The notes under the pieces were generated by a model. It ran no database searches. It was not told the origin of the DNA and saw only the letters and a program-made list of their open reading frames with translations. From Promethearchaeota archaeon (GTDB taxonomy: Archaea > Asgardarchaeota > Lokiarchaeia > Sigyniarchaeales > SOKP01): a stretch of DNA of 64,000 bases. The stretch covers positions 33,670 through 97,669 of the forward strand of contig JAHPZE010000016.1 of assembly GCA_019058365.1 (NCBI GenBank). The letters run 5' to 3'. A program made the position numbers and the translations under genes. Shown piece after piece: positions 1 through 64,000 of this stretch (positions are counted from its first letter, which is position 1; every line of letters starts with the position of its first letter).

Positions 1-605
1 TTGACGTCGTAGGAGCAAGGATATTCGGTTTAACAATAAATGAGGTTCCACATTTGAGAATCGCTTATGAACGAGGATTAGGTGAAGGTGATTTAAACAA
101 AATAAAAGTAATAGGTAAAAATATAGAATCATATAATAAAAAATATGAATGGGATCTCTTACAAAAATTTCCAGAAAATGTTAAAATCATAAAAGGAAAA
201 GATTTAGTATGTAGAGAAGGCTGTCAAAACAATCCGCTATCATTATTACAATGCTTAGCTTTTGATTATCCAGAAAAATTTAAAGGTGGTTGGTTTATTA
301 TTATGGGAAAAGGCCATGATGAGGATTTAATTAACCAGTTAAAAGCAGAAGGCTATACCAAAGGATTAGTAGCAGGATATTGTGCTGTTGACGAAGTTGG
401 CCAAAAATTAAGAAAAGAATTTGGTAGAAGGAACATCTTTTTTTCAGGTGCTTGTAATAATCTTGCAGACACAGCCACTGCTGAACTAAAGTTATCTGGT
501 ATGAGTGCTCTCGATTTAGTTCCTTTATCACCTGAAGAAGTAATGAAGTTTATTCAAGAAGCTCAAAAACATGGTACCACAGCATTAATAACCACAGCAT
601 TTTGA
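1..605 (+). CDS. DUF362-family Fe-S protein, C-terminal part (5' truncated by the window)
   Basis: Frame is open from position 3 (DVVGARIFGLTINEVPHLRIAYERGLGEGDL), matching the DUF362 C-terminal D..A.RI.G.....PHL..A.E.GLG motif. Cys motifs (CREGC, GYCA, GAC) follow, then a T-tract after the stop. Confidence 0.7.
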   Translation, partial: DVVGARIFGLTINEVPHLRIAYERGLGEGDLNKIKVIGKNIESYNKKYEWDLLQKFPENVKIIKGKDLVCREGCQNNPLSLLQCLAFDYPEKFKGGWFIIMGKGHDEDLINQLKAEGYTKGLVAGYCAVDEVGQKLRKEFGRRNIFFSGACNNLADTATAELKLSGMSALDLVPLSPEEVMKFIQEAQKHGTTALITTAF

Positions 606-672
606 TTTTTTTTTCTTAGTTATTTTTTAAAATAAAGAAATTTTATTAAAGATATTTAACAAATACATTATT

Positions 673-1422
673 GTGGATTTAAGTTCTATTTATTCTGAGA
701 TAAAGCAACTCTTATCAATTTCTGATGATAATTTCGATTTGGAACGCAATATTAATTATTATTTTAACTCAGAGCCAGACGAGAACAAACTTGAAATTAT
801 TGGCGATATTTTAAGTTTTATAAATAAATTTTCGATATTTAAAGATAACAAACCCTTCATGAATTCATTATATACATGTATTAAAAATACTCTTGAAATT
901 AAACCTGATTGTATTTTTGAATTTAAAGAATTATTAGTTAAAAATTCAATTATGCATTTTGTCCAAGAATATATCGATTATTCTAAATTAAACCAAAAAG
1001 ATCAAATTTTAGAATTTTTAGTCGATTCACTAGAAAAACTTCAAGAACAACCTTTAATAATGAATCTTGGCTTATTAATTAAACCAATGTATCAGGATCA
1101 AAAGTATCTCACTAGTTTAGAAGATCTAAAAGAAGTTGAAGTCGCTTATAATATGGTTAATAACGTAGAGATTCTGGTTAAAAATGAAATTGATCTCTGG
1201 TTTAAAACTCAAAATATTAGTTTAAATAATCAAGATGAATTGTATAAAAATGTAAACCAAGAATTTAAAAATATTATTACTAAACATAATTTAACAATGG
1301 ATTCTGAAAAATCAAAGAAATTAGAATTGGAAATTATGGAAATGCTTACAATGAAATTAACGATGCTAAGTCTCATGGATCATATTTCTGATGATTCTTT
1401 TGAGCCCATTCCTATCAAATAA
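673..1422 (+). CDS. hypothetical protein, predicted all-helical
   Basis: 249-aa ORF with GTG start and normal codon usage. No recognised motif. Confidence 0.6.
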   Translation: MDLSSIYSEIKQLLSISDDNFDLERNINYYFNSEPDENKLEIIGDILSFINKFSIFKDNKPFMNSLYTCIKNTLEIKPDCIFEFKELLVKNSIMHFVQEYIDYSKLNQKDQILEFLVDSLEKLQEQPLIMNLGLLIKPMYQDQKYLTSLEDLKEVEVAYNMVNNVEILVKNEIDLWFKTQNISLNNQDELYKNVNQEFKNIITKHNLTMDSEKSKKLELEIMEMLTMKLTMLSLMDHISDDSFEPIPIK

Positions 1423-1559
1423 TTAGTTTATACTCTTCTATTTTTTATTAAAAAATATACTGGTTCCTTGAGTTTAAAACTTATTTATAGAATAAACATA
1501 AAAATTATTAAATAAGAATTTTGATATTATATTTAAAAAATCTCAATAATTTTTGAAAA

Positions 1560-2927
1560 GTGAGTATATTGGGAGAAAATGAAAAACCTTTATCTCTTGA
1601 TGAAATAAAAAAACAAAAGAAACTTTTTGACGACCTTTATAAGAAAGAAAAAGAAGAAAGGGAAGCTTATTTAAAAAGTATTGAAGAAATAAGAAAAAAA
1701 TCATTTATAGAAGGAAAAGATCACATTTCAAATTTGATAGATGAGAAAGCATTCAGAATTAATATTCAAAAAGAAACTACTGCTCAATTAAAAGACCTCA
1801 AACCAGATATTATTGGAACGAGTGAAAAAATAGAAAGGTCTGTTGGAGAGAAAGCCTTTCGAATAGAAAAACAACGTGAACTAGATGAGCATCGTATGGA
1901 ATTACATCCAGATATCGAAGGTACGGCAGAAAAAATTGAAAAATCAATTGGAGAGAAAGCTTTCCACATATCAAAACGAAAAGAATTAGATGAACAACGA
2001 ATTGGGATCCATCCAAATTTAGAAAGTACGGGTGAAAAAATAGAAAAATTCATTGGAGAGAAAGTGTTTCGAGTTGAAAAACAACGTGAATTAGATCAGC
2101 AGCGTATGGAATTACATCCAGATATCGAAAGTACTGGAGAGAAAATTGAAAAGTCAATTGGAGAGAAAGTTTTCCACGTAATAAAACGAAAAGAATTAGA
2201 TGAGCAACGAATTGGGATCCATCCAGATATCGAAGGTGTTAGTGAAATAATTGAAAAATCAATTGGAGAGAAAGCGTTTCGAGTAGAAAAACAACGTGAA
2301 ATTGATGAAACGCGCATTGAGATGCATCCAGATATTGAAGGTGTTAGTGAAAAAATAGAAAAATCAGTTGGAGAAAAAGCTTTTATGATTAATCGTCAGA
2401 AAGAAAGTGTTGTTCAAAGGAAAGAGATACATGCAGATATTGAAGGTGTCAGTGAAAAAATTGAAAAATTGATTGGAGAGAAAGCGTTTCGAGTAGAAAA
2501 ACAACGTGAAATTGATGAAATGCGCATTGAGATGCATCCAGATATCGAACAAGTTAGTGAAAAAATAGAAAAATCAGTTGGAGAAAAAGCTTTTATGATT
2601 GATCGTCAAAAAGAAAGCCTTGCTCAACGAAAAGAGATACATGCAGATATCGAAGATGTAAGTGAAAAAATTGAGAAATCTATAGGGGAAAAAGCTTTTA
2701 TGATTGATAGACAAAAGCAAAGCACCACTCAATTAAAAGAATTACATCCTGATTTGGAAGGTTCTGCTGAAAAAATTTCTACTCTTGTTGAAAAACAAGC
2801 TAATAAAATTGAAGAACAACGGGAGATTGATGAACACCGAATTGATATTAAAACTGAAGCAAAAAGTATCGTTAAAAAATTTGAATCACAAGTAGAAAAA
2901 ATCAAAAAAGATAACCAAGAAGAATAA
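1560..2927 (+). CDS. charged helical protein built from 35-aa tandem repeats
   Basis: Ten repeats of consensus HPDIEGxSEKIEKSIGEKAFRxEKQRExDExRxEx at aa 81-430, plus a degenerate copy before them. Confidence 0.85.
   Translation: MSILGENEKPLSLDEIKKQKKLFDDLYKKEKEEREAYLKSIEEIRKKSFIEGKDHISNLIDEKAFRINIQKETTAQLKDLKPDIIGTSEKIERSVGEKAFRIEKQRELDEHRMELHPDIEGTAEKIEKSIGEKAFHISKRKELDEQRIGIHPNLESTGEKIEKFIGEKVFRVEKQRELDQQRMELHPDIESTGEKIEKSIGEKVFHVIKRKELDEQRIGIHPDIEGVSEIIEKSIGEKAFRVEKQREIDETRIEMHPDIEGVSEKIEKSVGEKAFMINRQKESVVQRKEIHADIEGVSEKIEKLIGEKAFRVEKQREIDEMRIEMHPDIEQVSEKIEKSVGEKAFMIDRQKESLAQRKEIHADIEDVSEKIEKSIGEKAFMIDRQKQSTTQLKELHPDLEGSAEKISTLVEKQANKIEEQREIDEHRIDIKTEAKSIVKKFESQVEKIKKDNQEE
1800..2849 (+). 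repeat. intragenic 105-bp tandem repeat (10 units) with a 210-bp higher-order period
   Basis: Repeat-start codons fall every 105 nt (1800, 1905, 2010 ...). Alternate units are near-identical, e.g. ggagagaaagcgtttcgagtagaaaaacaacgtgaaattgatgaaa near 2265 and 2475. Confidence 0.9.
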
Positions 2928-2938
2928 TCATAAATATA

Positions 2939-3436
2939 CTAAATCTGAATATTGAATTTGAATAGGGAGTTTAAATTCATACTTTTTAATCTTTTTTTAT
3001 AATCTCTAATTGAGGGAGTTATTGCACCATTAAAATTATCAATGAAATTTTTGAATCTGATATAGAAATCTTCCATTATCTCTCGCAGGATCCCTCTTTC
3101 CATTTGTAAATTTGTTTTTTTTGTAATCGCTATAGCTAAAAGACGCCCTTCCCTTTCATATAAGATTCTTGTGCCTTTAAAGTTAATTTCTTGAAGTTCT
3201 TCATTGTTACCTCCATTCACTTCATTAATAAATAAATTTATTGCATTTAAAAAACTGCTAATTAAATCATCCTTTAAAAAATTCAAGCTATCTGTATATC
3301 TATTACTAACAAGTAAAGCACCAGTTTCATAATCTATGAAATATATCGCATGAAACCTACACTCTTGAGAATTAAACTTATCAAGTTCAAATCCAAAATT
3401 ATTTGTAATTTCCCTGAAATTATTTTGAAAACCCAT
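2939..3436 (-). CDS. Asgard longin-like domain protein
   Basis: FHAIYFIDYETGALLVS...DLISSFLNAINLFINEV...LQEINFKGTRILYERE..LLAIAI fits the beta-beta-alpha-beta-beta-beta-alpha pattern of Asgard longin/sigma-adaptin-like proteins. Confidence 0.65.
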   Translation of the reverse strand: MGFQNNFREITNNFGFELDKFNSQECRFHAIYFIDYETGALLVSNRYTDSLNFLKDDLISSFLNAINLFINEVNGGNNEELQEINFKGTRILYEREGRLLAIAITKKTNLQMERGILREIMEDFYIRFKNFIDNFNGAITPSIRDYKKRLKSMNLNSLFKFNIQI

Positions 3437-3695
3437 GATTATAGCTTGAATAAAAAAATCAATTATAGAGATCTTATGTAAAGAAAATTAAATTCAGCTA
3501 TAAAATACAAATAATATCTTAGTATTACCCAAGTCTTAAATATAAAAAAATAAAAAGTGCTATTATTAATTAAATTTTTAAGGATTATGAAAGCCCATAA
3601 ACATAATTATATAAACAATATAAAAAAATAAAAATAAATAGAAAAAAACTTTATATATCTTTACTCAAATATAACTTTTAATTACCTTTAGGTTT

Positions 3696-4166
3696 TTGAT
3701 AATGATGGAAACAGACAATAGTACTCAAAAAAATAAAATTTCTATAGGGCTAATTATAAATGATAATGAATTAAACACTAATCCTATATTTCCTCCTGAA
3801 ATTAAAGAAGAAATATTAGATTCACCCTATTATTTATTAATTTTCATTTCTCGTGAAGATGTTGTTAAAATAAGCTGTTTTCCGACTAAAAATAAAAATA
3901 TTAAGAAAATTCTCGTAAAACTCAAAGAATTTTCACCAGATCTCGTAAAAGGAATATCTAATGTATTAAATGAATTGAACCTAAGTAAAGAAATCTTACA
4001 CACAACGGGATTATGTTATGAAATGGAAAAATGTTTTTATGAGACTTATTTAATTGGAGATATGGTAGACTCTGGAAAATTAACTCTTGATATGATTAAA
4101 GAAAAATTTATGTCTGTAGCAAATGTTATTAGTGTTATAATTGAAGAAGTTCCCTCGTTAATATAA
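3696..4166 (+). CDS. hypothetical protein, possible C-terminal ACT-like domain
   Basis: KILVKLKEFSPDLVKGISNVLNELNL..EILHTTG resembles the ACT beta-alpha-beta start. The real start may be one of the ATGs at 3702/3705. Confidence 0.5.
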   Translation: MIMMETDNSTQKNKISIGLIINDNELNTNPIFPPEIKEEILDSPYYLLIFISREDVVKISCFPTKNKNIKKILVKLKEFSPDLVKGISNVLNELNLSKEILHTTGLCYEMEKCFYETYLIGDMVDSGKLTLDMIKEKFMSVANVISVIIEEVPSLI

Positions 4167-4252
4167 AAATGTAAACTCTCAATTATATGCTTCATTTTTA
4201 TAACCTTTTAAGTTTAAATCTAATCTAAAATCATTAAATTATCCGTGATCTA

Positions 4253-4459
4253 ATGAGTGATAAAAAAACACCACCTCCGCCCGCACTCCCTCCATCCTTT
4301 AAAATAGGGGACAATTTTTGCCTTTTCCATAAAGGTAATATTCAAGGAGATATCTACACATGTCCCGCTTGTAAAACTAATTATTGTTTGATATGTGCTA
4401 AAAAAGCAAAACTTGAAGGAAAGTTATGTATTAAATGTAAACAATTAATTCTACCATAG
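4253..4459 (+). CDS. small Pro-rich zinc-finger (RING/C1-like) protein
   Basis: TPPPPALPP followed by C-x2-H-x10-C-x2-C-x4-C-x2-C-x10-C-x2-C. Confidence 0.75.
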   Translation: MSDKKTPPPPALPPSFKIGDNFCLFHKGNIQGDIYTCPACKTNYCLICAKKAKLEGKLCIKCKQLILP

Positions 4460-4486
4460 TTCATTATTTTAATTACTTTATCTTTT

Positions 4487-4906
4487 TCATACTCGCTTAA
4501 TTGATGATAAGGATCTCCATGCCTTCCAAAAGATTAACCAAAGTATTATAAAAATAAATAAAGATGTCGCAAAAGTATACCATCCAATAAAAAGATCTCC
4601 ATAGGGGGGCTTGAAAAAGGAGAAAGGAATTCCAGCAATTGCAAATCCGAATAAGTACCCATATCCCCAGACCCGATTCTTTAGAGCAATAATGACCGTA
4701 GGTATAATTGTCGTAAAAATTATTGTTAGATAAGACCAAATCTCCATTGAAGCTAAAATAACCCCCATATTTAACCAAGATATGATAAATCCTACAATTA
4801 CCCAAATTACTGAAAAGATATCAATTTTAAATTCTGGTTCTGGTCTCCCTACTGCTTGTTCTTTATTGTTGTATGGCATGATTGAATAAAGTATGTTATA
4901 TAGCAT
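4487..4906 (-). CDS. small integral membrane protein (~4 TM)
   Basis: Four hydrophobic segments. The start may be the internal Met of MPYNNKEQ. Confidence 0.7.
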   Translation of the reverse strand: MLYNILYSIMPYNNKEQAVGRPEPEFKIDIFSVIWVIVGFIISWLNMGVILASMEIWSYLTIIFTTIIPTVIIALKNRVWGYGYLFGFAIAGIPFSFFKPPYGDLFIGWYTFATSLFIFIILWLIFWKAWRSLSSIKRV

Positions 4907-5104
4907 AATTATAAGAACTCTTTTTACTTTTATCTTCTCTTATAAACTCATAATTTATAATAATAAAAACCTACTAACACTAACAATTTGATTTATAAAT
5001 TCCTAATGATATATAAACTTAAGATAAAAATTGAATTTTATCAGAAATGAATATCTATCTAATAAAAATTTTTAAATTTTATAAAAAATAAAAAAACATT
5101 AATA

Positions 5105-5282
5105 ATATGACTCCTGCCTACACCCTGGATTTTTGTCTTTTGGTAGTGTAAATTTTTACACTCTGATTTCGCCCTCCTCCCCCTATTTTATTTTGACGCT
5201 TATTTGCGTCCCGTAGGACAGGAGTCACCCTTTCCTTTAAGATTCTGTTCCCTAATAAATCAAAAACAGATTAAAAAGGAAT
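5105..5282 (-). ncRNA. candidate structured RNA or cis-regulatory element, unassigned family
   Basis: GC-rich island in an AT-rich spacer. Closing stem 5108-5121/5213-5227, internal hairpins 5145-5162 and 5195-5210, second long hairpin 5232-5281 with G-U pairs possible only on the minus strand, and a minus-strand U-tract at ~5097-5083. Confidence 0.5.
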
Positions 5283-5571
5283 AATTACAAAAATGTTGGA
5301 ATTAATTCAAGAAAATTTAGAATTAAAATAAAATTAATTTCCACTTTTTATAGCAATTTAAAATTTAAAGTTAATGGTTATATTTTCTATTTAAAAATAT
5401 TAAAAAAAGAAACTTGATTTTCAATTTTATTAAGTTTTTTAATCTTTTTTAATAATATTGATAATACTATAGAGATTATTATAAGATTTAAATGATTTAA
5501 AAGTTTAATTAATAGAATAACTATTTATTAAAATACTATTTTAAACAAAATACAACAGAGTATAGATTCTT

Positions 5572-7305
5572 ATGACAGAATTAGAGATTCAAACTAATCA
5601 AAAGGATGACGTTGAGATTATCCGAACAACTATCAGCATTTGTCCAGAATGTATGCACCATCTTCCGGCTGAAATTTACGTAGATCCGGAAACAAATTGG
5701 GTTATGATGCGAAAACATTGTAAGGATCACGGAGATTTCAAAGATAAACTATCCATTAATCCTGAAGAATATAAATGGCAACAGAACATTACGAATGAAA
5801 TTGGTTCTACTGTAAATAATTCTACTCAACCTGAATATACTTCCTCCGGAATTAAAGAAGTAGATAAAGGATGTCCATATGATTGTGGTTTATGTACTAA
5901 TCATAAAAGCGCTCCAAATATATGTTTAATAGATATCACAAATCGCTGTAATCTAGCTTGTCCTATTTGTTTTGCGAATGCAAGTGCTGCAGGTTATGTT
6001 GTTGAACCAACTTTCGAACAACTTGTACAAATTATGGAACATTTTAGATCCATGCAACCTATTCCTGCGGTTTTACTCCAGCTATCTGGAGGAGAACCAA
6101 CTGTAAGAGATGATCTACCAAAAATAATTCGTAAAGGACATGAATTGGGTTTTACAGAAGTCATGGTTACTACTAATGGTGTTCGATTTGGGAAATCACT
6201 GGAATTTATGAAAAAATGTATGGATGCTGGAATGGATGCGCTCTATCTTCAATTTGATGCTACTGATAACCCTGAAGTATGGAAAAAGATCAGAGGAGTT
6301 AACTTATGGCCTCTTAAAAAGAAAGTCATTGAAAATGCTCGAAAGCTTGGCTTTTATGGCGTTATGTTAGTACCCGTAATCGCGAAAGGGGTAAATGATC
6401 ATGAAATTGGAAAGATTTTGGATTTTGCAAAAGATAATTGTGATGTCGTATCAGGCCTTATTTTCCAACCAGTCTCGTTAACAGGACGTATTAGCTTCGA
6501 AGAATTAATGGATATTAGATATACCACTTCTGATCTAAAAGAAGCAATTAATAAATATACCAATGGATCAGTAAAAAAGTTTTACCCAATCGCATTCACA
6601 GCAAAGTTTACAAAATTGCTAGCTTGGTTTGATGATATGCCACCTTTCAGTATGACAAGCCATAGCGACTGTGGATTTGCCACAATATGTGTTATTAATG
6701 ATAAGGATGAGTGGGAACCCATTGAAAACTTTTTTAATGCTGAAGGATTGATTCGATGGGCTAATCAAGTTTGGGATATGGTAGAGAAACAAGAAGTCCC
6801 AAAACCTACTGGATTATTGAAAGGCATTAACTTAAATGACTTTGGGCAGTTCGCTTCCAAAATTGGAAACTTTGTTGATGATATGACTAGTTTAGGTTAT
6901 CGCCAAATTATGAAGGCGTATTTTTTTGCTGGAGCAGCAAGATATATCAAAAGTCCAGAAAAAATTCTTACTAGTAAAACATATCAAGCATTTGCTCGTT
7001 TAGTAATGGCTCCAAACTTAAAATCTGCGGGGAAATTCTTTAACGACCGCAACCTAATGGTGTCTAGCATGCATTTCCAAGACGCTTACAACTTCGACCT
7101 TGATAGAGTATGCAGATGTCTTGTCCATTACGGAGTTATTGACCCGGATGACCCTTCAAAAGTTCGTGAGGTACCCTTCTGTGCAATGAATACTTTACAT
7201 CGTCCAATTATAGAAAGACAGCTTGCGATTGCGGGACAAACAGCGAAGAAACCAGAAGTTATCCAAGCTGAAATTGAGAAACTATTAGAAACAATTGAGA
7301 AATAA
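5572..7305 (+). CDS. tes: tetraether lipid synthase (GDGT-MAS/Tes, MJ0619-type radical SAM enzyme)
   Basis: N-terminal CPEC...CKDH metal site, GCPYDCGLC..H auxiliary cluster, radical SAM CNLACPIC, SGGEPT, and C-terminal HSDCG / MHFQDAYNFDLDRVCRC / VPFC. Confidence 0.9.
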   Translation: MTELEIQTNQKDDVEIIRTTISICPECMHHLPAEIYVDPETNWVMMRKHCKDHGDFKDKLSINPEEYKWQQNITNEIGSTVNNSTQPEYTSSGIKEVDKGCPYDCGLCTNHKSAPNICLIDITNRCNLACPICFANASAAGYVVEPTFEQLVQIMEHFRSMQPIPAVLLQLSGGEPTVRDDLPKIIRKGHELGFTEVMVTTNGVRFGKSLEFMKKCMDAGMDALYLQFDATDNPEVWKKIRGVNLWPLKKKVIENARKLGFYGVMLVPVIAKGVNDHEIGKILDFAKDNCDVVSGLIFQPVSLTGRISFEELMDIRYTTSDLKEAINKYTNGSVKKFYPIAFTAKFTKLLAWFDDMPPFSMTSHSDCGFATICVINDKDEWEPIENFFNAEGLIRWANQVWDMVEKQEVPKPTGLLKGINLNDFGQFASKIGNFVDDMTSLGYRQIMKAYFFAGAARYIKSPEKILTSKTYQAFARLVMAPNLKSAGKFFNDRNLMVSSMHFQDAYNFDLDRVCRCLVHYGVIDPDDPSKVREVPFCAMNTLHRPIIERQLAIAGQTAKKPEVIQAEIEKLLETIEK

Positions 7306-7480
7306 TTTATTCTCTTAATTTTTTAATACTATTTTTATTTAATTTATTTAGTTTTAAAATGTCTGAATTGCTAATTTATTTTTGAAAATTTTTATGATTC
7401 TTTCAATTTCTTTCCTTTATTGTTAATTTTACATTTAAAAATTATACAAATCTATATAAAACAATACATCATATATTTAT

Positions 7481-7939
7481 GTGAATTTCCAGAATAAGGT
7501 GAATTTTTTGCCAAAATTAGAACGAAAAATCAAAATTGAATCTACTCCTGAAAATATTTATAAAGTTGTATCAGACGGTTTGAATACGCCGAAATGGAAT
7601 CCTAGCGTAACGGCAGTAATACCTATTGAAGAAGGAAAATTCCAATTAGACACAGATTTGGGGGGGATTATAATAAATAAAACTCAAAATGATGAAAACA
7701 AGAGTACTATATGGTATACGGAGAAAAGTGATATGAATTCAATTGGATATATTTTATCTCCTAAAGCTGATCAAACAGAAGTGACAATTTGGACCGAATT
7801 TGAGGACAAGAAACTCTCGAAATTATATAAAAAGACAGCAGATACAATTTTAGATGGTCTAAAAAAGTATGTTGATTATATTGAAAAAGGAGGAGATCCT
7901 AGTATATATAAAAAATGGGAAGTCTTAACAACTCCCTAA
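7481..7939 (+). CDS. SRPBCC/START (polyketide cyclase-like) protein
   Basis: RKIKIESTPENIYKVVSD....PKWNP N-terminal motif and a C-terminal helix ILDGLKKYVD. The probable start is TTG at 7508 after an AAGGTGA RBS. Confidence 0.75.
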   Translation: MNFQNKVNFLPKLERKIKIESTPENIYKVVSDGLNTPKWNPSVTAVIPIEEGKFQLDTDLGGIIINKTQNDENKSTIWYTEKSDMNSIGYILSPKADQTEVTIWTEFEDKKLSKLYKKTADTILDGLKKYVDYIEKGGDPSIYKKWEVLTTP

Positions 7940-8093
7940 ATTCAATTTTTTTTAAAATCTATGTACAGTAAAATCCTTATATAACCTATAATTGTTAAGA
8001 AAATATTTTGTGATTTTAAAAAATTTAGGAAAAGAAGAATATAATAAGTTTATGGATATTAACAAGTGTGTAAGATAGTATTTATTAATAAAA

Positions 8094-9518
8094 TTAGATA
8101 ATTTTCCAGCGAGGACCATTTGGTGTATCTTCAAGTTGTATGCCTGCTTCTCTCAAATTATCTCTTATCTCATCACTAATTGCATAATTTTTTTCTTTTC
8201 TTGCTTTTTCACGAATACCTATAATTACATCCATTAGTTCATTTAACTTTATATCTACACTTTTTTCTTTCTTATAGAAATCAAGACCGAAAATATTGAG
8301 AAGTTCAAGAAGGGTATCACGTGCTGTGACAAGGATTTCTTTTTTATTCTCCAAGGAACTATTGATTTTTTTAATAAATTCATAGATAGCTGCAAGAGCT
8401 TTCGGATTGTTAAAATCATCATCCATTGACTCCTCAAAATCACTCCTTACAGTTTTAATAGCTTCTTCAAGAGTTTCCTCATCTCCTCCAGATGAATGCT
8501 CAATTGCGGTTAAACAATTTCTTATTTTTTCAATATTATTCTTCGCATTTTCAATAACTTTAGGATTCCAATCTACTGCAGACCGATAATGACCAGATAC
8601 AAGTCCCATTCGCACAACGAGTCCTCCATATTCATCAATTAATTCTCGAGCTGTGACATAATTTCCAAGACTTTTACTCATTTTTTTTCCATTTAATGTG
8701 ATAAATTCAGCATGCATCCAATAGTTAACAAATTTTTTTCCGGTTGCGGCTTCAGATTGAGCGATTTCATTAGGGTGATGAGTAGGGATATGATCAATTC
8801 CTCCACAGTGAATGTCTAGCGTTTCACCTAAGAATTTCATGCCCATAACTGAACATTCAAGGTGCCATCCAGGATAACCCTCACCCCATGGTGAATTCCA
8901 TCTCATGCTATGGACTTGATCCCCTTTTTGTGCATTTAACCACAAAGCGAAATCAAAATAGTTCTTTTTTAAAGGATCCTGATCCACTCGTGCTTGTGCT
9001 TTCTCTTCATCAAGCTTTAATCTCGCAAGTTTTCCATAATCTTTAAATTTCGCAGTATTATAATACACATTTCCTTGTACTTCATAAGCATAACCTTTTT
9101 CTAACAAAATTTGAATTATTTCAATCATTTCAGGAATTATAGATGTTGCTCTAGGGGAAATATTTGGTCTTTGGATGTTTAAATCATCGATTACTTGCCA
9201 ATATTCTTGAATTTGATTATCTACTAGCTCCCAAGGATTGATTTTTTGTTCTTTTGCTCTTTTCTCTATTTTATCTTCACCTTGATCTGCATCATCTGTC
9301 AAATGGCCAACATCAGTGAAATTTTGAACATGAAAAACATCATAACCCTTGTATCGTAGGTATCTAATAACTACATCCCAAGAACTATAAGTTCTTGCAT
9401 TGCCGATGTGTACATCATCATATACGGTCTGCCCACAAGTATAAATTCTAACTCGGCCTTCTTCTATAGGTTTAAAAATTTCCTTTTGCCGAGTCATAGT
9501 GTTATAGATTTTAAGCAT
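8094..9518 (-). CDS. cysS: cysteinyl-tRNA synthetase
   Basis: YTCGQTVYDDVHIGNAR (HIGH), GYPGWHLECS, HHPNEIAQSE and KMSKS motifs. Confidence 0.97.
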   Translation of the reverse strand: MLKIYNTMTRQKEIFKPIEEGRVRIYTCGQTVYDDVHIGNARTYSSWDVVIRYLRYKGYDVFHVQNFTDVGHLTDDADQGEDKIEKRAKEQKINPWELVDNQIQEYWQVIDDLNIQRPNISPRATSIIPEMIEIIQILLEKGYAYEVQGNVYYNTAKFKDYGKLARLKLDEEKAQARVDQDPLKKNYFDFALWLNAQKGDQVHSMRWNSPWGEGYPGWHLECSVMGMKFLGETLDIHCGGIDHIPTHHPNEIAQSEAATGKKFVNYWMHAEFITLNGKKMSKSLGNYVTARELIDEYGGLVVRMGLVSGHYRSAVDWNPKVIENAKNNIEKIRNCLTAIEHSSGGDEETLEEAIKTVRSDFEESMDDDFNNPKALAAIYEFIKKINSSLENKKEILVTARDTLLELLNIFGLDFYKKEKSVDIKLNELMDVIIGIREKARKEKNYAISDEIRDNLREAGIQLEDTPNGPRWKII

Positions 9519-9595
9519 AAAATAATAAATAATAGGAAAAAATAAGAATTTTACGGAAGAATCTAAGATTTTTCTTCTTCTTTTTTAATTTTGCC

Positions 9596-12460
9596 TCAAT
9601 TTTTTACCTCTATAAATACCTCAACAACTTTATTATCAATTTTTAATTTCTTTATATCTTCTTTACCTTCTAAATTTTGAATGATAATATCGGCTTGTAT
9701 CATCTTTTTAATTTTTTCTTCATGTTTTTCAAGAGCTTCTGAAATATCTTTATCAATTATTTTTAAATACAAAATAATTCGATTTTTCGTTGAGAGATTC
9801 AATTGTTTTCTATAATTATTTAAATGCCTAATCAAATTTCTAGCAATTCCTTCCAACCTTAACGTTGTTGTAATTTTGGTATCTAATTCTATTAAAATTT
9901 CAGACTCTTCTCCCTTTTCAATATTTACTTTTCTCACATTTATAGCTTCTGCTATAATATCTAAATATTTCTTTTCAAGATTTACTCCTTTTATTGTAAC
10001 CTTATTTAGAACCTGTCTAACTGGAATTTTAGAATTATCTCTTAATTCTAAGGATCTTTTTACTATTTCTCTTGTTAGTTCCATATTTTTTAGAACTTCG
10101 CTTTTAATCAATGTCTCATCAAATTCTGGCCAAAACTCTAAATGGACGGATTCAAAATTTATACTCCCTTGTTCTATCAATTTCTTGTATATTATCTCTG
10201 AAATAAAAGGAGTTAGAGGAGCTAAGAGTTTTGACAAATTATACAGCGTATACGACAGTGTATTCATCGCTGATAGTTTTTCATTTATAATCTCACTTTT
10301 AAATCGATTTCTACTGTGTTTGATGTACCACGTAGACAGATCCTCAATGAAATTGAAAAATAATCTACTTGTTTCTGCTGTGTCATAATCATTCATGAGT
10401 TGTGTAATATCCCGAATAAGTTTATTCAATAAACTGACAATCCATTGATCTAAAATATTATCTGAATGCGTTATATCCATAGTAATGTCATCAATATCAA
10501 TCAATGAATAGAACTTTAGAATATTAATTAACAATAAATTAAATCGTCGGTAAACCTGTTTTACAATTTCTTCTTTAAAATTTAAATCTTGTGCCCTCAT
10601 CAATTGGGATGACAAAAGATATACTCTTAAAGCATCAGCTCCATACTTTTCAATCATTACCTCTGGATTAGGGAAATTTCTTTTGGATTTTGCCATCTTC
10701 GTTCCATCTTCAGCAAGTATATTGCCATTTACAACTACATTTTTAAACGGAATATCATCAAATAATAAGACAGATATTACATGCATATAGTAAAACCACG
10801 CTCTAACCTGTCCAATATACTCAGAAACAAAATCACTTGGATAGTTATGCTTAAACCATTCCGAATTTTCAAATGGATAATGTTTTGCAGCATATGGCAT
10901 TGATCCTGATTCCAGCCAGCAATCAAAAACCTCTGGTACACGGGTCATTACTTTACTGCAACTGGGACATTTAAGATGGATCATATCAACTATATGTCTA
11001 TGAAGATCTAAATCATCGGGGACCTCTTCAATTGCATTTTCCTGCAATTCATTAATGGATCCAATGACTTTAATTTGTTTACATTCTTCACATTCCCAAA
11101 TGGGCATAGCTGTAGCCCAAAATCTATTTCGTGAAATACACCAATCAGGAGCGGTATTCACTATACTTTCATATCTTCTAGAAATCTCTTTAGGATACCA
11201 TTTGATCTTTTCATTAGTTTTTAGAAGCTTCTGTTTTATTTGCTGAATGTCTATAAACCAGGCATCAAGAGCATTATAAATTAATGGAGTATCACATCTA
11301 TAACAGAATGGATAAGAATGTGAGTAGTCTTCTGAACTAAATAATAGATTTCGTTGTTGCAAATCCACTAATACTTGTTTATCTACATCTTTAAACCATA
11401 ATCCAATCCAATTTCTTGGACCTTTGGCTAGATTGCCATGCTCATCAATGTGTTGAATTATAGGTAAATCATATTTCTTAATCATTTCATAATCAAATTC
11501 TCCATAAATTGCTATGTGTATAATTCCTGTTCCCTCATTAGATAATACCTCATCACCACCATCAATAACAAAATGCCCTTTTTTGTTGGTATCAAGAGAA
11601 ATTTGATATAAAGGCTTATATTCTATATTAAGTAGGTCTTTTCCTTTAAATTCATTAACAATTTCATAGTCTTTTTTGATTATATCCAGTTGGGTTTTTA
11701 TCAATATTAAATATTCATCATCCAGCTTTATCTTAACATAATCTTGCTCACTATTTACAGCTAAAGCTACATTTCCAATTAACGTCCAAGGCGTAGTAGT
11801 CCAAGCGAGAAAAAATGTCATTGATTCTTCATTCAATTTGAATTTTACTGTTATTGATTGTTCACTAATGTCTTTATAGCTATTATCCATCGAAATCTCG
11901 GAATTCGAAAGTGGTGTTTCACAACGAGGACAATAAAATAAAATTTTCTTACCTCTATACACTAAACCATCATTATATATTTTTTTAAAAATGTACCATA
12001 TGGTTTCCATATAAGTATTATCCATGGTTTTATAAGAATTATTGAACTCTATCCACTTACCCATTCGTTCAACGGTTTTTTTCCATTCATTTGTATACCA
12101 AAGCACTTTTGATCGACAGAATTCATTGAAATTATCTATACCCATTTCGTATATTTCATTTTTTTGCTTCAAATTAAGGGCTTCTTCACATATACTCTCT
12201 ATTGGCAAACCATGACAATCCCAGCCCCATCTTCTCTCACAATGATACCCTTTCATTGTCCAATATCTTGGAAATACATCCTTAGTTACAAAACTTAAAA
12301 TATGACCATAATGTGGCAATCCCGTTGCAAAAGGAGGTCCATCATAAAATATATATGGATTTTCCTTTGGTGTTTGTTCGACACTTTTTTCAAAAATCTT
12401 ATTATCTTTCCAAAATTGTATAAGTTCCTGTTCTTTTTCAATATATGAAATATTTAACAC
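9596..12460 (-). CDS. ileS: isoleucyl-tRNA synthetase (type 2, archaeal/eukaryote-like)
   Basis: DGPPFATGLPHYGH, GWDCHGLPIE, WTTTPWTL editing motif, WCISRNRFW, DCWLESGSMPY and KMAKS. Confidence 0.96.
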   Translation of the reverse strand: MLNISYIEKEQELIQFWKDNKIFEKSVEQTPKENPYIFYDGPPFATGLPHYGHILSFVTKDVFPRYWTMKGYHCERRWGWDCHGLPIESICEEALNLKQKNEIYEMGIDNFNEFCRSKVLWYTNEWKKTVERMGKWIEFNNSYKTMDNTYMETIWYIFKKIYNDGLVYRGKKILFYCPRCETPLSNSEISMDNSYKDISEQSITVKFKLNEESMTFFLAWTTTPWTLIGNVALAVNSEQDYVKIKLDDEYLILIKTQLDIIKKDYEIVNEFKGKDLLNIEYKPLYQISLDTNKKGHFVIDGGDEVLSNEGTGIIHIAIYGEFDYEMIKKYDLPIIQHIDEHGNLAKGPRNWIGLWFKDVDKQVLVDLQQRNLLFSSEDYSHSYPFCYRCDTPLIYNALDAWFIDIQQIKQKLLKTNEKIKWYPKEISRRYESIVNTAPDWCISRNRFWATAMPIWECEECKQIKVIGSINELQENAIEEVPDDLDLHRHIVDMIHLKCPSCSKVMTRVPEVFDCWLESGSMPYAAKHYPFENSEWFKHNYPSDFVSEYIGQVRAWFYYMHVISVLLFDDIPFKNVVVNGNILAEDGTKMAKSKRNFPNPEVMIEKYGADALRVYLLSSQLMRAQDLNFKEEIVKQVYRRFNLLLINILKFYSLIDIDDITMDITHSDNILDQWIVSLLNKLIRDITQLMNDYDTAETSRLFFNFIEDLSTWYIKHSRNRFKSEIINEKLSAMNTLSYTLYNLSKLLAPLTPFISEIIYKKLIEQGSINFESVHLEFWPEFDETLIKSEVLKNMELTREIVKRSLELRDNSKIPVRQVLNKVTIKGVNLEKKYLDIIAEAINVRKVNIEKGEESEILIELDTKITTTLRLEGIARNLIRHLNNYRKQLNLSTKNRIILYLKIIDKDISEALEKHEEKIKKMIQADIIIQNLEGKEDIKKLKIDNKVVEVFIEVKN

Positions 12461-12730
12461 CTAACTTGAGATTTTTTTATTATCATTAAATATTCTAACT
12501 TAAATACATTCTAAATAAAAATTGTTTAACATTAGGGAGATTATATCGCAATTCTAAGTTATTTTATTCATGAAGTAGGATGTGGAGTAAAGGTTACGAG
12601 AATTCACTTCACAAATAAATGAAGTTAGATAATAATAATCGCGGATATGATCTTTATCATATTTTGTGCAAAACCTAAGAATTTAGTATTTTTATTCATA
12701 ACATCCACATCCACGTTATATTTTAAATAT
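12461..12730 (-). promoter_or_regulatory. putative attenuator-like ileS leader (uORF, alternative stems, U-tract, upstream TATA-like box)
   Basis: Segments A (12625-12620, ACUUCA), B (12611-12606, UGAAGU) and C (12576-12571, ACUUCA). A 9-bp inverted repeat at 12704-12712/12578-12586. U-tract at ~12521-12513 and TTTAAAA at 12727-12721. Confidence 0.6.
12625..12699 (-). CDS. putative Ile-rich leader peptide (uORF) of ileS, MNKNTKFLGFAQNMIKIISAIIII*
   Basis: Translated by hand: ATG at 12699, TAA at 12627-12625. The last ten sense codons are ATA AAG ATC ATA TCC GCG ATT ATT ATT ATC. It is on the same strand as ileS and 164 nt upstream of its start. Confidence 0.75.
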   Translation of the reverse strand: MNKNTKFLGFAQNMIKIISAIIII

Positions 12731-12780
12731 AGTAAAATGATCTAAAAAATATTTCGGTATTTTCTAGATTTATATCATCA

Positions 12781-14784
12781 TTAATCTAAAAATATATAAT
12801 TATGAGCAATTTTCCTTTTGTCCCTTCCAGCAAGGATGTGAATATGTTTGATTGTTCTAAGTGAGTCCTTACTAAAATTATCAATTGGAATATAAACCAG
12901 TTCTCTATTTTTAATTCCAGCTAGTGAGTAGAAATATTTACGAGGTGGTTTATTTGCTACATAGGCTATGTACCTTTCTTTTGAATAAATAATTGCAGCC
13001 TTAAGTAAGCGGTCTGCTTTATTCTTAGTATCTTTGTATTCATAATCCATATGTGGGTCAAAAATGGATCTTAGAAATAGTGCTGGAAAGATTGATAATA
13101 ATCCTCCAACTTCTACATGCGTAATTCCTGGACCAATAACATAATCTCCAGGATTTGTTGAATAGAAAGCCATATCACTCTCCCTCTCATGTTCTGCCCA
13201 CCAAGTCAATTTGTACGGATATTTTTCTATTTCTCCATCATCCTTATCAAATATCACTATAATTGTATCAGTTTTACCTTGAATCTGTTGAATATTCTGC
13301 ACATAAATCTTCTTTTTAAAAGCCCAATTCCTAATAGTTTCCTTAATTGCAATTCCATCCATTAAGCTAGATTTGAATTCTTCTATTTTGATTCTCTGAT
13401 TTTTTAAATTTTTAATTGCTTTTTTTCTTATAAAAGCAAAGTAGTCTTCTTCTAAAATATCTTCAGGAGGCCAAGAAACTGTATAATCTTTACCTTCTTC
13501 CCATTTTTCTCGCCATTCACCTGGATATTTTTCTTGAGATTTTTCCTTTAATGGTAGGTTTTTTTCTTTTCCATACCCATAAGGATGATATCTTCTTAAT
13601 TTTATATACCGACCACTTGGATCATAACCACCTTCTATATTCATCTTCAATGTTTCATAATTATCACTTTCATCATCATAGGGATATTTTGTTGCTTTTT
13701 CCATAACTTTCCAAGCATAATCATCATCAATAATATTCTTTGAGGCAATTAACAATTGATACAAATTTGGTAATAATCTTTGTTCTGATAATGAGAGATT
13801 TCTTGAATATTGAAAAAGAGTTTTTAATTTATGAAGATCTACAAATTCCTTGTATTCCTCTTCATACTCATATTTAGATTTTAATAAGATCTTCCTAATA
13901 TGTTCAATCTTATTATAGGAATGCAGAATTTTATAAACTTCTTCGGGAGTTTCGATATTTTCTAATTTTTCTTTTGAGAACTTCTCTCGAAATTTTAACC
14001 ATTTATATGTATGATAGGGTAATTCTCCTAAAAGAAACCTGGCGTCAGAACCATTTATATTGTAAATTTTCACATATTTATGAGGAATTAAATCCAATTC
14101 CACATCTCGAACTTTTTTTGGATTGTCTAAATAATATTTCACGCTTTCCCAATGAGCCATACCAATAATAAGTAAAATCCTATGATATAATGGTGCCATC
14201 TTTAAAAGATGAGCTGCCATATATTTTTCTCTAAGAATATCTTTTTCAGTATAATCGTACTCTTTATCGAAATTTTCTTGATTTTTAAGAAAATCCTCTA
14301 AATTTGTCTTATCTTTAAGTTTATCTTTTTTATCCTTGAACTCTTCCGTAAAATGTTTTGATATTTGCAGATAAAACTTCTGAAGACCAATTTGATTAAT
14401 CGCGTAATCATCTGGAAACTTGAAACTTGGAGGCAAATACTCAGAGACAGACAGATCGATGAATTCGATTGGAATATTATGTTCGAGACCAATTCTTATA
14501 CCTTCTATTATAGAATCTCCTGGATCTATTGGAATGAAGTTTAACTTTTTAGGATTTAATGTATCAGCATATCCAATTAAAGATAAAAAAGGTAATCTTT
14601 CAATAGCCTCCATTACTTCATCTTGCATATTATTTGGCAATTCTACAGCAATTATATCCGGAAATACTTTAAATAACGCTGTACGTACCAATTTCGCAAA
14701 CTCTATACGCGAATGAAAAGTGGGAATAACGTAAATATTTTTAAATTTAATAAATGGATTCTCATCCATGTGAATCTTTATCAT
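12781..14784 (-). CDS. conserved hypothetical protein with TraB/ChaN-like N-terminal domain, partner of the MoxR ATPase
   Basis: PTFH...PDIIAVELP...REKYMAAHL...ILLIIGMAHW pattern. Overlaps the end of the upstream AAA gene. Confidence 0.55.
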   Translation of the reverse strand: MIKIHMDENPFIKFKNIYVIPTFHSRIEFAKLVRTALFKVFPDIIAVELPNNMQDEVMEAIERLPFLSLIGYADTLNPKKLNFIPIDPGDSIIEGIRIGLEHNIPIEFIDLSVSEYLPPSFKFPDDYAINQIGLQKFYLQISKHFTEEFKDKKDKLKDKTNLEDFLKNQENFDKEYDYTEKDILREKYMAAHLLKMAPLYHRILLIIGMAHWESVKYYLDNPKKVRDVELDLIPHKYVKIYNINGSDARFLLGELPYHTYKWLKFREKFSKEKLENIETPEEVYKILHSYNKIEHIRKILLKSKYEYEEEYKEFVDLHKLKTLFQYSRNLSLSEQRLLPNLYQLLIASKNIIDDDYAWKVMEKATKYPYDDESDNYETLKMNIEGGYDPSGRYIKLRRYHPYGYGKEKNLPLKEKSQEKYPGEWREKWEEGKDYTVSWPPEDILEEDYFAFIRKKAIKNLKNQRIKIEEFKSSLMDGIAIKETIRNWAFKKKIYVQNIQQIQGKTDTIIVIFDKDDGEIEKYPYKLTWWAEHERESDMAFYSTNPGDYVIGPGITHVEVGGLLSIFPALFLRSIFDPHMDYEYKDTKNKADRLLKAAIIYSKERYIAYVANKPPRKYFYSLAGIKNRELVYIPIDNFSKDSLRTIKHIHILAGRDKRKIAHNYIFLD

Positions 14785-15718
14785 TTTTTTTTACGAATTT
14801 ATCATAATAATCATTAACTTCATCAAGGTCTCTAAATACTTTAAATGAGATTGATTCACTTTGTTTTTTCAAAAACTCTTCATAATTTCCTGGTAAGTAC
14901 TTTAATGCAGCTTCTTCTAATATTTGAATTATGGCATTTTCTAATGTACTCTTTTCAATTATATCTTGATTTTCTTTAATCAACAACCTTGATTTAATAT
15001 AATATCTTAAGATATTAATCCCATCTCTAACAGTATAATCGTCATGCTTGTGAGCGTTCTGAAGGAAATTTGCGCAATATTCTAATATTTCCTCTGAAGC
15101 AAAGGGCAAATTGTACTTTAAAATTTTTAGTTCATCTATTTTATTCGGGAATTCTATTAAAATACGAGGATTCAATCTTGACATTATATATTCTGGGATT
15201 TCATATGTACTAGAATCAGCGTTCATAGTTATACATAACCGGAATTCCGGATGAGCATAAATTCTTACACCCGCAATAATACTTTCAACATATCGTCTTT
15301 TATCCATCAATGATGCTAATGACGCCCAACTTTTTTCACTCATCCTATTTCCCTCATCCAGTAAACATACCCCTCCTTTTACCATGGCAGACACTAAAGA
15401 ACTAGCAATATAAACTATTTTATTATCTGAAGCAATAACAGGACTGATTAGTAGATCTTCGGGGCGGGTATCCATTGTACATTGAAACATATATACATCT
15501 TTTCCTAATCTTTTTCCAGCAGCATAAGCAAGTGTCGTTTTGCCTATACCCGGCTTTCCTAGAATTCGAGGATTGAGGGGTAAATCATCTTTATCGACAA
15601 CCATCCATGCTGCTTTTAATTGGTTAATTAAATCATCATTTCCAACCCATTGCATATCAACATGAGCTGGTTCAGATAAAAGTAATTCTATATCTGAAAT
15701 TGTTACTTTCTCTGGCAC
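14762..15718 (-). CDS. MoxR-family AAA+ ATPase
   Basis: Walker A GKPGIGKT, QCTMDTRPEDL, Walker B LLDEGNR, HPEFRLCITMN, and an arginine finger in YIMSRL. Confidence 0.85.
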   Translation of the reverse strand: MPEKVTISDIELLLSEPAHVDMQWVGNDDLINQLKAAWMVVDKDDLPLNPRILGKPGIGKTTLAYAAGKRLGKDVYMFQCTMDTRPEDLLISPVIASDNKIVYIASSLVSAMVKGGVCLLDEGNRMSEKSWASLASLMDKRRYVESIIAGVRIYAHPEFRLCITMNADSSTYEIPEYIMSRLNPRILIEFPNKIDELKILKYNLPFASEEILEYCANFLQNAHKHDDYTVRDGINILRYYIKSRLLIKENQDIIEKSTLENAIIQILEEAALKYLPGNYEEFLKKQSESISFKVFRDLDEVNDYYDKFVKKNDKDSHG

Positions 15719-15897
15719 AATAATTCACATTCCTATATACTAATAATGGTTATAAAAGTTCACTATAATTAATTTTTCGAATTAAAATTGATATAATAAT
15801 TCGTTGCAAAAACATAAAAATCTCTTCTTTGGCTCAAATATAAAAGAAATGAATCTATCTTAACTATAACATATTAGAAAGGATTTATCGAGTAACG

Positions 15898-16449
15898 ATG
15901 TCTGGGGATCATCAAAAATATATTGTATTCAAAATAGCTCTTCTTGGGGATACTGCCGTCGGAAAAACCTCTCTGGTTGATATGTATACCCAACATCGAT
16001 TTAAAGAGGATTACAAACCGACTTTAGGAGTTTCAATATGTGTGAAAGAATTAACAAGCAAAAGAATAAATACTCAAATTCGATTGATCATTTGGGATAT
16101 TGCTGGTCAAGAAAAATATGTTTTGAGTAGAAAGATGTTTTTTCAAGGAGTTATGGGAGCCCTTCTTGTGTATGATATAACCAGGTATTCTACATTTGAA
16201 AATATTGAATCTAAATGGTTAATAGATTTAAATGAATATGGTGACCAAGATTTAGCTTATATTTTAATCGGAAATAAGATTGATTTAGAAGATTCAAAAG
16301 TGGTTGCATTTAAAGATGGTGAAAAGCTAGGTCAGAAAATTAATGCAAGTGCTTTTATTGAAACAAGTGCTAAATATGGTGAAAATGTAGAAAAAGCTTT
16401 TGAAAAATTAGTTTTTCAAATATTAAAGAATGAAGGAATTGAAACTTAA
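15898..16449 (+). CDS. Rab-like small GTPase
   Basis: GDTAVGKTS, PTLG, WDIAGQE, NKID, ETSAK. No C-terminal Cys. Confidence 0.93.
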   Translation: MSGDHQKYIVFKIALLGDTAVGKTSLVDMYTQHRFKEDYKPTLGVSICVKELTSKRINTQIRLIIWDIAGQEKYVLSRKMFFQGVMGALLVYDITRYSTFENIESKWLIDLNEYGDQDLAYILIGNKIDLEDSKVVAFKDGEKLGQKINASAFIETSAKYGENVEKAFEKLVFQILKNEGIET

Positions 16450-16465
16450 AAAAAGGTAAATAAAT

Positions 16466-16897
16466 ATGAAGAGTATCGAAACTAAAACTAAACGAGTTAT
16501 TATCGGAAAGATTGAACCTGATGAAGATTTAATAGATGCTATAATCGTCATAGTAAATAAACACAGAATTACCTCTGGATTGATTAATTGTATTGGAGCT
16601 TTAAAAAAATTCACAATTGGATATTTTGATATTGAATCTAGAAGATATTTAACTAAGACAATTGATGAGTATGTAGAATTGGTATCTTGTATGGGAAATA
16701 TATTCTTCAAGAATGGCGAACCAATAGTTCATTTACATTTCTCTATAGGAACAAGGGATTATAATATTATTGGAGGTCATTTACTCCAACCAAGTATAGT
16801 CTCAGTAACAGGCGAAGTTTGTATCTTAGAAATTGAAAAAAAGTTAGAAAGATCAAATGATATGAAATTTAATTTATCATTATTAGATTTGGAATGA
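16466..16897 (+). CDS. PPC/DUF296 domain protein
   Basis: CIGAL...ELVSCMGNI...PIVHLH...IIGGHL...TGEV signature. Confidence 0.88.
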   Translation: MKSIETKTKRVIIGKIEPDEDLIDAIIVIVNKHRITSGLINCIGALKKFTIGYFDIESRRYLTKTIDEYVELVSCMGNIFFKNGEPIVHLHFSIGTRDYNIIGGHLLQPSIVSVTGEVCILEIEKKLERSNDMKFNLSLLDLE

Positions 16898-16903
16898 TTT
16901 AAA

Positions 16904-17458
16904 ATGACAGAAAGAGATAAGAGGAAATGGGCAATTAAATTAACTGTATTAGGAGATCAAGCAGTAGGGAAAACCTCTTTAATTAAAAAATATGTTACTG
17001 GAGCTTTTGAAATGGATTATCATCCAACATTAGGAGTAGATATAACACTTAAAGATCTCGTTCTCGATGAGATTAATTCTGAGGTTCGCCTAATCTTGTG
17101 GGATATTGCTGGTCAAAATAAATATGAATTGACTAGAAAAATGTTTTTTCAAGGATGTGTTGGAGCTTTATTAATCTATGATGTGACAAGACCCTCAACT
17201 TTTAAAAATGTAACTGCGAAATGGTTAAATGACTTTAAACAATATGGACGCTCAAACGCAATATTTATTCTGATTGGGAATAAAGTAGATATGGAGGATT
17301 CAATAAAAGTACATTCTGAAGACGGAATAAAGTTATCCAAAGAGCTAAAGGCGATAGATTTTATTGAAACAAGTGCAAAATATGGTAAAAATGTTGAAAA
17401 AGCATTTGAAAAATTAGTTATGCATGTATTAAACAATCTTAGTGGAAAATCAAATTAA
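16904..17458 (+). CDS. Rab-like small GTPase
   Basis: GDQAVGKTS, WDIAGQN, NKVD, ETSAK. Confidence 0.93.
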   Translation: MTERDKRKWAIKLTVLGDQAVGKTSLIKKYVTGAFEMDYHPTLGVDITLKDLVLDEINSEVRLILWDIAGQNKYELTRKMFFQGCVGALLIYDVTRPSTFKNVTAKWLNDFKQYGRSNAIFILIGNKVDMEDSIKVHSEDGIKLSKELKAIDFIETSAKYGKNVEKAFEKLVMHVLNNLSGKSN

Positions 17459-17475
17459 AAAAAATTAAAACCGAA

Positions 17476-18042
17476 ATGATTGGAGATTATAAAGGAATTG
17501 TAAAAAATAAGGTTGTCATAGCACTACTCCAGGCATATCATGATATCCTTGATTATGATGGAATGAAATCAATTCTAAGAGAAGCAGAAATGATTTATCT
17601 AAAGGATATAGGAAACGAAAATCCTAATGATATAATAGATTATTTTTCTTTTAAAAAAATCATTTCTGCTCAAAATTGTTTATTATATGATTCTTCAAAA
17701 CTCCTCTATGAAATTGGTAAAAAAATGGCATTTTATTTATTCCCATTTGGTAAAAGTCTTGAAGAGATAATCAATGAAATTAATACTTCTATTATTACAG
17801 ATTGGAAAGTTGAAATTTTAGATAATAGTGAAAATGAAATAACCGTTCAAGTTGATAGGTGCATCTTCTGTTCTGAGATTGGAGTTCCTTGTGATTTATT
17901 TATTGGATTTTTAGTTCATTCATTACAGAAATCATTACCCTCAGAACAAATGGTTACATGCAAAAGAGAAAATGAAGATATAAACGATCCAACTCACAAT
18001 AGTTTTATTGTTAAATTAAAAATTGGGAAAAATATTAAATAA
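17476..18042 (+). CDS. V4R/H-NOX-fold protein
   Basis: LLYEIGKKMA...ITVQVDRCIFC.....CDLFIGFL pattern typical of V4R domains. Confidence 0.6.
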   Translation: MIGDYKGIVKNKVVIALLQAYHDILDYDGMKSILREAEMIYLKDIGNENPNDIIDYFSFKKIISAQNCLLYDSSKLLYEIGKKMAFYLFPFGKSLEEIINEINTSIITDWKVEILDNSENEITVQVDRCIFCSEIGVPCDLFIGFLVHSLQKSLPSEQMVTCKRENEDINDPTHNSFIVKLKIGKNIK

Positions 18043-18170
18043 TTTTTTGAAGAAGATAATATTAGTATAATTTATTGAAGAAATCCTTATATTTGTAATT
18101 AAAAAAATATCATATATCAAATTTGAAATAAAGTATTAAATATACTTACAACAAAATAATAAATTGCACA

Positions 18171-18725
18171 ATGACAAGAGAAGAAACTAGTGAATTACGT
18201 GAATTCGTTTTTAAAATAACTATTTTAGGAGATGCAGCAGTGGGCAAAACTTCATTGATTAGCCAATTTGTAGAAGGATCATTTCAAGAAGATTATAAAC
18301 CCACATTAGGAGCTAATATTGTACGAAAAGATGTAAATCTTGATAATGCAAGAGTCAGATTAATCATGTGGGATTTAGCTGGTCAAGAAAAATATCAAGT
18401 TGTTCGTAGTATGTACTTTCAAGGATGTCAGGGCGCTCTACTCGTTTATGACGTAACGCGCTATAATACATTAGATAATATTAATACGAAATGGTTAAGA
18501 GACTTTAAAAAACATGTAAAAAAGAAAGGAGCATTCATCTTAATAGGAAATAAAAGTGATTTAAAAGATCAGAGAGTAATACCTACAGAACGAGGACAAG
18601 AATTAGCTACTAAAATTAAAGCTAGCCATTTTATTGAAACAAGTGCAAAACTCGGAGAAAATATTGAAGAGGCTTTTTCTCTCCTAGTACATCAAATTTT
18701 AAGTGATCATGGGGTTAATCTTTAA
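18171..18725 (+). CDS. Rab-like small GTPase
   Basis: GDAAVGKTS, WDLAGQE, NKSD, ETSAK. Confidence 0.93.
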   Translation: MTREETSELREFVFKITILGDAAVGKTSLISQFVEGSFQEDYKPTLGANIVRKDVNLDNARVRLIMWDLAGQEKYQVVRSMYFQGCQGALLVYDVTRYNTLDNINTKWLRDFKKHVKKKGAFILIGNKSDLKDQRVIPTERGQELATKIKASHFIETSAKLGENIEEAFSLLVHQILSDHGVNL

Positions 18726-18814
18726 AAAATTTTAATAATCTCAAAAAACTCTTTTTTGTATCAGCATATTAACAAGCAGACTTTTTTAATATTTTACTAT
18801 AAAGAAAATTAATC

Positions 18815-19966
18815 ATGAAAGAAACTTCCCATAGAGTATCTAAAGCTCCAAAATCAGCAATTAGAGAGTTATTCGATCTTGCTTCAGGGCGTCCAGATGT
18901 AATTAGTTTAGGTATTGGACAACCAGATTTTCCCACGCCAGAACCAGCAATACAAGGAAATATTGATGCCTTAAAAAAAAAAATTACGATGTATGCTCCT
19001 ACAAGAGGAGTTCCGGAATTATTAGAATTGATAGAAGAAAAAATGCGAAGGAAAAATAAGATTAATACAAATTGGAAAGAAAATATAATTGTTACTAATG
19101 GAGCTAGTCAAGCAGTTACTTTAGCATTTGCTTCACTCTTTAATCCAGGAGATGAATTGATTATTTCTTCGCCGAATTTTGTTTCTTACTTTTATTGTGC
19201 ATTATTTTTTGGTGTTAAAGTAATAGAAGTTAAACGAAACAAAGATTTTAGTCCCAATATTGAAGGAATAAGAAATTCAATCACCCCTAAGACTAAAGCG
19301 ATGTTAATTAATTCTCCAAATAATCCTACTGGTCATATACTATCTTCAACTGAATTAAAAGATATTGTTGATATTATTATCGAAAAAGATCTATATTTGA
19401 TAACAGATGAAGTCTATGAAAATTATGTCTATGATGGATTAAAACATATTAGTCCAGCCTCTCTAGATGGTATGTTTGAAAGGACAATTACCGTAAATGC
19501 GATGTCAAAATTATTTTCTGCCACAGGATTTAGAATTGGATATGCAGTTGCTTCAAAAGCTATTATTGACTTAATGGAAAAATTTCATCAATATACAGTA
19601 GCAGGAACTAATCATGCTGCACAATATGGTTTTATTGAAGCTTTAAAAATGGGTATTGGTTTTTTTAAAGAAATTTGGGAGAGTTTTAATGAACGACGAA
19701 ATTTAGTTTATAATAGATTAAAAGAAATTGGTTTTAATCTTGTAAAACCACACGGAGCGTTTTATATGATGCCTTCAACTGAAAAATTCAATTTGACAGG
19801 TTCCCAATTTTCGCAGAGAATTATGGAGAAACAAGCAATAGCAATTGTTCCTGGAAATATATTCGGGTCATTTTCAGATAATATGATAAGAATATCATAT
19901 GCTACTGAAATAGAAAAGCTTAAGGAAGCAATGAACAGAATTGAGAAATTTGTTCTCAAATTATAA
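18815..19966 (+). CDS. class I/II PLP-dependent (aspartate/aromatic) aminotransferase
   Basis: SLGIGQPDF, NSPNNPTG, TDEVY, SKLFSATGFRIG (PLP Lys) and IRISYA. Confidence 0.92.
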   Translation: MKETSHRVSKAPKSAIRELFDLASGRPDVISLGIGQPDFPTPEPAIQGNIDALKKKITMYAPTRGVPELLELIEEKMRRKNKINTNWKENIIVTNGASQAVTLAFASLFNPGDELIISSPNFVSYFYCALFFGVKVIEVKRNKDFSPNIEGIRNSITPKTKAMLINSPNNPTGHILSSTELKDIVDIIIEKDLYLITDEVYENYVYDGLKHISPASLDGMFERTITVNAMSKLFSATGFRIGYAVASKAIIDLMEKFHQYTVAGTNHAAQYGFIEALKMGIGFFKEIWESFNERRNLVYNRLKEIGFNLVKPHGAFYMMPSTEKFNLTGSQFSQRIMEKQAIAIVPGNIFGSFSDNMIRISYATEIEKLKEAMNRIEKFVLKL

Positions 19967-20022
19967 AAATACTTATTATAATTACGCCTTCAAAGGTGCC
20001 GAAGTTAATGGATTAATCAAAT

Positions 20023-20220
20023 CTATACATAATCAACTTCAAATGATGTTTTAGGCAGTACTTCAGCACCCTTACTTATAACAAGGGTAGGTGACTCAAG
20101 TCAAAGACCTCCTAGTCAGGAGGAGTAAATACAATTACTGCAATTTCTACTATTTTTTCTTCAAATTCTGAATATCCCCAATCCTTATCGGGAACAACTA
20201 AAGGAGCAGATTTATTAGCA
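20023..20220 (-). pseudogene. 3' fragment of a degraded paralogue of the M24 peptidase-like gene at 21496-22698
   Basis: Translates as ...PLVVPDKDWGYSEFEEKIVEIAVIVFTPP/LGGL*LESPTLVISKGAEVLPKTSFEVDYV*, with one frameshift and one nonsense codon relative to the intact copy. Confidence 0.85.
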
Positions 20221-20486
20221 TGAAATTAAGTTTCTATACTTGATGCCAAATCTCTAAGTATTTAAAGTTCGAAAGGTGCGAAGTTAGATATTTGTAATTT
20301 TAAACCTTCTAGGTTTAGATACAAAATATATACATCATTTGGAGAAACCTCAAGTAATTTAGCTTAGATTTTTTTCTAAACATCACCCAAGATCAAAATT
20401 TGATTAATTATTCAAAATCCATAAACAAATGAAAATATTTATATATCAAAATTAGTTATGCCTAAATAACGTTAAAGAAATTTTAG

Positions 20487-21395
20487 ATGAGAATAAAGGT
20501 GAGGGTGGTAGAGATGAAAAATCAAAGGATTTCCAAATTTTATAAGGATTTATCCCCGGATCTTTATCAATATCTTGTGGAATATAGAAAAAATCATCCC
20601 ATAAAGATTATTATGTTCAGAAATAAGGAAATAGAATATATTAGCTGTGGAACTGGTGAAAAAGCCGTTCTTACCTTTCATGGAGCACTTGGAAATGCTG
20701 AGGGTAATTTTCAAGCTATACAATTTTTTGAAAAAAATTATAGGGTTGTTGCCCCATCAATTACTAACTTTGAAAGTTTGGATGAATTTAGTGAAGGAAT
20801 AAATGAAATTTTAAAAAAGGAAAATGTGGAAAAATGTATATTAATAGGTCAGAGTTTTGGAAGTTTTATGGCTCAACCGTATTTCCATAGAAATTATAAA
20901 AATATAGAGGCGCTTATTCTTATTAATAGCTATCCTCCAAAAAATGAATGGGTAAACGATTTTAAAAAATACAATAAGGTGCTTAAGTTCATACCGGCTT
21001 TTCTATTAAGGAAGTTGATGTCAAAAAAACTTTTAAAATTAGCCAATGAAGATAAAGAAATGAAAACTGAAATTCGGGAGGAATTTAAGTTTACAATAGC
21101 TTTTACAAAAGAAAGGTTTAGTAAAATAGAGAAAAGTGTCATACTATGTCAATCAATTCTCACTGGTGAATTCAATGGTGAAAAATATAGTATAGAAGAT
21201 TATGACGGGTGGGATGGTAAAGTTCTTATATTTACAGCGAATGATGATAATGGATTTCCTTATCATGAGGAATTAAGAAGCCAATATCCCAATGTGGAAG
21301 AAATAATATTTGAGAATGTAGGGCATATGGGCACTTTACTCAATAGAGATGAATATCATGCTACTTTAAACAGATTTTTGGATTCATTAAATTAA
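20487..21395 (+). CDS. alpha/beta-fold hydrolase
   Basis: FHGALG oxyanion motif, GQSFG nucleophile elbow, NDD acid and GHMG catalytic His. The start is probably ATG 20514 after a GAGGGTGG RBS. Confidence 0.88.
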   Translation: MRIKVRVVEMKNQRISKFYKDLSPDLYQYLVEYRKNHPIKIIMFRNKEIEYISCGTGEKAVLTFHGALGNAEGNFQAIQFFEKNYRVVAPSITNFESLDEFSEGINEILKKENVEKCILIGQSFGSFMAQPYFHRNYKNIEALILINSYPPKNEWVNDFKKYNKVLKFIPAFLLRKLMSKKLLKLANEDKEMKTEIREEFKFTIAFTKERFSKIEKSVILCQSILTGEFNGEKYSIEDYDGWDGKVLIFTANDDNGFPYHEELRSQYPNVEEIIFENVGHMGTLLNRDEYHATLNRFLDSLN

Positions 21396-21495
21396 AAAAA
21401 TATTTTCTTTTAAGATTTATATATTTTTATAGCAATTAGTAACTTTTTATTAAAATAAATTATATTTAATTATTCTTAAGATGAATAAATCAATT

Positions 21496-22698
21496 CTATA
21501 TATAATCAACTTCAAATGGTGTTTTAGGGAGTACTTTCGCACCTTTACTTGTAACAAGGGTAGGAGACTCTAGTCGAAGGCCTCCAAGTCCAGGACGATT
21601 AAATACTATTGCTGCTATTTCAACCATGTTCTCCTCAAATGTTAAATGACCCCAATCCTTACCGGGAACTACAACGGGGGAAGATTCATTTCCTATGATG
21701 CCTATCGAGTGTCCCAAACCGAAAAAAAGATCATTAGGATATCCCGCTTTTTCAGCCACTTTATGCACTTCTTGATAGCAATTATCGAATGTATTTCCCA
21801 CATACATATTGTCAATAAGAGTATAGCATAGTTGTTCATATACTTCATTGAACTTCTTAAGCTCAGTGGGACATGATCCAAGAATATAATTATGGCTTAG
21901 ATCTCCTAGATAACATCCATATTCGCTATGTAAGTCTACAAGTAACGATTCTCCTTCTTTAACTTTTTTATTTGTCGCAGGTGTGCATCCATTAAATGTC
22001 CATGCTGTACGATAACCTGAGCCAATCTCCTGACTTCCTGTAAAAGTCCATTCATAATTGCTACCTGCCTTTCTCATAGCTAAAGTACCTATTCCCGCAA
22101 TCTCATTTTCAGTAAATACTTTCCCCTCAGGGCGTTCATTTAATTCTCTCTTAACAATTTCTTGTCCAATATCAGTGATTTCGGACGCTTTACGAAGCAT
22201 AGCAATCTCCTCTGGTTCTTTGATAAATTGAATTCTCTCGGTTTTATCATTAAAATCAACGAATTCACATCCAGGAAACACTTTCTTTAGTAATTCTGCT
22301 TCAGTATATGAGAGCATTTGACCAGTTACACAAATATCTAATCCCAATTCTACACCTATTTTGGGAACAGATCCTTTAGGATTAAACACCCCTGCTTTTT
22401 TAGCTGCTTTTTCTAGTTTTTTTTCTATATAAAATACTTTGAGAGGCCCCCATCCACTAATATTTTTTAAATATCCCTCCGCTCTTATTCTTTCTACATC
22501 TAGGAGTACCGTAAATAATTCTGGTTCTCCCATTCCTTCTTTCGGGAGAAAAAGATAACTTTTCCATGGAACAAAACATCCCGTCAAATAAGTAATAGAT
22601 TTTACCCTTGTTAGAACACAAAAATCAAGATTTAATTCTTCCATCGCCACTTGATATTTTTTCATATGACCTTTCCAATCTACTTTTATATCATTCAT
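21496..22698 (-). CDS. M24-family (Xaa-Pro peptidase/creatinase fold) protein, atypical active site
   Basis: Creatinase-like N-domain, IKEPEEIAMLRKA, D-x10-D, GHSIG and GGLRLE. Confidence 0.85.
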   Translation of the reverse strand: MNDIKVDWKGHMKKYQVAMEELNLDFCVLTRVKSITYLTGCFVPWKSYLFLPKEGMGEPELFTVLLDVERIRAEGYLKNISGWGPLKVFYIEKKLEKAAKKAGVFNPKGSVPKIGVELGLDICVTGQMLSYTEAELLKKVFPGCEFVDFNDKTERIQFIKEPEEIAMLRKASEITDIGQEIVKRELNERPEGKVFTENEIAGIGTLAMRKAGSNYEWTFTGSQEIGSGYRTAWTFNGCTPATNKKVKEGESLLVDLHSEYGCYLGDLSHNYILGSCPTELKKFNEVYEQLCYTLIDNMYVGNTFDNCYQEVHKVAEKAGYPNDLFFGLGHSIGIIGNESSPVVVPGKDWGHLTFEENMVEIAAIVFNRPGLGGLRLESPTLVTSKGAKVLPKTPFEVDYI

Positions 22699-22827
22699 GA
22701 TAAAACTCTCTTTAATTATTCAAATAATAATATTTAGATAATGTCTCTAATAAAATTTTACAAAATTAATAGAGAATTAGATATGCAAAATATGGATATA
22801 ATTAAAAATATATTATAGAAATTTTAA

Positions 22828-25161
<2,334 letters not shown>

Positions 25162-25178
25162 TTATAATAAAGTAATTA

Positions 25179-25988
25179 TTAGAGATCTTCATTAATTTGG
25201 ATGTTTAAATTATGTTCTAAATAAAATTTAAATGATTTTGATATCTCTGGTTCGTTTAGAGTTCTATTTTTATTTAGTTTCACATAATTTTTTCTTAATT
25301 TAATAATTCTCTTTTTCAATGGTAAATACCTTGAGAGATGTAAAAGTCTTCCTACGTAAATCCTTGTAATTTTATCAAGATTTTCATTATCCAAATTTGA
25401 AATTTCGCTCTCAAATTCTAAGGATTTAAGTTCAAATTTTTTATTATCCCTTTTTATAAGGATGTTCTCTAAAAAATCCTCTACTAAAGGGTTTAGCTCT
25501 GCCATTTGTGAAAGATCATATACTGCATCCGTAACATCCCACTTATATCTATTAAAATTATCAAATTTTTCATGAATTTTTTTAATAACCATATTTGGAA
25601 TAGGTTCCCCTCTTTTTTCATTCCACTTCAAACAAATTTCAATGGGAGTAGCTATATGAATAATAAAAAAAAAAATCTTGAGCGTTTCGGCAATATCTCT
25701 TAAATCATGTCTCATACTGGAGTAATAGTTTAAATCATCGCTAATTACTATGTGCCCCTTTTCTAATTCACTTTTTATTTTTTTAAGGTTCTCTTTTCTA
25801 ATGATGTATTCTTTTTCATAATCAAATTTATCTTCAGACAATTTTTGTCTTATTATATCAGGATCAATGATTTTAACATCTAAATTATTATATCTTTTTT
25901 TAATTGCAGACTTTAATAATTTTGCAAAGGTACTTTTACCAGAAGCAGGTAATCCTACTAAACAGATTAAAAAATTTTGGTTATCCAA
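25179..25988 (-). CDS. pstK: O-phosphoseryl-tRNA(Sec) kinase / KTI12-family P-loop kinase
   Basis: GLPASGKST, DPDIIR, DDLNYYSSMR and CLKWNEKR motifs with a C-terminal helical domain. Lokiarchaeia are known to use selenocysteine. Confidence 0.72.
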   Translation of the reverse strand: MDNQNFLICLVGLPASGKSTFAKLLKSAIKKRYNNLDVKIIDPDIIRQKLSEDKFDYEKEYIIRKENLKKIKSELEKGHIVISDDLNYYSSMRHDLRDIAETLKIFFFIIHIATPIEICLKWNEKRGEPIPNMVIKKIHEKFDNFNRYKWDVTDAVYDLSQMAELNPLVEDFLENILIKRDNKKFELKSLEFESEISNLDNENLDKITRIYVGRLLHLSRYLPLKKRIIKLRKNYVKLNKNRTLNEPEISKSFKFYLEHNLNIQINEDL

Positions 25989-26000
25989 TAAAGAAATCGC

Positions 26001-26294
26001 CTAAATTGTATTAATACTTATATTCTTTATTAATTCTCGCTTTTGTTGTCTTGAAAAAGCTTTTATTTGTAATTCTCTTTGCATTGCTTCCTTTCTACTT
26101 CGATAAGATTCGAAATATTTTAACTCAATTTTTTTCTTACCCTTACAGAATTTAGCACCCATCCCACTTCGATGTTCATGCCATCTCCTATAAAGATTAT
26201 TGGTGTATCCCGTGTAGTAACTTCTTTTTCCAGTCTTAGCAATAACTTCTAAAATATAAACATAGTATACATTCATATAAAATCCTCTATGCAA
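26001..26294 (-). CDS. GIY-YIG nuclease (UPF0213-like)
   Basis: YYVYIL...YYTGYTNNLYRRWHEH..G.GAKF...EAMQRE..IK. Confidence 0.9.
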   Translation of the reverse strand: MHRGFYMNVYYVYILEVIAKTGKRSYYTGYTNNLYRRWHEHRSGMGAKFCKGKKKIELKYFESYRSRKEAMQRELQIKAFSRQQKRELIKNISINTI

Positions 26295-26488
26295 TAAATC
26301 AACATTGTATTATTTATTTTTTTAGGCGATCTCTATAAATTTAGTTTAATTTTACAAGCATGCCTTCAAATATTTATTATATATATTACGATATCATAAT
26401 TGATTAATTAAGAAAATAAGAATTAAATTTTTAATAATAAACGATTATTTAATTATTAAGATTCAAATTAGATGCCAAATTAGAACCT

Positions 26489-27124
26489 ATGCCAAACGGG
26501 ATCTTTTTAATTCGATGGGATATAGTTGAGGGGGGAATGATTCATTTAAAATATCCAGAAGCCCTAGAGATCCCAGATCCAGTTGTTCAACAAATAACAA
26601 TATCGCATAACTTTACTGAATCTTATATTATTACAGAAGAGAAAAATTGGAACTCAGTTTCTTATTATAATGAACATAAGGAAATGATACTTGTTTTAGT
26701 TTTAAGTAAATATGATGATGGTAATGATTATTTAGAAATTCTTGAAAAATTTAATCAAGAAATTGAAAAAGAAACAGACGAAGAAAAATTAAAAGAACAT
26801 CTGGAAAGTATGTTTCTTATCAGTTTGGATGCATTCCGAACCACTGATGAAGTTATTACAAAATTAAGTAATGAAGTTGCCTTTTTGAAAACACGAGAAT
26901 ATGATTATGACGTTAAATTCGATTATATCACAAAATCAAATCACTTATCAGTGAAAAGTAAAATATTATTTTTGTTAGCAATAAAAGATACAGTAAAGTT
27001 AGAAGATTTTAAACGAGTGATAAACACAAACAAACGATGGTTATTAAATGTTCTTGAAACGCTTGTAAAAAATGAAGTTATAGGATACAACTCTGAGAAA
27101 AATTTTTATTTTTTGAGGATATGA
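26489..27124 (+). CDS. longin/uDENN-like N-domain fused to a C-terminal winged helix
   Basis: GIFLIRWDIVEGGMIHLKYP resembles the uDENN/longin start. The C-terminus KILFLL....LEDFKRVI....WLLNVLETLVKNEVIGY....FYFL is wHTH-like. Confidence 0.55.
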   Translation: MPNGIFLIRWDIVEGGMIHLKYPEALEIPDPVVQQITISHNFTESYIITEEKNWNSVSYYNEHKEMILVLVLSKYDDGNDYLEILEKFNQEIEKETDEEKLKEHLESMFLISLDAFRTTDEVITKLSNEVAFLKTREYDYDVKFDYITKSNHLSVKSKILFLLAIKDTVKLEDFKRVINTNKRWLLNVLETLVKNEVIGYNSEKNFYFLRI

Positions 27125-27405
27125 ATGAATCTAAGATAAAAGTTAAAGTATTTGGATATGTTCAAGGCGTTTTTTTTCGTTATACTACTCGAAAATTTGC
27201 TCGAAATTTAGGTTTAACGGGATATGTTAAAAATATGCCAGATGGAACCGTCTATATCGAAGCAGAAGGGGCTAAAGATAAATTAAATGAACTTTTAGAA
27301 TTTTCTAAACATGGACCTAAGTATGCTAGAGTAGAAAAAGTTGAATATGAATATTCACAGCCAACAAATGAATTCAAGGAATTTGATTACATGATTGAAT
27401 ACTAA
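27121..27405 (+). CDS. acyP: acylphosphatase
   Basis: VFGYVQGVFFR...GLTGYVKNMPDGTV..EAEG...GPKYARV. Confidence 0.95.
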   Translation: MNESKIKVKVFGYVQGVFFRYTTRKFARNLGLTGYVKNMPDGTVYIEAEGAKDKLNELLEFSKHGPKYARVEKVEYEYSQPTNEFKEFDYMIEY

Positions 27406-27491
27406 TTTTTCTGAAGAAATTTGATAAAAACATCGAAGATAATATCTTAGTAACACTTTCTTTCAAAAAGGACGGTTTAAATTCTTTATTT

Positions 27492-27830
27492 ATGTCGGTT
27501 TTCTTAAAACGAAATGAATATTTAAAGATGTTCCAAACATTAAACCATAATAAAATTAGATTTCAAACACCTTTAATTCTAAGAATGTTTGGTGCTTTGA
27601 ATAAAATAAACATGAGAAATGAAAATAGGTATATAATATGTAATTTCCTTGACCAATATAGTGATAAAATAGGTCTCAACATAGATATTTATGAGAGTAA
27701 TAATAATAAATCTCTTAATCAACTACTTCTATTAGCACTTAACAAAGCTAAAGAATTTAATTTGGTTGAAGTATTATATAATGAATACATTAATTCTATT
27801 AATGCTATTAACACAAAGAAATCTATTTGA
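27492..27830 (+). CDS. hypothetical protein
   Basis: 112-aa ORF with ATG start. No motif recognised. Confidence 0.55.
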   Translation: MSVFLKRNEYLKMFQTLNHNKIRFQTPLILRMFGALNKINMRNENRYIICNFLDQYSDKIGLNIDIYESNNNKSLNQLLLLALNKAKEFNLVEVLYNEYINSINAINTKKSI

Positions 27831-27910
27831 AAATCTTTTTTGAATTTCCATTAGACAGGATTAGTTAAGCAAAAAAATAAAATTATATAATTAATAGGGA
27901 TAAAAATTTT

Positions 27911-28588
27911 TTAGATGAAAGTGATATCTTGATATTCTGAGTCTCCAATATCTTTTCTTGCTACTCCTAATTCTCTAACTTGTTGATTTAGTTTTAATAC
28001 TGCATCTCTTACTATTTCTTTTTGTTTTGCACCCGTGCATACGATCCTTCCAGTTGAAAAAATTAGAAATACTGTTTTAGGATCTTGCATACGGTAAATT
28101 AAACCCGGAAAAACTTCTGGTTCATACATAGCATATTCCATTACAATTGCCGCCATATTAAGATCAATATTTGTATGGAGATCGCCAGATGCTACTATAT
28201 TTTGAATTGTGATTTCTGGATTAGATAATTTTATACCTGCTTTTCTAATGTTCTTTACTACTTTATCAACAACTCTTTCTGCTTCTGCTGCTTGTCTAAG
28301 ACCCGTAACTACCATTTTCCCCGTAGAAAATATCAAAATTGTAGCACGAGGTTTTTCAATTCTCATTACTAAACCGGGAAAACGTTCAGGATTATATTCA
28401 ACCTCTGCATGCCTTCTTGCTATTTGATTAAGATCAATTTTTTCTGTAATCTCTACTACGACTGTTGCAACGACATTCTCTATTTTATAATCTAAATCAG
28501 TTTCATAATCATATTCTTCTTTTTCCTCTTCTTCCCCTTCTTCATCAAATTCATCTTCAAATTCGTCATCAAATTCTTCATCTGACAT
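27911..28588 (-). CDS. tbp: TATA-box-binding protein with acidic N-terminal extension
   Basis: Two repeats: IENVVAT...YNPERFPGL...LIFSTGKMVVTG and IQNIVAS...YEPEVFPGL...LIFSTGRIVCTG. Confidence 0.97.
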   Translation of the reverse strand: MSDEEFDDEFEDEFDEEGEEEEKEEYDYETDLDYKIENVVATVVVEITEKIDLNQIARRHAEVEYNPERFPGLVMRIEKPRATILIFSTGKMVVTGLRQAAEAERVVDKVVKNIRKAGIKLSNPEITIQNIVASGDLHTNIDLNMAAIVMEYAMYEPEVFPGLIYRMQDPKTVFLIFSTGRIVCTGAKQKEIVRDAVLKLNQQVRELGVARKDIGDSEYQDITFI

Positions 28589-28820
28589 GATAATATTAAG
28601 TGATAATTATGATTTGGAAATTATAAAATTAAAATATTCTTTATTACAAGGTTTCCTTGTTAATTTTATTTAAATAAATCTTCCTTTATAAAGGTGGTAG
28701 ATTTAAAAAAGATTACTGCTAAAATCACAAAATTTTGATAGTTGATATTTTATTTGCAAATATTTCTTCTTAAAAAATTAATATAGGAAAAGAAACTATC
28801 TAAAATTTTTTTAATGATTT

Positions 28821-29339
28821 TTAAGCATTTGAAATCTTATCTATAATTTTACTTGACAGCTCAATGAATGCTTCTTCGACATTTTGACCAGTTTTCGCAG
28901 AAGTAATAATGATTCCTAAATTATTAACTGTAGCATATTCTTTTGATTCACTTTCAGTTATTTTAATTTGATTTTTCAAATCAGATTTATTTCCTATTAA
29001 TATTATAGGAGCATCATCTCTAGCTTCTCTAAAACTTTGAACCCATTCATCAAGTTTATCATAAGATTTTTTATTCGTCATATCAAAAACCAGAAGCGCA
29101 CCATTGGCACCTTCCAAATAGAGCTTTCTAAGAGATTTAAAAGATTCTTGTCCGCCTAGATCCCAGATTTGAGCAGATACACTGCCATATTTGTCAAGTT
29201 CCATATCCTTTTTTAAAAGATTCACTCCTAGGGTACTTTTATAATTTTCTCTGAACTTATTCTCGATAAATCTATAAACTAATGACGTTTTACCTACATT
29301 TGCTTCTCCAAGAAGCACTAATTTTATAATATATGACAT
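28821..29339 (-). CDS. Rab-like small GTPase
   Basis: GEANVGKTS, WDLGGQE, NKSD, TSAK. Confidence 0.93.
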   Translation of the reverse strand: MSYIIKLVLLGEANVGKTSLVYRFIENKFRENYKSTLGVNLLKKDMELDKYGSVSAQIWDLGGQESFKSLRKLYLEGANGALLVFDMTNKKSYDKLDEWVQSFREARDDAPIILIGNKSDLKNQIKITESESKEYATVNNLGIIITSAKTGQNVEEAFIELSSKIIDKISNA

Positions 29340-29571
29340 ATAATGAACCCTTTTTATTAATTTGGCTTAATTAATCAATTAAATAGAAATTAATTTCAAT
29401 ATTTTGGTTTTATACCAATAAAATAATAAAATTACAATTTTAATTTATATTCAAAATATAGTTTATACTTATTAATAATTTTCTAATAACATTTTAAAAT
29501 TAATTTGAACACTTTTATTAGAGTCAATGACTTTTCCTAAAAAAATAGTAGCAAAAAAATAAGTTATAGAA

Positions 29572-30051
29572 TTAATCCTTCTGGAAAACGAGCATAAAAG
29601 TACAGTAATTCTCACCGGTTTGTAAACTACATCCGAGTTCTTGAGCAAAACAATGACGATCACTTAGTTTTTCCACAACACCTGCTAACAATCCAGCTTC
29701 AAATGAACAGAAGCTTCCTGCAGTTTTAATTCCTTTTTTAATTAGATCTTTTATAGATGAATGGTCTTTTAGTTTTAATTGTATAATTTCATCTGTACTT
29801 TCAGTTATCTCAACTGATCCAAGATTAAATTCGTTAATAATTCGCTTTAATTCCTCCGGAATTTGATATATATCCTTAACGGTCTTAATCTTTAAGGTAC
29901 TTCCTAATTCATGTCCTAAATAGTAAAAAATTGCCTCTAGTTGGTGACCTAATGCTAATAAAGCACCAACTTTCATATCTCCAATTGATTTGCCCTCTTT
30001 TAAATTTTTTCTCATTTGGGCTAGTATTTTAGAGAGTAATTGCCTATCCAT
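29572..30051 (-). CDS. V4R (Bet3/TRAPPC3-like fold) protein
   Basis: FYYLGHELG...FNLGSVEI...FCSFEAGLLAGVVE...ELGC...GENYCTF. Confidence 0.85.
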   Translation of the reverse strand: MDRQLLSKILAQMRKNLKEGKSIGDMKVGALLALGHQLEAIFYYLGHELGSTLKIKTVKDIYQIPEELKRIINEFNLGSVEITESTDEIIQLKLKDHSSIKDLIKKGIKTAGSFCSFEAGLLAGVVEKLSDRHCFAQELGCSLQTGENYCTFMLVFQKD

Positions 30052-30108
30052 TAATGTTCACTTTATTTTAATATATATTTTATTTTATTTTTTATTTTTA
30101 TTTTAAAA

Positions 30109-30408
30109 TTATAATTTAACCGAAGATATAAACGCATAAAGTATCGCATCTATGATTTCTTCTTCTTGAATATTTACGGATATTCTTTTATCAGCTATGA
30201 TTAATGTGGGTACGGAGGTAATACGATATTCTTGAGTAAATTGATGATTCTCTTCAAGATCAATTGATATTTTTTCTATTCGTAGTTTTTTACCAAACAG
30301 CGAAATATTTATTCTCTTTAACATTTCTTCGACTGGTCTGCAAGGAGCACAATGATTTGATGAGAAAAATAAAATTTTTGGATATCCTTGATTGATATCA
30401 TCAAACAT
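30109..30408 (-). CDS. thioredoxin-fold protein
   Basis: FSSNHCAPC (CxxC) and the cis-Pro motif SVPTL. Confidence 0.85.
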   Translation of the reverse strand: MFDDINQGYPKILFFSSNHCAPCRPVEEMLKRINISLFGKKLRIEKISIDLEENHQFTQEYRITSVPTLIIADKRISVNIQEEEIIDAILYAFISSVKL

Positions 30409-30411
30409 GTT

Positions 30412-30951
30412 CTATTCTTCTTTATATTTGTTGTATAACTCTTTTATTATTGCCTGAAATGCTTCAAAAACTCCCTGTCCGGTCTTTGCAGATGTATTAT
30501 AATAACCAAGAAAGTTCCTTTCTTCGACTAGTGTTTTTATATTTTGATCATCTAAATTCTTTTCATCAACTAAATCAGTTTTATTACCAAACAAAACAAT
30601 AGGAAGATCTCCGGTATATTTTTTGATATCTTCATGCCAATCAACTATATTCTTAAAGCTATCTTCATCAGTATGAGAAAATACTATAATTGCAGCCTTG
30701 CTTCCCTTATAAAATGTAGGACGCATAAAGTTAAACTCGTCTTGCCCTGCAATATCCCAAAAAAATAATTTACAATTATCCCCTTCTATTTCTTCGTCAT
30801 ATTTCGAAAATTGGGCACCTAATGTTTTAATATAATCTTTTTGAAAGCTACCTTGAGTATATTTCTTAATTAAGGAGGTCTTACCAACAGCACCATTACC
30901 TATTACAGTTATTTTAAATACGAATCCTTTAGCAACGTCATTTTTTCCCAT
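30412..30951 (-). CDS. Rab-like small GTPase
   Basis: GNGAVGKTS, WDIAGQD, NKTD, TSAK. Confidence 0.93.
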   Translation of the reverse strand: MGKNDVAKGFVFKITVIGNGAVGKTSLIKKYTQGSFQKDYIKTLGAQFSKYDEEIEGDNCKLFFWDIAGQDEFNFMRPTFYKGSKAAIIVFSHTDEDSFKNIVDWHEDIKKYTGDLPIVLFGNKTDLVDEKNLDDQNIKTLVEERNFLGYYNTSAKTGQGVFEAFQAIIKELYNKYKEE

Positions 30952-31091
30952 TTAAATCACTCGTTCAATTAATTTTGTTTAATTCTGTTTTTAATGCAAT
31001 ATTTATCAAAAGTATACAATAATATTTTTTTATTTAATTTTATTTGTTATTAATTTATATAAATAATAACAACTCATTTTAAATTTTTACA

Positions 31092-31547
31092 TTGCGATTT
31101 ATAGTTCAAGATATAAACAATATGGTTTTTTGTCAGAGCTGTTGCATGAATGTGTTTCCTACTCGACCGAGATTTAATATTAGAATATTTGGAATTTTTG
31201 CAATATTAATGGTGATTATATTTACCACAATTACTATAGTATCTTTTTCAATTTTATCAGAGATTTTTCTTTTTATCTATTTCATGTGGGGTTTTTTGAT
31301 AATCAATCCCTATCTTATATATTATGGTTTACAGAAGAAAAATTATTGTCCAAGATGTTTTGATAAAACTTCTGAAAGAAACCTGGAGTATAAACCCTTT
31401 GGAGAAAAAGAACCTGAAATTTATAAAGTTTTAGCTCCTTCTCAAAAATCCATAATAAAATGGCATTGTCCCCATTGCGGTAATTCTTTAAATGAAGGGG
31501 CAGTATTTTGTGGGACATGCGGGAAAAAGTTTGAGATTCAACGGTAA
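31092..31547 (+). CDS. membrane protein with zinc-ribbon motifs (LITAF-like CxxC-hydrophobic-CxxC arrangement plus a double zinc ribbon)
   Basis: CQSC - two TM segments - CPRC, then CPHC...CGTC. The likely start is ATG 31122. Confidence 0.7.
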   Translation: MRFIVQDINNMVFCQSCCMNVFPTRPRFNIRIFGIFAILMVIIFTTITIVSFSILSEIFLFIYFMWGFLIINPYLIYYGLQKKNYCPRCFDKTSERNLEYKPFGEKEPEIYKVLAPSQKSIIKWHCPHCGNSLNEGAVFCGTCGKKFEIQR

Positions 31548-31555
31548 TTAAAATC

Positions 31556-32047
31556 ATGGATATTTTAAAAAGAATAGAAAAACTCATTAGTGATTTTTCA
31601 GAGCAAAATTTAAAGATTTCTATTGCTGAAAGCTGTACGGGTGGTTTTATATCACATATGTTTACTAATATTTCTGGCGCATCAAAAGTCTTCGAAAGAG
31701 GAATTATTTGTTATAGCAATCAAGCAAAAATAGATCTACTCAATGTAGATCCAAGAACAATAGAGGAATTTGGTGCAGTATCAGAAAATGTTGTAAAAGA
31801 ACTAGCTAACAATATAAGAATTCTCTCTAATGTTGAAATTGGAATTGGAATTAGTGGTATTGCAGGTCCAACTGGAGGGACGTCAGAAAAACCCGTAGGA
31901 CTTGTATTTATAGGCATCTCAACTGAAGAAGAGACTACTGTTCTGGAATATAATTTCAAAACAGATCGTATTACATTTAAAAAAAGAGTTCTAGATAAAA
32001 TTATTCAATTTTTAGAAGAATTTTTTCAGGCAGAATTCATTATGTAA
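31556..32047 (+). CDS. pncC: CinA C-terminal / nicotinamide mononucleotide deamidase
   Basis: AESCTGG, SGAS, YSNQAK, GAVS, GISGIAGPTGG..KPVGLV. Confidence 0.92.
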   Translation: MDILKRIEKLISDFSEQNLKISIAESCTGGFISHMFTNISGASKVFERGIICYSNQAKIDLLNVDPRTIEEFGAVSENVVKELANNIRILSNVEIGIGISGIAGPTGGTSEKPVGLVFIGISTEEETTVLEYNFKTDRITFKKRVLDKIIQFLEEFFQAEFIM

Positions 32048-32061
32048 TAAATTAATAATAG

Positions 32062-33249
32062 TTATTCATCAATCAATTTTCCATTCTCCATTATTTCTTT
32101 TTTAGAACCATCCATATATTCGACTGTTATGTTAGCTTTTGGTTCAGTAACAAAATCCCAATGCATTTGAGATCTTGATGTTCCTCCAAAAAATTTATTG
32201 GATCCAAAAGCAACATGAACACTTCCATTAATTTTTTCATCTGTAAGAATATATCCAATTGCTTTATTTATAACAGGATTACATCCAATACCTAGTTCAG
32301 CAACGTTATAAGTCCTTAATTCTGGTACTTTATCTTCTCTATCGATCTTTTCACTTTGTTTAAAAGCCTCAATTAAGAGATCTAAGCCATTATCAACAGA
32401 CACCTTATTTATCAATAATTTACCATCCTTAAAACTAAGTTCTATATTTTTTAAAATTTTATTAGAATATCTCTCAATTGTTAATGGACAAAAAATCTTG
32501 CCTTCTCCTTGTTTTTCATTCGGAGGAATAAACACCTCACCAGCAGGTAAATTGCCTCCTAAATCACCTAAAGTAATTTGTTCGTCAGAAAGTAATCCAT
32601 CATCGAGAATTTTAGGTCGATTTTCTATGGAGACCCAAAAATCCGTACCAAAATCATCTTTCACATATACTTTCTTAGCATTTTCGAAAAACTTTCCTAA
32701 ATTCTTAGTGATATTAGTTAATTCTTCTGATGGAATGCTCATACCATCAACAATGAATTTTTCGAATAGATCATAATCAATATTATAGAAATTTGCGGCT
32801 TTCTTTGAAGGCCAAGCGGCATAACACCATTTTTTCCCTGGTGCATATTCTTCCTTGAACCCATATAATATTTCTTTTAATGGTGCAACTGATTTCTGAT
32901 AAGCGTTAAGTTTTTCTTCTGGTGCATTATTACGAATCATAGGATCTTCGGGATACTCAATTACTATGTAAGCATCGATTTTTTTAATCATTTCCAGATA
33001 ATGTAGCGGCGGTTTTTGTAATGTTTTTACTTTAATTTGATTATCTTGCCACATTGATTCCTCAAAATAATCACTTACAGACGTAATATGTGGAATTCCT
33101 CCTTTTCTAAGAACACTTAAACCTATTTCTTCTAGGAGATCCTGGCAATAGATAGCACCTTTTATAAGGATGAATTCGCCTTCTTTTTTTATGTTTACAC
33201 TTTTGGTAATATTTTCAGCACATAACTTAATTTTTTCTTTAGTAATCAT
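32062..33249 (-). CDS. M29-family (AmpS/AmpT-like) aminopeptidase
   Basis: NLPAGEVF, AELGIG, DEKINGSVHVAFG and SQMHWD. Confidence 0.9.
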   Translation of the reverse strand: MITKEKIKLCAENITKSVNIKKEGEFILIKGAIYCQDLLEEIGLSVLRKGGIPHITSVSDYFEESMWQDNQIKVKTLQKPPLHYLEMIKKIDAYIVIEYPEDPMIRNNAPEEKLNAYQKSVAPLKEILYGFKEEYAPGKKWCYAAWPSKKAANFYNIDYDLFEKFIVDGMSIPSEELTNITKNLGKFFENAKKVYVKDDFGTDFWVSIENRPKILDDGLLSDEQITLGDLGGNLPAGEVFIPPNEKQGEGKIFCPLTIERYSNKILKNIELSFKDGKLLINKVSVDNGLDLLIEAFKQSEKIDREDKVPELRTYNVAELGIGCNPVINKAIGYILTDEKINGSVHVAFGSNKFFGGTSRSQMHWDFVTEPKANITVEYMDGSKKEIMENGKLIDE

Positions 33250-33425
33250 AAATAAAAGAAATTTTAGATAAATAATATTTTTTATTAAATATATAAAGTT
33301 AAATCAATTAGGAAAATAATCAAAGGATTTATTATATAAAATTATTATAATAAAAATATTGAATTGAAAACAAATATAGTAGATAATACTCAAAAACTAA
33401 ATTAATAAATTTAAAATACTTAAAA

Positions 33426-33887
33426 ATGGTTGTTCGAGAAGCAGGCTTGTTATTCAGAGGATTTACTTTAGTAAAAAAGAGTTATCATAAAACATCAAAA
33501 GGAAAAATAGATACTGATTTGAGAAGTGGTCTGCTTACAGCTATTTTAAATTTTGCTCAATCAACTTTTTCTAAAGATATAGTGGAATATTTTGAAGGAA
33601 AGAAATTCTTAATTGCCTTTACTGAAGATGAAATTACTGCTGAAGATAGCTTTGAACCAGAATTAATAATTTCTTATGCTATTTTAGACAAAGAAAAAAA
33701 AATTGAAAGATACATTCGTAAAATTATTCAACCATTATTGAAACAAGTAACTAAAGAATTTAAGACACTGAATTCTGGAAAGAATCTATCTGAAGTATCT
33801 CAATTTAAGGTTTTTAAACAAAATCTTGATACAATTTTTGGAACCGATACACAAACCATTGATCAAAAGCTAAGAGGTATATTTTAG
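33426..33887 (+). CDS. Asgard longin-like hypothetical protein
   Basis: VREAGLLFRG..LV...DLRSGLLTAILNFAQ...ISYAILD. Paralogous to 56003-56464. Confidence 0.55.
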   Translation: MVVREAGLLFRGFTLVKKSYHKTSKGKIDTDLRSGLLTAILNFAQSTFSKDIVEYFEGKKFLIAFTEDEITAEDSFEPELIISYAILDKEKKIERYIRKIIQPLLKQVTKEFKTLNSGKNLSEVSQFKVFKQNLDTIFGTDTQTIDQKLRGIF

Positions 33888-34849
33888 TATTTCACTTTAT
33901 TTCTAGTTTTTTTTAAAAACCACAATATAATAGGTAAAGCAATTGTAGCATCGGAAATAAGTGTTGAATGTTTAGCAGTTTCGTGTATTTTCCCCCATGA
34001 AATAGCTTCTTTTAAAGTAGCACCACTCAATCCTCCAGGCTCAGGTCGATCCATTGTAATTTGAATAGCATAGGTAGCAGAATTCGGACTAAATTGTAAT
34101 GATTGCAATATAAAATTCTTTGGAACACCTCCTCCAATAATACATACACCTGCAATCTTCGCATCCCATGCTAAATTTACCATTTCTAGCATATCTGTAA
34201 AATGATTTAAATTCAGTTTTTGATGGTGAAATCCTAATTGTAATGCTAAACCTGAATCTGTAAAGGCAGGACAAAAAATTGGTATTTGCATCTCAGAACA
34301 TATCCTCAGAATTGAACAAGAATCCTTAGGTAATTGATCTCCGAGGAATCTTAAAAAAGAACTTACAGACATCTGATTATCGGGTATTTCTAATTCTGAC
34401 ACAAAATCTTCAATGCCTTCATATACTTTATTTGGCATATAAATATCATAAATTCTGTTAATTTCTTCTCTATGTAAATCTTTATCATCAATTTCTTTTG
34501 ATTCAAAATCTCCTTGTAAATGATGATATCCCAAAGCTTCTGCGAGATCATGAGTTAAATTAGCACCAGTAGTTACTAATATATCAATATACCCTTCTTT
34601 TATAAAATCGTAAATTACTTTTTGCATTCCAGCCGGAACGAGTGCACCTGCTAATCCAAAGAATTTAACACAATCAGAATTTTTTATCATTTCATCGTAG
34701 ATTTCACAAGCTAAAGCTAATCTTTTTGCATTAAATCCCGTATCTTTTAGGGAATTTATCAATTCAACAATATCTGTATTATCTTTTATTTCGAATTGAT
34801 TTACTTTGTTCAAAATTTTTCTAAAATCTTTCTCTGACATTAAAATCAT
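33884..34849 (-). CDS. dys: deoxyhypusine synthase
   Basis: GFNAKRL, VTTGANLTHD, NRIYD, PAFTDSG, GGGVPKN, GGLSGATLKEAISWGK (catalytic Lys) and DATIALP. Confidence 0.95.
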   Translation of the reverse strand: MILMSEKDFRKILNKVNQFEIKDNTDIVELINSLKDTGFNAKRLALACEIYDEMIKNSDCVKFFGLAGALVPAGMQKVIYDFIKEGYIDILVTTGANLTHDLAEALGYHHLQGDFESKEIDDKDLHREEINRIYDIYMPNKVYEGIEDFVSELEIPDNQMSVSSFLRFLGDQLPKDSCSILRICSEMQIPIFCPAFTDSGLALQLGFHHQKLNLNHFTDMLEMVNLAWDAKIAGVCIIGGGVPKNFILQSLQFSPNSATYAIQITMDRPEPGGLSGATLKEAISWGKIHETAKHSTLISDATIALPIILWFLKKTRNKVKY

Positions 34850-34852
34850 TAC

Positions 34853-35752
34853 CTATTGTTTATTTGCTATAAAAGAAATAAGTTCTATAATCAATTTCGC
34901 AGCTAAATTACATGTCATTTTATTTTCTAAATCTAAATTGGGTGCAACCTCAACAAGATCAAATCCTATTACTTTAAAATTTTCGGTTATTTTCTTCAAT
35001 ATTTGCCATAATTCACGATAAGAAAGTCCACCTGGCATTGCAAAACCAGTACCTGGAGCAATGGAGGGGTCTAAAGCATCAATATCTATAGAAATGTACA
35101 AATACTTAATTCCTGAATTTTTAAAAAAATCGATTATTTGTTCAGTATATTTATTAAGTCCTTCTATTAACTGATAGGCATTAAGATATTCTAGTTCCTC
35201 TTGTTCTGCTAGTTCTAATTCAGGAATATCAATATCTCGAACTCCAACAATGAAAAGATTCTTATTATTAATATAATCTAAATCATATAACCTATGCGTT
35301 AAAGTTGCATGTGAATACACACCTTTATCCCATTCTTGGTAAAAATCTAAGTGTGCATCAAAGATGAGTACTCCGAATTCTTCTTTCTTGCTAAAATGAT
35401 CCCCTACAGATTTTGTTACGGGAAAAGAACAAAAATGGTCTCCTCCTATCATAATAGGAATAATATTCCCATTCTTGATGTATAAATCATTAATATAATT
35501 CTTGACTACTTTGAGATTTTGTTCCACATCGTATTTTTTAATAGGAATATCTCCTACGTCAGCTACTTTAAACTTATTGATATGATTTCCTAGTTCTGTT
35601 GTCCATCCAATATCGTTTGTCACATTTCTAATTCTTTCAGGAGCGATTGATGAATTAGGTAATTTGATTGAAGTTAAATAGTCCCAAGGTATACCAAAAA
35701 TTACAAATTGAGTATCCTTATTGATAATATCGCCAAATTCGAAAAATTTCAT
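34853..35752 (-). CDS. speB: agmatinase (arginase family)
   Basis: GGDH, DAHLD, SHAT, SIDIDALDPSIAPGTG and DLVEVAP. Confidence 0.9.
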   Translation of the reverse strand: MKFFEFGDIINKDTQFVIFGIPWDYLTSIKLPNSSIAPERIRNVTNDIGWTTELGNHINKFKVADVGDIPIKKYDVEQNLKVVKNYINDLYIKNGNIIPIMIGGDHFCSFPVTKSVGDHFSKKEEFGVLIFDAHLDFYQEWDKGVYSHATLTHRLYDLDYINNKNLFIVGVRDIDIPELELAEQEELEYLNAYQLIEGLNKYTEQIIDFFKNSGIKYLYISIDIDALDPSIAPGTGFAMPGGLSYRELWQILKKITENFKVIGFDLVEVAPNLDLENKMTCNLAAKLIIELISFIANKQ

Positions 35753-35782
35753 TTCATATTTTCTCCTTTTTAGTTATATATC

Positions 35783-37498
35783 TTACATCTTATCTAAGGT
35801 CTTAATTCCTAAGATATTTAATCCCGTTTTAATGAGAATTTGAACACAATATATTAGCAACAGTCTTGCTTTTTCTAATTCTTTATCCTCAGTAATTACT
35901 TGACAAGAAGTATAAAATGAATTGAATGCTTGACATAAACTAAGAAGGTATTGAGGGATTAAATGAATATTATATGTTTTTTCAGATGTATCAATAATTT
36001 CAGGAAAATAAACTAATTGTTTTATTAAAAATCTCTCTTTTTCATGATTTAATAAATCCCAATTAATGTCTGTACTGATTTCTCTTCCAGATTTTGAAAT
36101 AATTGACGCAATCCTAGCATAACAATATTGAATATAAGGACCTGTTTCACCTTCAAAAGAGATACTCTCATCTGGTTTAAAAATAAAACCTTTTACAGGA
36201 CTGTACTTTAAAATATAAAATATCATGGCAGCGAGACCAATTGTTTCAGCTCTTACTTTCTTTTCCTTTTCAGTTAAATCGGGATATCTTTTATTTACTT
36301 CATTAAATGCAAGTTTTTCAACTTCTTCAATGACGTCATCTCCATCGACAACCGTTCCTTCTCGACTTTTCATTTTTCCACTCGGTAAACTAATCATTCC
36401 ATAAGATAGATGATAATTATCTTCTTTAAAGCCTAGCATATCTAATATGGCAAATAACCACTTAAAATGTTGATTTTGTGGATCCCCTACTACATAAATA
36501 GATCTGTCATAATTGAAGTCTGCTTTTTTTTTATAAGCGAGATATATATCTTGAGTAATATAAATGGAAGTCCCATCACTACGGATTAAAAATTTATCAG
36601 GTAGATTATACTTTTCTTTTAATTCTACAAAAATAGCTCCGTCTTCAGCTCTTTTAAAGATTCCTTTTCTCAATCCATCGAGAATAATCTCTTTTCCTTT
36701 TAGATATAAATCAGATTCAAAATATTCTTTATCAAATGAGATGCTAAGTTTTTTAAAGGTAACCTTAAAACCGTCTAAAACCCAATTATTCATTTTTTTC
36801 CATAGATCTAAAGTATCTTTATCACCCATCTCCCATAATCTTAATAATTTATAGGCTTCTTGCTCAAGACTTGGATTTTTTTCTGTCATTTTACTATACT
36901 TTACGTAAAAGTCTCCTACAAAATGATCACTTTTTTTATCTGGTTCCTTATTATTTCCCCATTTTTTATAGGCAAGCATACTTTTACAAATATGAATACC
37001 ACGATTATTATATAAATTAACTTGAAAAACTCTATGTCCTTTATATTCAAGCAAATTAGAAAGTGATTTGCCAAGTAATATATTCCTAATATGTCCAAAA
37101 TGGAGAGGTTTATTAGTATTAGGAGAAGGATACTCAATAACTATTTTTAGTTTTTTAACGTTCTCTGATATGTCTCTTATCCGTCCATAATCACTTTTTA
37201 ATTCAAATATATTTTCAAGAATAAATTTTGGGTCAATTATAAAATTTAAGTATGGACCTGCTACGTTGATATTACTTATAAACTCTGGGAGTTTTATTTT
37301 ATCTTTTAAATCTTGAGCTATTATATTTGGTTTTTTTTTATGAAATTGTGAAAGTTTAAAACAAGGAAATGCATAAGTATAATCAAATTCCGGAGGAGGT
37401 ATTTCTATTAATGCTTCTATTTCTTCTAAATTAAGATCTGAAATAATTTCCTTCAGAATATTCGCTAATGACCTTTTATCTATAACTTTCATTTTCAA
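35783..37498 (-). CDS. argS: arginyl-tRNA synthetase
   Basis: IEYPSPNTNKPLHFGHIRN, RSDGTSIY, GKMKSREG, FEGETGPYIQY and a DALR-like C-terminus. Confidence 0.97.
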   Translation of the reverse strand: MKMKVIDKRSLANILKEIISDLNLEEIEALIEIPPPEFDYTYAFPCFKLSQFHKKKPNIIAQDLKDKIKLPEFISNINVAGPYLNFIIDPKFILENIFELKSDYGRIRDISENVKKLKIVIEYPSPNTNKPLHFGHIRNILLGKSLSNLLEYKGHRVFQVNLYNNRGIHICKSMLAYKKWGNNKEPDKKSDHFVGDFYVKYSKMTEKNPSLEQEAYKLLRLWEMGDKDTLDLWKKMNNWVLDGFKVTFKKLSISFDKEYFESDLYLKGKEIILDGLRKGIFKRAEDGAIFVELKEKYNLPDKFLIRSDGTSIYITQDIYLAYKKKADFNYDRSIYVVGDPQNQHFKWLFAILDMLGFKEDNYHLSYGMISLPSGKMKSREGTVVDGDDVIEEVEKLAFNEVNKRYPDLTEKEKKVRAETIGLAAMIFYILKYSPVKGFIFKPDESISFEGETGPYIQYCYARIASIISKSGREISTDINWDLLNHEKERFLIKQLVYFPEIIDTSEKTYNIHLIPQYLLSLCQAFNSFYTSCQVITEDKELEKARLLLIYCVQILIKTGLNILGIKTLDKM

Positions 37499-37617
37499 AA
37501 TCGGAAAAAGTTCTAAGACGTTAATTTCTAAGTTGAATGTAACTTTTATCTGTTTTGATAAATATATCTAATTTAGCTCATAAAATTTATGTATATGAAT
37601 TAAGGTTTTATTGAATT

Positions 37618-38829
37618 ATGTCATTTAAAGAAGATACAAAAAATGATTTGCCAAAATGGCCTATATATGATAAAAATGAAATAAATGCTTTATCAGATGT
37701 AATAAAATCACGTAATTGGTGGGGCGGTTTTCCTGGAGATCATCAAGGTGAAAATGTCTGGAGATTCCAAGAAGAATTTGCACAATTTCAAGAAGCTAAG
37801 CATTGTATGGCAGTGTGTAATGGAACAGTTGCTATTGAATCGGCATTAATAGCTTTAAATATTGGTATGGGAGATGAAGTAATTGTCTCAGATTATACTT
37901 TTGTAGCTTCAGCTTCAGCAGTAATAGCAACGAATGCAGTACCTATCTTTTGTGATATTGATCCCAATACTCTCGTTATGGACGTCAATAAAATCGAATC
38001 ATTAATTACAGATAGAACTAAGGCAATCATCCCTGTCCATTTGGGGGGAAATCCTGTCGAATTAGATAGATTATTAGAGATTGCTTATAAAAATGATCTA
38101 TTTATTATTGAAGACTGCGCTCACGCTCATGGCTCACGTTACAAAGGAAAAAGAGTGGGTAATTGGGGTGATGCGGGAACTTTCAGCTTTCAGGCCTCGA
38201 AAATCATAACAAGTGGAGAAGGTGGTGCGATTATTTGTAATTCTGATGATTTAGCTGATAAGATTTATTCATATATTGATTGTGGGAGAAAAAAGAATGG
38301 ATATTCTTATGCTCATTATTCTTTTGGAACTAATTACAGATTGGGTGAGCTTTATGCAGCATTACTACGGAAACAATTAGAAAAGTTCCCAGAACAACAT
38401 AAATTAAGGAACAAAAATGGTCAATATTTTGGAAATAAATTAAATGAAATTGGTGGCATCCAAACTATGAAATTAACACCTGGAACTGAAGAATGTGGTT
38501 ATTATGTATACCCAATTGTTTTTGATCTTTCACAATTCGGAAAGATAACTAAAAAAGAGTTTAATAAAAAGTTAAATAAAAATGGAATTCCAACTGACGA
38601 TTGTTATCCTCCTTTACATAGAGTAGACTGCTTTAAAAATATAAAATTAAAGAAAGGGATTGATTATGGTAATGCAAATTGGGGTAAAGAGAGAAGTTTT
38701 GACAATAATTTTCCAGTGGTTTCTGATATCTACTCAAGAAGTATAGAATTTCCTCATGAAATATTATTAGCATCAAAAAACAAACTAGATTGGATAGTAG
38801 AATATATTAAAACGTTAAAAAAAGATTAA
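37618..38829 (+). CDS. DegT/DnrJ/StrS-family sugar aminotransferase
   Basis: NGTVA, IIPVHLGG, EDCAHAHG, FSFQASKIITSGEGG and GTNYRL. Confidence 0.92.
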   Translation: MSFKEDTKNDLPKWPIYDKNEINALSDVIKSRNWWGGFPGDHQGENVWRFQEEFAQFQEAKHCMAVCNGTVAIESALIALNIGMGDEVIVSDYTFVASASAVIATNAVPIFCDIDPNTLVMDVNKIESLITDRTKAIIPVHLGGNPVELDRLLEIAYKNDLFIIEDCAHAHGSRYKGKRVGNWGDAGTFSFQASKIITSGEGGAIICNSDDLADKIYSYIDCGRKKNGYSYAHYSFGTNYRLGELYAALLRKQLEKFPEQHKLRNKNGQYFGNKLNEIGGIQTMKLTPGTEECGYYVYPIVFDLSQFGKITKKEFNKKLNKNGIPTDDCYPPLHRVDCFKNIKLKKGIDYGNANWGKERSFDNNFPVVSDIYSRSIEFPHEILLASKNKLDWIVEYIKTLKKD

Positions 38830-38912
38830 ATAATATTAATTTTATAATATTTTTAAAAAAAAGTTAAAAATTTTTAAGAAAGAATATAAATTAATTTCTT
38901 ATAGCTTAAAAT

Positions 38913-39275
38913 TTGGATGTTGGGAAAACAATGACCGAAAAAAAAGACAATTTCATGTTGAAATGGAATGATGATACAGGTCAATTTGTACCGATCGAAT
39001 CTGATGCAGACATGAATGAAGGAATTTTTATAGAATTGGTTGACGAAGCAAAATGGAGATATTTTTATATAAAAGGTGCCTCATTAATAGCTCGTCGTAC
39101 CGCGCTAAGGGCTGCTAATGGAATATCAAAAACTGGGTATGTTCACCCTAAAACAAATTTGCGATATGGTGTTGAATGCGAACTATTAGAAGAAATATCA
39201 CCATATGAAGATATGCCTAATACTCTTAGAAAATCTCAACGTTCTTGGTATAAAGGCGAGTATAAACAGTACTAA
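38913..39275 (+). CDS. hypothetical protein, possibly a divergent single gelsolin-like domain
   Basis: IFIEL....WRYFYIKGASLIARRTALRAANGI resembles the gelsolin strand-strand-long-helix core. The likely start is ATG 38931. Confidence 0.4.
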   Translation: MDVGKTMTEKKDNFMLKWNDDTGQFVPIESDADMNEGIFIELVDEAKWRYFYIKGASLIARRTALRAANGISKTGYVHPKTNLRYGVECELLEEISPYEDMPNTLRKSQRSWYKGEYKQY

Positions 39276-39336
39276 ATAAAACAATTTTGAGTTCTTTTCC
39301 TTTCTTTTTTTAAAATAAATAACACTTAAAAATTAA

Positions 39337-40383
39337 TTATTGGGTCACTTCTTCTACTCTTTTAGTTTCAGAACTTTTATACATTGAATCTACAATTTGA
39401 AGTATTTTTTGACCATACTTGCCGTCCGTCAATGGCTTTTTATTTTGATTTATACAATCAATAAAGTGACTGATTTCTTGCTGATAACCAAAAGACCATG
39501 ATTCTTCTGGAACTGGAAATGTCCATCCTTTAGTTGTTGAGGCTTTTTCAACAGCGTATCCATAACCTTTTTCACTATAGACACTAATTAAATTACTATA
39601 AGTCGGTGCTACCTTAATTTGACCTTTAGTTCCAAATAATTCAAATTTCATATCATAACCCCCTGGAGCTGTCCATGATTCCTCTATAACAACTTGAGCA
39701 TCGTTTTCAAAATATAATATTCCCACAACATTATCTTCAACTTCACATTTGCCAAATTTTTCCCTCTGGGAAATAAGAGTTTTGGTTTGGCAAAATACTT
39801 CTGAAACATCACAATTCAAGTACCATACTAAACATGCAATATCATGAATGCCTAAATCTATCAAAACTCCCCCTCCTGCTTTTGCTTTTTTATAAAACCA
39901 CTCAGAATGAGGTCCTGAATGTTGTTCTTTTCCTCTTCCCATATAAATTGTTCCAAGAGCGTCCTCATCAATAATTTCTTTTACCCTGCTAAATGATGGA
40001 GCATACATGGTATTTTCACAATAAAAAATCTTTCGGTTAGATGATTTCTCTGCGTCTAACATATCTTCTCCCTCGTTTATATTTTTTGCTAATGGTTTTT
40101 CAACAAGGGCATGTGTTCCGGAATTTAAGATGTCTATAGTAACATCTCTATGCAAATGGTTAGGAAGACACACAGAAATTGCGTCACATTCCAATTTCAA
40201 CAAATCTTTATAATCTCCAAACGGTTTACCTGGAATATTGAACTTTTTTATAAAGCTTTTTGCTTTTTCTAAAGAGGATGCAGCGATTCCAACAATTTCT
40301 ACATTTGGTACTAAACTATAAGCATAAAAATGATCTTTTGCACTAAAACCAGAACCAATTATGCCTACCTTAACTTTCTCCAT
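39337..40383 (-). CDS. Gfo/Idh/MocA oxidoreductase
   Basis: GIIGSG, PNHLH, VEKP and GGGVLIDLGIHD. Confidence 0.92.
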   Translation of the reverse strand: MEKVKVGIIGSGFSAKDHFYAYSLVPNVEIVGIAASSLEKAKSFIKKFNIPGKPFGDYKDLLKLECDAISVCLPNHLHRDVTIDILNSGTHALVEKPLAKNINEGEDMLDAEKSSNRKIFYCENTMYAPSFSRVKEIIDEDALGTIYMGRGKEQHSGPHSEWFYKKAKAGGGVLIDLGIHDIACLVWYLNCDVSEVFCQTKTLISQREKFGKCEVEDNVVGILYFENDAQVVIEESWTAPGGYDMKFELFGTKGQIKVAPTYSNLISVYSEKGYGYAVEKASTTKGWTFPVPEESWSFGYQQEISHFIDCINQNKKPLTDGKYGQKILQIVDSMYKSSETKRVEEVTQ

Positions 40384-40445
40384 TTTAAAATATCATTTAA
40401 AATAATATGAAATACACTTGATAATCTAATAATTTAATGTGAAGT

Positions 40446-41561
40446 TTAAGTTTTGTTCCAAAATTCTAATGGAGATAAAAATTCTTTAATTTTAGAAAAA
40501 GGACACACCATAATACAATTTCCACAATCACTGGAATTTTCAACCCAAAATTCAAAACATTTTTCTACATCAACATAATATTTTTTAACTCCGGGATTAT
40601 TAGAAATTGTGGCTGGTGTAAAGGTTGGATTCTCTTCTTTTGAAATTGCATTATTTTCACAAGCTTCAGCGCATTTAAAACAGTTTTTACAATAATCCTT
40701 AATTTTTTCAATGAATTCTAGGTGTGGCTGATCAGAGGTTAATGGTAAATCCGTAAAAACCTTACATATACGTACTCTTGAACCAAATTCAGGAGTAAGC
40801 AGTAACCCATTTCTACCTAAAGCACCAAGTCCAGCATCAATTGCTAATGGTATACTAAGCGCAGTATCATTACCGCATTGAATCGCTCTATATCCTAAAT
40901 TTCTAATAAATTCACCTAGACATGAGATAATAAATGCCATTTTTGAATACGCGATTGCAGAGGCTGCAGCTGCGGGTTGAGCTGGGGCTGTCGAAATTGC
41001 ATCTTCATCCATTTCCACACCCATTACTATCACTTTATCTATTCCCTCTGGTAATTCTATAGGTTGATCGTATATTGAATCTGCAGCTTTTCCTTCACGA
41101 ACTCCTTTTTTTGCTTCAGCTTCACTAATTTCATTAGGTCTCTTAAATCCTGTTTTGTAAATCCATTTTTCATTAACATCCGCAATACCTACTAAAGAAG
41201 CTCCATAAAATTTTGCTGCTTTTTTAATAGCTTTCGTGAAGCTTTCTGAATTTTCAATAATATGTTTAGATTTCATCCAATTTACTCCATAACCAATATC
41301 TATCAAGTCTTTCCTTTCCCATGTGAAAGCATTAGGAAATCTTTCATATACAGTCCAACCAGCCGCAACTAAAGCGAAATCTACTCTTGAATACCCCTCT
41401 TTTTTTGATTCTATATGTTTTTCGATATTAGTATCAATCATTTTTTGGTAAGTGGCTAAAGTGTTATCCCACAATCTTCTAAATAACATGTTATTTTTTT
41501 GCTTAAATCGTTTGTAAACCGTTTCATCTATCTCATAAGGATTCTTTTTTTCTCTGAGCAT
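40446..41561 (-). CDS. rdhA: reductive dehalogenase-like cobalamin/Fe-S protein without a Tat signal
   Basis: YKRFKQKN, KKAAKFYGASLVGIA, PLAIDAGLGALGRNGLL.TPEFGSRVR..KVFTDLP, CxxCxxCxxxC and C..FW....CGNC..VCPF. Confidence 0.82.
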   Translation of the reverse strand: MLREKKNPYEIDETVYKRFKQKNNMLFRRLWDNTLATYQKMIDTNIEKHIESKKEGYSRVDFALVAAGWTVYERFPNAFTWERKDLIDIGYGVNWMKSKHIIENSESFTKAIKKAAKFYGASLVGIADVNEKWIYKTGFKRPNEISEAEAKKGVREGKAADSIYDQPIELPEGIDKVIVMGVEMDEDAISTAPAQPAAAASAIAYSKMAFIISCLGEFIRNLGYRAIQCGNDTALSIPLAIDAGLGALGRNGLLLTPEFGSRVRICKVFTDLPLTSDQPHLEFIEKIKDYCKNCFKCAEACENNAISKEENPTFTPATISNNPGVKKYYVDVEKCFEFWVENSSDCGNCIMVCPFSKIKEFLSPLEFWNKT

Positions 41562-41657
41562 ATTCTTATAGCAACTTTATACTATTAACTGATGTATAAA
41601 ATTAATGTAAACTAAAGTAAAAAATAAGTAAAATAATTTAATTTTTGAGATTTGTTA

Positions 41658-42329
41658 TTATTTTTCTTCTAACTTCCAAGCTCCATAGATTAAAATGCTT
41701 AAATCGATTAGCAAAAAAATCCTCATAATTTTTTGTTCTATTACCATAATTGTACGACTAGCAGAAATTCCGATTAACCCTACCAATAAAGCTACAAAGA
41801 ATATAATAAAAAACATAGTAAAAATATATCCAAAATTCTTAGAAAATTTGTCACTTAAGAATAATGTTATCGAATAAAAAAATCCCATTAGAAAGAGAGA
41901 TGGGTATCCAATATATACAAAGATCCAATGAGGAACATTAAGAATATCAGCAGGCGCAAATATAATTCCAATTATAGCTATTGATGATAAAACTCCAAAA
42001 TATGAGCCGATTTTGCTTGTTTTAATCTCTAATGTTCCTACTTCAAATTTATGCATAAACACCAGATAAAATAAAATCATAGTAATCGCATGTATACCAT
42101 AAGCAAATGAAAAGAGTGTCATGGAGATTGGATTAGGATCACCATTCCAAGCTGTTATCCTCCCTAAATCACTAAAAGTATTCCCCCAAAATGAATATCC
42201 AACGATTGAAGTATTATCTCTTATACCACCAGGATAAGTAAACATAGCTATAGCTATAAGTACTATGTATAAAATAATCCCTATAAAGGCGAGAAGATAC
42301 ACTTTTTTATTAGATATTTTTAAATTCAT
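41658..42329 (-). CDS. 6-TM membrane protein (DUF998-like)
   Basis: YPGG...YSFWGNTFSDLG motif with six hydrophobic segments. Confidence 0.65.
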   Translation of the reverse strand: MNLKISNKKVYLLAFIGIILYIVLIAIAMFTYPGGIRDNTSIVGYSFWGNTFSDLGRITAWNGDPNPISMTLFSFAYGIHAITMILFYLVFMHKFEVGTLEIKTSKIGSYFGVLSSIAIIGIIFAPADILNVPHWIFVYIGYPSLFLMGFFYSITLFLSDKFSKNFGYIFTMFFIIFFVALLVGLIGISASRTIMVIEQKIMRIFLLIDLSILIYGAWKLEEK

Positions 42330-42439
42330 ATTTTATACCAATTTCTTTTAATTTTTCATTGTATTTTTATTAATAATATTTGTTCTTTTTTACTATATAA
42401 TTGTTTATTTATTATTAATCTATTAAAAGTGATGTAGAA

Positions 42440-42823
42440 ATGAATAAAGAGGTTAATTACATCAATCAGATAGGTATGGGTGTTGATCAACATGGTCATA
42501 ATGATGATTGTACCAATGCCGCTATAAAAGCTATTAAAAATGCTATATCAAATAATTGTTTAACTGGTTTGAGTGAGATCTATGATCTAAAGAAACCAAA
42601 TGATTTATTAAGAATGAAGGTTCATGTAAAAATTGGACTCCCATATCCAGAAAATATTAATGAGAAGAAAGTTTTGAAAGCAATACCTTTTGGTGAAAAA
42701 TCAATAGAATTTGTCAAAGGAGGTTTAGTAGCACAAGGCATTATGATTAAAGAATTGGGAGATACTTCAGATAAGATTATTGTGTGCAATGCGGCTGTAA
42801 ATGTTTCGATCAAGGAATTATAA
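42440..42823 (+). CDS. Lin0512-family protein
   Basis: IGMGVDQHG...TNAAIKAIKNAI...IPFG...GGL...NAAVNV. Confidence 0.85.
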   Translation: MNKEVNYINQIGMGVDQHGHNDDCTNAAIKAIKNAISNNCLTGLSEIYDLKKPNDLLRMKVHVKIGLPYPENINEKKVLKAIPFGEKSIEFVKGGLVAQGIMIKELGDTSDKIIVCNAAVNVSIKEL

Positions 42824-42835
42824 TCAATAATTTTA

Positions 42836-44140
42836 TTAAAACAATAGATTTTCTAACCCAATTTCCTCTTCAGCATACTTCTTTAAAGCTTTCCAATGGT
42901 CTTCCGAAGTTCCGAAGTATTTAAATACCGCAATTCCTAACCCAAAATCAAAACCTCTCATTTGTTTGAGCATTTCTTCAACATTACATTCTACTGAATT
43001 TGTAATTGTTAGCGCTGGAGCCTTAAACTCCCTAGCTCGTTTTTTCATATTTCTAATAAAATACCAAAAGAAAAAGTTAGCAACTTTTCCCCAATACCAC
43101 CCATCATCTCTTGTACCCATCAAATAAGGATATTCCATGGGTGAAACAATATCCAGAATTGAAGATAATTTAATCCAATCCTGCCCCAATCTTTTTCTTG
43201 AGAATAGTTTTTTAGGTCCTGGGAGACAGAACCATCCAGAAACGCAAGTATTATCTATAGATTTTATAGTATCATGAAGTTTTTGAGCGTAATTTGCTAT
43301 AGTTTCAGCTTTAAAATCATACCATTCAATACTTTTTAATAATTTTGGTTTATTCCCATAACTATTTCTGAATTTTTGTATACAACGGTGGCAAGTACAC
43401 AAATCTGTAAACGCTCCATCATATCTAATATAATCAGCAAAAAATCCCTTAATAGGATACGTTTTTACAACTTCTTTAACAAGCTCTAATAAATAATTTA
43501 CATGCTCACTATTAGGACACATAAAACTTGTTAAAGGAGTATATCCTTTACCTCGTGCATCTCGAGATTTACCAGCTTTCTCATCAATTTGATCGGTTAA
43601 AAATGGAATTTTTTTCTGATAATCTTCAAAAGAAATGCCTTCTGGTATATCTACTCTCATCTCACTTTCAATATGTGTCGAAATTTCACCCTCTTTGTAG
43701 TTAATTCCATGTTTCTTTCCATTTTTACCATGAACACTCACTCTTTCTGGGTGTAACCATCCTTGATAGGCATCATTCATGCTTGTGAACGAAACATTTA
43801 CTTTTACATTACTTTCTTTTCCAGCATCACAAAATTCTCCCAAGATGTCTCGTTCTGTTGGATTCCACCCTACTTTTGTATCCCATGTACAAGCACCATC
43901 CGTGTCTTTAATTACAATTCCAAGAGTATTAAAATGGGCTTCTTCAAGTTTTCTCATGATTTCAATGATATTTAACCGTTTTTCAGCGAATTCATAATCT
44001 AACTTTCTGAAACCTTTTGGTCCTCTTATAGGCATTAATCCCATTGCATAAATTTTTTTAACTCCAAAATGCTTGATAAGAGCATCAACCTTATGCTGAT
44101 CGATTTTAAAATGTTTTGACCAATCTAATTTTTTTACCAT
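42836..44140 (-). CDS. putative glycoside hydrolase TIM-barrel protein (GH29/GHL10-like)
   Basis: KDTDG..WDT, DILGEFCDAG, MCPNS.H.NY, YPIKGFFADYIRY, CTCHRC, GQDW and PMEY. Confidence 0.65.
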   Translation of the reverse strand: MVKKLDWSKHFKIDQHKVDALIKHFGVKKIYAMGLMPIRGPKGFRKLDYEFAEKRLNIIEIMRKLEEAHFNTLGIVIKDTDGACTWDTKVGWNPTERDILGEFCDAGKESNVKVNVSFTSMNDAYQGWLHPERVSVHGKNGKKHGINYKEGEISTHIESEMRVDIPEGISFEDYQKKIPFLTDQIDEKAGKSRDARGKGYTPLTSFMCPNSEHVNYLLELVKEVVKTYPIKGFFADYIRYDGAFTDLCTCHRCIQKFRNSYGNKPKLLKSIEWYDFKAETIANYAQKLHDTIKSIDNTCVSGWFCLPGPKKLFSRKRLGQDWIKLSSILDIVSPMEYPYLMGTRDDGWYWGKVANFFFWYFIRNMKKRAREFKAPALTITNSVECNVEEMLKQMRGFDFGLGIAVFKYFGTSEDHWKALKKYAEEEIGLENLLF

Positions 44141-44446
44141 GATTGTTGTAAATTAATCAAATAAGAATAAAAATATTAAACATGTGTAAATACATTATTT
44201 TAATTGACAAATCTATAAATTATAATGACATAAAATTTTAAACTAATATTATAATCTTTTTAATATATCATTTTAAATTATTTTAAATAATAAAAAAAAG
44301 ATATTTATTATAGAAATCTTAATAGTGATTAAATCAAAAAAACAAGGAATCTGTTTTAGTAAAACAAAAATATAAATATAAGAAAGTTTAATTTTTTAAA
44401 ATTTAGCTTCTTAGCTAAAAGCCTGAATGGATTGAGGAGAATAAAG

Positions 44447-44977
44447 GTGTACGACGCAACATATAAAATTGTGATCTTTGGAGATGCAGGTTGTGGTAAA
44501 ACCACTTTGACTCAAAGATTCTTAACAAATTTGTTTAAATCAGATTCTAAAATGACTATTGGTGTAGATTTTGAAGTCAAAAGCCTAGAGATCAATGGGA
44601 AAAAGATTAAACTCCAAATTTGGGATTTTGGAGGGGAAGAACGATTTCGATTTTTATTACCTACCTATGTAAGAGGAGCTAATGGAGCTTTATTTATGTA
44701 TGATGTTACAAATTATAGTTCATTAGCACATATAGATGATTGGTTGTTGGTAATAAAAAGAGAACTCAGGATTGAAGAACAATTTCCTATAATAGTGGTA
44801 GGTGGAAAAGCAGATCTGATAGAAGATCGCGAAGTTTCTGGAGATGAAGGCATTAATATTGCGAGATCTAGGAGTGTAGATGGGTTTATAGAATGCAGTT
44901 CGAAGACGGGCGAGAATGTAGAAGAGACATTTGAGGCTCTGTCTCGATTAATGATGCAAAACTCTAATTTGCTTTAG
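44447..44977 (+). CDS. Rab-like small GTPase with deviant G3/G4 motifs
   Basis: GDAGCGKTT, TIGVDF, WDFGGEE, GKAD, ECSSK. Start placed at GTG 44447 after a GAGGAG RBS (the ORF track starts at 44432). Confidence 0.9.
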   Translation: MYDATYKIVIFGDAGCGKTTLTQRFLTNLFKSDSKMTIGVDFEVKSLEINGKKIKLQIWDFGGEERFRFLLPTYVRGANGALFMYDVTNYSSLAHIDDWLLVIKRELRIEEQFPIIVVGGKADLIEDREVSGDEGINIARSRSVDGFIECSSKTGENVEETFEALSRLMMQNSNLL

Positions 44978-45062
44978 GAGAAAATCTGAGATCTTCCCTT
45001 AAATAAAACTTTTTACTCCTTTTAAATAAAAATAAAGTATTTGAAAACCTAATTTCCTAGTT

Positions 45063-45998
45063 TCAATCTTTAGTTTGTTCTTCTAATGTCAATTTTTGCT
45101 TTAATCTTAAATCCTTTCTTCTAAGCGATACCATAATTTGAAAGTCAAGGTCTTTTTTGTAAGCATCAGCGCACTTTACTATTTCCCCAGCGATATTCTT
45201 CTCAAATTCATCATATTTAATATTGATTCCGTTAAACATTGGTATTTCTGCGAAATTTTCAATCAAATTTTCCACTAACTCTTCTGGTAATACGTCTGAT
45301 CTGTCTTTAACTGCTACACCTATTATTTCTTCTAATTTATTATAAATTTCTCTCTTACTAAATTGACAAAGTACGCATTTTGAGCTTCGATATTGAAAAA
45401 TTTTTAATATAATTAACCCTGTAAGGAATTTAGAATTTCGAATTAAAATCTCTTTATCTACACTACCATATTCGCTTATGTATTGGTGTACATACTTTTC
45501 AGTATTAATATATAACTTAGAAAAGACTATCGCTCTATCAAAATACGCTGGAACTATACAAAAAATTCGGGTAAACCAAAATGGTTTGATCCCTACTGGT
45601 GGATCTTCATAGAAAATATAATATACAATTCTCCCATCTCTTTTTTTATATAGAGTAAACTCCTTTTTTAGCATATTTAAATAAGTAGAGATTGTAGAAC
45701 GAGCAATCTCTTTAAAATATCGTTTGTACTCTTCCTCGACTTCCCCAGTCGTAATCTTTTTCTTTCCTGCTAAATAAAATTTTAATAGAATCCCTAAGAT
45801 CCGATTTTCATGAAGACGCCCTGTTTTTATCTGTTGTTCTTCTGATTCATCTTCTCTAATTTGGTACAAAAATGAAATTTCTGGCGCGAAATCTTGAATA
45901 ACCTTATCTAAAACTTTAAGTTTAGAATCTGTAATTTGCGTTGCTTCTAATTTCGCGCTTTCAATTAATAACTTTTCTATTTCTGATTTTTCAGACAA
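45063..45998 (-). CDS. winged-helix protein, putative transcription regulator
   Basis: ITTGEVEEEY.....IARSTISTYLNMLKKE..LY...DGRIVYY is a wHTH motif. CVLC occurs in the C-terminal half. Confidence 0.65.
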   Translation of the reverse strand: MSEKSEIEKLLIESAKLEATQITDSKLKVLDKVIQDFAPEISFLYQIREDESEEQQIKTGRLHENRILGILLKFYLAGKKKITTGEVEEEYKRYFKEIARSTISTYLNMLKKEFTLYKKRDGRIVYYIFYEDPPVGIKPFWFTRIFCIVPAYFDRAIVFSKLYINTEKYVHQYISEYGSVDKEILIRNSKFLTGLIILKIFQYRSSKCVLCQFSKREIYNKLEEIIGVAVKDRSDVLPEELVENLIENFAEIPMFNGINIKYDEFEKNIAGEIVKCADAYKKDLDFQIMVSLRRKDLRLKQKLTLEEQTKD

Positions 45999-46278
45999 TA
46001 TTAAAATACTCTTTGAATTGTATTAATTATTATCTAGTATTATTATTAAAAAATCTTTAATATCTTAATAAAAATTTGTATCCTAATATCCTAGAATATC
46101 TAGCTTTATTTAACTTTCTATCTAATATCATAATATTTTGACATATATTGATACATTATCTTTTTTACTTTTTAATATAATTTCTTACTTCATTAATTAG
46201 TTAAATTTAAGTATTTAAAAATTAAGAATAATTGACTTAAGAATTGGATAAATCTTTTAACAACTATATTTAAAAATT

Positions 46279-48066
46279 TTAATTTTTTCCATATTTCTCT
46301 TTCCATACAGGATCAGCTTCTTGTAATGCCCTTCTTTGGACTTTTCCAATTAAATTTTTCGGCAATTCACCAATAATTGCTATACTGTGGGGTACTTTAT
46401 AATGTGCCATGTTCTTTTTCGCCCATTCCTTTATTTTCTGAGGTGAACAATCACAATCCTCTTTGATTGCAACCCAGGCTTTTATTATTTCTCCATATTC
46501 CTCATCAGGAAGACCTGCAACAGCTACTTCTGTAATATCTGGGTGTTTCATCAATAATTCTTCCACCTCTTTAGGGAAAACGGAATATCCTTTGAATTTG
46601 ATAAGCTGTTTTTTTCTATCTCTAATTTCTATTGTTCCATCTTCATTCATAAACCCAATATCTCCAGTTAAAAGCCATAATTTTCCCTTATATTCATATA
46701 TTGTTTCTTTTGTTTCTTCAGGTTGATCAAGGTATTTTAACATTATTTGAGGTCCAGATATACAAATTTCACCTGTATGCTCAACACCAAAATTTGTATC
46801 TTCAGGATTTCCTATACATAGTGGACCCTTTTCAAAATCATCTATCGGCCAAATCCCCCATTCTGTTCCTGTAAATGGCATTCCAATACTTCCAATGGGG
46901 CTTTCTCCGAATAAATTTCCTGCACTTACGGCAGGACCTGCTTCTGATAGACCATATCCTTCCACAATTCGCCCTCCTGTATTCTCAATAAAAGCATCTC
47001 GAACTGGTGCATGTAATGGACCTGCACTTGATATACACAAAGTCAACTTTCCCATTACTCTAGGAAATCTTCTTTTAAGATTTTTAAGTTCTGCGAGTTT
47101 TTTAAATAATAGTTCTGTACCAGTATAGATTAATCCTTCTTTACAAGGTAATCGCTCAATTTGTTCACATAGTTCCGCTTGAGAAGGAGGTGTTGGAAAA
47201 AGCATTATCCAACCTCCTATTGCTAAAGTTGTATTCATAACAATAGTATGAGCAAAACTGTGGAATAATGGAAGTATTCCGATGTTTCCAATTCCTGGTT
47301 TTTCGCCCCCTAACCATAATTTGCATTGCTTAGTATTTGAGACTATATTAAAATGAGTTAATACTGCTGCTTTTGGTAAACCTGTCATTCCACCAGTCAT
47401 AATATATGTAGCAGGATGTTTTTTTGCATCAATATTCATTTTTGGAACATCTGGCTTCGTTTTTAAAAGTTCAGTATATTTGAGTGCATTTGGAAAATCA
47501 ACCTTACCTGTTGGTATTTTTTTTACAAATACACCTATGGCTTTTTTTATTCCTTTAATTTCTGCTAAATCTGCAAGATTAGTATAAACAACAAATTCTA
47601 TTGTTGAATCTTGTATTATTGGTTTTATTGATGATTCATATGAAGCATCTAATACAATAAGCATTTTAGGCTTAATTATATCAAATTGGTGGAGAACTTC
47701 CACTGGTTGATAAGTAGGATTAATTCCGCTAGCAATTGCACCAATTCTTGTAATAGCAAAATACGCAACGATATATTGGGGGCAATTAGGCATAAATAAT
47801 GCTATAACATCACCTTTTTTAATTCCTAAATTAACCAAAGCAGTAGCAAAAGACTTTACATACTTTTGAAATTGCTTATAGGTAATCCAAGCATCTAAAA
47901 ACCATATGAAGTTTTCTTTTGAATATTTATCAACCTGTTCGTCTAATAAATCGTTTATTGTTTTTTCTTCAAAACTAGTATTGAATGGAACGCCTACTGG
48001 CCACCACTTCTTAAACCATCGCTTATTTTCATTTACAAAAAAAGGTTCTTGCATTTGTGCTTCCAT
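46279..48066 (-). CDS. long-chain acyl-CoA synthetase (AMP-forming)
   Basis: MTGGMTGLPK P-loop, LPLFH, EGYGLSE, TGDIG, DRKK and IGKVQRR. Confidence 0.93.
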   Translation of the reverse strand: MEAQMQEPFFVNENKRWFKKWWPVGVPFNTSFEEKTINDLLDEQVDKYSKENFIWFLDAWITYKQFQKYVKSFATALVNLGIKKGDVIALFMPNCPQYIVAYFAITRIGAIASGINPTYQPVEVLHQFDIIKPKMLIVLDASYESSIKPIIQDSTIEFVVYTNLADLAEIKGIKKAIGVFVKKIPTGKVDFPNALKYTELLKTKPDVPKMNIDAKKHPATYIMTGGMTGLPKAAVLTHFNIVSNTKQCKLWLGGEKPGIGNIGILPLFHSFAHTIVMNTTLAIGGWIMLFPTPPSQAELCEQIERLPCKEGLIYTGTELLFKKLAELKNLKRRFPRVMGKLTLCISSAGPLHAPVRDAFIENTGGRIVEGYGLSEAGPAVSAGNLFGESPIGSIGMPFTGTEWGIWPIDDFEKGPLCIGNPEDTNFGVEHTGEICISGPQIMLKYLDQPEETKETIYEYKGKLWLLTGDIGFMNEDGTIEIRDRKKQLIKFKGYSVFPKEVEELLMKHPDITEVAVAGLPDEEYGEIIKAWVAIKEDCDCSPQKIKEWAKKNMAHYKVPHSIAIIGELPKNLIGKVQRRALQEADPVWKEKYGKN

Positions 48067-48256
48067 TTTTTACTCACAGTATTTAAAATAAATAATCTAT
48101 CTTTATATTTTTTACATTTATCAAAATTTAAAACTTTGTAAAAATTGATAAATTGATAAAAAATATTCTCTAATTCAAAATTCAATGCAATAGGTTAATA
48201 TTCCATATTACTGGAAAAAAAAGTTAATAAAATAAAAGAATTAGAAAATAAATAAT

Positions 48257-50383
48257 TTAAAATCTCTGATCCTTTCTTCTCTTGATTAGTATAGTTGCAA
48301 CACCAACTAATCCAACTCCAGCAATCAACACTATTAATGCCCAGAATTCTTCTCCTTCGAAAACCATGTAAACAGTGAAAGTCGGGTCATGCCAGATACC
48401 ACATCCATCCTCAAATTGAGGATAACATACAGCATAAACCATAACACTTAAATCAGTTCGAATTCTGATACTTGAGGCAAAATTAATTAGTTCTTCCCCA
48501 TTCGCAATAGTAAATGAGTCATGCCTTTCATGTTCCATTAACCAAACTTCAATTGGAATAATACTAGTACTAGCAGGAGCAGTTAATCGACTTGATTCAT
48601 TACCATATTCATAATCTGGACCAGCAATATCGACAAATTCTAATTCATCCGAAGCAGCAGCACCAATATAATCTCCAATCATTAATCTATGCTGTGTGCC
48701 TCTATAGTGCCCTTCTTGTAAAAGTTCTGGAGGTACTTGTGGAGGATTGTCTAATGCTTGTTGTTGTGTTTTAATATCAAGTTCAAAATGCAGGACTGCG
48801 GAAACATATATAATTGCTAGGTCTAAATTAAGAATCTCTGCATTTGCATAGCTATTATCTGGATCATTCCAAGGACTAAAGAATTGATTTAATTTAACTA
48901 ATCCTTCTGAAGCACCTAAGGTTGAATTAATCTTTGGTTCAAATGTAAAGCCAAAGTGAATATAATCCAGATTTTCTTTTGGAGTATCTAAGTAAGAATT
49001 CAAATCAACTCCAATTGGAACAGCTGAGACCTCAGAATTAAAGATGTTAATTCCCCATGAGATGCTTTTGGTACTTGGATCGATTTCTGGCTCATCAAAC
49101 CTAAATCCTCCATAAATCTGACCTAATACTAATCGGTGTGTGAGTTCAGTACTAAAAGGCACCTGTGCAGTATATGTTGGAGTGTAAAAGACAGAAATAT
49201 CTTGACTTAAATCAGTATCATTATATAAAAAAGCTCCCGCTAAATGATGCGTAAACAGGTAAAAGTCAATATTACATCCTTCAAACGCTCTAGCAATAAT
49301 AGATTCTGGACTTCCTTCACCTCCACCTGAAACAACATTAAGTATTGCTGCAACATCAACATGTATTTCAAAATTTTTGATCCATAATTGAATTAGATCG
49401 AATGAGAATTGAGTCCATATTGCTTCCGCAACCTGCCCTTGAGTTGGTGTTAAAAACCATTCCATATAACTATCCTTTCTATTTTGAGCTGTGATATTCC
49501 ATAAGTCTAATAACAAACTTCCATTTGTGACCCCCGTCTCAATCAGTTCATCGTTAAGAGGGCTTAAATCATTACCTGTTATGTACCAATTCTTTGTAAT
49601 ATTGAATTCTTTACCCGGTTCAGTATTCGGCATAATATCAAGTTTTTGCCATGTAATAGGATTCAAAATAAATAATTCATCTCCAGTAAAGATATCGTTA
49701 ATATGAATTAAAAACCAAGTAATCAAGGAAATACCTTCTCGAATAATTTCTTTATTCAATTCTCTACCCTCAAGTTGGTAGAATAGTGTTCGATTGAAAA
49801 AGTTGAGTAATTTATTTGCAGCTGTGATGAATGAACGATCATAATCCCAAATTATTAATGTAACGGCAGCACCTACCTCAACTGTATAGTCAAATTCACC
49901 ATGTTTTTCTACTACACAATATGCAGTTCCCATTTCCTCTGATGTCATATTAGTAAGTATACCTACCTCATCCATATTTACATAATCTGGATTGGCAATG
50001 TATACATCTCTTGTATCTGATTCATCATCAAAATTGTATGTGCCTCGCTCATAATGAGTTCGATTAGCACTTAAAACAAATACACTACCTAACATCTCAT
50101 ATTTAGTAAGATTCAAACCTTGAAGAAATAAGATTTCAAATATTGAACCTAAAAGACTACCTCCGTATCCTAAATAATCACTAAATATTGCACCAAAACC
50201 CCCCTTAAATCGTTCAAAAATACCTATATCAACTTGATCAATATTGAAAATATCTCCGTTGTCATTTACTTGTCCCATTGCCACCATAGGCATTGTGGAA
50301 CTTGAAGCAAGAAAAATAATAATGATCATTATCGATTTTGTGTTTAAATTTTTCATATTTCTCACATACTTTTTTAAATACAA
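48257..50383 (-). CDS. large secreted, C-terminally anchored cell-surface protein
   Basis: N-terminal signal peptide, many N-x-S/T sequons, YPQF...IWHDPTF before a C-terminal TM helix and a KRRK tail. The start is probably an internal ATG (MKNLN). Confidence 0.75.
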   Translation of the reverse strand: MYLKKYVRNMKNLNTKSIMIIIIFLASSSTMPMVAMGQVNDNGDIFNIDQVDIGIFERFKGGFGAIFSDYLGYGGSLLGSIFEILFLQGLNLTKYEMLGSVFVLSANRTHYERGTYNFDDESDTRDVYIANPDYVNMDEVGILTNMTSEEMGTAYCVVEKHGEFDYTVEVGAAVTLIIWDYDRSFITAANKLLNFFNRTLFYQLEGRELNKEIIREGISLITWFLIHINDIFTGDELFILNPITWQKLDIMPNTEPGKEFNITKNWYITGNDLSPLNDELIETGVTNGSLLLDLWNITAQNRKDSYMEWFLTPTQGQVAEAIWTQFSFDLIQLWIKNFEIHVDVAAILNVVSGGGEGSPESIIARAFEGCNIDFYLFTHHLAGAFLYNDTDLSQDISVFYTPTYTAQVPFSTELTHRLVLGQIYGGFRFDEPEIDPSTKSISWGINIFNSEVSAVPIGVDLNSYLDTPKENLDYIHFGFTFEPKINSTLGASEGLVKLNQFFSPWNDPDNSYANAEILNLDLAIIYVSAVLHFELDIKTQQQALDNPPQVPPELLQEGHYRGTQHRLMIGDYIGAAASDELEFVDIAGPDYEYGNESSRLTAPASTSIIPIEVWLMEHERHDSFTIANGEELINFASSIRIRTDLSVMVYAVCYPQFEDGCGIWHDPTFTVYMVFEGEEFWALIVLIAGVGLVGVATILIKRRKDQRF

Positions 50384-50665
50384 AATTATGATTTGTGTTA
50401 AGGATATAATTAAAATCTGACTTTTTAATAATTTTTGTTCTAATATAATAGAATCTTTAAAAAATCCAACATTTAGTGAAACTAAGCACCATAATTGAGT
50501 TAAAATCGATTGAGGATTAATTTCCTCATATCTATTATAATTAATTTATCATAGGAGGACTCTTCATAAAAAAAGTGTTAGATTTTATTTTAGTTTTTTA
50601 ATAAAGTTATAATTTTCTCTTAAAATGGCAATTTCTCATCTAGATTGAGAATTAAAATTAAAAAT

Positions 50666-51670
50666 TCATTCTGCTTGGAGAAAAGTATAAAAAAACACAA
50701 TAATATATAATACTGCTGAGATAATCAAACTCCACACTCTAAGGAATCCAGATATTTCTGTTGTTGAGAAAATAACATTTGAGCCAATAAATATTGCTGC
50801 TATTATATACCCGAATAAATGACTTTTAAAGCTTCCTATTTTCATCTTTCCTTGAAAAAAGTTAATAATTGATGTGAGAATTATAAATACGAATCCCGCT
50901 ATGTAAAACAAATCAATTACTCCATATTCACCGAAATCTAAAAACAAAAAAAACCCAAATAATCCAATTTCAAGAATTTTAACATTCCAGAATCTCTGCT
51001 TTTTTGAAGACTCTTCAAACAATTGTTCATATTCACTTATCCCAGAATTTAAAAATAATAAAATAAAAGAGCCGATAGCTAATGCTGTAAACAATGAATA
51101 AGAAATTGTAAAAAGTATATCAAGATTGGGTACCCAAATTACTCTCCATAAGAATAATGCTAGCGTTAAAAATTCGGGTAAAACTATTATTCCACAGAAA
51201 ATCGGAAGAATTGCAAAAACACCTATCATAATCCATGTTATTAAAGAAACTTTGGTATCCTCTTCCCATCTTTTTTTTCTGAAAGTTGTCAATCTCCAAG
51301 CAAATGAAGCAAAGCTTAATACAGCTATTATAGGTGTAATTATTGGAAAAATAAAAATAAAAAGAATATATACAGCATTGATTCCATAAAAAAATTTTAA
51401 TCTTGATGGGACAACACTAATTGTTTTATCAAAATCATCAAGAGTATTAGCAAGACGATTAACAAAAAGAATTAAAAAGAACAACCAAGAAACACTAAAC
51501 ACTATTGGGCATAAAATTTTTATTAATATTGTTTTGAGTGTTTGATCATTTGAAAACCATAAATTGAAATCAACTAAGTTATATATTAAAAAAATTACGA
51601 TTGGGACGAAAATTATTACGACTAAAACAATTAAACGACTTAGTATAATTCCTTTTATTTCTCTTGACAT
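50666..51670 (-). CDS. polytopic membrane protein (~9-10 TM)
   Basis: Repeated hydrophobic segments throughout. Confidence 0.75.
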   Translation of the reverse strand: MSREIKGIILSRLIVLVVIIFVPIVIFLIYNLVDFNLWFSNDQTLKTILIKILCPIVFSVSWLFFLILFVNRLANTLDDFDKTISVVPSRLKFFYGINAVYILFIFIFPIITPIIAVLSFASFAWRLTTFRKKRWEEDTKVSLITWIMIGVFAILPIFCGIIVLPEFLTLALFLWRVIWVPNLDILFTISYSLFTALAIGSFILLFLNSGISEYEQLFEESSKKQRFWNVKILEIGLFGFFLFLDFGEYGVIDLFYIAGFVFIILTSIINFFQGKMKIGSFKSHLFGYIIAAIFIGSNVIFSTTEISGFLRVWSLIISAVLYIIVFFYTFLQAE

Positions 51671-51813
51671 AATCTGTATTAATACAGTGAATTTTTAATA
51701 TTAATATAAAATACTATAATTTAATAATTAATATATTTTGTATTGAAATTATTAGGAGTTCCAAAAAAAGATTAAGGGCAATTCGATTTATTAACTCAAA
51801 TTATAATTAATCT

Positions 51814-52605
51814 CTATTTTTTTGCACCACAATTAGTACAAAATAAGTCCTCTGTAACAAAATTAGCTCCGCAATTGCTGCAGGTATTAGATGCGGGAGT
51901 TACTATAGTTTTATCTTCGTCAGTTTCTCTTGAGATCAATTCAGAAGTTTCTGTAGTTTCCTCTTTAACTTTTACTTTAATGGTTTTTTTCTTTTTTGCA
52001 TCCTCCATACCCTTATATCTCAAACTTCCTACGAAGGCTCCAAACACAGCTCCAACTAAACAAGCCTCTAATATCGCTGTAATAACTGCTAATAGGTAAG
52101 GAAGATCAGTCAAACCAATAGATAATCCGTTTAAAATTATAAAAGTTGCTGAGCCGTATCCGGGTTTTAGAGCATTTACAATAAGTGGCATAATGAAATA
52201 TATAATTATGTTAAGAATTATACACCCGATGCAAATAGCAAAACTTGTATATATACCTTCTCGAGGTGAGCGAGCGCGAAGAGCACTTGTTATTGCTAAA
52301 CATAAAATCCATGGAAGAGTCACCGCAAGGATTAATCCAATATCATCGGGGCGATAAAGGATACACCAATGAATAGGAAAGAGAAATACAAGAGCAAGTC
52401 CAATAAGTATACTCGCTATTATATTTATAATGGGGCCCTCTAAACCTAGAAGTCCTAATATGGCTGTTACGGCTGCTGGAAAATCTGAAATCACCCCACC
52501 AGTAATACTTTCACCTAAATTTAAGAACCTAAAAAAGATATATGAAATTGGAACGAGAAGTAATATTCCTATTAATCCTGAAAATATATATCGACGTAAT
52601 TCTAT
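51814..52605 (-). CDS. membrane protein with C-terminal zinc ribbon, probable non-canonical (ATA) start
   Basis: Frame stays open 48 codons above the track's GTG 52494 and encodes another TM helix. ATA at 52605 follows AAGGGGATAAAT. C-terminal CSNC...CTNC. Confidence 0.65.
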   Translation of the reverse strand: MELRRYIFSGLIGILLLVPISYIFFRFLNLGESITGGVISDFPAAVTAILGLLGLEGPIINIIASILIGLALVFLFPIHWCILYRPDDIGLILAVTLPWILCLAITSALRARSPREGIYTSFAICIGCIILNIIIYFIMPLIVNALKPGYGSATFIILNGLSIGLTDLPYLLAVITAILEACLVGAVFGAFVGSLRYKGMEDAKKKKTIKVKVKEETTETSELISRETDEDKTIVTPASNTCSNCGANFVTEDLFCTNCGAKK

Positions 52606-52784
52606 ATTTATCCCCTTACTATCAGTGATTAAATCATTTTAATTTCCTTATTACTAATCAAAAATGCTATGCATATTTATATTTTTGGCATAAAACTTTA
52701 CCATAGCATTACAAACATTTTTAGAAGATTTTTTACAGTTTTAAAAAAAGATTTAAAAGTAAAGTTAAAAAATGAAGTATAAAT

Positions 52785-53474
52785 TTATTGAATTTTAGTT
52801 ATTCGACCGGAATCCATGCGTATTGTTTTATCTCCGTATTTGGATAAATCTCTGTGTGTTACTACCAAGATTGTGGTTTCCATATCTTTATTTATTTTTT
52901 TAAGTAATTCCATGACTTGCTTTTCTGATTCCGGGTCAAGGTTTCCAGTAGGCTCATCACCCATAATAACTCTTGGTCTATGAATGATTGCTCGAGCAAT
53001 ACCACATCTCTGTTTTTCACCACCAGACATTTGAACAGGATAATGATCCTTACGGTCAAGCAAATCAACATCTCTTAAAGCTGAAATTGCCCTATTCTCG
53101 ATCTCCTTTTGACGTAATACTGTTGGCCATAAAACCGATTCTACATTTTCTATTGCAGTTAATGTATTAACAAGATTAAAATCTTGAAACACAAACCCAA
53201 TTTTCTGTCTTCTGAGTCTGCTTAATCTATCCTCAGTTGCCCTTGCGATGTTTTCTCCATCAAAAATGATTCTACCAGAATCAGGTAAATCCAGTCCCGA
53301 TAGAACGTTGAGAAGTGTTGATTTTCCACAACCAGTTGGACCTTGAATCATAACAAATTCTCCAGATTTGATTTTTAAATTCACATCTGCTAACGCTCTA
53401 ATTATAGCACCAGCTCTTCTGTATTCTTTATTAATATCCACAGCTTCAATCATAACATCTTTATCAGACGACAT
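52785..53474 (-). CDS. ABC transporter ATP-binding protein (LolD/FtsE/MacB type)
   Basis: GPTGCGKST, IGFVFQ, MSGGEKQR, DEPTGNLD and VTH. Confidence 0.93.
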   Translation of the reverse strand: MSSDKDVMIEAVDINKEYRRAGAIIRALADVNLKIKSGEFVMIQGPTGCGKSTLLNVLSGLDLPDSGRIIFDGENIARATEDRLSRLRRQKIGFVFQDFNLVNTLTAIENVESVLWPTVLRQKEIENRAISALRDVDLLDRKDHYPVQMSGGEKQRCGIARAIIHRPRVIMGDEPTGNLDPESEKQVMELLKKINKDMETTILVVTHRDLSKYGDKTIRMDSGRITKIQ

Positions 53475-53489
53475 TTTTCTCTAACCTCC

Positions 53490-54020
53490 TTACTCCCCTA
53501 CTTTTTTCAAGGCTATTATTGGTCGTACTTTAAGCACTTTTCTATATACTAAAATAAAAGCAATTATTTGAACAATGATAAATAATGCACTTGTAAAAAT
53601 AACCGGAAGTAATCCAATTAAGATTTCATTAACACTTGATAAAAATCCTTCTGAGTGTAAATAAGCTAAAGCAGCAGTATAGTGAAATAAAACTTCAACA
53701 ACAATGAAAAATCCAACTAGAGTAGTAAACAGAATCATTCCTGAAATTAACGATAATATATTTTTATTTGTATATCCAATACATTTGAAAGTTGCCCAAA
53801 CACGTCTCTTTCTTGAAACTAATATCCAAGCGTAAAGTAAGGAAAGAAATAGTGATACTCCAATAAAAATATATACAAAATACCATGCGACATCAGACCC
53901 TAAATCTATGAATAGAGATGTCAAAAATATTAATGTTGTATAAATTAATGTAAAAACTATAAATACTTTTTTTTCACGTAAAGATAGAAGAATAGCCTTT
54001 CTCCACATTCTAAAAGCCAA
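53490..54020 (-). CDS. minimal FtsX/MacB-type permease (4 TM, no extracellular domain)
   Basis: SRKRRVWATFKCIGYT coupling helix and C-terminal KVRPIIALK, both typical of FtsX-like permeases. Confidence 0.8.
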   Translation of the reverse strand: MAFRMWRKAILLSLREKKVFIVFTLIYTTLIFLTSLFIDLGSDVAWYFVYIFIGVSLFLSLLYAWILVSRKRRVWATFKCIGYTNKNILSLISGMILFTTLVGFFIVVEVLFHYTAALAYLHSEGFLSSVNEILIGLLPVIFTSALFIIVQIIAFILVYRKVLKVRPIIALKKVGE

Positions 54021-54125
54021 TTAATTTCACCGTGCTTTTTTCAATTTATTTTTAAATTATATTTAAATTTATGATTGATTTTATTTATGTTATTATAACA
54101 ATTCAATAATAAATATTTGGTGGAA

Positions 54126-54527
54126 ATGTCCGAAATTGAAGCAATAATTGATGATTTATTGAACGAAGAATCTAATATTTATGGTGTTGCTATAATAAGT
54201 AAAGATGGCAATTTAATAACTCAAACAGAAAATTGGGATTTAACTAATGATCTTGATCTAATTAATGAATTACTTAATCAAAAGCTAGAATTGGGACAAA
54301 AAGGGATAAGTAGCATTATAATTCAAGGTATTAAGTATATGATAGTCGAGAATACAGAAGAGAGAAAGATTGGTACAAATATTACTGGTAAAGGACATCT
54401 TATTATTTGTCCTGTTCCAATAGGTGGTACTGGAGCGTTAGTTTGTTATATAAATCCTCAAGCAGGTCCTAGAGACGCACTCTTTGCAGCTCAAGAGTAT
54501 GCTTTAAGACTAAGTAACTTTATTTAA
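54126..54527 (+). CDS. Asgard (Loki-type) profilin
   Basis: IYGVAIISKDGNLITQTENWD...SIIIQGIKYMIVENTEERKIGTNITGKGHLII...ALVCYI matches Lokiarchaeal profilins. ATG at 54126. Confidence 0.9.
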   Translation: MSEIEAIIDDLLNEESNIYGVAIISKDGNLITQTENWDLTNDLDLINELLNQKLELGQKGISSIIIQGIKYMIVENTEERKIGTNITGKGHLIICPVPIGGTGALVCYINPQAGPRDALFAAQEYALRLSNFI

Positions 54528-54542
54528 TTTTTTTTATCTTTT

Positions 54543-55661
54543 TTAGACTATTGAGCTCCAATACTTAGCTAAAAGCTTTTTTAAGCTAGATTTAATTTTA
54601 CTTATTTCACTTTTTTTGGAATTACCTGAAAAATCTAAACATTCAAAAGGAGGGTGCTCATACTTCTCTTTTAATAAAGCTTTTATCACAGAGTGTACAC
54701 AAACTGGTAATCCTATTAAACTATAACCACCTTCCAATATAAAAGCTAATTTACCTTCACATATATCCTCAGCAATTTTCAATAATTTCTCAGTAAATTT
54801 ATAATATGAAATCGTTGTTAATAGACAGTTTCCTATTGGATCAGCAAAATACATATCAAAACCTGCGGCAATTATAATGAGATCCGGTTTGAATTCTCTT
54901 AAAACCAGCTCAAGGATTTCAGTAGATTCCAGAAAATCATTATCGGTAGAATTCAATGGTATTGGAAAGTTAATATTTCTCCCAAGACCTTCTCCTGTAC
55001 CTAATTCATCAATAAATCCAATTTCTCCCTCTGTTAAATCATATTCATGAATGGAGAAATATAGTACCCTTGGATCATCATAGAAATATTGGACAAGTCC
55101 ATCCCCAAAATGAGCATCTATGTCAATTATAGCTATTCTTTTGTTATACTGAAGTTTTTCTCGTATAAATATTATAGAATTCGCTATATTATTAAATATA
55201 CAAAGTCCAGAAGCTATTTCTCGCAAAGCATGATGTCCTGGGGGTCTTATGAGTGCAAATGATTGATTCACTTCATGATTAATCACATTAATAATTGCAC
55301 TCATAGCTCCTCCTATTGCCTTTTTAGCTAATTCATAAGTATCTTCAGTGACACATACATCCTCTCCTAGTATTCCATTTCCTCTACTTGAAAGGGTTTT
55401 AATTGAATTAATATGATAATTCGTATGTGCTAACTTAATCACATCTTCTTCTACTGTGAACGGTTTTATCTTAATAATACACTCATTATTAAAAATCTCC
55501 GTCTTTTCTAAATAGCTTAAGATAGATTTAATCCTTAAGGGGGTTTCGTAAGAAAAAAATGTAGGATATGGATAAGGGGGCACATTTTTTGTAGCAAAAT
55601 CTTCATCTACAATAATTCCAATTCTATTATTACATGTCATTTTAAAAGTAAAAATAATCAA
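54543..55661 (-). CDS. Zn-dependent histone-deacetylase-family (class II-like) deacylase
   Basis: RPPGHHA, GLCIFNN, DIDAHFGDG, SIH, AGFD...DP and LEGGY. Confidence 0.93.
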   Translation of the reverse strand: MIIFTFKMTCNNRIGIIVDEDFATKNVPPYPYPTFFSYETPLRIKSILSYLEKTEIFNNECIIKIKPFTVEEDVIKLAHTNYHINSIKTLSSRGNGILGEDVCVTEDTYELAKKAIGGAMSAIINVINHEVNQSFALIRPPGHHALREIASGLCIFNNIANSIIFIREKLQYNKRIAIIDIDAHFGDGLVQYFYDDPRVLYFSIHEYDLTEGEIGFIDELGTGEGLGRNINFPIPLNSTDNDFLESTEILELVLREFKPDLIIIAAGFDMYFADPIGNCLLTTISYYKFTEKLLKIAEDICEGKLAFILEGGYSLIGLPVCVHSVIKALLKEKYEHPPFECLDFSGNSKKSEISKIKSSLKKLLAKYWSSIV

Positions 55662-56002
55662 AAATACCTAAATTATTATAATAACAATTACATACATTTA
55701 TTTTAAATAAATTCTAATTTTATCACTAAAAAAAGTGTTTATTATTGCTGGATTAGTAATTTTTCTTACAATATTATTAAACACGCTGCCAATACTTATT
55801 TTAATTATATCTCTATTGTTCATTTGGAAAAAACTATAGGCAAATTATATTTTAGAATTTTTTTAGGAATTGTAGTTTTCTATTTGATTTATTGGATTTT
55901 ACCAATTATTTTCCAAATTAATGCTAAATTTAATTGTTTCTAATTTCTCATAATTGGTTATTTGAAAAGAAAATCTTGCTTTTTGTTATACTAAGATAAC
56001 GA

Positions 56003-56464
56003 TTAAATTCCAAAGACAGATTTAATACGGTCCTCTATTTTAAATCTTAAATCTCCGAGAATTTCATCAATTCGGGGCTTAGATTTTTTAAAGTAATTCG
56101 GTTCTTTCGAAAAAATATCATTTAGAGGATATCGATCGAGAAAATAAGAAATAATTTCCTTTAAATGTTGTTTTACAAAATTTGGATCTGTTCCTTTTTC
56201 AATAATGGCATAGGATAATAAAGGTTGAGTATTATTAACTTCTTTACTTGCTAATTGGACTGTTTTAAAATAACATACGATTTCAAAGCCCGAAAAAGAT
56301 ATTACATTAATCTTATCATCATATACCTCAGTAATGTAACTCTTCAAGCCAGTTAGAAACTTAGCTCGAATATTAGGATCAAAAACATTATCTGAAGATG
56401 AATAATATTTGATCTCAACTAAATTTTTCATACCAAGGTTAATCCCAACTTCTAAAACCGCCAT
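56003..56464 (-). CDS. Asgard longin-like hypothetical protein
   Basis: VLEVGI....NLV...NIRAKFLTGLKSYITEV...LSYAIIE. Paralogous to 33426-33887. Confidence 0.55.
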   Translation of the reverse strand: MAVLEVGINLGMKNLVEIKYYSSSDNVFDPNIRAKFLTGLKSYITEVYDDKINVISFSGFEIVCYFKTVQLASKEVNNTQPLLSYAIIEKGTDPNFVKQHLKEIISYFLDRYPLNDIFSKEPNYFKKSKPRIDEILGDLRFKIEDRIKSVFGI

Positions 56465-56641
56465 TTCTAAAAAGGAAAATTATTTAAAAGCTCTAAGACT
56501 TTCTTATTACTTTTTTTTATTACTCCATTTAATATATTTTTAATTATTTTTTTTAATTTTTACCGGTAAATAGACTAAAAAATATTAAATATAACTTCAC
56601 AATCTTATTATTTACAAGACTATATCTTATTCCCAAAAATA

Positions 56642-57265
56642 ATGAATATTACTCACTTAAGATCTAAATATAGAAAAGAAATTGAGATTATTAGACAAAA
56701 AGTACATAGAGAAAATACTTTTATTAATTTGAGTGGTATTGACGAAATTATTCTACTACTTAATAAATTAAACCTAAAAGATAGAAGCGAAATTCAGGAT
56801 GTATATATAGAAAAACTACTATATTATGCAATTAAAAATTGTCAAAAAGTTAATGAGGGTTTAATTGATGAGAATCATATTAAAAAAGCATTTCAAGATA
56901 TATATAGAACAGAACTAGATTTGATGAGAAAGATCCAATCAATTGAAAGAATTGGAGTCATTGACACAGAACAACAACAAGTAGATGTAGAAGTCTTTAA
57001 AGAAGATGTAGAACTAAGCACTCCAGAAGTGCAACCAGAAGAATTTGAAGTCATACAAGAGGAAGAGGTAATAATGATCTCTGAGGAAAAACTAATACAA
57101 GAGGAAGTCTCATCGAAAGAAGTAGGAGTAATCAAACCTGAAGAACCACCAGAAGAATTAATGCCGCCTAAACCTCAAATAACTAACTGTCCTTTCTGTG
57201 GATCGGTATTTGATGAAAAACCAACTTTCTGTCCCCAATGCGGAATGATATTTAAATATAAATAA
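56642..57265 (+). CDS. hypothetical protein: helical N-domain, acidic linker, C-terminal zinc ribbon
   Basis: CPFC...CPQC at the C-terminus and an E-rich linker. Confidence 0.7.
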   Translation: MNITHLRSKYRKEIEIIRQKVHRENTFINLSGIDEIILLLNKLNLKDRSEIQDVYIEKLLYYAIKNCQKVNEGLIDENHIKKAFQDIYRTELDLMRKIQSIERIGVIDTEQQQVDVEVFKEDVELSTPEVQPEEFEVIQEEEVIMISEEKLIQEEVSSKEVGVIKPEEPPEELMPPKPQITNCPFCGSVFDEKPTFCPQCGMIFKYK

Positions 57266-57409
57266 ACTCTACTTTAATAAGGACAATCACAAAGATTTTA
57301 TCCTCTTGAATTTTTAGCCTACTCATGATTTATTCATTTTCCCTGATTAATTAATAAACCTATTTTAAAGGAATTTTGTTGATAAACATTCTTCGATATC
57401 AATTTTACT

Positions 57410-58237
57410 TTATTCGGGAATAGTAGCTACAGCGCGAACCCATCCAGCACTAGCTCGAGCAATCTTTATAGGGAAACAATATATAGTTGCTCCTACTGGA
57501 GGAACTTTATCTAAATTTGTTAATTTTTCCATTTGAAAATATCCTAATTCAATTCCTGCAAAGTGTCCTTCCCAAATTATAGATGTGTCGGGCTTTTTTT
57601 CTCTTAAGGAGTGTTTCCACTTTTTTGCGGTTATTGAGAAAGGAGCATCCCAAGACCACGCATCAATCCCAACAACATGTACACCTTGTCTAACTATGTG
57701 TAATGTTGCTTCTTTTCCAATACCAATTCCGAAGTTTATATAATCATTTGTTCCATAATGATTTGGAGCATTTGTATGAACACATACAATGTCTCCTTCT
57801 TGTAGTTTATGTTCAATTTCATTTAATTTATTATCGACATCTCCAGGAGTCATAATATACCCCTCCTCATATTCAGTACAATTTAACACTATTAAAGGAC
57901 CTATCCCCCACTCTAATGGAAAATCATCAATTCTAATTGCTTTCTTTTTTCCAATCTCTTTATCCTGTATCGGTGCATAATGCCAGGGAGCGTCCATGTG
58001 CGTTCCACTGTGTGTGCCTAAGGTAATTGACTCAACTGCCCAACCTTTTCCATCTGGTAGGTGCTTTTCAGGTTTTAATCTCGGGAAGATAAATCCCATT
58101 TGTAGTGCACCTTCATCATGCGATGTGTACTCTATTTTTGGTTGTGTTAAGGGCGGATCAAACACAGCCTCATCTGGATTAATAATAGGAATAGATAAAT
58201 CAATAAATTTCATAATTAACACTATAGTTCTATTCAA
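57410..58237 (-). CDS. cyclase / kynurenine-formamidase-like metal hydrolase
   Basis: IDLS, THSGTHMDAPWH, VGID and EKLTNL. The likely start is MKFIDLS. Confidence 0.9.
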   Translation of the reverse strand: MNRTIVLIMKFIDLSIPIINPDEAVFDPPLTQPKIEYTSHDEGALQMGFIFPRLKPEKHLPDGKGWAVESITLGTHSGTHMDAPWHYAPIQDKEIGKKKAIRIDDFPLEWGIGPLIVLNCTEYEEGYIMTPGDVDNKLNEIEHKLQEGDIVCVHTNAPNHYGTNDYINFGIGIGKEATLHIVRQGVHVVGIDAWSWDAPFSITAKKWKHSLREKKPDTSIIWEGHFAGIELGYFQMEKLTNLDKVPPVGATIYCFPIKIARASAGWVRAVATIPE

Positions 58238-58302
58238 TTAAAATGTTGATTAATTAGTTAAAAATAGAAAAAAAAAATGATTAGAGTCTTTGGTAAATTA
58301 TA

Positions 58303-59367
58303 TTAATTAAGATTCTTTCTTTTTCCCTCAAGTACCGCTAATCCCATTTCCATAACTCTGTTAAAAGGTTCTTCTCCATCTTCTCTCAATTGCAAAGTTA
58401 TTGCTTCCTCAGGGCAAACTGTAGCACATAATCCACATCCAAGGCATTCATCTCTTGATACCACAGCAATATCATTTAAAGATATTGCTCCAACTGGACA
58501 TCGATCAACACAAGTCCCACATCCAATACACACTTCTTCATCAATAATAGATTCAAACATCGCATTCATGAATTTATGTTTATTAAGTCCCTTCTCTGTA
58601 ATCCCCCTCATTGATGCGCAGCAACATGGACAACAATTACATATATTTGAAAGATGTTTAGAATTAGCTCCTGCGTGTACTAACCCAGCTTTATCTGCTT
58701 CCTCAATAATTCTAATCGCTTCGTCGGCAGATATTTTACGACCAATACCATTTTCAATATAATATTCGGCAGCAACTCCGAAACTAAGACAAGTTTCAAT
58801 AGGATAATCACACCCTTCTCCATTTAATCTAGCTTCTTTACGACAAATACAAGCTGTTACGGAAATCACTCTTGCCTTTCTGATACTATCTTTCAATTTT
58901 TGATAAGGATAAAGTATAGTATTAGGTTCAATTGTTTCTTCGATGGGAACTACTTTAAATCCTGGTACATCACTAAGTCCCATCTCGTCTTGATATGCTG
59001 CATAATAATATTCTTTGTATAATTTTGCGAGCTCCTCATCCACTTTTTTCACAGAATATTCATATAAACCTATCATAAAAGGTATAGCATTGAATAAAGT
59101 TTTATTATCTCTTCGCATTCGAAAAATTAACCCTTTTTTTGCCATCATTTCAAGTTTATTATCCAAATCTTTAACATCCATTCCACTTCTTTTAGCAATT
59201 TTACTTGCTTCTTCAGGAATATGGGTTAAATGTATCGCGATACGTGCTTCTTCAACAGTAAAAAGCCTTTTTAGTATTTTTATTTCAATACCAGAAGGAG
59301 TTTGGGGATATCCTAAAGGAAATTGGTCTAAAAATTCTCTTAACCTGAAAAAAACATCATCAGTCAT
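58303..59367 (-). CDS. Fe-S protein: N-terminal HTH-like domain, Cys-rich core, C-terminal 2x[4Fe-4S] ferredoxin
   Basis: CICR...C..ETC, ICNCCPCCC, CIGCGTCVDRCP and CLGCGLCATVCP. Confidence 0.85.
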   Translation of the reverse strand: MTDDVFFRLREFLDQFPLGYPQTPSGIEIKILKRLFTVEEARIAIHLTHIPEEASKIAKRSGMDVKDLDNKLEMMAKKGLIFRMRRDNKTLFNAIPFMIGLYEYSVKKVDEELAKLYKEYYYAAYQDEMGLSDVPGFKVVPIEETIEPNTILYPYQKLKDSIRKARVISVTACICRKEARLNGEGCDYPIETCLSFGVAAEYYIENGIGRKISADEAIRIIEEADKAGLVHAGANSKHLSNICNCCPCCCASMRGITEKGLNKHKFMNAMFESIIDEEVCIGCGTCVDRCPVGAISLNDIAVVSRDECLGCGLCATVCPEEAITLQLREDGEEPFNRVMEMGLAVLEGKRKNLN

Positions 59368-59639
59368 TTCAATCGATTAACAAATAAATTACTTAATTTT
59401 TTAATAGTCTTCGTTAAAATTTAACTTAAATGCTTATAATTGCTATTTTTTATATATTCTAATTTTAAGACAATTTCCGATTTAACTAATGCAATTAATA
59501 TTTCTTTTATTTGTTAATATAAAAGATACATAGAATCTTCATTACATTTGAACTTTATTACTTTTGATAAGTTTAAAAATAAGTTTACTATTATAAATAA
59601 TAAAAAATTTTTAATTTTTAAAAATAGAGGTGAAATTTT

Positions 59640-60188
59640 ATGGCAAAGAGAAAAAGATCAGTTTTAGGGATTATTGCATTCATATTCAGTATTCTAGGTC
59701 TTGGACTTGGAGGTTATGCAATATATTATACTTTAGGGATTACAAACCAAACAGTAATGCCAGAAGCTCATCTTGCACGAGCTTATTTAACTTCCAGTTA
59801 TACTGTCACGGATTTCAATTGGCATGTGATCAATTTTAATGCAATAGATTATAATGTCGGTAATGACTTTGATCTTGCTACCGATACCTTTACTTGTACC
59901 TATGCAGGATATTATCTAATTTCAGGGATGGTAACGCTTAATTATTTAGTTGATGGAGAATATATGTATGTAGGAATTTATAGGAACACTACAATATTAG
60001 AAGCCGCAAATTGCGTTCAAGCTTCTCAGTCAAGTGTAGCATCCGCTGAGATTGTAGATATATTATATTTAAACATAGGAGATTCAATACAACTTAAAGT
60101 TTTACACTCTCATACCCCAGATACAGATGTTTTTGGACTTTCATCTGCTACTTGGACTTACTTATCTATAGCGCTCATCCAAAACTAA
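59640..60188 (+). CDS. membrane-anchored C1q-like (gC1q/TNF-fold) domain protein
   Basis: N-terminal KRKR plus TM helix, then INFNAIDYNVGNDFDLATDTFTCTYAGYYLISG and ILYLNIGDSIQL, the gC1q signature. Confidence 0.8.
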   Translation: MAKRKRSVLGIIAFIFSILGLGLGGYAIYYTLGITNQTVMPEAHLARAYLTSSYTVTDFNWHVINFNAIDYNVGNDFDLATDTFTCTYAGYYLISGMVTLNYLVDGEYMYVGIYRNTTILEAANCVQASQSSVASAEIVDILYLNIGDSIQLKVLHSHTPDTDVFGLSSATWTYLSIALIQN

Positions 60189-60622
60189 ACTTGGTGAAAA
60201 TTTGTTATTACAATAATTCTTTAGATTGATCAGACTGTATAACTCAGAAAGCAGGAAATTTTATAAATGATAGCTAGATCCCTAATTATATAATTCAATT
60301 TTACTAAAATCAACTTTTTATTTTTGAACTGCTCTTATTTTTCTTTTGGGATTTTAGTTTCTTCTTATGATAAACTTTCAAGATCCTCGGTTTCTCAGAG
60401 CTTCACTCATAGAGAAATTAGAACCCCATTTAAAGTATTTATAGAAACAAGTGTTGATTTAACCATTTTAAAAAAAATTTTCACTTCGAGGAAATAAAAG
60501 AACAACTTAAATGGGCTATTAACGGAATTGATATTGTTGGGTGCGAGTTAGCCCAAAATATAGCTAAAAAACTAAAAGAAAAATAGAAAGAAAAAATAAA
60601 TTAAAAAAAATGATTAAATTCC

Positions 60623-62311
60623 TTAATACATATCGGGAGGCATTCCCATACCACCCATACCACCCATCCCTCCCATTCCAGGGGGCATACCACCAGGGGG
60701 CATACCACCAGGGGGCATACCAGCGCTTTTAGCTGAGGCAATTACATCATCGATGCGTAAAATCATTGAAGTTGCTTCGGTGGAGCTTTTGATTGCTTGT
60801 ACTTTAACGACGGTTGGTTCGACAACTCTAATTTTGGCCATGTCATTTACAACATCACCAGTATCTAAATCAGTGCCGGCAAACTTATTGCCTTTTTGAT
60901 GAGCTGCTCTTAATTTCATGAGAGTATCGATTTGGTCTAACCCTGCATTTTCAGCTAGGGTTTTTGGGATGATATCAAGTGAATCTGCGAAAATTTCGAC
61001 AGCAAGTTGTTCACGGCCGCCTAGAGTGGATGCGTATTTCCTTAATTGAATAGCAGTTTCAATTTCAGGAGCGCCACCACCGCCTACAAGTTTTTCATCT
61101 TCTACAACATCTCTAACTACACAAAGTGCATCATGAATCGCTCTTTCAACTTCATCAATGATGAGTTCAGTTCCACCTCTTATAAGAATTACAACAGATT
61201 TAGGGTCTTTACATTCTTCAATGAAAATCCATGAGTCATTCATTATTTTGCGTTCTTCTACTAATCCAGCCCATCCAAGTTTATCAGGGGTAATATCATC
61301 GAGATTTGTAAAGATAGTGCCACCAGTAGCCTTTGAGAGTTTTTCAATATCAGATTTTTTCACTCGTCTAACAGCCATAATACCTGCCTTAGTAAGAAAA
61401 TGTTGAGCCATATCATCAATTCCTTTTTGGCAGATGACGACTTTAGCTCCAGAATTTTTGACTTTTTCAACCATAGTTCTTAGCATATGTTCTTCTTCAT
61501 CTAAGAATTGTTGGATTTGTTCTGGGCTTGTGATTTGAAGTTTAGTATCAAATTCAGTTTTTTCAATTTCTATTGCACTTTGCAATAGTAAAATTTTAGC
61601 ATCATTAACACTCTTTGGCATTCCAGGACTTACAACTTCTTTATCTAAGATAATACCTTTAATTAAACTGGTATCATCAATTGAATCTCCCTCTTTCTTT
61701 TGAATTTGGACTTTTTCTATATCAGCATCCCATTTTCCATTCTCAGATTTTTCAGAAACAGCTACAATAGCATCCATACAGATCTGAGCTAATTTTTCTT
61801 TTGATTCAGATACAATTTTACTAGACATACAAGTCATAGCAGCATTCTTCAATCCTTCCTTATCCTCAATTCCGCTTTTGATTGAAATTTTCTCAAGGAT
61901 TTCAACTGCTTTTTCTGCTGCTTTTCGGAAGCCTTCAGTAATTACTGTAGGATGTATTTTCTGTTCTATCAATTTTTTTGCGCGTTTTAATAATTCTCCG
62001 GCAAGAATAACTGAGGTTGTTGTTCCATCACCAACTTCTGAGTCTTGAGTTTTAGCAACTTCGACCATCATTTTGGCAGCAGGATGTTGCACATCAATTT
62101 CTTTTAAAATTGTTGCGCCGTCATTCGTGATTACAACGTCTCCAAACTGGTCTACAAGCATCTTATCCATGCCACGAGGTCCAAGTGAAGTTCTCACAGC
62201 TTCAGCAATAACAATTGCGGCAGCAATGTTGTTTGACATCGCATCTTTTCCACGTTGTCTTTCTGTACCTTCTTTCATAATAAATACAGGTGTTCCGCCT
62301 AATTGTGCCAT
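60623..62311 (-). CDS. ths: thermosome (group II chaperonin) subunit
   Basis: [36 protein letters not shown] and a GGM/GGMPP tail. ATG at 62311. Confidence 0.97.
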
Positions 62312-62520
62312 TTTTTTCACTTTTTGTAAATATAATTATTGAATTTTTTTTTTAATATAATATTTTATTTATATAGATCTCTAAGTCATAAAATTAAAAA
62401 AGTTTACGAATTTTGAATCCCGTGAGAAAATTACTGAAATTTATGATTTTTATAAATTCATACTTATCACGAGAAAATTGCCATGTTGCTTTACAAAATA
62501 GATAAAAATTAGATAGGTAT

Positions 62521-62685
62521 TTATTTAGTAAGTTCTCTCTTTTTTAGTCTTAGATCTTTTCCATGGCATCTACGGCATTTCTTTGCTCTAAGTGGATTAA
62601 GAGCTCCACATCTTCTACAAACAGTTTTCTCTAGTAGATGATATCTGGCGATTCTCCTCTTCACTGGATCGTCTATAGGACTCAT
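62521..62685 (-). CDS. rpl40e: 50S ribosomal protein L40e (eL40), not in the ORF track
   Basis: Hand translation gives MSPIDDPVKRRIARYHLLEKTVCRRCGALNPLRAKKCRRCHGKDLRLKKRELTK* (54 aa, CxxC...CxxC). Confidence 0.95.
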   Translation of the reverse strand: MSPIDDPVKRRIARYHLLEKTVCRRCGALNPLRAKKCRRCHGKDLRLKKRELTK

Positions 62686-62873
62686 TTTTATTCAATCAAT
62701 ACTTAATTTTACGAAAATTTTTGTTAAGCTCAAAAACTAATAAGAATAATTTCTAAAACACACGATTTAAAATAAAATTTTTGTTTAGACTATAGGAAAA
62801 TATGATAAAATTAAAATTCTATAAATAATAGATCTATTTATTCTTTACATTATGTAAGATTAGTTGAGTTAAC

Positions 62874-63068
62874 GTGCCAAGAGAAATTTTTGAAGAAAAT
62901 AAATTCATAGAAATCTCCGAATATGCAATTCATTGTCGAGTTAAGCGTTTAAAAGATAAAGTGAAGCTAAAATTAAGAACGAAGAAAACTCTTTATACAT
63001 ATAAAACAGATCCAGCAACAGCAGAGAGATTATTAAGAAATATCAGTTGTGATATTATAGAATTATAA
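62874..63068 (+). CDS. rpl38e: ribosomal protein L38e (eL38)
   Basis: MPREI...F......CRVKR...VKLKLRTKKTLYTYK....AERL. Confidence 0.88.
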   Translation: MPREIFEENKFIEISEYAIHCRVKRLKDKVKLKLRTKKTLYTYKTDPATAERLLRNISCDIIEL

Positions 63069-63211
63069 TTTATGTTTTATTTTTGATCAAACTTTTTATA
63101 ATCTCTTTCTTAGATTGAATATTGATAACATAAATCGATTTAGGTTTTTTATTTCAAGAGATCTATAAAATTAAAAAAAAAGAAAATTATTATAGAATTT
63201 ATCAAAAACAT

Positions 63212-64000
63212 TTATCGATGCTTTTTTTTGATTAAAACGATCGAGATTACAACTATCGCTGTAGCAATAAAAAGTATGTTATAACCAGGTATATTCTGTG
63301 TTTTTCTAGGGAAGTCAGATGGATTTAATGGATCTGTTCCTGCATCTAATTCTTCCTTGTCTGAATAACCGTCATCATCGGTATCCGCATCAGTAGGATC
63401 TGTACCAATGATATATTCATTTGAATTAGTAAGACCATCTTGATCAGGATCATTCCCTGCATCATCAACAAGTGGATTTAAATTATATGTGATCTCCCAA
63501 CCATCCGGCATACCATCATCATCAGTATCAAAATCATTAGGATTAGTGCTATGAATATTAACTTCATCACCATCATCCAACCCATCATCATCACTATCTT
63601 CGTCATTTGGGTCGGTACTATAAGTGTTTATCTCATCACCATCATTTAACCCATCATCATCACTATCATCGTCGTTAGGGTCAGTACTATAAGTGTTTAT
63701 CTCATCACCATCATTTAACCCATCATCATCAGTATCATCGTCGTTTGGGTCGGTTCCATGAGTGTTTACCTCATCACCATCATTTAACCCATCATCATCA
63801 CTATCAGAGTCATTAGGATCTGTATTATTTATGTACTCATCTAGATTTGACAGACCATCACTATCTAAATCGCTACCAGAATCGTCGCTTGTCGGATCAA
63901 GACCATTCAATACTTCCCAACCGTCGGACATACTGTCATCATCACTATCAGAATCATTAGGATCGGTTCCATAAGTGTTCACCTCATCACCATCATTTAA
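63212..64000 (-). CDS. cell-surface protein with TSP3-like DxDxDG calcium-binding repeats and a Loki-CTERM sorting signal (5' truncated)
   Basis: Repeated DSDDDGLNDGDE..TYSTDPN units, then IPGY + TM helix + KKKHR. The frame is open to the window edge. Confidence 0.9.
   Translation of the reverse strand, partial: LNDGDEVNTYGTDPNDSDSDDDSMSDGWEVLNGLDPTSDDSGSDLDSDGLSNLDEYINNTDPNDSDSDDDGLNDGDEVNTHGTDPNDDDTDDDGLNDGDEINTYSTDPNDDDSDDDGLNDGDEINTYSTDPNDEDSDDDGLDDGDEVNIHSTNPNDFDTDDDGMPDGWEITYNLNPLVDDAGNDPDQDGLTNSNEYIIGTDPTDADTDDDGYSDKEELDAGTDPLNPSDFPRKTQNIPGYNILFIATAIVVISIVLIKKKHR
63520..64000 (-). repeat. intragenic ~69-72 bp Asp-rich tandem repeats
   Basis: ctcatcaccatcatttaacccatcatcatc recurs near 63632, 63701 and 63770 (69-nt spacing), and partially at 63983. 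Confidence 0.85.

Follow-up and report, generated by a model that had tools for sequence, protein, structure and literature searches.

An upstream open reading frame (uORF) rich in isoleucine codons precedes ileS2, the second isoleucyl-tRNA synthetase (IleRS) gene of a Promethearchaeota archaeon, and the leader to which it belongs is real and conserved, and very probably a gauge of isoleucine-tRNA. In the reading that we prefer, with a probability of roughly 0.6, the leader lets ribosomes gauge the charging of Ile-tRNA and thereby controls ileS2 in cis, with an OFF state set by FttA (aCPSF1) at a U-tract; the broader claim, that the leader senses Ile-tRNA and controls ileS2, is judged highly likely from the comparison of genomes. 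The original prediction, that ribosomes on an isoleucine-rich leader peptide gauge the supply of Ile-tRNA, is strongly supported in its core by a conserved cognate leader, covarying alternative helices and product-matched leaders on other genes, while several of its details fail.

The window, meaning the whole stretch of DNA that was analysed, is 64,000 nt long (assembly GCA_019058365.1, contig JAHPZE010000016.1, positions 33,670-97,669 of the forward strand), and all positions given here are positions within it. For comparison, 36 distinct ileS2 leader loci were collected from Asgard genomes; the leader-bearing genomes are kin, belonging to two genera, so that locus counts are not independent. 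The features are as follows, in the direction of transcription:

12741-12758, minus strand: putative leader promoter with BRE and TATA elements (T-rich box at 12748-12741), its T5 core invariant at 18 of 18 loci
12704-12714, minus strand: segment 1, which includes the Shine-Dalgarno sequence (SD) of the uORF and is the strand common to helices 1:2 and 1:4; nearly invariant over the 36 loci
12695-12702, minus strand: segment 1b, over the uORF start codon, which extends helix 1:4 by pairing with 12600-12593
12625-12699, minus strand: the leader uORF, 24 codons
12641-12650, minus strand: segment 2, in the uORF directly 5' of the AUU run, which pairs with segment 1 (RNAalifold consensus)
12631-12639, minus strand: three invariant AUU codons, the proposed sensor
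12605-12617, minus strand: segment 3, the 5' arm of the post-stop helix 3:5
12593-12600, minus strand: the strand that pairs with segment 1b, within the loop of helix 3:5, which is rich in pyrimidines
12575-12586, minus strand: segment 4, the alternative partner of segment 1 (helix 1:4), with a three-base overlap with segment 5
12565-12577, minus strand: segment 5, the 3' arm of helix 3:5 (RNAalifold consensus)
12511-12523, minus strand: U-tract (U5 at 12521-12517), a candidate FttA/aCPSF1 termination signal or an internal TATA box
12449-12462, minus strand: SD of ileS2 (12462-12458) and its probable AUU start (12451-12449), from the comparison of homologous codons
9596-12451, minus strand: ileS2, a second, type-2-like isoleucyl-tRNA synthetase of about 951 aa (above the TIGR00392 cut-off)
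9538-9556, minus strand: conserved motif before cysS, probably its own promoter, kept in relatives
8094-9518, minus strand: cysS, single copy

A TraB-like gene and ileS2 are separated by 320 nt, and the uORF lies in this gap. As had been read from the sequence, a minus-strand ORF lies there at 12699-12625 with the translation originally given; seven of its last ten codons are Ile (2 ATA, 2 ATC and 3 ATT), four of them in tandem before the TAA, and 164 nt separate its end from the first in-frame GTG of the synthetase gene (12460). Up to the probable true start of ileS2 (ATT, 12451) the distance is 173 nt. The argument that such a run is not a matter of chance also held. When intergenic stretches of 150 nt or more, upstream of genes, were taken from a crude gene map of the whole genome (n = 1,815), an III run near a stop was found in 22 of them, and at least seven Ile among the last ten codons in one, namely this ORF. 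The run alone is therefore not rare, but the density of Ile and the cognate position are. Transcription of the leader would start near 12720, as inferred from the putative promoter, whose T5 core is retained at the 6 of 18 loci that have a gene other than the TraB-like one upstream (a divergent Rab-like gene in five). Genome-wide, TATA-like words show no positional peak, so no general promoter matrix could be derived.

In relatives, where the original prediction had proposed to look for it, the uORF is intact at all 36 orthologous loci. Its length is 20-25 codons, and 24 codons in 32 loci. Each of the four indels (-3, -12, +3 and -6) is a multiple of three, the start is ATG or, in one locus, GTG, and the stop swaps between TAA and TGA. 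Both other frames contain stops at every one of the 36 loci, and random sequence of the same composition would keep an open frame only 19% of the time. The SD (12712-12705) forms seven of eight pairs with the 3' end of the 16S rRNA (contig C35), in a position that agrees with the genome-wide SD register. In the N-terminal codons, variation is about equal at the three codon positions (0.68, 0.66 and 0.61), so that the peptide sequence itself seems unimportant while its translation seems to matter. That the uORF is translated and under selection can be regarded as very likely.

What does not vary is the codon core. The mixture of Ile codons had been taken as part of the signal, a view that has to be abandoned: over the 36 loci the conserved core is ATT ATT ATT, without synonymous exchange, whereas the fourth Ile codon (12630-12628) is variable, and the upstream ATC and ATA codons are held by base pairing. 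In the coding sequence of ileS2, none of 17 invariant Ile columns keeps a single codon. AUU and AUC are read by a tRNA with a GAU anticodon, and AUA by a separate tRNA; this split in decoding would explain why AUA is absent from the core, though not fully why AUC is. The internal AUG once suggested as an alternative start did not hold up either, since it occurs in only 19 of 33 full-length leaders.

Segment 1 can pair either with segment 2 or with segment 4, and the alignment speaks for both helices. In helix 1:2, 96% of cells are paired and three pairs show two-sided change; for helix 1:4, which is the minimum-energy fold in this genome (z -2.8), the figures are 98% and three pairs. The extension of helix 1:4 by segment 1b (80% of cells paired, three pairs with two-sided change) is weak alone, at a mean of +0.6 kcal/mol, and where it pairs with 12593-12600, a position that is C-G in most relatives is U-A in this genome. 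Helix 3:5 is paired in 93% of cells, with two-sided change in 5 of its 13 pairs. Taken as complete folds, 1:2+3:5 (94% of cells paired, eight pairs with two-sided change) and 1:4+1b (91%, six pairs) both beat 500 of 500 shuffles in cells paired and in covariation score, as well as all slid controls, although these controls ignore kinship. Taken singly, all three helices also beat every shuffle and every slid control. Three-way changes, which keep the competing pairings, are the most telling: one clade alters 12714, 12575 and 12607 together, so that 1:4 and 3:5 both survive, and locus L061 alters 12712, 12643 and 12578 together, in segments 1, 2 and 4.

The placing of segment 2 is what would couple these helices to the ribosome. 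Its end is 2 nt short of the first AUU and 14-23 nt short of the stop. Given the size of the ribosome footprint, a ribosome on the AUU codons would cover segment 2, and one at the stop would largely leave it free; only the three codons that would cover segment 2 are fixed. When segment 2 is masked in an equilibrium folding model, the probability of helix 1:4 is about 0.95. Without a ribosome, helix 1:2 is predicted to stand at about 0.8 until segment 4 appears, but at equilibrium 1:4 wins even then (median 0.95). Equilibrium folding thus does not reproduce the switch, and the OFF fold would have to be a kinetic trap. The core of 1:4 and helix 3:5 overlap by only two to three bases, and could coexist as a pseudoknot.

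The preferred mechanism would run as follows. With charged tRNA-Ile in plenty, the ribosome would clear the AUU run and segment 2 would re-pair with segment 1; helix 3:5 would then form as it is transcribed, and the U-rich, untranslated RNA beyond it would be terminated early, most likely by FttA/aCPSF1 (the OFF state). A drop in charging, through Ile shortage or inhibition of IleRS, would stall the ribosome on the AUU codons and mask segment 2, whereupon segment 1 would capture segment 4, helix 3:5 would be blocked and transcription would proceed into ileS2 (the ON state). We infer this polarity, in which an AUU stall switches ileS2 on, with moderate confidence.

The same Ile sensor might be wired the opposite way, which seems unlikely to us: in starvation a queue of ribosomes that builds up behind the stalled one would mask segment 1 and helix 3:5 would protect the U-rich RNA (ON), whereas under replete conditions helix 1:4 would stop leader translation and the naked RNA would be terminated (OFF). 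Such wiring would make sense of 1:4+1b, which hides both the SD and the AUG of the leader and is the equilibrium fold, and of the distance from the AUG to the first AUU, which at 60 nt in 32 of 36 loci comes close to two ribosome footprints; in the four remaining loci, however, that distance falls to 48-57 nt. In the leuS, leuA and cimA leaders described below, the post-stop helix starts inside the footprint of a terminating ribosome, as would fit a helix that signals ON, and the inclusion of the stop codon in the leuS helix counts against our best model by suggesting the opposite polarity there. At ileS2, on the other hand, the core of helix 3:5 starts about 10 nt past the uORF stop, too far for a ribosome standing there to block. 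The opposite wiring would also require repeated initiation within seconds, and would leave the strongly conserved helix 1:2 without a clear use.

As for the output of the preferred mechanism, we put termination by FttA at U-tracts at about even odds. The bacterial kind of attenuator to which the leader had first been likened fails in its terminator, since a scan for sigma-70 promoters and terminators found no hairpin followed by U; after helix 3:5 the sequence is A-rich and the U-tract comes about 45 nt further on. FttA itself is encoded in the genome (PF17214 above cut-off, in a 638-aa frame on contig C40), where U-tracts mark gene ends. Its signal consists of single-stranded U4 tracts, two being needed for efficient binding, and a lokiarchaeal aCPSF1 terminates with U-tracts and works in M. 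maripaludis (PMC8716108). The FttA window is 36 nt, and the leader U-tract lies beyond that distance from helix 3:5; competition between FttA and the ribosome is still put forward as a hypothesis (PMC11616081). At 31 of 36 loci the spacer contains a run of at least five U, which shuffled sequences have in 35% of cases and upstream regions of the genome in 54%; the run stands mostly 40-50 nt past segment 5, which it tracks more closely than it does the start codon. At least two U4 tracts are found in the spacer at 58% of loci, like the genomic background (53-63%), with one in this genome and none at three loci. By folding prediction, exposure of the U-tract is greater when the leader is in the 1:2+3:5 state (16 loci versus 4; 0.60 versus 0.19 in this genome), the mean effect being small (0.64 versus 0.55).

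One five-genome clade (L056, L057, L059, L060 and L083) has lost the loop U4 tracts and, in most members, the spacer tract, while compensation in its helices is complete. No canonical ileS was found in these five genomes. A link between loss of the U-tract and loss of canonical ileS is suggestive, in one clade only, and seven other genomes in which canonical ileS was not found keep the tract. The clade branches early among ileS2 sequences, and its spacer is 40 nt shorter, with few or no U-tracts.

The persistence of helices where U-tracts are lost would also suit a different output of the same Ile sensor, in which helix 3:5 or its exposed loop is a site of cleavage or decay, or in which the switch sets initiation at the weak AUU of ileS2. 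The second version draws on the start codon: a weak AUU or AUA start is probable in about half of the loci. At the homologous position, 15 loci have ATG, 16-17 have ATT and 3 have ATA. The annotated GTG of ileS2 is part of the SD, and the true start is probably the AUU at 12451; a weak AUU start is forced in L015 and L062, where an in-frame stop follows the GTG, two codons before the AUU, and no canonical start follows until after the HIGH motif. Against such an output, the ribosome-binding site of ileS2 has the same predicted accessibility in both states (0.45 versus 0.43), a folding prediction on which a translational, SD-sequestering attenuator was likewise set aside; its start is 173 nt away from the uORF stop; and no leader segment complements its SD well, as judged by eye, with the conserved-helix scan covering the core leader only. 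We consider this output about as doubtful as the opposite wiring.

More improbable still is that the leader is transcribed separately as a small RNA, with ileS2 driven by a promoter of its own whose TATA box, some 45 nt before the start, would be the spacer U-tract, so that any control would be partial or in trans. TATA-like T/A runs do stand 38-55 nt before the ileS2 start, much like the 41-nt spacing of the leader box, but the position of the tract follows segment 5 more than the start codon, no BRE-like bases are conserved before it, and the leader was found solely beside ileS2, as one strong copy. The leader model has matches in two genera of one family only, among 151 genomes of the class, and the matched loci adjoin ileS2 in 30 of 30 cases checked, staying with it where the upstream gene differs. 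A second, weak match in G006 (E 0.005), which precedes neither an IleRS gene nor a gene of the Ile pathway, was dropped.

The gene downstream had been called ileS. It does encode an IleRS, but not the canonical archaeal one: it is a second, type-2 enzyme that appears to have been acquired laterally. Two IleRS genes score above the TIGR00392 cut-off in the genome, the other being a canonical 1048-aa copy on contig C50 that is 33% identical, and the canonical gene has no Ile leader. The ileS2 sequences of Promethearchaeia form one clade, which groups with IleRS mostly from DPANN archaea (SH-aLRT 98-100) and then with those of CPR and of other bacteria, separately from canonical IleRS. Lateral acquisition would be the simplest reading of this tree. 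Neither the leader motif nor an Ile-run uORF was found before the DPANN, Methanosarcinales, CPR and gammaproteobacterial relatives screened for a donor origin. The signature motif of ileS2 is HYGH, and its scores against the curated NCBIfam models of MupA and MupB (713 and 677 bits) stay below the cut-off of 1900. That ileS2 is always a spare enzyme was rejected, as 12 of the 36 genomes with the leader, some of them 97-100% complete, yielded no canonical ileS; in some genomes ileS2 may be the only IleRS. In L025, from the single-contig genome G006, ileS2 is broken after about 515 codons, possibly by a sequencing error, and canonical ileS was not found there either.

Leaders matched to their products stand before other genes as well, as a repeat of the search on leuS and on amino-acid genes revealed. 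The archaeal-type leuS (G000 contig C17, L005:2501-2820, minus strand) is preceded, at about 170 nt, by a 28-codon uORF ending in a Leu run, and such a uORF recurs at 29 of 29 loci of the genus (L212-L239). A similar helix lies just 5' of the Leu run; the post-stop helix, which takes in the stop codon, encloses a conserved U-rich loop and has a possible purine-rich partner downstream. A bacterial-type leuS is also present in the genome, on contig C35. Before the leuA-type genes of relatives (L151-L180), the scan found Leu-run uORFs at 29 of 30 loci, one match being doubtful; they use all six Leu codons and end about 180 nt before the DTTLRDG motif, and a hairpin region follows. The start of the leuA leader in L160 is apparently TTG. 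Before cimA of relatives (L182-L208) there are Ile-rich uORFs in 24 of 25 loci, with 73% ATT; they begin without an obvious SD and may be leaderless. The leuA genes of relatives carry no Ile leader, and the covariance model of the ileS2 leader has no match in 52 loci, among them cimA, leuA and canonical ileS.

The ATT/TTA repeat is identical in these leaders and its frame differs, being Ile before ileS2 and cimA and Leu before leuS and leuA. No argument for reading of the codons by the ribosome is stronger than this agreement of frame and product across the four gene families. Although the three AUU codons admit no synonymous exchange, a constraint far stricter than in coding Ile columns, and the repeat recurs in a different frame in leuS leaders, this agreement, the conserved SD, start, stop and frame-keeping indels, the use of all six Leu codons before leuA and the single qualifying region in 1,815 make it very improbable that the repeat is an RNA-level signal such as a protein-binding site with an incidental frame, or a chance product of AT-rich DNA. 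Whether ileS2, leuS, leuA and cimA share a family-specific set of attenuators that link ribosome stalling to FttA termination, the ileS2 switch having arisen after a DPANN-like transfer, is more tentative, and we would rate it slightly below even chances.

In the 100%-complete genome G000, ilvD is present and no HMGL-like gene (leuA, cimA) was found; the source organism may depend on imported Ile and Leu.

How does the element compare with known systems? It has the uORF with its own SD, the tandem cognate codons and the exclusive helices (their masking being modelled) of a classical leader-peptide attenuator. That label was nevertheless rejected, as the intrinsic G+C-rich hairpin followed by a U run is missing; the element resembles bacterial attenuators in the way it works but falls outside the classical kind. 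A T-box riboswitch was rejected as well, no T-box match being found in 12300-12900 at E values up to 5, and an Rfam search of the same interval gave only a chance snoRNA match (E 3.3). Bacterial synthetase attenuators include that of pheST in gamma-proteobacteria and those predicted for leuS and trpS in Streptomyces (PMC1262725). The archaeal leader resembles them in its short uORF, its cognate codons near the stop, its alternative helices and the synthetase downstream. It differs in that it has no intrinsic terminator, in that the shared strand is the leader's own SD, upstream of the uORF, and in that its host is an archaeon with FttA; no similarity in sequence or in Rfam was found. In Streptomyces, an auxiliary, antibiotic-resistant TrpRS is reportedly under ribosome-mediated attenuation, in work by Vecchione and Sello from 2010; that case shares a second synthetase under a cognate leader peptide, and differs in amino acid and domain of life. 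In Priestia megaterium, a type-2 IleRS stands beside the housekeeping one and rises about 70-fold under mupirocin, proposedly through uncharged tRNA-Ile (bioRxiv 10.1101/2022.02.09.479832). The archaeal ileS2 leader would serve a role like that of this inducible IleRS2. Control of the Priestia ileS1/ileS2 pair is by T-box and CodY, whereas no T-box was found in the archaeal leader and 12 of 36 genomes yielded no canonical ileS. Leader control can also depend on a factor, as in the Salmonella corA leader (PMC13675443), and mycobacteria have Cys-run leaders without terminators (PMC1262725). With these the ileS2 leader shares alternative folds or cognate uORFs without an intrinsic terminator, the proposed factor here being the CPSF73-type nuclease FttA instead of Rho.

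Archaea couple transcription with translation. For trpY of Methanothermobacter thermautotrophicus, a two-codon leader has reportedly been proposed, an archaeal cognate mini-leader that encodes a dipeptide and would act on translation; unlike the ileS2 leader, it is said to be without a conserved multi-helix switch. No published amino-acid leader attenuator in archaea was found in the full-text literature, in reviews of archaeal coupling and in archaeal Ribo-seq papers, a search outside which most subscription papers lie. If our reading is true, amino-acid attenuation would have its first archaeal case, and competition between FttA and the ribosome could be tested on a natural system, an element of 150 nt whose named codons and helices make the question accessible in Methanococcus or Thermococcus. 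It would also mean that a transferred synthetase gained a new control element, and that bacterial-style regulatory logic was rebuilt without a hairpin terminator in an archaeal group close to eukaryotes.

Downstream, the 77 nt stated between the stop of the synthetase gene and the start of cysS were confirmed. Joint control of cysS with ileS, which had been suggested as possible, is doubtful: the motif before cysS is kept even where ileS2 is not the neighbour, as in G020, whose cysS follows a different gene, and to judge from this conserved motif cysS is probably transcribed from a promoter of its own. In L056 there is no downstream motif of the cysS type. Within the genus, cysS has a patchy distribution. 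Of the five genus genomes that lack ileS2, four yielded no cysS; among them, G012 has SepRS, and in G016 neither SepRS nor cysS was found with the queries used. No SepRS was found in the present genome.

Upstream of the leader, a MoxR-type AAA+ ATPase gene overlaps the 667-aa TraB-like gene (12781-15718 of the window). Beyond them (15898-18725) lies one cluster of three Rab-like small GTPase ORFs and two other short genes, and in five relatives it is a divergent Rab-like gene that borders the leader.

Follow-up and report, generated by a model that had tools for sequence, protein, structure and literature searches.

An isoleucine-codon leader ORF and competing RNA helices upstream of an accessory isoleucyl-tRNA synthetase gene in Promethearchaeota

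The stretch of Promethearchaeota DNA analyzed here (64,000 nt, referred to as the window) harbors on its minus strand a gene for an isoleucyl-tRNA synthetase (IleRS), which is preceded by a short upstream open reading frame (uORF) ending in a run of isoleucine codons. This arrangement raises the question of whether the leader of an archaeal synthetase gene senses the charging of tRNA-Ile through the ribosome that translates it, and by which RNA structures such a signal would be passed on to the gene downstream. A preliminary description of the window had suggested a ribosome-read switch in the leader of this gene, which it called ileS. All the features described below are located on the minus strand and are numbered by their position in the window.

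The accessory synthetase gene and its surroundings

The gene (9596-12460) encodes a protein of 954 aa, which scored 823.8 bits with the equivalog model TIGR00392 (cut-off, 621.4 bits). Among the class I motifs, HYGH was found, and KMSKS was replaced by KMAKS. Since the genome contains another IleRS of 1048 aa (C50:6366-9260), which shares ∼31-33% identity with the window protein (tblastn or HMMER), the window gene is, as judged from its sequence, an accessory paralogue and not the housekeeping gene, and it is designated ileS2 hereafter. The original assignment to isoleucyl-tRNA synthetases was thus retained, with the amendment that the gene is a DPANN-like second paralogue rather than the housekeeping copy. 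The closest non-Asgard relatives of IleRS2 were those of DPANN archaea (50-61% identity), followed by those of CPR bacteria (∼45%), and roughly every second species of the genus was found to carry ileS2; the gene was likely gained horizontally. The SSU rRNA of the host scored 1451 bits with the archaeal model vs 1115 bits with the bacterial model.

The ribosome-binding site of ileS2 (12449-12461) consists of GGUG, a spacer of six bases, and AUU (12451-12449), and its GG-G positions are conserved; the 3' end of the host 16S rRNA contains CACCUCCU. Translation could alternatively start at the GUG at 12460-12458. Among the 34 species compared, the position of the ileS2 start codon is occupied by ATG in 14, by ATT in 15, and by ATA in 3. 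In L007 and L057, the sole in-frame GTG near the ileS2 start runs straight into a stop codon, and ileS2 likely begins in both with the AUU located six bases 3' of GGUG.

The sole copy of cysS in the genome (8094-9518) starts 77 nt 3' of ileS2, and the spacer between the two genes contains a T6 run and an A+T-rich box. The ileS2-cysS order recurred at 23 related loci within the genus; no cysS was seen adjoining ileS2 in the loci of the sister genus. Upstream of the leader lies an ORF of 667 aa (12781-14784) with no Pfam match, which is the upstream neighbor in most, though not all, of the related loci. No HMGL-like genes (citramalate/isopropylmalate synthase) were found in the host genome, which is rated 100% complete, and the host organism may be unable to make its own isoleucine or leucine.

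The leader ORF and the alternative helices

Orthologous leaders were collected from whole genomes of relatives, public genome contigs, and metagenome contigs, yielding 34 and later 52 distinct sequences; all the aligned leaders come from two sister genera, and many helix columns are invariant. The uORF (12625-12699), which was present as originally reported, is made up of 24 codons and a stop codon and ends in Ile-Ile-Ile-Ile-stop, the run itself (12628-12639) reading AUU AUU AUU AUC. Its frame was open in all 34 leaders, and both the other frames were closed in all 34. The length was 24 codons in 32/34, with variants of 20, 22, 23, and 25 codons, and every indel was in frame. The three ATT codons were invariant across the family and were separated from the stop codon by at most one codon, which varied. 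The open frame, the closure of the other frames, the in-frame indels, and the invariant ATT codons together argue that the uORF is translated. An invariant GUG within the S1 segment described below (12706-12708) shares the frame of the uORF, and the position of the uORF ATG is occupied by ATT in one metagenome variant and by GTG in one genome (L182 and L047). The ATG start is hence not fully certain, and initiation may occur from the GUG within S1. The preliminary description had also pointed to a second mini-uORF with a duplicated start context. This frame (12571-12554) does exist in the window; its ATG was, however, found in only 9/34 leaders and is an accident of this and a few other species.

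The uORF might instead encode a functional hydrophobic micro-protein, or the structure around it might merely stabilize the mRNA, with no sensing of isoleucine in either case. The middle of the peptide is loosely conserved and its tail is hydrophobic, and small proteins are commonly held by archaeal 5' regions (PMC11456600). However, the invariant parts are the run of three AUU codons and its spacing to the S1* segment (see below) and to the stop codon, whereas the N-terminal half varies freely, the entropy is nearly flat over the codon positions (0.79, 0.84, and 0.95), and the element is strictly tied to the gene of an isoleucine-specific synthetase. Such an explanation is therefore given hardly any weight.

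An unbiased RNAalifold consensus of the leaders consisted of two helices. One of them joins S1, the 5' switch segment (12704-12714; core GGAUGUGGA at 12712-12704; ten invariant columns), to S1* (12641-12650), a partner that had been overlooked in the preliminary description. S1* is located inside the uORF at codons 17-20, its 3' end lying one base before the Ile run, and the helix S1:S1* comprises 12714-12705 with 12650-12641. The other consensus helix is B:C, formed between the extended segments B (12605-12618) and C (12564-12577). A further partner of S1 is S1' (12578-12586; UCCACAUCC), which is contiguous with C and lies within the B:C loop; it contains two invariant CA steps, and no other stretch of the leader is both C-rich and free of G. 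Among the 52 distinct leaders, S1:S1* was 96.5% paired with 3 compensatory pairs, and S1:S1' was 98.9% paired with 2 compensatory pairs and five G-U cells, the double changes in the latter being G-C to A-U, and A-U to U-A at the helix end. B:C could be extended to 14 bp and was 93.4% paired with 7 compensatory pairs; one lineage showed a paired 2-nt deletion on both strands. The calculated duplex energies were −12.6 kcal/mol for S1:S1*, −14.0 kcal/mol for S1:S1', and −12.1 kcal/mol for B:C. The comparison shows that S1 has two mutually exclusive partners of nearly equal strength, S1* and, ∼120 nt downstream, S1'.

The observed covariation score was reached by 0/500 shuffles, a significance that is inflated by the kinship of the sequences, and slid controls paired at 40-51%, a contrast that is likewise overstated because the sequences are related. 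The single sequence by itself provides modest evidence for the long-range helix: helices of 9 perfect base pairs, irrespective of composition, turned up in 27% of the dinucleotide shuffles, and equally G+C-rich ones in 2.75%. Both the B:C stem and the 9-bp long-range helix proposed originally (12712-12704 with 12586-12578) thus proved to be real on comparison, and the positions that had been given for segments A (12625-12619), B (12612-12605), and C (12577-12570) were likewise confirmed.

S1 is preceded by two conserved boxes. Box 1 (12741-12757) is A+T-rich with a purine-rich 5' edge, a candidate BRE/TATA; its spacing to S1 is fixed, and it was kept in all the leaders, even in those with a different upstream gene. 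It would be a candidate promoter for an RNA starting a few bases 5' of S1. The TATA-like Box 2 (12716-12731) lies 28 nt 5' of the uORF ATG, a position matching a weak genome-wide TATA peak of leaderless genes (−31 to −28 from the ATG), and could either serve as a second promoter, from which the uORF would be transcribed without a leader, or belong to the longer RNA as its A+U-rich 5' end. An RNA initiated from Box 2 would start 3' of S1, as in the leaderless transcript without the upstream arm that had been considered in the preliminary description, and would count against the switch proposed below; S1, S1*, and S1' could then be copies of a protein-bound DNA motif or be conserved as part of a promoter. 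The location of Box 2 and the invariant S1 core would fit such an arrangement, but changes in S1 were matched in S1* and S1' such that pairing was preserved, as in the L056 lineage, where a G to A change in S1 is accompanied by C to U changes in both S1* and S1'. Also, wherever S1* is not fully complementary to S1, the difference results in a G-U pair, which fits RNA pairing and not a repeated DNA site, and S1' would be left as an invariant, non-coding, and partnerless 9-mer. We consider it very unlikely that S1 is outside the RNA. As S1 covaries with both its partners, it is probably transcribed, and the functional RNA would be the longer one, perhaps initiated from Box 1.

The switch as first described differed from this arrangement. 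A ribosome terminating at the uORF stop codon was supposed to mask segment A and so to favor B:C, while a ribosome stalled further upstream, or none, would allow A:B or the long-range helix, with a U-tract serving the output. Segment A (12617-12626) begins in the uORF stop codon, and the minimum free energy fold of the leader (z = −2.1) does include the proposed A:B hairpin along with the 9-bp long-range helix. In the register proposed, though, A:B was only 75.5% paired with 1 compensatory pair among the 34 leaders, and its C-G pair was found in 4/34. A register shifted by a few bases, in which the 3' neighbor of B (to 12600) pairs with A, was better maintained (86.5% paired, 3 double changes), but one of its pairs was unpaired in 24/52, and its duplex energy was about −4.7 kcal/mol. 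Substitutions in B track C and not A, so that A:B could be at most a weak decoy, in a register other than the one first drawn. The U-run (12517-12521), a U5 in the window and up to U9 in relatives, is a candidate archaeal termination signal: at least five T were present at a fixed place in 29/34 leaders, but neither the g14 clade nor L013 has the run, and about 50 nt separate it from helix C. The consensus helix S1:S1* is left unexplained by this scheme, which appears improbable as an account of the whole switch. What stands of the preliminary description is a ribosome-read leader with its uORF and its B:C and long-range helices; the main toggle would be S1:S1* vs S1:S1' and not A:B vs B:C.

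A covariance model was built on the 155-nt core of the element. It detected exactly one copy per positive genome, in 30/54 genomes of the genus and 9/42 of the sister genus, and gave 0 matches in the 22 other genera of the same order that were sampled. In a first search of 25 genomes of the genus, the leader was present in 14/14 genomes with ileS2 and in 0/11 without it, and 19/19 metagenome contigs with a close ileS2 carried it. The leader was found to remain with ileS2 where the upstream gene changes, and it was absent from all the DPANN and CPR ileS2 homologues examined. A metagenome scan for distant members returned close relatives only. Searches of the host genome with the covariance model and with the S1/S1' pattern each matched this locus alone, with no second copy or sister leader. 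Other Ile-rich short ORFs of the genome were chance-like, and the single one inspected was without such an RNA. By these comparisons, the element is a real, conserved, and lineage-specific RNA restricted to two sister genera of Promethearchaeota.

A predicted ribosome-controlled switch and its output

The organization of the leader makes it fairly probable, in our judgment, that it is a cis-acting element that reads the charging of tRNA-Ile via the translating ribosome and controls the accessory ileS2. When Ile-tRNA is ample, the ribosome would complete the uORF and depart; S1 would then pair with the nearer S1*, leaving the C-rich S1' single-stranded in the B:C loop. Alternatively, A:B would hold B in this state and the entire S1'-C strand would be free. 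When Ile-tRNA is scarce, the ribosome would stall on the AUU run with its footprint over S1* and A, and the freed S1 and B would zip onto the continuous S1'-C strand to form a pseudoknotted composite helix of ∼23 bp. Segment S1* immediately precedes the AUU run and A follows closely on the stop codon, the two together spanning 38 nt. A ribosome stalled on the run should therefore overlie the greater part of S1* and the beginning of A at the same time. We infer this overlap, and the pseudoknot, by geometric reasoning from the spacing and the usual footprint size. In the least certain step, the free S1'-C strand would lower the expression of ileS2 and its sequestration would raise it. The result would be more IleRS2 when the charging of tRNA-Ile drops, whether by shortage of isoleucine or by inhibition of the housekeeping IleRS.

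Several possible routes from the switch to ileS2 were evaluated. The leader contained no G+C-rich terminator hairpin with a U-run (0 terminator-like sites), in agreement with the preliminary description, which had noted the absence of a bacterial-type terminator. Termination at the U-run is possible, as judged from its conservation, though not universal. The U-run is complementary to an A-run ∼40 nt downstream (12472-12478), and a sister-genus clade was found to be without the U-run, without the A-run, and without roughly 45 nt of the spacer. From C to the start codon of ileS2, RNAalifold revealed no conserved structure. Hungry-codon frameshifting at the AUU run was rejected as the +1 and −1 frames are not maintained open, and S1 was rejected as a strong Shine-Dalgarno sequence as its match to the 16S 3' end, made by eye, amounted to four pairs, one of them G-U. 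No Rfam family reached the gathering score in the 64,000-nt window, and in the leader nothing above noise emerged even with E-values of up to 10 allowed. In particular, no T-box was matched in the window or the leader, and a T-box riboswitch was thus dismissed.

Another candidate output was translational attenuation, in which the free S1', resembling the 16S 3' end, would block the ileS2 Shine-Dalgarno sequence until a stall lets S1 capture it, as in ermC or the mycobacterial poly-Cys ORFs. Such attenuation has a bacterial precedent (bioRxiv 10.1101/834739), S1' is rich in C, both S1 and the Shine-Dalgarno sequence of ileS2 are rich in G, and in about half of the leaders no region paired better with the ribosome-binding-site window than that of S1'. 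However, the ribosome-binding sites of 101 other genes bearing a Shine-Dalgarno sequence were equally good partners of S1' (mean percentile 0.51), the pairing with its own site amounting to only −2 to −3 kcal/mol in several species, and the two regions did not covary. Masking of the site was also rejected on the basis of constrained partition-function folds, computed without pseudoknots, in which the accessibility of the Shine-Dalgarno sequence was flat at 0.57, 0.58, and 0.57. Translational attenuation is accordingly regarded as an unlikely output.

For the ribosome-read switch proposed here, the favored output would be that aCPSF1/FttA ends transcription prematurely, or cleaves the RNA, at the unpaired CA steps of S1' and at the downstream U-run. 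Pab-aCPSF1 cleaves at CA steps when they are single-stranded and not when they are helical (PMC3553952), and in Methanococcus termination efficiency is set by U-tracts together with aCPSF1 (PMC8716108). The host genome encodes an aCPSF1/FttA orthologue. This route is favored on account of the two CA steps in S1', the cleavage specificity, the role of aCPSF1 and U-tracts in termination, and the presence of the orthologue. The leader would then be a factor-dependent archaeal attenuator mediated by the ribosome, with single-stranded S1' as the entry or cleavage site for aCPSF1/FttA and with the stalled ribosome causing S1' to be buried; as a complete scheme, this is put forward tentatively and is itself rather doubtful.

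Comparison with known leader-peptide and synthetase control systems

In bacteria, control by a leader peptide whose translating ribosome senses an amino acid is a textbook mechanism. Among such systems, pheM-pheST of E. coli, a synthetase operon, is the closest to the present leader in logic, and ilvL/ivbL, with their Ile codons, are the closest in the choice of codon. Like the bacterial leader-peptide attenuators (PMC1183508), the leader contains a short ORF rich in codons for the amino acid of the gene it would control; it has mutually exclusive RNA pairings, one of which would, judging from the spacing, be covered by a ribosome that has stalled at these codons; and low charging is expected to raise the expression of the synthetase. 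Unlike them, it belongs to an archaeal host and has no terminator hairpin with a U-run beside the switch. Its toggling strand lies 5' of the start codon and would pair either within the ORF or with a remote segment, and a pseudoknot would form on stalling. It also lacks any sequence or Rfam relationship to the trpL/ilvL/pheM class. As the terminator hairpin is missing, the leader falls outside the definition of that class.

In the limited collection of literature searched, archaeal uORFs identified by ribosome profiling were found, and no archaeal amino-acid-sensing leader peptide or attenuator. An archaeal leader-peptide attenuator would thus fill a gap in the knowledge of archaea. If the proposed switch is true, it would imply that translation trails transcription closely enough in Asgard archaea to steer the folding of RNA, and would offer a mutable test case for archaeal expression platforms that work without bacterial terminators. 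The 155-nt element is compact, making it a candidate isoleucine-responsive switch for a genetically tractable archaeon.

The mycobacterial leaderless short ORFs with poly-Cys runs (bioRxiv 10.1101/834739) and ermC would be similar to the present leader in that stalling on a run of one codon in a tiny 5' ORF remodels the RNA, and in that no terminator is needed. A difference from them is that the ribosome-binding site of ileS2 was not found to engage in any conserved pairing.

The T-box leaders of ileS/ileS2 in Firmicutes would resemble the Asgard leader in controlling an IleRS gene, including a stress-induced second copy, and in sensing the charging of tRNA-Ile. A T-box, however, binds the uncharged tRNA directly without an ORF, whereas the sensor in the Asgard leader would be a translated ORF. 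In Priestia megaterium, IleRS1 is constitutive and IleRS2 is induced by mupirocin stress; both IleRS genes of bacilli have T-box leaders, and induction of IleRS2 in P. megaterium may, according to the authors, use uncharged tRNA-Ile via the T-box along with the stringent response (bioRxiv 10.1101/2022.02.09.479832). By analogy with the stress-induced ileS2 of bacilli, the element would mark the horizontally acquired accessory IleRS as inducible. An inducible IleRS2 would in turn hint at natural inhibitors of IleRS, or at scarcity of isoleucine, in the sediment habitat.

Factor-dependent attenuation with a ribosome on the leader peptide is known from tnaC of E. coli. If the favored output is true, the present leader would be like tnaC in that the ribosome on the leader peptide gates the entry of a termination factor at a C-rich, single-stranded site. 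It would be unlike tnaC in that the proposed factor is the nuclease aCPSF1/FttA and not Rho, and in that the proposed site would be concealed by RNA pairing and not by the ribosome itself. The leader would then represent an archaeal counterpart of Rho-dependent leader-peptide control.
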